Assembly: GCF_006345805.1 (NCBI RefSeq)
Contig: NW_021824576.1
Location: 1 to 17,949, forward strand
Direction of reading: 5' to 3'
Origin: Octopus sinensis
Taxonomy: Eukaryota
Length of the DNA stretch: 17,949 nt
Part shown: positions 1-17,949 of the stretch, one piece after another
Layout of the letters: each line of letters begins with the position of its first letter
Numbering within the stretch: position 1 is the first letter of the stretch
Notes under the pieces: model-generated
What the model saw: the letters and a program-made list of their open reading frames with translations, nothing else
Database searches by the model: none
What the model was told of the DNA's origin: nothing
Made by a program: the position numbers and the translations under genes

Positions 1-152
1 CACTCATGGAGTGGTTGGCGTTAGGAAGGGCATCCAGCTGTAGAAACCTTGCCAGATCAGACTGGAGCCTGGTGCAACCTCCATGGCTTCCCAGACCCCG
101 GTCGAACCGTCCAACTCATGCTAGCATGGAAAACAGACATTAAATGATGATG
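1..152 (+). mobile_element. 3' end of an RTE-family LINE (or RTE-tailed non-autonomous element), continuing off the left edge
   Basis: Colinear and highly similar to 4483-4640, the 3' UTR end of the RTE in this window. It shares GGCGTTAGGAAGGGCATCCAGCTGTAGAAAC, the CATGC-NN-GCATG hairpin (116-129) and a (TGA)n tail, then runs into TA-rich sequence. Confidence 0.85.
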
Positions 153-1052
153 ATATATATAAAATATATACATACGATATTAAATATGTACATATATACG
201 CAAAGTTACTACATGAGTACCTATGTCGCTAAAGATAGAAGTCAAAAAATACTTCTGTATCACCGAATAGTCACAAATCTATGTAATAGCGATTTAGGTA
301 CTCATGTAGTACCCTTGTGTATGTATGTACATATCTAATATCGTATGTATATATTTTATTAATTTGCCTGTACGGCTAATAATTCGCTTACCACTTGTGA
401 TGGTATTTTAATAATACCATCCCTATATTTATGTATATATAGGGAGAGGTCATGAAAAAAACAGAAGACGAAGACAGGTGGTGTAGAAAACAAACAGATG
501 TATTAGTATAACGCTCAGGAATTGAAAAAAGTCTTATGTTTCGAGCCTACGCTCTTCTACAGAAAGGGACACAGAAAAAACAAGGAGAGAAAAAAATGTG
601 TGTAAATTGGGTCGGTGCATAATTATTGTGGCTTTTTTCAACATTTTATTCAATAAAAACATCTTTAAATGATTATTCCGGAGCATATTCACCATCCACT
701 TCAATTACTGTTTCCCATTTGCTTGGGAGACAGTCAGACCATCATTCAAAGATGGTTTTGTTAAATATTGTCGTTTTTGTTGAAAAAAGCCGCAATAATT
801 ATGCACCAACCTAATATAAATAAACGTATTGACAGAGGGGAGAAACCATATCAGTGAGATGTCTGTAGTAAAAACCATTCTCTCCAAGAATTCACTTAAC
901 TCTAAAGAAACATATTCAAACAGAGAAATAACAGAATGAATGTCAAGATTGAAGTTGTGCTAAATAAAGTCCTTCATATTTGTGAATCAAATTGGTTTTT
1001 CTCTTTGGTAGAAAAAGTAATTTTATGAATATAAACAATTTGCTGTGAGCAA

Positions 1053-1202
1053 GGCTTTTTGGTTTAGAAGTTTGCATTGTAACCACATGGTCGCTGGTTC
1101 AATCCTGCTCTGCAGCATGTCGGGCAAATGTCATTTCCCATGGTCTTGGGTTGATCTGTATCTTGTAAGTAAAATGAATACATTGAAACTGTACTGAAGC
1201 TT
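1053..1202 (+). mobile_element. Old, diverged tRNA-derived SINE head fragment
   Basis: B box GGTTCAATCC at 1096-1105. Aligns by eye, with many substitutions, to the head of the younger SINE at 1294-1455 (AACCACATGG..GGTTCA.TCC..GGGCAA.TGTC..GAAACTG..GAAGC). Confidence 0.65.
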
Positions 1203-1293
1203 CTTGGAGGGATTTTAACAATAATTTAAGAATTTACATCCTTGTCACACTGATTGTGCCTGAGAATTCCATTTATGGTTAACATGGTTAATA

Positions 1294-1682
1294 TAGGCGC
1301 AGGAGTGGCTGTGTGGTAAGTAGCTTGTTTACCAACCACATGGTTCCGGGTTCAGTCCCACTGCGTGGCACCTTGGGCAAGTGTCTTCCACTATAGCCTC
1401 GGCCCGACCAAAGCCTTGTGAGTGGATTTGGTAGACGGAAACTGAAAGAAGCCCGTCGTGTATATGTATATGTGTGTGTCTGTGTTTGTCCCCCTAGCAT
1501 TGCTTGACAACCGATGCTGGTGTGTTTACGTCCCCGTCACTTAGCGGTTTGGCAAAAAAGACCGATAGAATAAGTACTAGGCTTACAAAAAAGAATAAGT
1601 CCCGGGGTCGAGTTGCTCGATTAAAGGCGGTGCTCCAGCATGGCCGCAGTCAAATGACTGAAACAAGTAAAAGAGTAAAGAG
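1294..1682 (+). mobile_element. tRNA-derived SINE, apparently full length
   Basis: Pol III A box TGGCTGTGTGG (1306-1316) and B box GGTTCAGTCC (1349-1358). Also a CCTTGGGCAAGT core-like motif, an internal TA/TG microsatellite (~1459-1486) and an A-rich end. A second copy lies on the minus strand at 10959-11330. Confidence 0.88.
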
Positions 1683-2028
1683 CATGTCTATGGAATACTC
1701 AGCCACGTGCCCATTAATTCAGGGGCAGATAATCCAATTGACCATTGTCAGAGTGGAGATCCACCACTATTAGACACAGAGGTGGATTAACCCTTATGCA
1801 AAATAAACATGTTTAGGGTACTGAAGAAAGGAAGTAGGGGGGTGGCACAGAAATGGTAAATGGTTTACGGCACAAAAGAAATTACTTTAAACTTACTAAA
1901 ATAAACATCATTGTGTGTGCCTTTCCAAATGTAGATATTTTTGTATATTTTTAACATTAAGGGCCACAAATTGCTCAGTTGGGTAGATTAGTGCTTCACC
2001 ATGGGTTAGCAACCATTATATCGGCCTA

Positions 2029-4185
2029 GAAATAGAAGGGGATACAGCTTCACATGGTGTAGAAGACAAGTGGAAGTTTCTACGGGACAACCTGCTGAGG
2101 GCCACTGACCAGATCTGTGGACGGTGCAAAGTCCCTTCTCGACCCAACATAATGTGGTGGTGGAACAATGTTGTAGACAGGGCTATTAGAGACAAGAGAC
2201 AGGCTTGGAAGAATGGTGGTAGCAGGGAAGTGTATCAGACTGCGAAAAGAGAAGCTAGGAGGCAGGTTTATTTAGCCAGAGGGGAAGCAGATAAAAAATT
2301 TACCAATGTTCTGCACTGTGAGGACCAAAGACTTGAGGTATTTCGTGTTGCAAGACAGTGTGTGAGAGAGAAACGTGATGTGGTAGGAGAGAAATGTGTT
2401 CGCATGGATGATGGTTCACTTGCGCTGAATGAGGATGCAAAGAGAGAGGTTTGGAGATGCCACTATGAAAGGTTGCTCAACAAAGAGAATGAATGGGATA
2501 AAGAGAGTCTGCCGAATGTCGACCCAATAGAGGGACCAGCTATCCGAGTTGACAGTGCCTTGGTAGATAAGGCAATTAGAAGCCTGAAGACAGGGAAAGC
2601 CCCAGGCCATCAGGAATTACTGCAGAGATGCTCAAAATATCTGGCAGTGTCAGCTATAGCCTAGTCACCCGTATAGTTAATCAGGTGATACACGAAGGAG
2701 TCATACCCAATGACTGGTGTAGCAGTATAATAGTCAACTGCTACAAAGGTAAAGGCGACACCCTTGATACAAATAATTACAGAGGTATCAAGCTGTTGGA
2801 TCAGGTAATGAAGGTTACGGAGAGGGTCATAAGCCAACTAATTAGAGAGAGAGTTAGTTTAGATGAGATGCAGTTTGGATTCGTGCCAGGGAAAAGCAAC
2901 ACCGATGCCATATTCCTGGTAAGACAGCTGCAGGAGAAATATCTAGCCAAAGATAAGCCCCTGTACCTGGCTTTCGTTGACATGGAGAAAGCTTTCGACA
3001 GGGTCCTCTGATCCCTTATCTGGTGGTCAATGAGGAAACTAGGGATAGATGAATGGTTAGTGAGAGCTATGCAAGCCATGTACAGGGACGCTGCTAGTAA
3101 GGTGAGGGTTGGCAACGAGTACAGTGAAGAATTCCGGGTAGAGGTAGGGTCCACCAAGGTTCAGCCCTCATCCCCTTCCTATTTATCGTAGTCCTTCAGG
3201 CAATAACGGAGGAATTCAAGACAGGAAGCCCCTGGGAGCTCCTCTATGCTGATGACCTTGCTCTAATTGCTGAGTCGCTATCAGAACTGGAGGAGAAGTT
3301 TCATGTGTGGAAGCAAGGATTAGAATCAACCTAGCCAAAACCAAAGTCCTAATAAGTAGGAAGGTAGACCAATCACAAACACCTTCAGGTAGATGGCCCT
3401 GCTCGATCTGTAGAAAAGGTGTAGGTAGAAACTCTATAAGATGTACCCAGTGTAAGCTATGGACACATAAGAGGTGCAGCAACGTCAAGGGAAGGCTAAC
3501 CAGGAAGATAGTTTTTGTATGTGGCAGATGCTCAGGAGCAATAAACACTGAAAATGCTCTGAGACCAACTTCCGTCACTTTCCAGGGAGAAAAACTAGAA
3601 GTAATTGATAGCTTCCGTTACCTAGGTGACCAAGTCAGTAGTGGGGGTGGGTGTGCTGAAAGTGTAACTGCTAGAGTAAGAATAGCCTGGGCAAAGTTCA
3701 GAGAGATCTTACCTCTGCTGGCGATAAAGGGCCTCTCGTTCAGAGTAAAAGGCAGACTGTATGACGCATGTGTACAAACAGCCATGCTACATGGCAGTGA
3801 AACATGGGCTGTGACTGCTGAGGATATGCGTAAGCTCACAAGAAATGAAGCCAGTATGCTCCGATGGATGTGTAATGTCAGTGTTCATACTCGGCAGAGT
3901 GTAAGTACCTTGAGAGAAAAGCTGGACCTAAGAAGCATCAGTTGCGGTGTGCAAGAGAGACGTTTGCGCTGGTATGGCCATGTGGCGAGAATGGATGAAG
4001 ATAGTTGTGTGAAAAAGTGCCACACCCTAGCTGTTGAGGGAATCTGTGGAAGAGGCAGACCCAGGAAGACCTGGGATGAGGTGGTGAAGCACGACCTTCG
4101 AACATTAGGTCTCACTGAGGAGATGACTAGAGACCGAGACCTATGGAAGTATGCTGTGTGCGAGAAGACCCAGCAGGACAAGTGA
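2029..4185 (+). pseudogene. Disrupted RTE ORF (reverse transcriptase with PHD-finger insertion)
   Basis: The ORF-track pieces 2152-2664, 2628-3011 and 3307-4185 join into one RT protein. Lesions: 1-nt loss at ~2607-2608, TGA at 3009-3011 (where RTE proteins read DRVPR), 1-nt loss at ~3147-3149, and a frameshifting deletion at ~3328. Confidence 0.9.
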
Positions 4186-4332
4186 GACCATCACCCATGG
4201 CTTCAGTCCACTTATGCATACCTTTCCTTCTTGGGACACAAAACCCTACTTGTGAAGACCTGTTGAGGCAAGAGAAAATCAAAAATCAAAATCGATCAAC
4301 ATGAATGGAAATTGTCGCTGTGATTCAGTGCT

Positions 4333-4480
4333 GGTGGCACATAAGAAAAGCATCCGATCGTGGCCGTTTGCCATCCTCGACTGGCCTCCTTGCCGGTGGC
4401 ATGTAAAAAGCACCATCCGACCTTGGCCGTTTGCCAGACTTGTATGGCACCTGTGCAGGTGGCACGTAAAAAGCACCCAC
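4333..4480 (+). repeat. Three diverged ~62-bp tandem sub-repeats in the RTE 3' UTR
   Basis: GGTGGCA(C/T)RTAA..AAAAGCA starts at 4333, 4395 and 4458. The first two units also share TCCGA..TGGCCGTTTGCCA. Confidence 0.75.
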
Positions 4481-4623
4481 TGCACTCACGGAGTTGTTGG
4501 CGTTAGGAAGGGCATCCAGCTGTAGAAACACTGCCAGATCAGACTGGAGCCTGGTGCAGCCTTCTGGCTTCCCAGACCCCAGTTGAACCATCCAACCCAT
4601 GCCAGCATGGAAAGCGGACACTG

Positions 4624-4724
4624 AATGATGATGATGATGATGTATATATATATGTATATATATGTGTGTATATATGTATGTTGTATATATATATATATAT
4701 ATCTATATATATATATATATATAT
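4624..4724. repeat. (ATG)n tail plus (TA)n/(TATG)n microsatellite between the two LINE 3' ends
   Basis: Read directly from the sequence. Confidence 0.95.
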
Positions 4725-6525
4725 TACTTAGATATGTTTCGACCAAGATTGGTCAGGCCATGTCTAACTTAATAGCACCACCTGATAGGATTATTCGAAT
4801 CCTGTTTAAGTCAAGTTTTGTTCAAGTAGTGAGTTCTTGTTGGGTGAGTTGTATCCAATTATGGGTGGCTTATCTGGTATTCTTTGAAGGAATCTATCCA
4901 GACTCTGTTTAAAGTTGATGGGATCCTTTTCCTCTTTGATCTCCCTCGGGACAATGTTAAATAGGGCAGGGCCTGTTGAGGAAAAGAAATTATGTTGCAG
5001 TGTACATGTATGTTGTGATCTTGAATTTGGCAGGGGACGTATAGCCCGTGGTCCAAGTCTTGGATGAACCTTGAAGCTAATGTTTAGGTCATTTGGGCAA
5101 AGTTGGCGGTATATTTTCCACATTGTACAAATGATGTACCGCTCACGGCGACGCTGGAGGGAGTAAAGTTTCAAGGTTTTAAGGCGATCCCAATAATCGA
5201 GAGCAGCCATGCCTTCAATTTGTTTAGTGAGAGCCCTCTGGGGTGACTCAATTCTGGAGATGTTTTGTCTTGTGTGAGGAGACCACAGTGGGCAGCAGTA
5301 TTCAAGGTGTGGCCGTACAAAGGAGGAAAAAAGTGGTATGATGACACCTTGTTCTCTGGACCGGAAAGTTTTTAAGATCCAGGAACTCATCCTACGAGCT
5401 ATATCGACCTTCTTGTTGATGTGTGCACTCCAACTGAGATCGTCATCAACAATTACACCCAGGTCTCTGATATTGTTAGAGGCTGTGAGCGGTTCCCCTG
5501 AAGGAAGAGAGTATGGCTGTTTTAGTGAGGAGTTTCTTCCAAAATGCATCAGCTCAAATTTTCCCTCGTTCAGTTGCATTTTGTTTCTGTTTGCCCATTG
5601 ACTCACAGCATATAGGTCAGACTGGAGTTGAGTTCGGTCTGCTTCTTCATTGATGATTTGCTGGAGCTTAGTGTCATCAGCGAATATTTTCACTTTGCAG
5701 TGATGTACGACACTGGAAAGGTCGTTTACGTAAATTATGAAGAGTAGCAGACCCAAAACAGTTCCCTGGGGATCACCGCTGGTGACTTTTGCTGGGTTTG
5801 AGTGTTCTATTCGCCAGGAAATACTGTATCCAGTGTAGAACTTTTCCACGGATTCCAGCATTTGCCAATTTTGAGAGTAGGATGTTATGGTCTACCCTGT
5901 CGAACGCTTTACTGAAGTCAAGGTATATGACGTCAGAGTTCGAACCTGTTCCCAAGGCTTTGAGTACATCTTCAATGTGGTGTAAGAGCTGTGTTAGACA
6001 GTCCCTGCCACAGCGAAAGCCATGCTGATTTGCATTTAGGAGTTTGTGGGTCTCCAGGAAGTCAGCTATCCTTGATCTTAACACTCTTTCAAACACTTTA
6101 ATGATGTGGGAGGTGAGTGAGATTGGGCGATAGTTGACTGCGAGGGATCTGTTTCCCTGTTTGAAAACCGGGATGACCGACTGGGATAGAAACTGTTTCA
6201 GTATATAACCTGCGTCTAACGAATTTCTCCAGAGGTTGGTCAGAGGGACTGCAAGTTGATATCTACATTCCTTCAGGAGGCTAGCGGGAAATCTATCAGG
6301 GCCTACAGCGGAGTAATGTTTGACCTCATTTATTGCTGCTACGATGTCGGTGGCAGTGAAGGTTATGTCTGAGATTGTGTGTTGGGAGTCAACTTCGTTC
6401 GTTTCCCTTACGTCAATATCAGTGGGAACACTGAAGACAGAGCAGCAGTATTGTGTCTGCAGCATTTCTGCCATTTCTTTAGCATCGTGTTGGGGAATGC
6501 CGTTATCATCAATCAATGGCCCAAT
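4725..6525 (-). mobile_element. 5'-truncated, inactivated CR1-group LINE (RT, C-terminus, short 3' UTR)
   Basis: Minus-strand ORFs 5773-6543 and 4806-5861 give IGPLIDDNG..MAEML, GPDRF, NYRPISLTS, NQHGFR, YLDFSKAFDRVDH, SG(D)PQGTVLG(L)LLF, FADD (5673-5684), RDLGV, VRPHLEY and LYSLQRRRERY. Stop at ~4806; the short 3' UTR ends at a (TA)n tract. Confidence 0.9.
4806..6525 (-). pseudogene. Disrupted CR1-group ORF2 (reverse transcriptase)
   Basis: A frame switch at ~5803-5806 joins FLANRT directly to HSNPAKVTSG, where CR1 RTs normally have an intervening Q.V.V.G-type segment. Conserved residues are changed (SGVPQG to SGDPQG, LGPLLF to LGLLLF). Confidence 0.85.
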
Positions 6526-6575
6526 ATATATATAAACACACATATATATTTATGTATGTATGTATAATATATATA

Positions 6576-6611
<36 letters not shown>

Positions 6612-6651
6612 ATTTATGTATGGTATGTATGTATGTGTATTATATATATAT
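6523..6651. repeat. (TA)n/(TATG)n microsatellite
   Basis: Read directly from the sequence; abuts the truncated 5' end of the CR1-group LINE. Confidence 0.95.
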
Positions 6652-6776
6652 GGGGTAGAAAATATTTTAGTGGAGAAACACATGGTGGATATATATAAAA
6701 TGAGAAGAGATGAGAAACCAGAAGATTTGTTCACAGGATTTAGGGGTATATTAGAGCCATGGAAAAAAAAATATCT

Positions 6777-7233
6777 AATTTTGTACAAAATAAGGTTTTG
6801 TCCTTCCAAATAATTGAAGGACCGGTTTCGAGTTGCTTATCAAACTGAGAGTTGAAAGAAAAAGATTTATAATTTTGTACAAATAAGGTTTTGTCCTTTC
6901 CAAATAATTGAAAGGACCGGTTTCGAGTTGCTTATCAAACTGAGAGTTGAAAAAAAAAGATTTATAATTTTGTACAAAATAAGGTTTTGTCCTTTCAAAA
7001 TAATTGAAGGACCGGTTTCGAGTTGCTTATCAAACTGAGAGTTGAAAGAAAAGGATTTTAATTTTGTACAAAAAAGGTTTTGTCCTTTCCAAATAATTGA
7101 AGGACCGGTTTCGAGTTGCTTATCAAACTGAGAGTTGAAAGAAAAAGATTATAATTTTGTACAAAATAAGGTTTTGTCCTTTCCAAATAATTGAAGGACC
7201 GGTTTCGAGTTGCTTATCAAACTGAGAGTTGAA
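6777..7233. repeat. Tandem array of ~94-bp units, ~4.9 near-identical copies
   Basis: AATTTTGTACAAA starts at 6777, 6871, 6966, 7060 and 7153 (periods 94, 95, 94, 93). Differences are mostly homopolymer length. Confidence 0.95.
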
Positions 7234-7530
7234 TAAAAATATATACGGCAAGTGGAGATAATTGTCATTCATATATTTTACAGTTAAGGGGAGGTAAATC
7301 TGTAAATTTTATTTGCTTCTCTATTTTTTTTCTGGCTTATGCCCTACATTAGATGGGGGCAAGTCCTTTATTTTTAATATGGGTTCATATTTATTTATTT
7401 GGTCTGTATTTGGGGATAAATGAGTCTTCTTTATTCAGTCTTACTTGTTGAAGATTCTCACCAATGCGAAACTATTCCCCAGTTTGAGCATAAATTGAGT
7501 AGAAATTTGGGCCGGATATAACCGGTTTAA

Positions 7531-7749
7531 CCCTTTAGTGTTTAAATCGGCCATATCTGGCCCAGATGTTCTACATGTTTTATATTCAAACTGGCGATAT
7601 CTGGCCTCTCACACCAAACCTACATTGACATTCTGAAATAAACAATCACATCATTGAAACCTCAGAGCTATTAGACAATGCATGATTAATTCAAAACAAT
7701 TTGAGCGCAAAAAGTATTACATTTACAGAGTAATCTGAACACTAAAGGG
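7531..7749. mobile_element. piggyBac-type MITE (219 bp)
   Basis: TTAA at 7527-7530 and 7750-7753 flanks 14-bp TIRs: CCCTTTAGTGTTTA (7531-7544) and TGAACACTAAAGGG (7736-7749), 13/14 match, with CCC...GGG termini. Internal palindromic sub-repeats GGCCATATCTGGCC (7549-7562) and GGCGATATCTGGCC (7593-7606). No coding capacity. Confidence 0.85.
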
Positions 7750-8069
7750 TTAAATAAACTCAAAACACATAGTTTAAAAGACATATAACACTGCTTATCT
7801 CAGTGTGATTGTCTGAAAAATAGACTCTCCTTCTGCTTCAGATGTGGGGTAATTATTAGGGGTATTATTAGCAGAAATCTCACCGAATTACTCATAAAAA
7901 AAAAAAAAAGCAAAACTGAATTTTGGGGTAGCAAGGAAAATTTTCATTCAGCATAAGTAATTATTTTTAGATTTTAACTTATCCTACACTTGAAGAGAAT
8001 CAACCAGTGTTCTTTCTAGAAATGTGATATAAGTGAATTCAAAGACCCATCTTCTACAAAATGACGATG

Positions 8070-8115
<46 letters not shown>

Positions 8116-8129
8116 TAATAATAATAATA
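8070..8129. repeat. (AAT)n microsatellite
   Basis: About 20 AAT units with one AAC interruption. Confidence 0.97.
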
Positions 8130-8146
8130 GAACAACAGATGCAAGA

Positions 8147-8303
8147 GTTGTAAAGTGTGGTTCACCTATTTTCAGAAAATCTTTTAGAAGGATCGGAATT
8201 CCATTTCAGACAAGGGCAAATTCAAATATTCAAAATCAATCCAACGTCCCTTGACACACCCCAAAACCTCATTTACATAATCAGATGCTTGGGCTGCTTC
8301 GAA
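8147..8303 (+). pseudogene. Decayed Penelope-like element fragment: linker and start of GIY-YIG endonuclease
   Basis: My translation: VVKCGSP (8147-8167), then after a frameshift NLLEGSEFHFRQGQIQIFKINPTSLDTPQNLIYIIRCLGCFE (8178-8303). NLIYxIxCxxC matches the first GIY-YIG motif of PLE endonucleases; the YIG half is not recognisable. Confidence 0.55.
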
Positions 8304-8474
8304 ACTAAATTGATTCGAGAGGAATTTTAATCCAAAAGAGCTGTATGGTCCACAAAAAAACAAAATTTCCTCCCCACAATATCGCCGAAATATCCTCAGT
8401 TATCACACTGATAAATGTTGCAGAACGATTAGAACCACAATTCGTTAGTTTCCCATTTCAGCAACTTGCCTTCT

Positions 8475-8856
8475 GGACCTCAACACAAGACTAAACTCCT
8501 CACAGTAACTTTCCTTCCATTTACTTTCAATGTGCTCTGGTAGACACAAGCTTTATCACAAGCAAACCAGAGAATGTCTTGCATTAGAACTGGCACCAGC
8601 CCTATATTTTTCAAGAACCTAGTGAGAGGGGTAAGCAAGAGGATCTCGAATCTGTCTCGAACCAAGATAGCTTTGACGCTGCTGCCCCTTTCTACAATGA
8701 GGCACTGGCATGGAGTGGATTTAAGGACTGCCTCTCCTACATGCCAGGCCCTGACACCAGGAAAGGAAGCGCCGCAGAAATGTCTTTTGGTTTGCTCCAC
8801 CCTTCTCGCTTAACATCGAAACTTGTGTGGGAAAGATTTTCCTGAGGAAATATTTC
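8475..8856 (+). pseudogene. Decayed Penelope-like element fragment: RT C-terminus/thumb and linker
   Basis: Frameshifted segments read TVTFLPFTFNV / SGRHKLYHK / KNLVRGVSKRISNLS / DSFDAAAPFYNEALAWSGFKDCLSY / RKRRRNVFWFAPPFSLNIETCVGKIFL (8764-8844). This matches the PLE pattern I recall (VNFLDVT..YKPYxKP..ISKRISxLS..FxxAAPxYNxAL..SGF..KRxRNIIWFNPPFS..TNIGKxFL). Confidence 0.75.
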
Positions 8857-8871
8857 AGGGTTATTTTTCTA

Positions 8872-8916
8872 ATCATCATCATCGTTTTAACATCTCTTTT
8901 TCCATGCTTGCATGGG
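8872..8916 (-). mobile_element. Very short RTE-type 3' tail
   Basis: Reverse complement CCCATGCAAGCATGGAAAAAGAGATGTTAAAACGATGATGATGAT matches the tails at 113-152 and 4596-4641. Confidence 0.75.
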
Positions 8917-8974
8917 TCAGACAAAAGCACATTAGGAGCACTCGGCCGGTTATGACAACATTTGTTTCTTTTGA

Positions 8975-9100
8975 TCTGATCAATGGAACAGCCTGCTCAT
9001 GAAGTTAATGCACAAGTGGCTGAGTACTCCACAGACACACATACCCTTAATGTAGTTCACAGGGAGATTCAGCATAACATACACAATATGACAGGGCTAG
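8975..9100 (+). mobile_element. Possible fragment of another interspersed repeat (SINE 3' portion)
   Basis: Resembles an octopus repeat I recall, unverified. Its distal part (~9045-9097) has weak reverse-complement similarity to ~1240-1287 in this window. Confidence 0.3.
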
Positions 9101-9185
9101 ATGGGGATCTTTTCCGTTTGAACGGCTGTTTTTTTTAATAATTTCCACGTAACTAAACACTTTTAAACTCCATATACTGGTAGAA

Positions 9186-10854
9186 TCTCATTATAAAAGG
9201 CAGATTTTATCTGCCTCCCTTTGTAACTTATAGAAATCTACAATATAGGATTTCTTCAATTACAATTTACCTAGCATTTTTAAGAGTAGAATGCATCGGG
9301 TCATGCCAGGTCCAGTTTTTAAAATTTAAACTCCAATTAAGCAAAATTTACAGAAAACTCACATTCTGGTGTGTATGTCAAATGCTTTTCTTATGTGGTT
9401 TACACCACACGCACACGCACACACACAGTGTGCAACGAATAAAATGAAAGTAAATAGCGACAGAGTGATTTGAGGAAGACTAAACTGAAAGTATTTAAAC
9501 CACTAATCAAAAAATAAAAAAACACAGCAAACAGAAACAAAAAATACATAACGATTTACTCCTCACACAATTCTTCAATTAGAGTTTACCTAAGATTTTT
9601 CAATAGTACTACATTCGGTCATGCCATAATATATTTCTTTCAATTTCACCCCCAATTAAGACAAAATTCGAGAAAGCTCAATATTTTAACATTTCACTCC
9701 GAAAGCATTGATGTACATGTGTGCGTGCGTGAGTGTGTGTGTGTGTGTGGTGTGTGTGTGTTTGATGGGTTGTGCGACACAGAAAGTGTGGTGTGTAAGT
9801 GAAAGTGCTTTTGTTAGTGTGTGTAAAGAGACAGACAGAGTGAAAGACAGAAATAACTGAACTTTTTTTAATTCACTTTTTGTAGTGAGTGACTGAGAGA
9901 GAAAAGAGAGAGAGGAGGTTATGTATGTATATATGTATGTATGGCTTCAGTGACACACACACACAAAAAAACATACCTACGTACACCTAAAGCACGCACA
10001 CACACACACAAAGCGGAGCGAGCGCGAACTTCAAAATTTTGGTAGTATAAATTTGCGAGCATACTTCTAAGCGCGCGTAATTGAAAGTTTTCACTATGAT
10101 ATCATCACGTGCGAAAAAATTCGAAGGGTTTTGAACAATTGAGATACACATGTCCGCCTGTATTGAAAACCATGCTAAGCTGCCGTAATTGCTTAATTAA
10201 GACTTTGTTTAAATTGAAGGGGCAAATATGTGACGAGGTTGAAAAAAAATACCCCAGAAAAAAAAAATGTTACTGCTGGTATTTATATAATTCACTACTA
10301 TTTTGCTACAATGTCATGAAAAAGAAAAAATTTAGGTATGTAAATCGAATTCGCCACCCCCTTTTCCCCGTTCGCGTTTGTGTAAAAAAATTATTATTTA
10401 AGTTTTAAAAATTATTTACTTTGTTCAAAAAATATTAATATTAATTAATTTTCAAGATTATTTAATTTTATTCTGTAAAATAGTAATTATTCATTTATCT
10501 GTAAATCCGCGAGGTTGTTACTCAGACACCTAGAATGGTAACCTTCAACTAACACTATCTCCTCCGAGACCCTGCGGCGCAAGTTGACCAAAATTGAGAG
10601 TATGGTAGAAGAAGGGTTGCCCTTCCTTCGTAGAACAAAAAAATTCAAATTGGACCATGTTAAAACCAAAAATTATTTACATCAAAAAGATGCTTTTTTC
10701 TATGAAAATCCCTATTTTTTCGATTTTTTCACTGCTGTGTCGCCACTTTTCGGTGGTATTTCGACCAGAAAAATGTTCACAAAATTTTACTTTTCAAAAT
10801 TACAATTCCAGCAGGTCGAAACAAACCCGAGCAACACCGGGCTGATACTGCTAG
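9186..10854 (+). mobile_element. Probable non-autonomous Helitron (3' end well supported, 5' end tentative)
   Basis: 3' signature: CCCG-AGCAACAC-CGGG hairpin (10826-10841), then CTAG (10851-10854) followed by T. Candidate 5' end A|TCTCATTATAAAAGG at 9185/9186, with an 8-bp hairpin AGGCAGAT-TTT-ATCTGCCT (9198-9216). No Rep/helicase ORF. Confidence 0.55.
9252..9680 (+). repeat. Diverged ~110-bp direct repeat pair (9252-9361 and 9571-9680)
   Basis: Shared blocks in the same order, offset 319 bp: TTCTTCAATTA, TTTACCTA, GGTCATGCCA, CCAATTAAG, CAAAATT, AGAAA.CTCA. Confidence 0.75.
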
Positions 10855-10958
10855 TATATATAATATCTTTATATATATATATATATATATAATATAATAT
10901 AATATATATAATATATATATATATATAATATATATATATAATATATTATATTATATAT
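10855..10958. repeat. (TA)n/(TAA)n-type microsatellite
   Basis: Read directly from the sequence. Confidence 0.93.
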
Positions 10959-11129
10959 GCCATGCTGGAGCAACCGCCTCTAGTCGACCAAATTGACCCC
11001 GGGACTATATTCTTTGTAAGCCAGTACTTATTCTATCGGTCTCTTATGCCGAACCGCTAATTGACGGGGACGTAAAACACACCAGCATCTGTTGTCAAGC
11101 AATGCTAAGGGGACAAACACAGACACAAA

Positions 11130-11162
<33 letters not shown>

Positions 11163-11330
11163 CATATATACGACAGGCTTCTTTCAGTTTCCGTCTACCA
11201 AATCCACTCACAAGGCATTGGTCGGCCCGGGGCTATAGCAGAAGACACTTGCCCAAGATGCCACGCAGTGGGACTGAACCCGGAACGATGTGGTTGGTTA
11301 GCAAGCTATTTACCACCCAGCCACTCCTAT
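10959..11330 (-). mobile_element. tRNA-derived SINE, same family as 1294-1682, opposite orientation
   Basis: Minus-strand A box TGGCTGGGTGG (11313-11323) and B box GGTTCAGTCC (11271-11280). Colinear with 1294-1645, with a longer internal CA/TA tract (~11116-11169). Flanked by (TA)n on both sides. Confidence 0.9.
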
Positions 11331-11526
11331 GTTTATTATATATATATATATATATATATGTATGCATGTATATATATATATGTATATATTAATCCATATA
11401 AGGGTAGCAAAAAATTCAATAGAAATTTTTGGGCCACCAGCGGTCGAGTGAGAAAGAGAAAATAGTCACAGACTATATATATAAATTCAACACACATATA
11501 TACATGCATATATCTATATATTATCA

Positions 11527-11673
11527 ATTCAAAACATTAAGGAACGGCCCTGATAGGCCATGTTTTTAAATTTTCCTTCATTTCTTAATTATTACTGTTT
11601 TGCGGTTTGAGTATTGGCTGCTCTTTTAGTGGGTCGAATGACCTATCAGGGCCGTTCCTTAATGTTGTTGAAT
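11527..11673. mobile_element. Foldback element / MITE with ~35-bp terminal inverted repeats
   Basis: ACATTAAGGAACGGCCCTGATAGG (11534-11557) is the perfect reverse complement of CCTATCAGGGCCGTTCCTTAATGT (11642-11665). The match extends to ATTCAA...TTGAAT with one indel. Confidence 0.8.
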
Positions 11674-11760
11674 ATATATATATATATATGCATGTATAGT
11701 GTGTGTGTGTCTGTGTCTGTGTGTATGCAATATGTATATATGCATGCATGTATGTATATT
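11674..11760. repeat. Compound TA/TG/TATG microsatellite
   Basis: Read directly from the sequence. Confidence 0.9.
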
Positions 11761-11823
11761 AAAAGTCCTGTACACTCTGTAAATGTATATAAATAATCTA
11801 TGTTCATACAATACTAAATACAC

Positions 11824-14800
11824 CGTTTTGTTCATCTGGTCTTGTGGTGATAGCCGTGGCAGGAATCAAAGGGGAATGGTTCGGAAGTGTGGTTGGGAAG
11901 TGTAGGAGATAGTATAGAGGTGGTGTGATGTTGTGGTGGTGGTGGTGGTGGTGGTGAGGTTGGCTGTGGAGGTTATGAACATAATGCCAGGAGTGCTTGT
12001 GTATGGGCTGTGGTTGTTGTTGTTGGTGGTGGTGGTGGTGGTGGTTGTGGTAGCTGCGGTGGAGGTACTGGTGACAGTGGGGGTGGTGGTGGTGGCTGCG
12101 GTGGAGGTAGTGGTGACAGTGGGGGTGGTGGTTGTGGCTGCGGTGAGGAGTACTGGTGACAGTGGTGGTGGTGGTGGTAGCTGCGGTGGAGGTACTGGTG
12201 ACAGGGGGGTGGTGGTGGTGGCTGCGGTGGAGGTAATGGTGACAGTGGTGGTGGTGGTGGTGGTTGTGGCTGCGGTGGAGGTAATGTGACAGTGGTGGTG
12301 GTGGTTGTGGTCGGTGGTGGTTAGTGGTGGTAATGGTGACAGTGGGGGGTGGTGGGTGGTGGTGGGTGCGGTGGAAGGTACTGGTGACAGTGGGGTGGTG
12401 GTGGGGCTGCGGTGGAGGTAGTGGTGACAGTGGTGGTGGTGGTTGTGGCTGCGGTGGAGGTACTGGTGACAGTGGTAGGTGGTGGTTGTGGCTGCGGTGG
12501 AGGTAATGGTGACAGTGGTGTGGGTGGTGGTGGCTGCGGTGGAGGTGCTGGTGACAGTGGTGGTGTGGTGGTGGTGGCTGCGGTGGAGGTACTGGTGACA
12601 GTGGTGGTTTTTGGTGGTTGGGGCTGGGGCTGCGGGTGGAGGTAGTTGGTGACAGGTGTGGTGTGGTGGTGGGGTGGTGGCTGCCGGTGGAGGTAATGGT
12701 GACAGTGGTGGTGGTGGTTGTGGCTCGTGTGGTGGAGGTAATGGTGACAGGGGGGTGGTGAGGTGTGGGCTGTTGTGGAAGGTGTGGAGGGTAGTGGGAC
12801 AGAGGGGGGGTGGTTGGTGGTGGTGGCTGCGGTGGAGGTTATGGTGACAGTTGTGGTGGTGGTGGTGGCTTGGCGGTGGAGGTAGTGGTGACGATGACGG
12901 TGGTGGGTTTGGTGGTGGTGGCTGCGGTGGAGGTATGGTGCAGGTGGGGTGTGGTGGGTGTGGTTGTGGTGGTGGTGGGATCTGGTGGAGGTAATGGTGA
13001 CAGTGGGGGGGTGGTGGTTTGGGCTGCGGTGGGGTAATGGTGACAGTGGGGGTGGTGGTGGTGTGGCTGCGGTGGAGGTAATGGGACAGTGGTGTTGTGG
13101 TTGTGGCTGGGTGGACTCGTGGTAATGGTGACAGTGGTGGTGGTGGTGTGGCTGCGGTGGAGGTACTGGTGACAGTGGGGGTGGGTGGTGGGTGAGCTGC
13201 GGTGGAGGTACTGGTGACAGTTGGTGGTGGTGTTTGTGGCCGCGGGTGGAGCCGTGGGTGTGGTGACAGTGGTTGGGGGTGGTGGTGGCAGTCTGCGGTG
13301 GAGTAAGGCGTAGTGGTGACAGTGGTGGTGGTGGTGGTGGGCGGTGGAGGTACTGGTGACAGTGGGGGTGGTGGTGTGGCTGTGGTGGAGGTAATGGTGA
13401 CAGTGGTGGTGGTGGTTGTGGCTGCGGTGGAGGTAGTGGTGACAGTGGGGGTGGTGGTTGTGGCTGCGGTGGAGGTACTGTGACAGTGGGGGTGGTGGTG
13501 GTGGTTGTGGGCGGTGGAGGTAATGGTGACAGTGGTGGTGGTGGTTGTGGCTGGGTGGAAGGTAATGGTGACAGTGGTGGTGTGGTGGTGGTGGCTGCGG
13601 TGGAGGTAATGGTGACAGTGGTGGTGGTGGTTGTGGCTGCGGGGTAGGTACTGGTGACCAGTGGTGGTGGTGGTGGTGGCTGCGGTGGAGGGTCTGGTGA
13701 CAGTGGGGGTGGGTGGTGGTGGCTGCGGTGGAGGTAATGGTGACAGTGGTTGGGGGTGGTTGTGGCTGTGGTGGAGGTAATGGTGACAGTGGTGGTGGTG
13801 TTGTGGCCGCGGTGGAAGGTAGTGGTGACAGTGGGGGGGTGGTTGGTGTGGCTGCGGTGGAGGTACTGGTGACAGTGGTGGTGGTGTTGTGGCTGCGGTG
13901 GAGGAGGTACTGGTGACAGTGGTGGTGGTGGTGTGGCTGCGGTGGAGGTCGTGGTGACAGTGGGGGTGGTGGTTGTGGCTGCGGGTGGAGGTACTGGTGA
14001 CAGTGGTGGTGGTGGTGGTGGCTGCGGTGTGGAGGTAGTGGTGACAGTGGTGGTGGTGGTGGTGGCTGCGGTGGAGGTAATGGTGACAGTGGTGGTGGTG
14101 GTGGTGGTGGCTGCGGTGAGGTACTGGTGACAGTTGGTGGTGGTGTTGTGGCCGCGGTGCGTGGGAGGTAAGTGGTGGACAGTGGGGTGGTGGTTGTGGC
14201 TGCGGTGGAGGTAGTGGGAGTGGTGACAGTGGGGGGGTGGTTGTTTTGTGGCTGCCGGTGGAGGTAATGGTGACAGTGGGGTGGTGGTGGTGGCTGCGGT
14301 GGAGGTATGGTGACAGTGGTGGTGGTGGTGGTGGCTGCGGTGGAGGTAATGGTGACAGTGGTGGTGGTGGTGGTGGCTGCGGTGGAGGTACTGGTGACAG
14401 TGGTGGTGGTGGTTGTGGCTGCGGTGGAGGTACTGGTGACAGTGGGGGTGGTGGTGGTGGCTGCGGTGGAGGTAATGGTGACAGTGGGGGTGGTGGTGGT
14501 GGCTGCGGTGGAGGTAATGGTGACAGTGGGGTGGTGGTTGTGGCTGCGGTGGAGGTAATGGTGACAGTGGTGGTGGTGGTTGTGGCTGCGGTGGAGGTAC
14601 TGGTGACAGTGGTGGTGGTGGTTGTGGCTGCGGTGGAGGTAATGGTGACAGTGGTGGTGGTGGTTGTGGCTGCGGTGGAGGTAATGGTGACAGTGGGGGT
14701 GGTGGTTGTGGCTGCGGTGGAGGTACTGGTGACAGTGGTGGTGGTGGTTGTGGCTGCGGTGGAGGTAATGGTGACAGTGGTGGTGGTGGTGGTGGTTGTG

Positions 14801-17800
14801 GTGGAGGTACTGGTGACAGTGGTGGTGGTGGTGGTGGCTGCGGTGGAGGTAATGGTGACAGTGGTGGTGGGGTGTGGTTGTGGTGTGGGAGGTATGGTGA
14901 CAGTGGTGTGGTGGTTGGTGGCTGCGGTGGAGGTAATGGTGACAGTGGTGGTGGTGGTTGTGGCTGCGGTGGAGGTAATGGTGACAGTGGTGGTGGTGGT
15001 GGTGGTTGTGGTGGAGGTACTGGTGACAGTGGTGGTGGTGGTGGTGGCTGTGGTGGAGGTACTGGTGACAGTGGTGGTGGTGGTGGTGGGCTGCGGTGGA
15101 GGTAATGGTGACAGTGGGGTGGTGGTGGTGGCTGCGGTGGAGGTAATGGTGACAGTGGTGGTGGTGGTGGTGGTTGTGGCTGCGGTGGAGGTACTGGTGA
15201 CAGTGGTGGTGGTGGTGGTGGCTGCGGTGGAGGTACTGGTGACAGTGGTGGTGGTGGTTGTGGCTGCGGTGGAGGTAGTGGTGACAGTGGGGGTGGTGGT
15301 GGTGGCTGCGGTGGAGGTAATGGTGACAGTGGTGGTGGTGGTGGTGGTGGTGGCTGCGGTGGAGGTAGTGGTGACAGTGGTGGTGGTGGTGGTGGCTGCG
15401 GTGGAGGTACTGGTGACAGTGGGGGTGGTGGTGTTGGTTGGTTGTGGTGCGGTGGAGGTGGTGCGGTGGACAGTGGTGTTGGTGTGGTGGTGGTGGTGGT
15501 GGCTGCGGTGGAGGTACTGGTGACAGTGGTGGTGGTGGTGGTGGCTGCGGTGGAGGTACTGGTGACAGTGGTGGTGGTGGTGGTGGCTGCGGTGGAGGTA
15601 GTGGTGACAGTGGGGGTGGTGGTGGTGGCTGCGGTGGAGGTAATGGTGACAGTGGTGGTGGTGGTTGTGGCTGCGGTGGAGGTAATGGTGACAGTGGTGG
15701 TGGTGGTGGTGGTTGTGGCTGCGGTGGAGGTACTGGTGACAGTGGTGGTGGTGGTGGTGGCTGCGGTGGAGGTACTGGTGACAGTGGTGGTGGTGGTGGT
15801 GGCTGCGGTGGAGGTAATGGTGACAGTGGTGGTGGTGGTGGTGGCTGCGGTGGTAGTGGTGACAGTGGGGTGGTGGTGGTGGCTGCGGTGGAGGTAGTGG
15901 TGACAGTGGGGGTGGTGGTGGTGGCTGCGGTGGAGGTAATGGTGACAGTGGGGGTGGTGGTTGTGGCTGCGGTGGAGGTAATGGTGACAGTGGGGTGGTG
16001 GTGGTGGTGGTTGTGTGGCTGCGGTGGAGGTACTGGTGACAGTGGTGGTGGTGGTGGTGGTGGTGGGGCTGCGGTGGAGGTACTGGTGACAGTGGTGGTG
16101 TGGTGGTGGTGGCTGCGGTGGAGGTAGTGGTGACAGTGGGGGTGGTGGTGTGGCTGCGGTGGAGGTAATGGTGACAGTGGTGTGGTGGTGGTGGTGGTGG
16201 CTGCAGTGGAGGTACTGGTGACAGTGGTGGTGGTGGTTGTGGCTGCGGTGGAGGTAGTGGTGACAGTGTGGTGGTGGTGGGTGGCTGCGGTGGAGGTAAT
16301 GGTGACAGTGGTGGTGGTGGTGGTGGTGGTGGCTGCGGGGAGGTAGTGGTGACAGTGGGGGTGGTGGTGGTGGCTGCGGTGGAGGTACTGGTGACAGTGG
16401 GGGTGGTGGTGGTGGCTGCGGTGGAGGTAATGGTGACAGTGGTGGTGGTGGTTGTGGCTGTGGTGGAGGTAATGGTGACAGTGGGGGTGGTGGTTGTGGC
16501 TGTGGTGGAGGTAATGGTGACAGTGGTGGTGGTGGTGGTGGCTGTGGTGGAGGTAATGGTGACAGTGGGGGTGGTGGTGGTGGCTGCGGTGGAGGTACTG
16601 GTGACAGTGGGGGTGGTGGTGGTGGCTGTGGTGGAGGTAATGGTGACAGTGGGGGTGGTGGTGGTGGCTGCGGTGGAGGTAATGGTGACAGTGGGGGTGG
16701 TGGTTGTGGCTGCGGTGGAGGTACTGGTGACAGTGGTGGTGGTGGTTGTGGCTGCGGTGGAGGTAATGGTGACAGTGGTGGTGGTGGTGGTGGCTGCGGT
16801 GGAGGTAATGGTGACAGTGGTGGTGGTGGTGGTGGCTGCGGTGGAGGTAGTGGTGACAGGTGGGGTGGTGGTGGTGGGCTGCGGTGGAGGTAATGGTGAC
16901 AGTGGTGGTGGTGGTTGTGGCTGCGGTGGAGGTAACTGGTGACAGTGTGGTGGTGGTTGTGGCTGCGGTGGAGGTAGTGGTGACAGTGGTGGTGGTGGTG
17001 GTGGCTGCGTGGAGGTAGTGGTGACAGTGGGGTGGTGGTGTGGCTGCGGTGGAGGTAATGGTGACAGTGGTGGGTGGTGGTGGTGGCTGCGGTGGAGGTA
17101 GTGGTGACAGTGGGGGTGGTGGTGGTGGCTGCGGTGAGGTAATGGTGACAGTGGTGGTGGTGGTGGTTGGCTGCGGTGGAGGTAATGGTGACAGTGGGTG
17201 GTGGTGGTGGTGGCTGGGGGGTGGGGTAGTGGTGACAATTGGTGGTGGTGGTGGTGGCTGCGGTGGAGGTAATGGTGACAGTGGTGGTGGTGGTGGTGGC
17301 TGCGGTGGAGGTAATGGTGACAGTGGTGGTGGTGGTTGTGGCTGGCGGTGGAGGTATGGTGACAGTGGGGGTGGTGGTGGTGGCTGCGGGGTGGAGGTGG
17401 TGACAGTGGGGGTGGTTGGTGGTGGCCTGCGGTGGAGGTAGTGGTGACAGTGGTGGTGGTGGTGGTGGCTGCGGTGGAGGATACGTGGTGACAGTGGTGG
17501 GTGGTGTGGTGGCTATGCGCGGTGGAGGATAGTGGTGACAGTGGGTGGTGGTGGTATGGGGCTGCGGTGGAGTAGTGGTGACAGTGGTGGTGTTGGTGGT
17601 GGCTGCGTGTGGAGGTAACTGGTGACAGTGGTGGTGGTGGTGGTAGCTGCGGTGAGAGGTACTGGTGACAGTGGTTGGTGGTGTGGGTGCTGCGGTGGAG
17701 GTACTGGTGACAGTGGTGGTGGTGGTGGGTGGCTGCGGTGGAGGTACTGGTGACAGTGGTGGTGGTGGTGGCTGCGTGTGAGAGGTACTGGTGACAGTTG

Positions 17801-17949
17801 GTGGTGGTTGTGGCTCGCGGTGGAGGTATTGGTGCACAGTGGTGTTGGTGGTGGTGGCTTGCGTGGAGGTAGTGGTGACAGTGGGGGGTGTGGTGGTGGC
17901 TGCGGTGGAGGTACTGGTGACAGTGGTGGTGGTGGTGTTGGCTGCGGTG
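11824..17949 (-). CDS. Candidate large repetitive exon of a Thr/Ser/Pro-rich mucin-like protein (unit TVT(I/S/T)TSTAATTT(T/P)); reading frame broken by indels in this assembly
   Basis: The minus-strand ACC frame uses almost only T/S/A/V/I/P. Thr/Ser/Pro-rich sequence continues into the non-repetitive end (SPYTSTPGIMFITSTANLTTTT), and composition switches abruptly to AT-rich after a GT at 11823-11822. No signal peptide or folded domain is visible, so coding status and strand are unproven. Confidence 0.4.
12030..17949. repeat. Large tandem array, modal unit ~42 nt: (GGT)n-GGC-TGC-GGT-GGA-GGT-A(A/C/G)T-GGT-GAC-AGT; roughly 140 copies by length/period; continues past the window end
   Basis: The GGTGACAGT and GCTGCGGTGGAGGTA anchors recur throughout. 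Period is 42 at e.g. 14557/14599/14641, and unit length varies mainly by GGT triplets. Confidence 0.97.

What the first reader, a model, noticed from the sequence alone, without database searches (positions are those of the whole stretch)
11824..17949. More than 6 kb VNTR that looks like a giant mucin-type PTS exon
Seen: about 140 copies of a ~42-nt unit. In the ACC frame of the minus strand they encode TVT(I/S/T)TSTAATTTT(T/P), and the common unit variants (I/S/T, T/P, A/T) stay within the O-glycosylation-type alphabet. Established: large single-exon PTS VNTRs are typical of mucins and are poorly assembled and annotated. Inference: this could be an unannotated secreted or membrane mucin with a >2000-residue glycosylated stalk, possibly length-polymorphic. 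Triplet-wise length variation is also expected from GGT slippage alone, so it does not prove coding.
Basis: partly seen in the sequence, partly recalled or inferred. Interest (0 to 1): 0.7.

Follow-up and report, generated by a model that had tools for sequence, protein, structure and literature searches.

The report
Long 42-base G-rich tandem array
About 140 head-to-tail copies of a 42-base unit really are there, but apart from a threonine-rich translation nothing I could test supports a mucin gene, and the simplest reading is an ordinary non-coding, GGT-derived minisatellite in repeat-rich animal DNA.

Summary
Tandem Repeats Finder gives one array at 12035-17949, period 42, 138.6 copies, with two or three degenerate units from about 11918. 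It runs off the right end of the window. Exact-length units do translate on the minus strand to VT(I/S/T)TST(A/T)ATTTT(T/P)T.

The mucin reading is not established:
- A perfect unit has no stop codon in five of its six frames, so open frames mean nothing here.
- As assembled, the register changes frame 64 times. The longest in-frame run is 13 units.
- The unit is a diverged (GGT)14 block, matching at 33 of 42 bases. That explains the 14-codon length without any coding.
- The plus-strand glycine-rich frame fits the common unit variants at least as well.
- I found no related protein, no Pfam domain, no consensus splice donor and no nearby poly(A) signal.
- The left flank is a mosaic of LINE fragments, SINE-like and MITE-like elements and microsatellites.

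The frameshifts resemble long-read consensus noise, so they do not refute coding either.

Best reading: a non-coding, G-quadruplex-prone minisatellite or satellite (0.55). A mucin-like exon remains possible (about 0.28). The decisive data are transcripts, accurate reads, and the sequence to the right. None was available here.

The parts
11918..12034 (.). Degenerate leading edge of the array: two to three diverged units separated by about 40 nt of non-repeat sequence
   Evidence: Read directly. The wrap-around alignment bins show 18% substitutions and 13% indels here.
12035..17949 (.). 42-nt tandem array, about 139 copies. The G-rich strand is + (GC skew about 0.76) and the C/A-rich strand is -. 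It is cut by the window end.
12035..14249 (.). Noisy left part of the array: the same unit variants as the core plus scattered single-base indels and substitutions
   Evidence: Together with the right noisy part it holds 205 non-consensus events in about 3.2 kb.
14250..17000 (.). Clean core: runs of up to 13 perfect 42-nt units. Length variants are mostly whole ACC/GGT triplets (48-nt units) or one C missing from a C run.
   Evidence: 48 events in 2.75 kb.
17001..17949 (.). Noisy right part of the array, ending inside a unit at the last base of the window

Best explanation
This is a non-coding tandem array: either a single-locus minisatellite (VNTR) or one block of a satellite. It descends from a (GGT)n/(ACC)n triplet microsatellite.

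Proposed origin (inferred):
- A block of 14 mutated triplets became the unit of amplification.
- It expanded by replication slippage and unequal exchange or gene conversion.
- Those processes keep the units alike and shuffle four common variant sites into nearly all combinations.
- The pure (GGT)6 tract inside each unit still slips by whole triplets.

Consequences (inferred):
- The G-rich strand can form two-tetrad G-quadruplexes almost continuously. In known G-rich minisatellites this favours replication stalling and length instability, so the array is probably length-polymorphic.
- The threonine-rich translation is a by-product of ACC being the complement of GGT.
- The many single-base indels are most likely consensus errors of a long-read assembly that could not traverse or polish the array.

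Shown directly: the array, its GGT ancestry, the strand asymmetry, the variant shuffling, and the repeat-rich flank. Inferred: the absence of coding, the amplification mechanism, the polymorphism, and the technical origin of the noise.
For: - The unit matches (GGT)14 at 33/42 positions. Shuffles give 21.7 +/- 1.5, with a maximum of 28. TRF also reports a period-6 TGGTGG reading over the same span.
- Five of the six frames of a perfect unit are open, so openness carries no information.
- There are 64 frame changes as assembled.
- Of the four common variants, only one is synonymous in the Thr frame and two are synonymous in the plus-strand Gly frame. One variant is a CpG-to-CpA change.
- Rare substitutions are synonymous at 0.337, against 0.325 expected at random.
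- The four variant sites occur in about 17 of 24 combinations with no higher-order period.
- There are 306 two-tetrad G4 motifs in the array, against 12 in the 11.8-kb flank.
- No homologous protein was found among the candidates scored, and none in metagenome contigs. No Pfam family was found.
- There is no GTRAGT or AG|GTR donor between 12040 and 11211 on the minus strand. The nearest AATAAA is at 11337, and all three minus frames stop within about 230 nt of the array end.
- The flank consists of LINE reverse-transcriptase fragments, two dispersed SINE-like families, a MITE-like inverted repeat, other tandem repeats and microsatellites.
Against: - The architecture is exactly that of a mucin VNTR exon: a 14-codon unit, high homogeneity, strong strand asymmetry, and more than 70% Thr+Ser in one frame.
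- The frame breaks may be technical, so a continuous frame is not excluded.
- The protein searches are weak for low-complexity queries. The word index was capped at 8000 candidates, and the exhaustive phmmer job never returned.
- TE-rich flanks are equally typical of introns in a large, repeat-rich genome.
- No transcript data were consulted.
- I could not check whether the unit occurs at other loci.
Confidence: 0.55

Rival explanations
1. This is the first reader's idea: the array is the central exon, or part of it, of a minus-strand gene for a secreted or membrane mucin-like protein. Its tandem TVT(I/S/T)TST(A/T)ATTTT(T/P) repeats would be densely O-glycosylated. On this reading the frameshifts in the window are assembly errors.
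For: - The unit is 14 codons, and the idealised frame is 61% T, 9% S, 12% A and 4% P. That passes the Thr+Ser and repeat-number criteria used for mucin mining (PMC2515642).
- In-frame length variants of 48 and 39 nt occur in the clean core.
- 42 of the 97 single-base insertions do not duplicate a neighbouring base.
- The noisy parts carry the same variant-site frequencies as the clean core.
- Several core frameshifts are a C lost from a C run. This is the error type reported for SMRT consensus of true mucin VNTRs (PMC9712336).
Against: - No single frame exists as assembled.
- Proline is about 2-4%, below the 5% threshold quoted in PMC2515642.
- There is no homologue and no VWD, SEA, EGF or other domain in the window.
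- There is no donor site or poly(A) signal where the frame ends, and no synonymous excess.
- The Thr codons are almost all ACC, as in a microsatellite.
- The multiple-of-3 unit length is explained by GGT ancestry.
- PTS composition without VWD or SEA domains is stated to give false positives (PMC1552070).
Confidence: 0.28
2. The array codes on the plus strand for a glycine- and cysteine-rich repeat protein with unit SGGGGGGCGGG(N/T/S)GD. This would resemble glycine-rich structural proteins. The gene would run rightward out of the window.
For: - The frame is open in a perfect unit.
- Two of the four common variants are synonymous in this frame: TGC/TGT and GGT/GGG.
- The idealised composition is 65% G, 10% C, 8% S and 7% D.
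- Plus-strand ORFs of up to 428 aa exist in the clean core.
Against: - The plus strand carries 66-99 stops per frame over the array as assembled.
- There is no Pfam family.
- No acceptor-like site was found in 11501-12040, and there is no convincing start upstream of the array.
- It has the same frame instability as the minus strand.
- The synonymous excess rests on only four sites.
Confidence: 0.05
3. This reading is assembly artefact. A shorter real array would have been inflated, or several arrays chimerically joined, by a long-read assembler. Copy number and internal order would then not be real.
For: - The window ends inside the array.
- Non-consensus event density is uneven along it: 1.7% in the core against 6.4% in the outer parts.
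- Inserted bases look random.
Against: - The unit variants are diverse and are not a simple duplication of a block. No higher-order period or repeated haplotype string was seen.
- The left junction to unique flank is clean.
- An array of some kilobases must exist to produce such reads.
Confidence: 0.07

Closest known systems
G-rich hypervariable minisatellites of vertebrates (for example human CEB1, MS1, MS32). This comparison is from my own knowledge and was not tested here.
   Same: - Units of tens of bases and arrays of kilobases.
- Strong G/C strand asymmetry and G-quadruplex potential.
- Interspersed unit variants, and triplet or unit-level slippage.
   Different: - Here the unit is visibly a decayed (GGT)14 block, so it keeps a period of 3 and translates without stops.
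- Length polymorphism and single-locus status could not be tested.
Mucin VNTR exons, such as the human MUC1, MUC2 and MUC4 tandem-repeat domains, rodent Muc10 (39-bp units; PMC9417175) and the Drosophila mucins mined by PTS repeats (PMC2515642)
   Same: - A unit that is a multiple of three and a large homogeneous array.
- Thr/Ser-rich translation.
- Hard to assemble, and prone to frameshifts in long-read consensus (PMC9712336).
   Different: - No continuous frame as assembled, and low proline.
- Nearly a single Thr codon (ACC).
- No signal peptide, flanking domain, homologue or transcript evidence.
- No exon boundary signal at the only end that is visible.
(GGT)n/(ACC)n triplet microsatellites
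   Same: - 33 of 42 unit positions match (GGT)14.
- A pure (GGT)6 tract inside each unit still varies by whole triplets.
   Different: - The amplified unit is a fixed 42-nt higher-order block with a specific GGCTGCGGTGGAGGTAVTGGTGACAGT segment. It is not a simple triplet run.

Membership tests
Mucin / PTS-domain protein | Thr+Ser content above threshold (at least 20% as quoted in PMC2515642) within a repeat domain | tested here: met
   The idealised Thr frame is 61% T + 9% S. The as-assembled minus frames are 24-37% T+S.
Mucin / PTS-domain protein | Proline content at least 5% (threshold quoted in PMC2515642) | tested here: inconclusive
   Proline is 4.1% in exact-length units, and about 2% from the T/P variant alone (17 of 56 units). 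PMC2515642 notes that its results barely depended on this cut-off.
Mucin / PTS-domain protein | At least 4 tandem repeats | tested here: met
   About 139 units.
Mucin / PTS-domain protein | One uninterrupted reading frame through the repeat domain | tested here: inconclusive
   There are 64 frame changes as assembled. However, the indels look like consensus noise (PMC9712336).
Mucin / PTS-domain protein | Signal peptide, and for classical mucins VWD, SEA or other flanking domains | not testable with these tools
   The 5' side of a minus-strand gene lies beyond the window end. Within the window, array translations and flank ORFs match no Pfam family except RVT_1 and a weak, sub-threshold PHD/C1-like zinc finger in the LINE fragments.
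Mucin / PTS-domain protein | Transcribed, translated and O-glycosylated | not testable with these tools
   No transcriptome or proteome of the source organism was available. No matching predicted protein was found. The exhaustive search did not return.
Minisatellite (VNTR) | Head-to-tail array of units of about 10-100 bp | tested here: met
   Period 42, 138.6 copies.
Minisatellite (VNTR) | Interspersed unit variants without a fixed higher-order period | tested here: met
   There are four variant sites in about 17 combinations. Haplotype identity at lags 1-15 stays at 0.02-0.10.
Minisatellite (VNTR) | Length polymorphism between individuals at a single locus | not testable with these tools
Satellite DNA | The same unit in long arrays at many loci, making up an appreciable fraction of the genome | not testable with these tools
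   There is no copy outside the array in this window, and none in JGI metagenome contigs. The source genome could not be searched.

The most novel reading that the evidence does not exclude
The array could be the repeat exon of an unannotated, very large Thr-rich mucin-like glycoprotein, with more than 1,900 residues of TVTITSTAATTTT-type repeats. The host would be an invertebrate, probably a cephalopod. On this reading the gene was generated by amplification of an ACC-triplet tract and was missed because long-read assemblies break its frame.
Probability: 0.25. Interest if true: 0.45.

Novelty: new member of a known kind. Interest (0 to 1): 0.2.

Why it matters
If it is a plain minisatellite, it matters only in practical ways. 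It marks an assembly breakpoint and a probable hypervariable, G-quadruplex-prone locus. It also shows how GGT/ACC-derived arrays imitate mucin PTS exons in six-frame scans. Any triplet-derived C/A-rich array will look like an open, Thr-rich giant ORF, so composition-based mucin finders need transcript or domain support. If it turns out to be coding, it would add a lineage-specific mucin-like protein that arose from a codon microsatellite. That would fit the published idea that mucin function evolves repeatedly through exonic repeat gain (PMC9417175).

Tried and rejected
- **Protein search with 173 aa of clean Thr-frame repeat.** 8000 word-sharing candidates were scored and none reached E<=0.001. 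The test is weak because the candidate cap is easily saturated by TTTTT words.
- **Exhaustive phmmer search of the 847-aa core translation.** I submitted it and polled it until, and it never finished. I count it as not done.
- **DNA unit and Thr-frame protein against JGI metagenome contigs.** The DNA unit had 0 matches. The protein gave 600 pattern matches, none confirmed.
- **Exact-product look-ups for four window ORFs, including the two giant minus-strand ORFs.** These might have recovered the source contig and extended it rightward. Nothing was on record.
- **Taxon identification.**
  - The reverse-transcriptase ORF hits LINE proteins. The best hit (70%) is on an unnamed 934-bp contig of GCA_024449705.1, and the named hits are ctenophores at 39-50%.
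  - The accession and the SINE strings were not found in the paper library.
  - The SINE-derived ORF had no protein hit.
  - The cephalopod assignment therefore rests only on my memory of the interspersed repeats.
- **Other database and literature searches.** Rfam and tRNA scans found nothing. Literature string searches for the peptide and DNA unit found nothing.
- **ORF length as evidence of coding.** I rejected it because all three minus frames are open by composition.
- **The multiple-of-three unit length as evidence of coding.** I rejected it because of the (GGT)14 ancestry.
- **The noisy ends as old, diverged array edges.** I consider this unlikely, for three reasons:
  - Indels outnumber substitutions.
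  - 43% of single-base insertions are untemplated.
  - Variant-site frequencies equal those of the core.
Full report

Yes. Tandem Repeats Finder reports one array at 12035-17949 with period 42, 138.6 copies, 83% matches and 9% indels. The base composition changes abruptly there. GC rises from about 0.35 to 0.62 and GC skew rises to about 0.76, so the + strand is the G-rich strand.

A 32-nt core of the unit occurs 87 times with at most 3 mismatches. Every match is on the + strand between 12049 and 17926, and none is expected by chance. The array reaches the very last base of the window, in mid-unit.

Two or three degenerate units precede it from about 11918.

The 56 anchor-to-anchor intervals of exactly 42 nt give the minus-strand consensus GTCACCATTACCTCCACCGCAGCCACCACCACCACCACCACT = VTITSTAATTTTTT. 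There are four common variant sites:
- Position 8, T/G/C, giving I/S/T.
- Position 19, G/A, giving A/T. This is a CpG-to-CpA change.
- Position 27, C/A, which is the synonymous ACC/ACA.
- Position 37, A/C, giving T/P.

**2.

*Open frames are uninformative.* Over 11824-17949 the three minus frames have 1, 3 and 2 stops. A perfect unit is also open in two plus frames, SGGGGGGCGGGNGD and VVVVVVAAVEVMVT. Five of six frames are open purely because of composition.

*The frame is not maintained as assembled.* A wrap-around alignment of the whole array to the unit, with the four common variants allowed, gives 5707 matches, 115 substitutions, 227 inserted bases and 96 deleted bases. Grouped into events, there are 97 single-base insertions and 70 single-base deletions. 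The register changes frame 64 times. Units fall 58/42/39 into the three frames, and the longest in-frame run is 13 units. The long minus-strand ORFs of 1790 and 1838 aa are therefore patchworks of TVTITSTAATTTT, LSPLPPPQPPPPPP and HCHHYLHRSHHHHH. Their composition is 16-29% T, 19-32% P and 14-25% H.

*The 14-codon unit length does not need coding.* On the + strand the unit reads AGT GGT GGT GGT GGT GGT GGC TGC GGT GGA GGT AAT GGT GAC. It matches (GGT)14 at 33 of 42 positions. Shuffles give 21.7 +/- 1.5, with a maximum of 28. TRF also sees a period-6 TGGTGG reading across the same span. The unit is a decayed triplet microsatellite block, and ACC (Thr) is simply the complement of GGT.

*The variation does not favour the Thr frame.* Of the four common variants, one is synonymous in the Thr frame. 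Two are synonymous in the plus-strand Gly frame: TGC/TGT and GGT/GGG. Of the 86 rarer substitutions, 0.337 are synonymous in the Thr frame, against 0.325 expected from random change.

**3. Do the frameshifts refute coding?**

No. I think they are mostly technical, although I cannot prove it.
- Events are unevenly spread. A clean core at about 14250-17000 has 48 events in 2.75 kb. The two outer parts have 205 events in about 3.2 kb.
- The outer parts carry the same alleles at the four variant sites in the same proportions as the core. At position 19, A is 16% against 15%. At position 27, A is 31% against 33%. At position 37, C is 36% against 35%. They are therefore the same units plus noise, not older diverged units.
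- Indels outnumber substitutions.
- 42 of 97 single-base insertions do not copy a neighbouring base, so 57% are duplications. Random insertion predicts 44-64%. By my own knowledge, natural slippage would give mostly duplications.
- Several core frameshifts are a C missing from a CCCCC run.

A published re-assembly of human MUC2, MUC5AC, MUC5B and MUC6 repeat domains from SMRT reads reports that its consensus frameshifts all arose at runs of identical bases (PMC9712336). The broken frame is therefore neither evidence for nor against a gene.

**4. Surroundings**

The 11.8 kb to the left is a mosaic of repeats:
- Two LINE-type reverse-transcriptase remnants, each split by frameshifts. One is at 2152-4185 on +, with RVT_1 and a weak PHD/C1-like zinc finger. 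The other is at 4806-6543 on -, with RVT_1.
- A SINE-like family with copies at 1301-1578 (+) and 11023-11328 (-), 89-96% alike.
- A second dispersed family at 1-154 and 4483-4635, 87-94% alike.
- A MITE-like inverted repeat at 11510-11561 / 11638-11689.
- A 94-bp tandem repeat in 5 copies at 6765-7233, a 63-bp repeat at 4328-4477, (ATA)20 at 8070-8129, and many TA/TG microsatellites.

No flank ORF matches any Pfam family other than reverse transcriptase and that zinc finger. Rfam and tRNA scans are empty.

On the minus strand the three frames close at 11868, 11975/11834 and 11806. Between 12040 and 11211 there is no GTRAGT or AG|GTR donor. The only GTGAGT, at 11211, lies inside the SINE-like element. 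The nearest AATAAA is at 11337. On the plus strand no acceptor-like site was found in 11501-12040.

The visible end of the array therefore shows no exon boundary. This is weak evidence, because I used no species-specific splice model. Introns of repeat-rich genomes look just like this flank.

**5. Source organism**

The window is clearly from an animal, given the LINE, SINE and MITE elements and the microsatellites. The reverse-transcriptase ORF finds 753 relatives. The best, at 70% identity, is on a 934-bp contig of GCA_024449705.1. The named hits are ctenophore proteins at 39-50%.

I could not resolve the assembly accession in the literature library. From memory only, the two dispersed elements and their (TA)n(TG)n tails resemble the abundant interspersed repeats of octopus genomes. 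I treat a cephalopod origin as a lead, not a result. String searches in the papers and a protein search with a SINE-derived ORF found nothing.

**6. Searches for relatives of the putative protein**

- A 173-aa clean Thr-frame query gave no hit at E<=0.001 among 8000 word-sharing candidates.
- The same query back-translated against JGI metagenome contigs gave 600 pattern matches, none confirmed.
- The DNA unit was absent from those contigs.
- Pfam found nothing in any array translation on either strand.
- Exact-product look-ups for four window ORFs, which could have recovered and extended the source contig, found nothing.
- The exhaustive phmmer search of the 847-aa core translation was still running when I stopped polling, so it counts as not done.

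These negatives are weak for a low-complexity query.

**7. Interpretation**

The best-supported reading is a non-coding minisatellite, or one block of a satellite, that grew from a (GGT)n microsatellite. A 14-triplet block carrying a few mutations became the unit of unequal exchange and slippage. Homogenisation keeps the units nearly identical, while the four variant sites are shuffled into about 17 of 24 possible combinations without any higher-order period. The internal (GGT)6 tract still gains or loses whole triplets, giving the 48-nt units.

The G-rich strand has 306 two-tetrad G-quadruplex motifs, against 12 in the whole flank. In known G-rich minisatellites, by my own knowledge, this goes with replication trouble and length instability. 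That would also explain why the assembly ends and degrades inside the array. I give this reading 0.55.

The mucin-like exon remains a real possibility at about 0.28. The architecture is exactly that of mucin VNTRs. The idealised frame has 70% Thr+Ser in about 139 repeats, which passes the criteria used to mine mucins. Proline, at 2-4%, is under the 5% threshold quoted in PMC2515642. The authors of PTSpred themselves state that PTS composition without VWD or SEA domains gives false positives (PMC1552070).

A plus-strand Gly/Cys-rich protein (0.05) and an assembly artefact in copy number or order (0.07) are minor rivals.

**8. Novelty and interest**

As a minisatellite this is a new member of a very well-known kind and is of low interest. 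Its main value is as a caution. GGT/ACC-derived arrays will always present as giant open Thr-rich ORFs in six-frame scans.

If it were shown to be coding, it would be a lineage-specific mucin-like protein born from a codon microsatellite. That is in line with repeated de novo mucin evolution by exonic repeat gain (PMC9417175). It would be moderately interesting but not surprising.

Noticed in passing
window 2152-4185 (+) and 4806-6543 (-): Two LINE-type retrotransposon remnants in opposite orientation, each broken into overlapping ORFs by frameshifts. Both have RVT_1. The + copy has a weak, sub-threshold PHD/C1-like zinc finger after the RT. The best relative is 70% identical, on a contig of GCA_024449705.1.
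   Followed up: partly
window 1301-1578 (+) and 11023-11328 (-): Two copies of a SINE-like dispersed element, 89-96% alike, each followed by a (TA)n(TG)n tail. From memory it resembles the abundant octopus interspersed repeat. No tool or paper confirmed this.
   Followed up: partly
window 1-154 and 4483-4635 (+); possibly also about 8823-9002: A second dispersed repeat family, 87-94% alike, ending in (ATG)n then (TA)n. The copy at 1-154 is cut by the window start.
   Followed up: partly
window 6765-7233: A 94-bp tandem repeat in 5 copies with 95% matches, AT-rich, lying directly beside the end of the minus-strand LINE remnant. It may be that element's terminal repeat.
   Followed up: no
window 4328-4477: A 63-bp tandem repeat in 2.4 copies with 77% matches, immediately upstream of the second copy of the dispersed family at 4483.
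   Followed up: no
window 11510-11561 / 11638-11689: A MITE-like inverted repeat with 52-nt arms, 81% complementary and 76 nt apart, whose best-matching stretch is about 20 nt around AAGGAACGGCCCTGATAGG. It lies about 250 nt from the array edge.
   Followed up: no
window 8070-8129: A nearly perfect (ATA)20 microsatellite, which produces a poly-Asn stretch in a spurious ORF.
   Followed up: no
window 14250-17000 versus the rest of the array: The array has a clean core between two noisy stretches, with identical variant-site frequencies in both. This suggests uneven consensus quality of a long-read assembly. If so, the flank may also carry uncorrected indels.
   Followed up: partly
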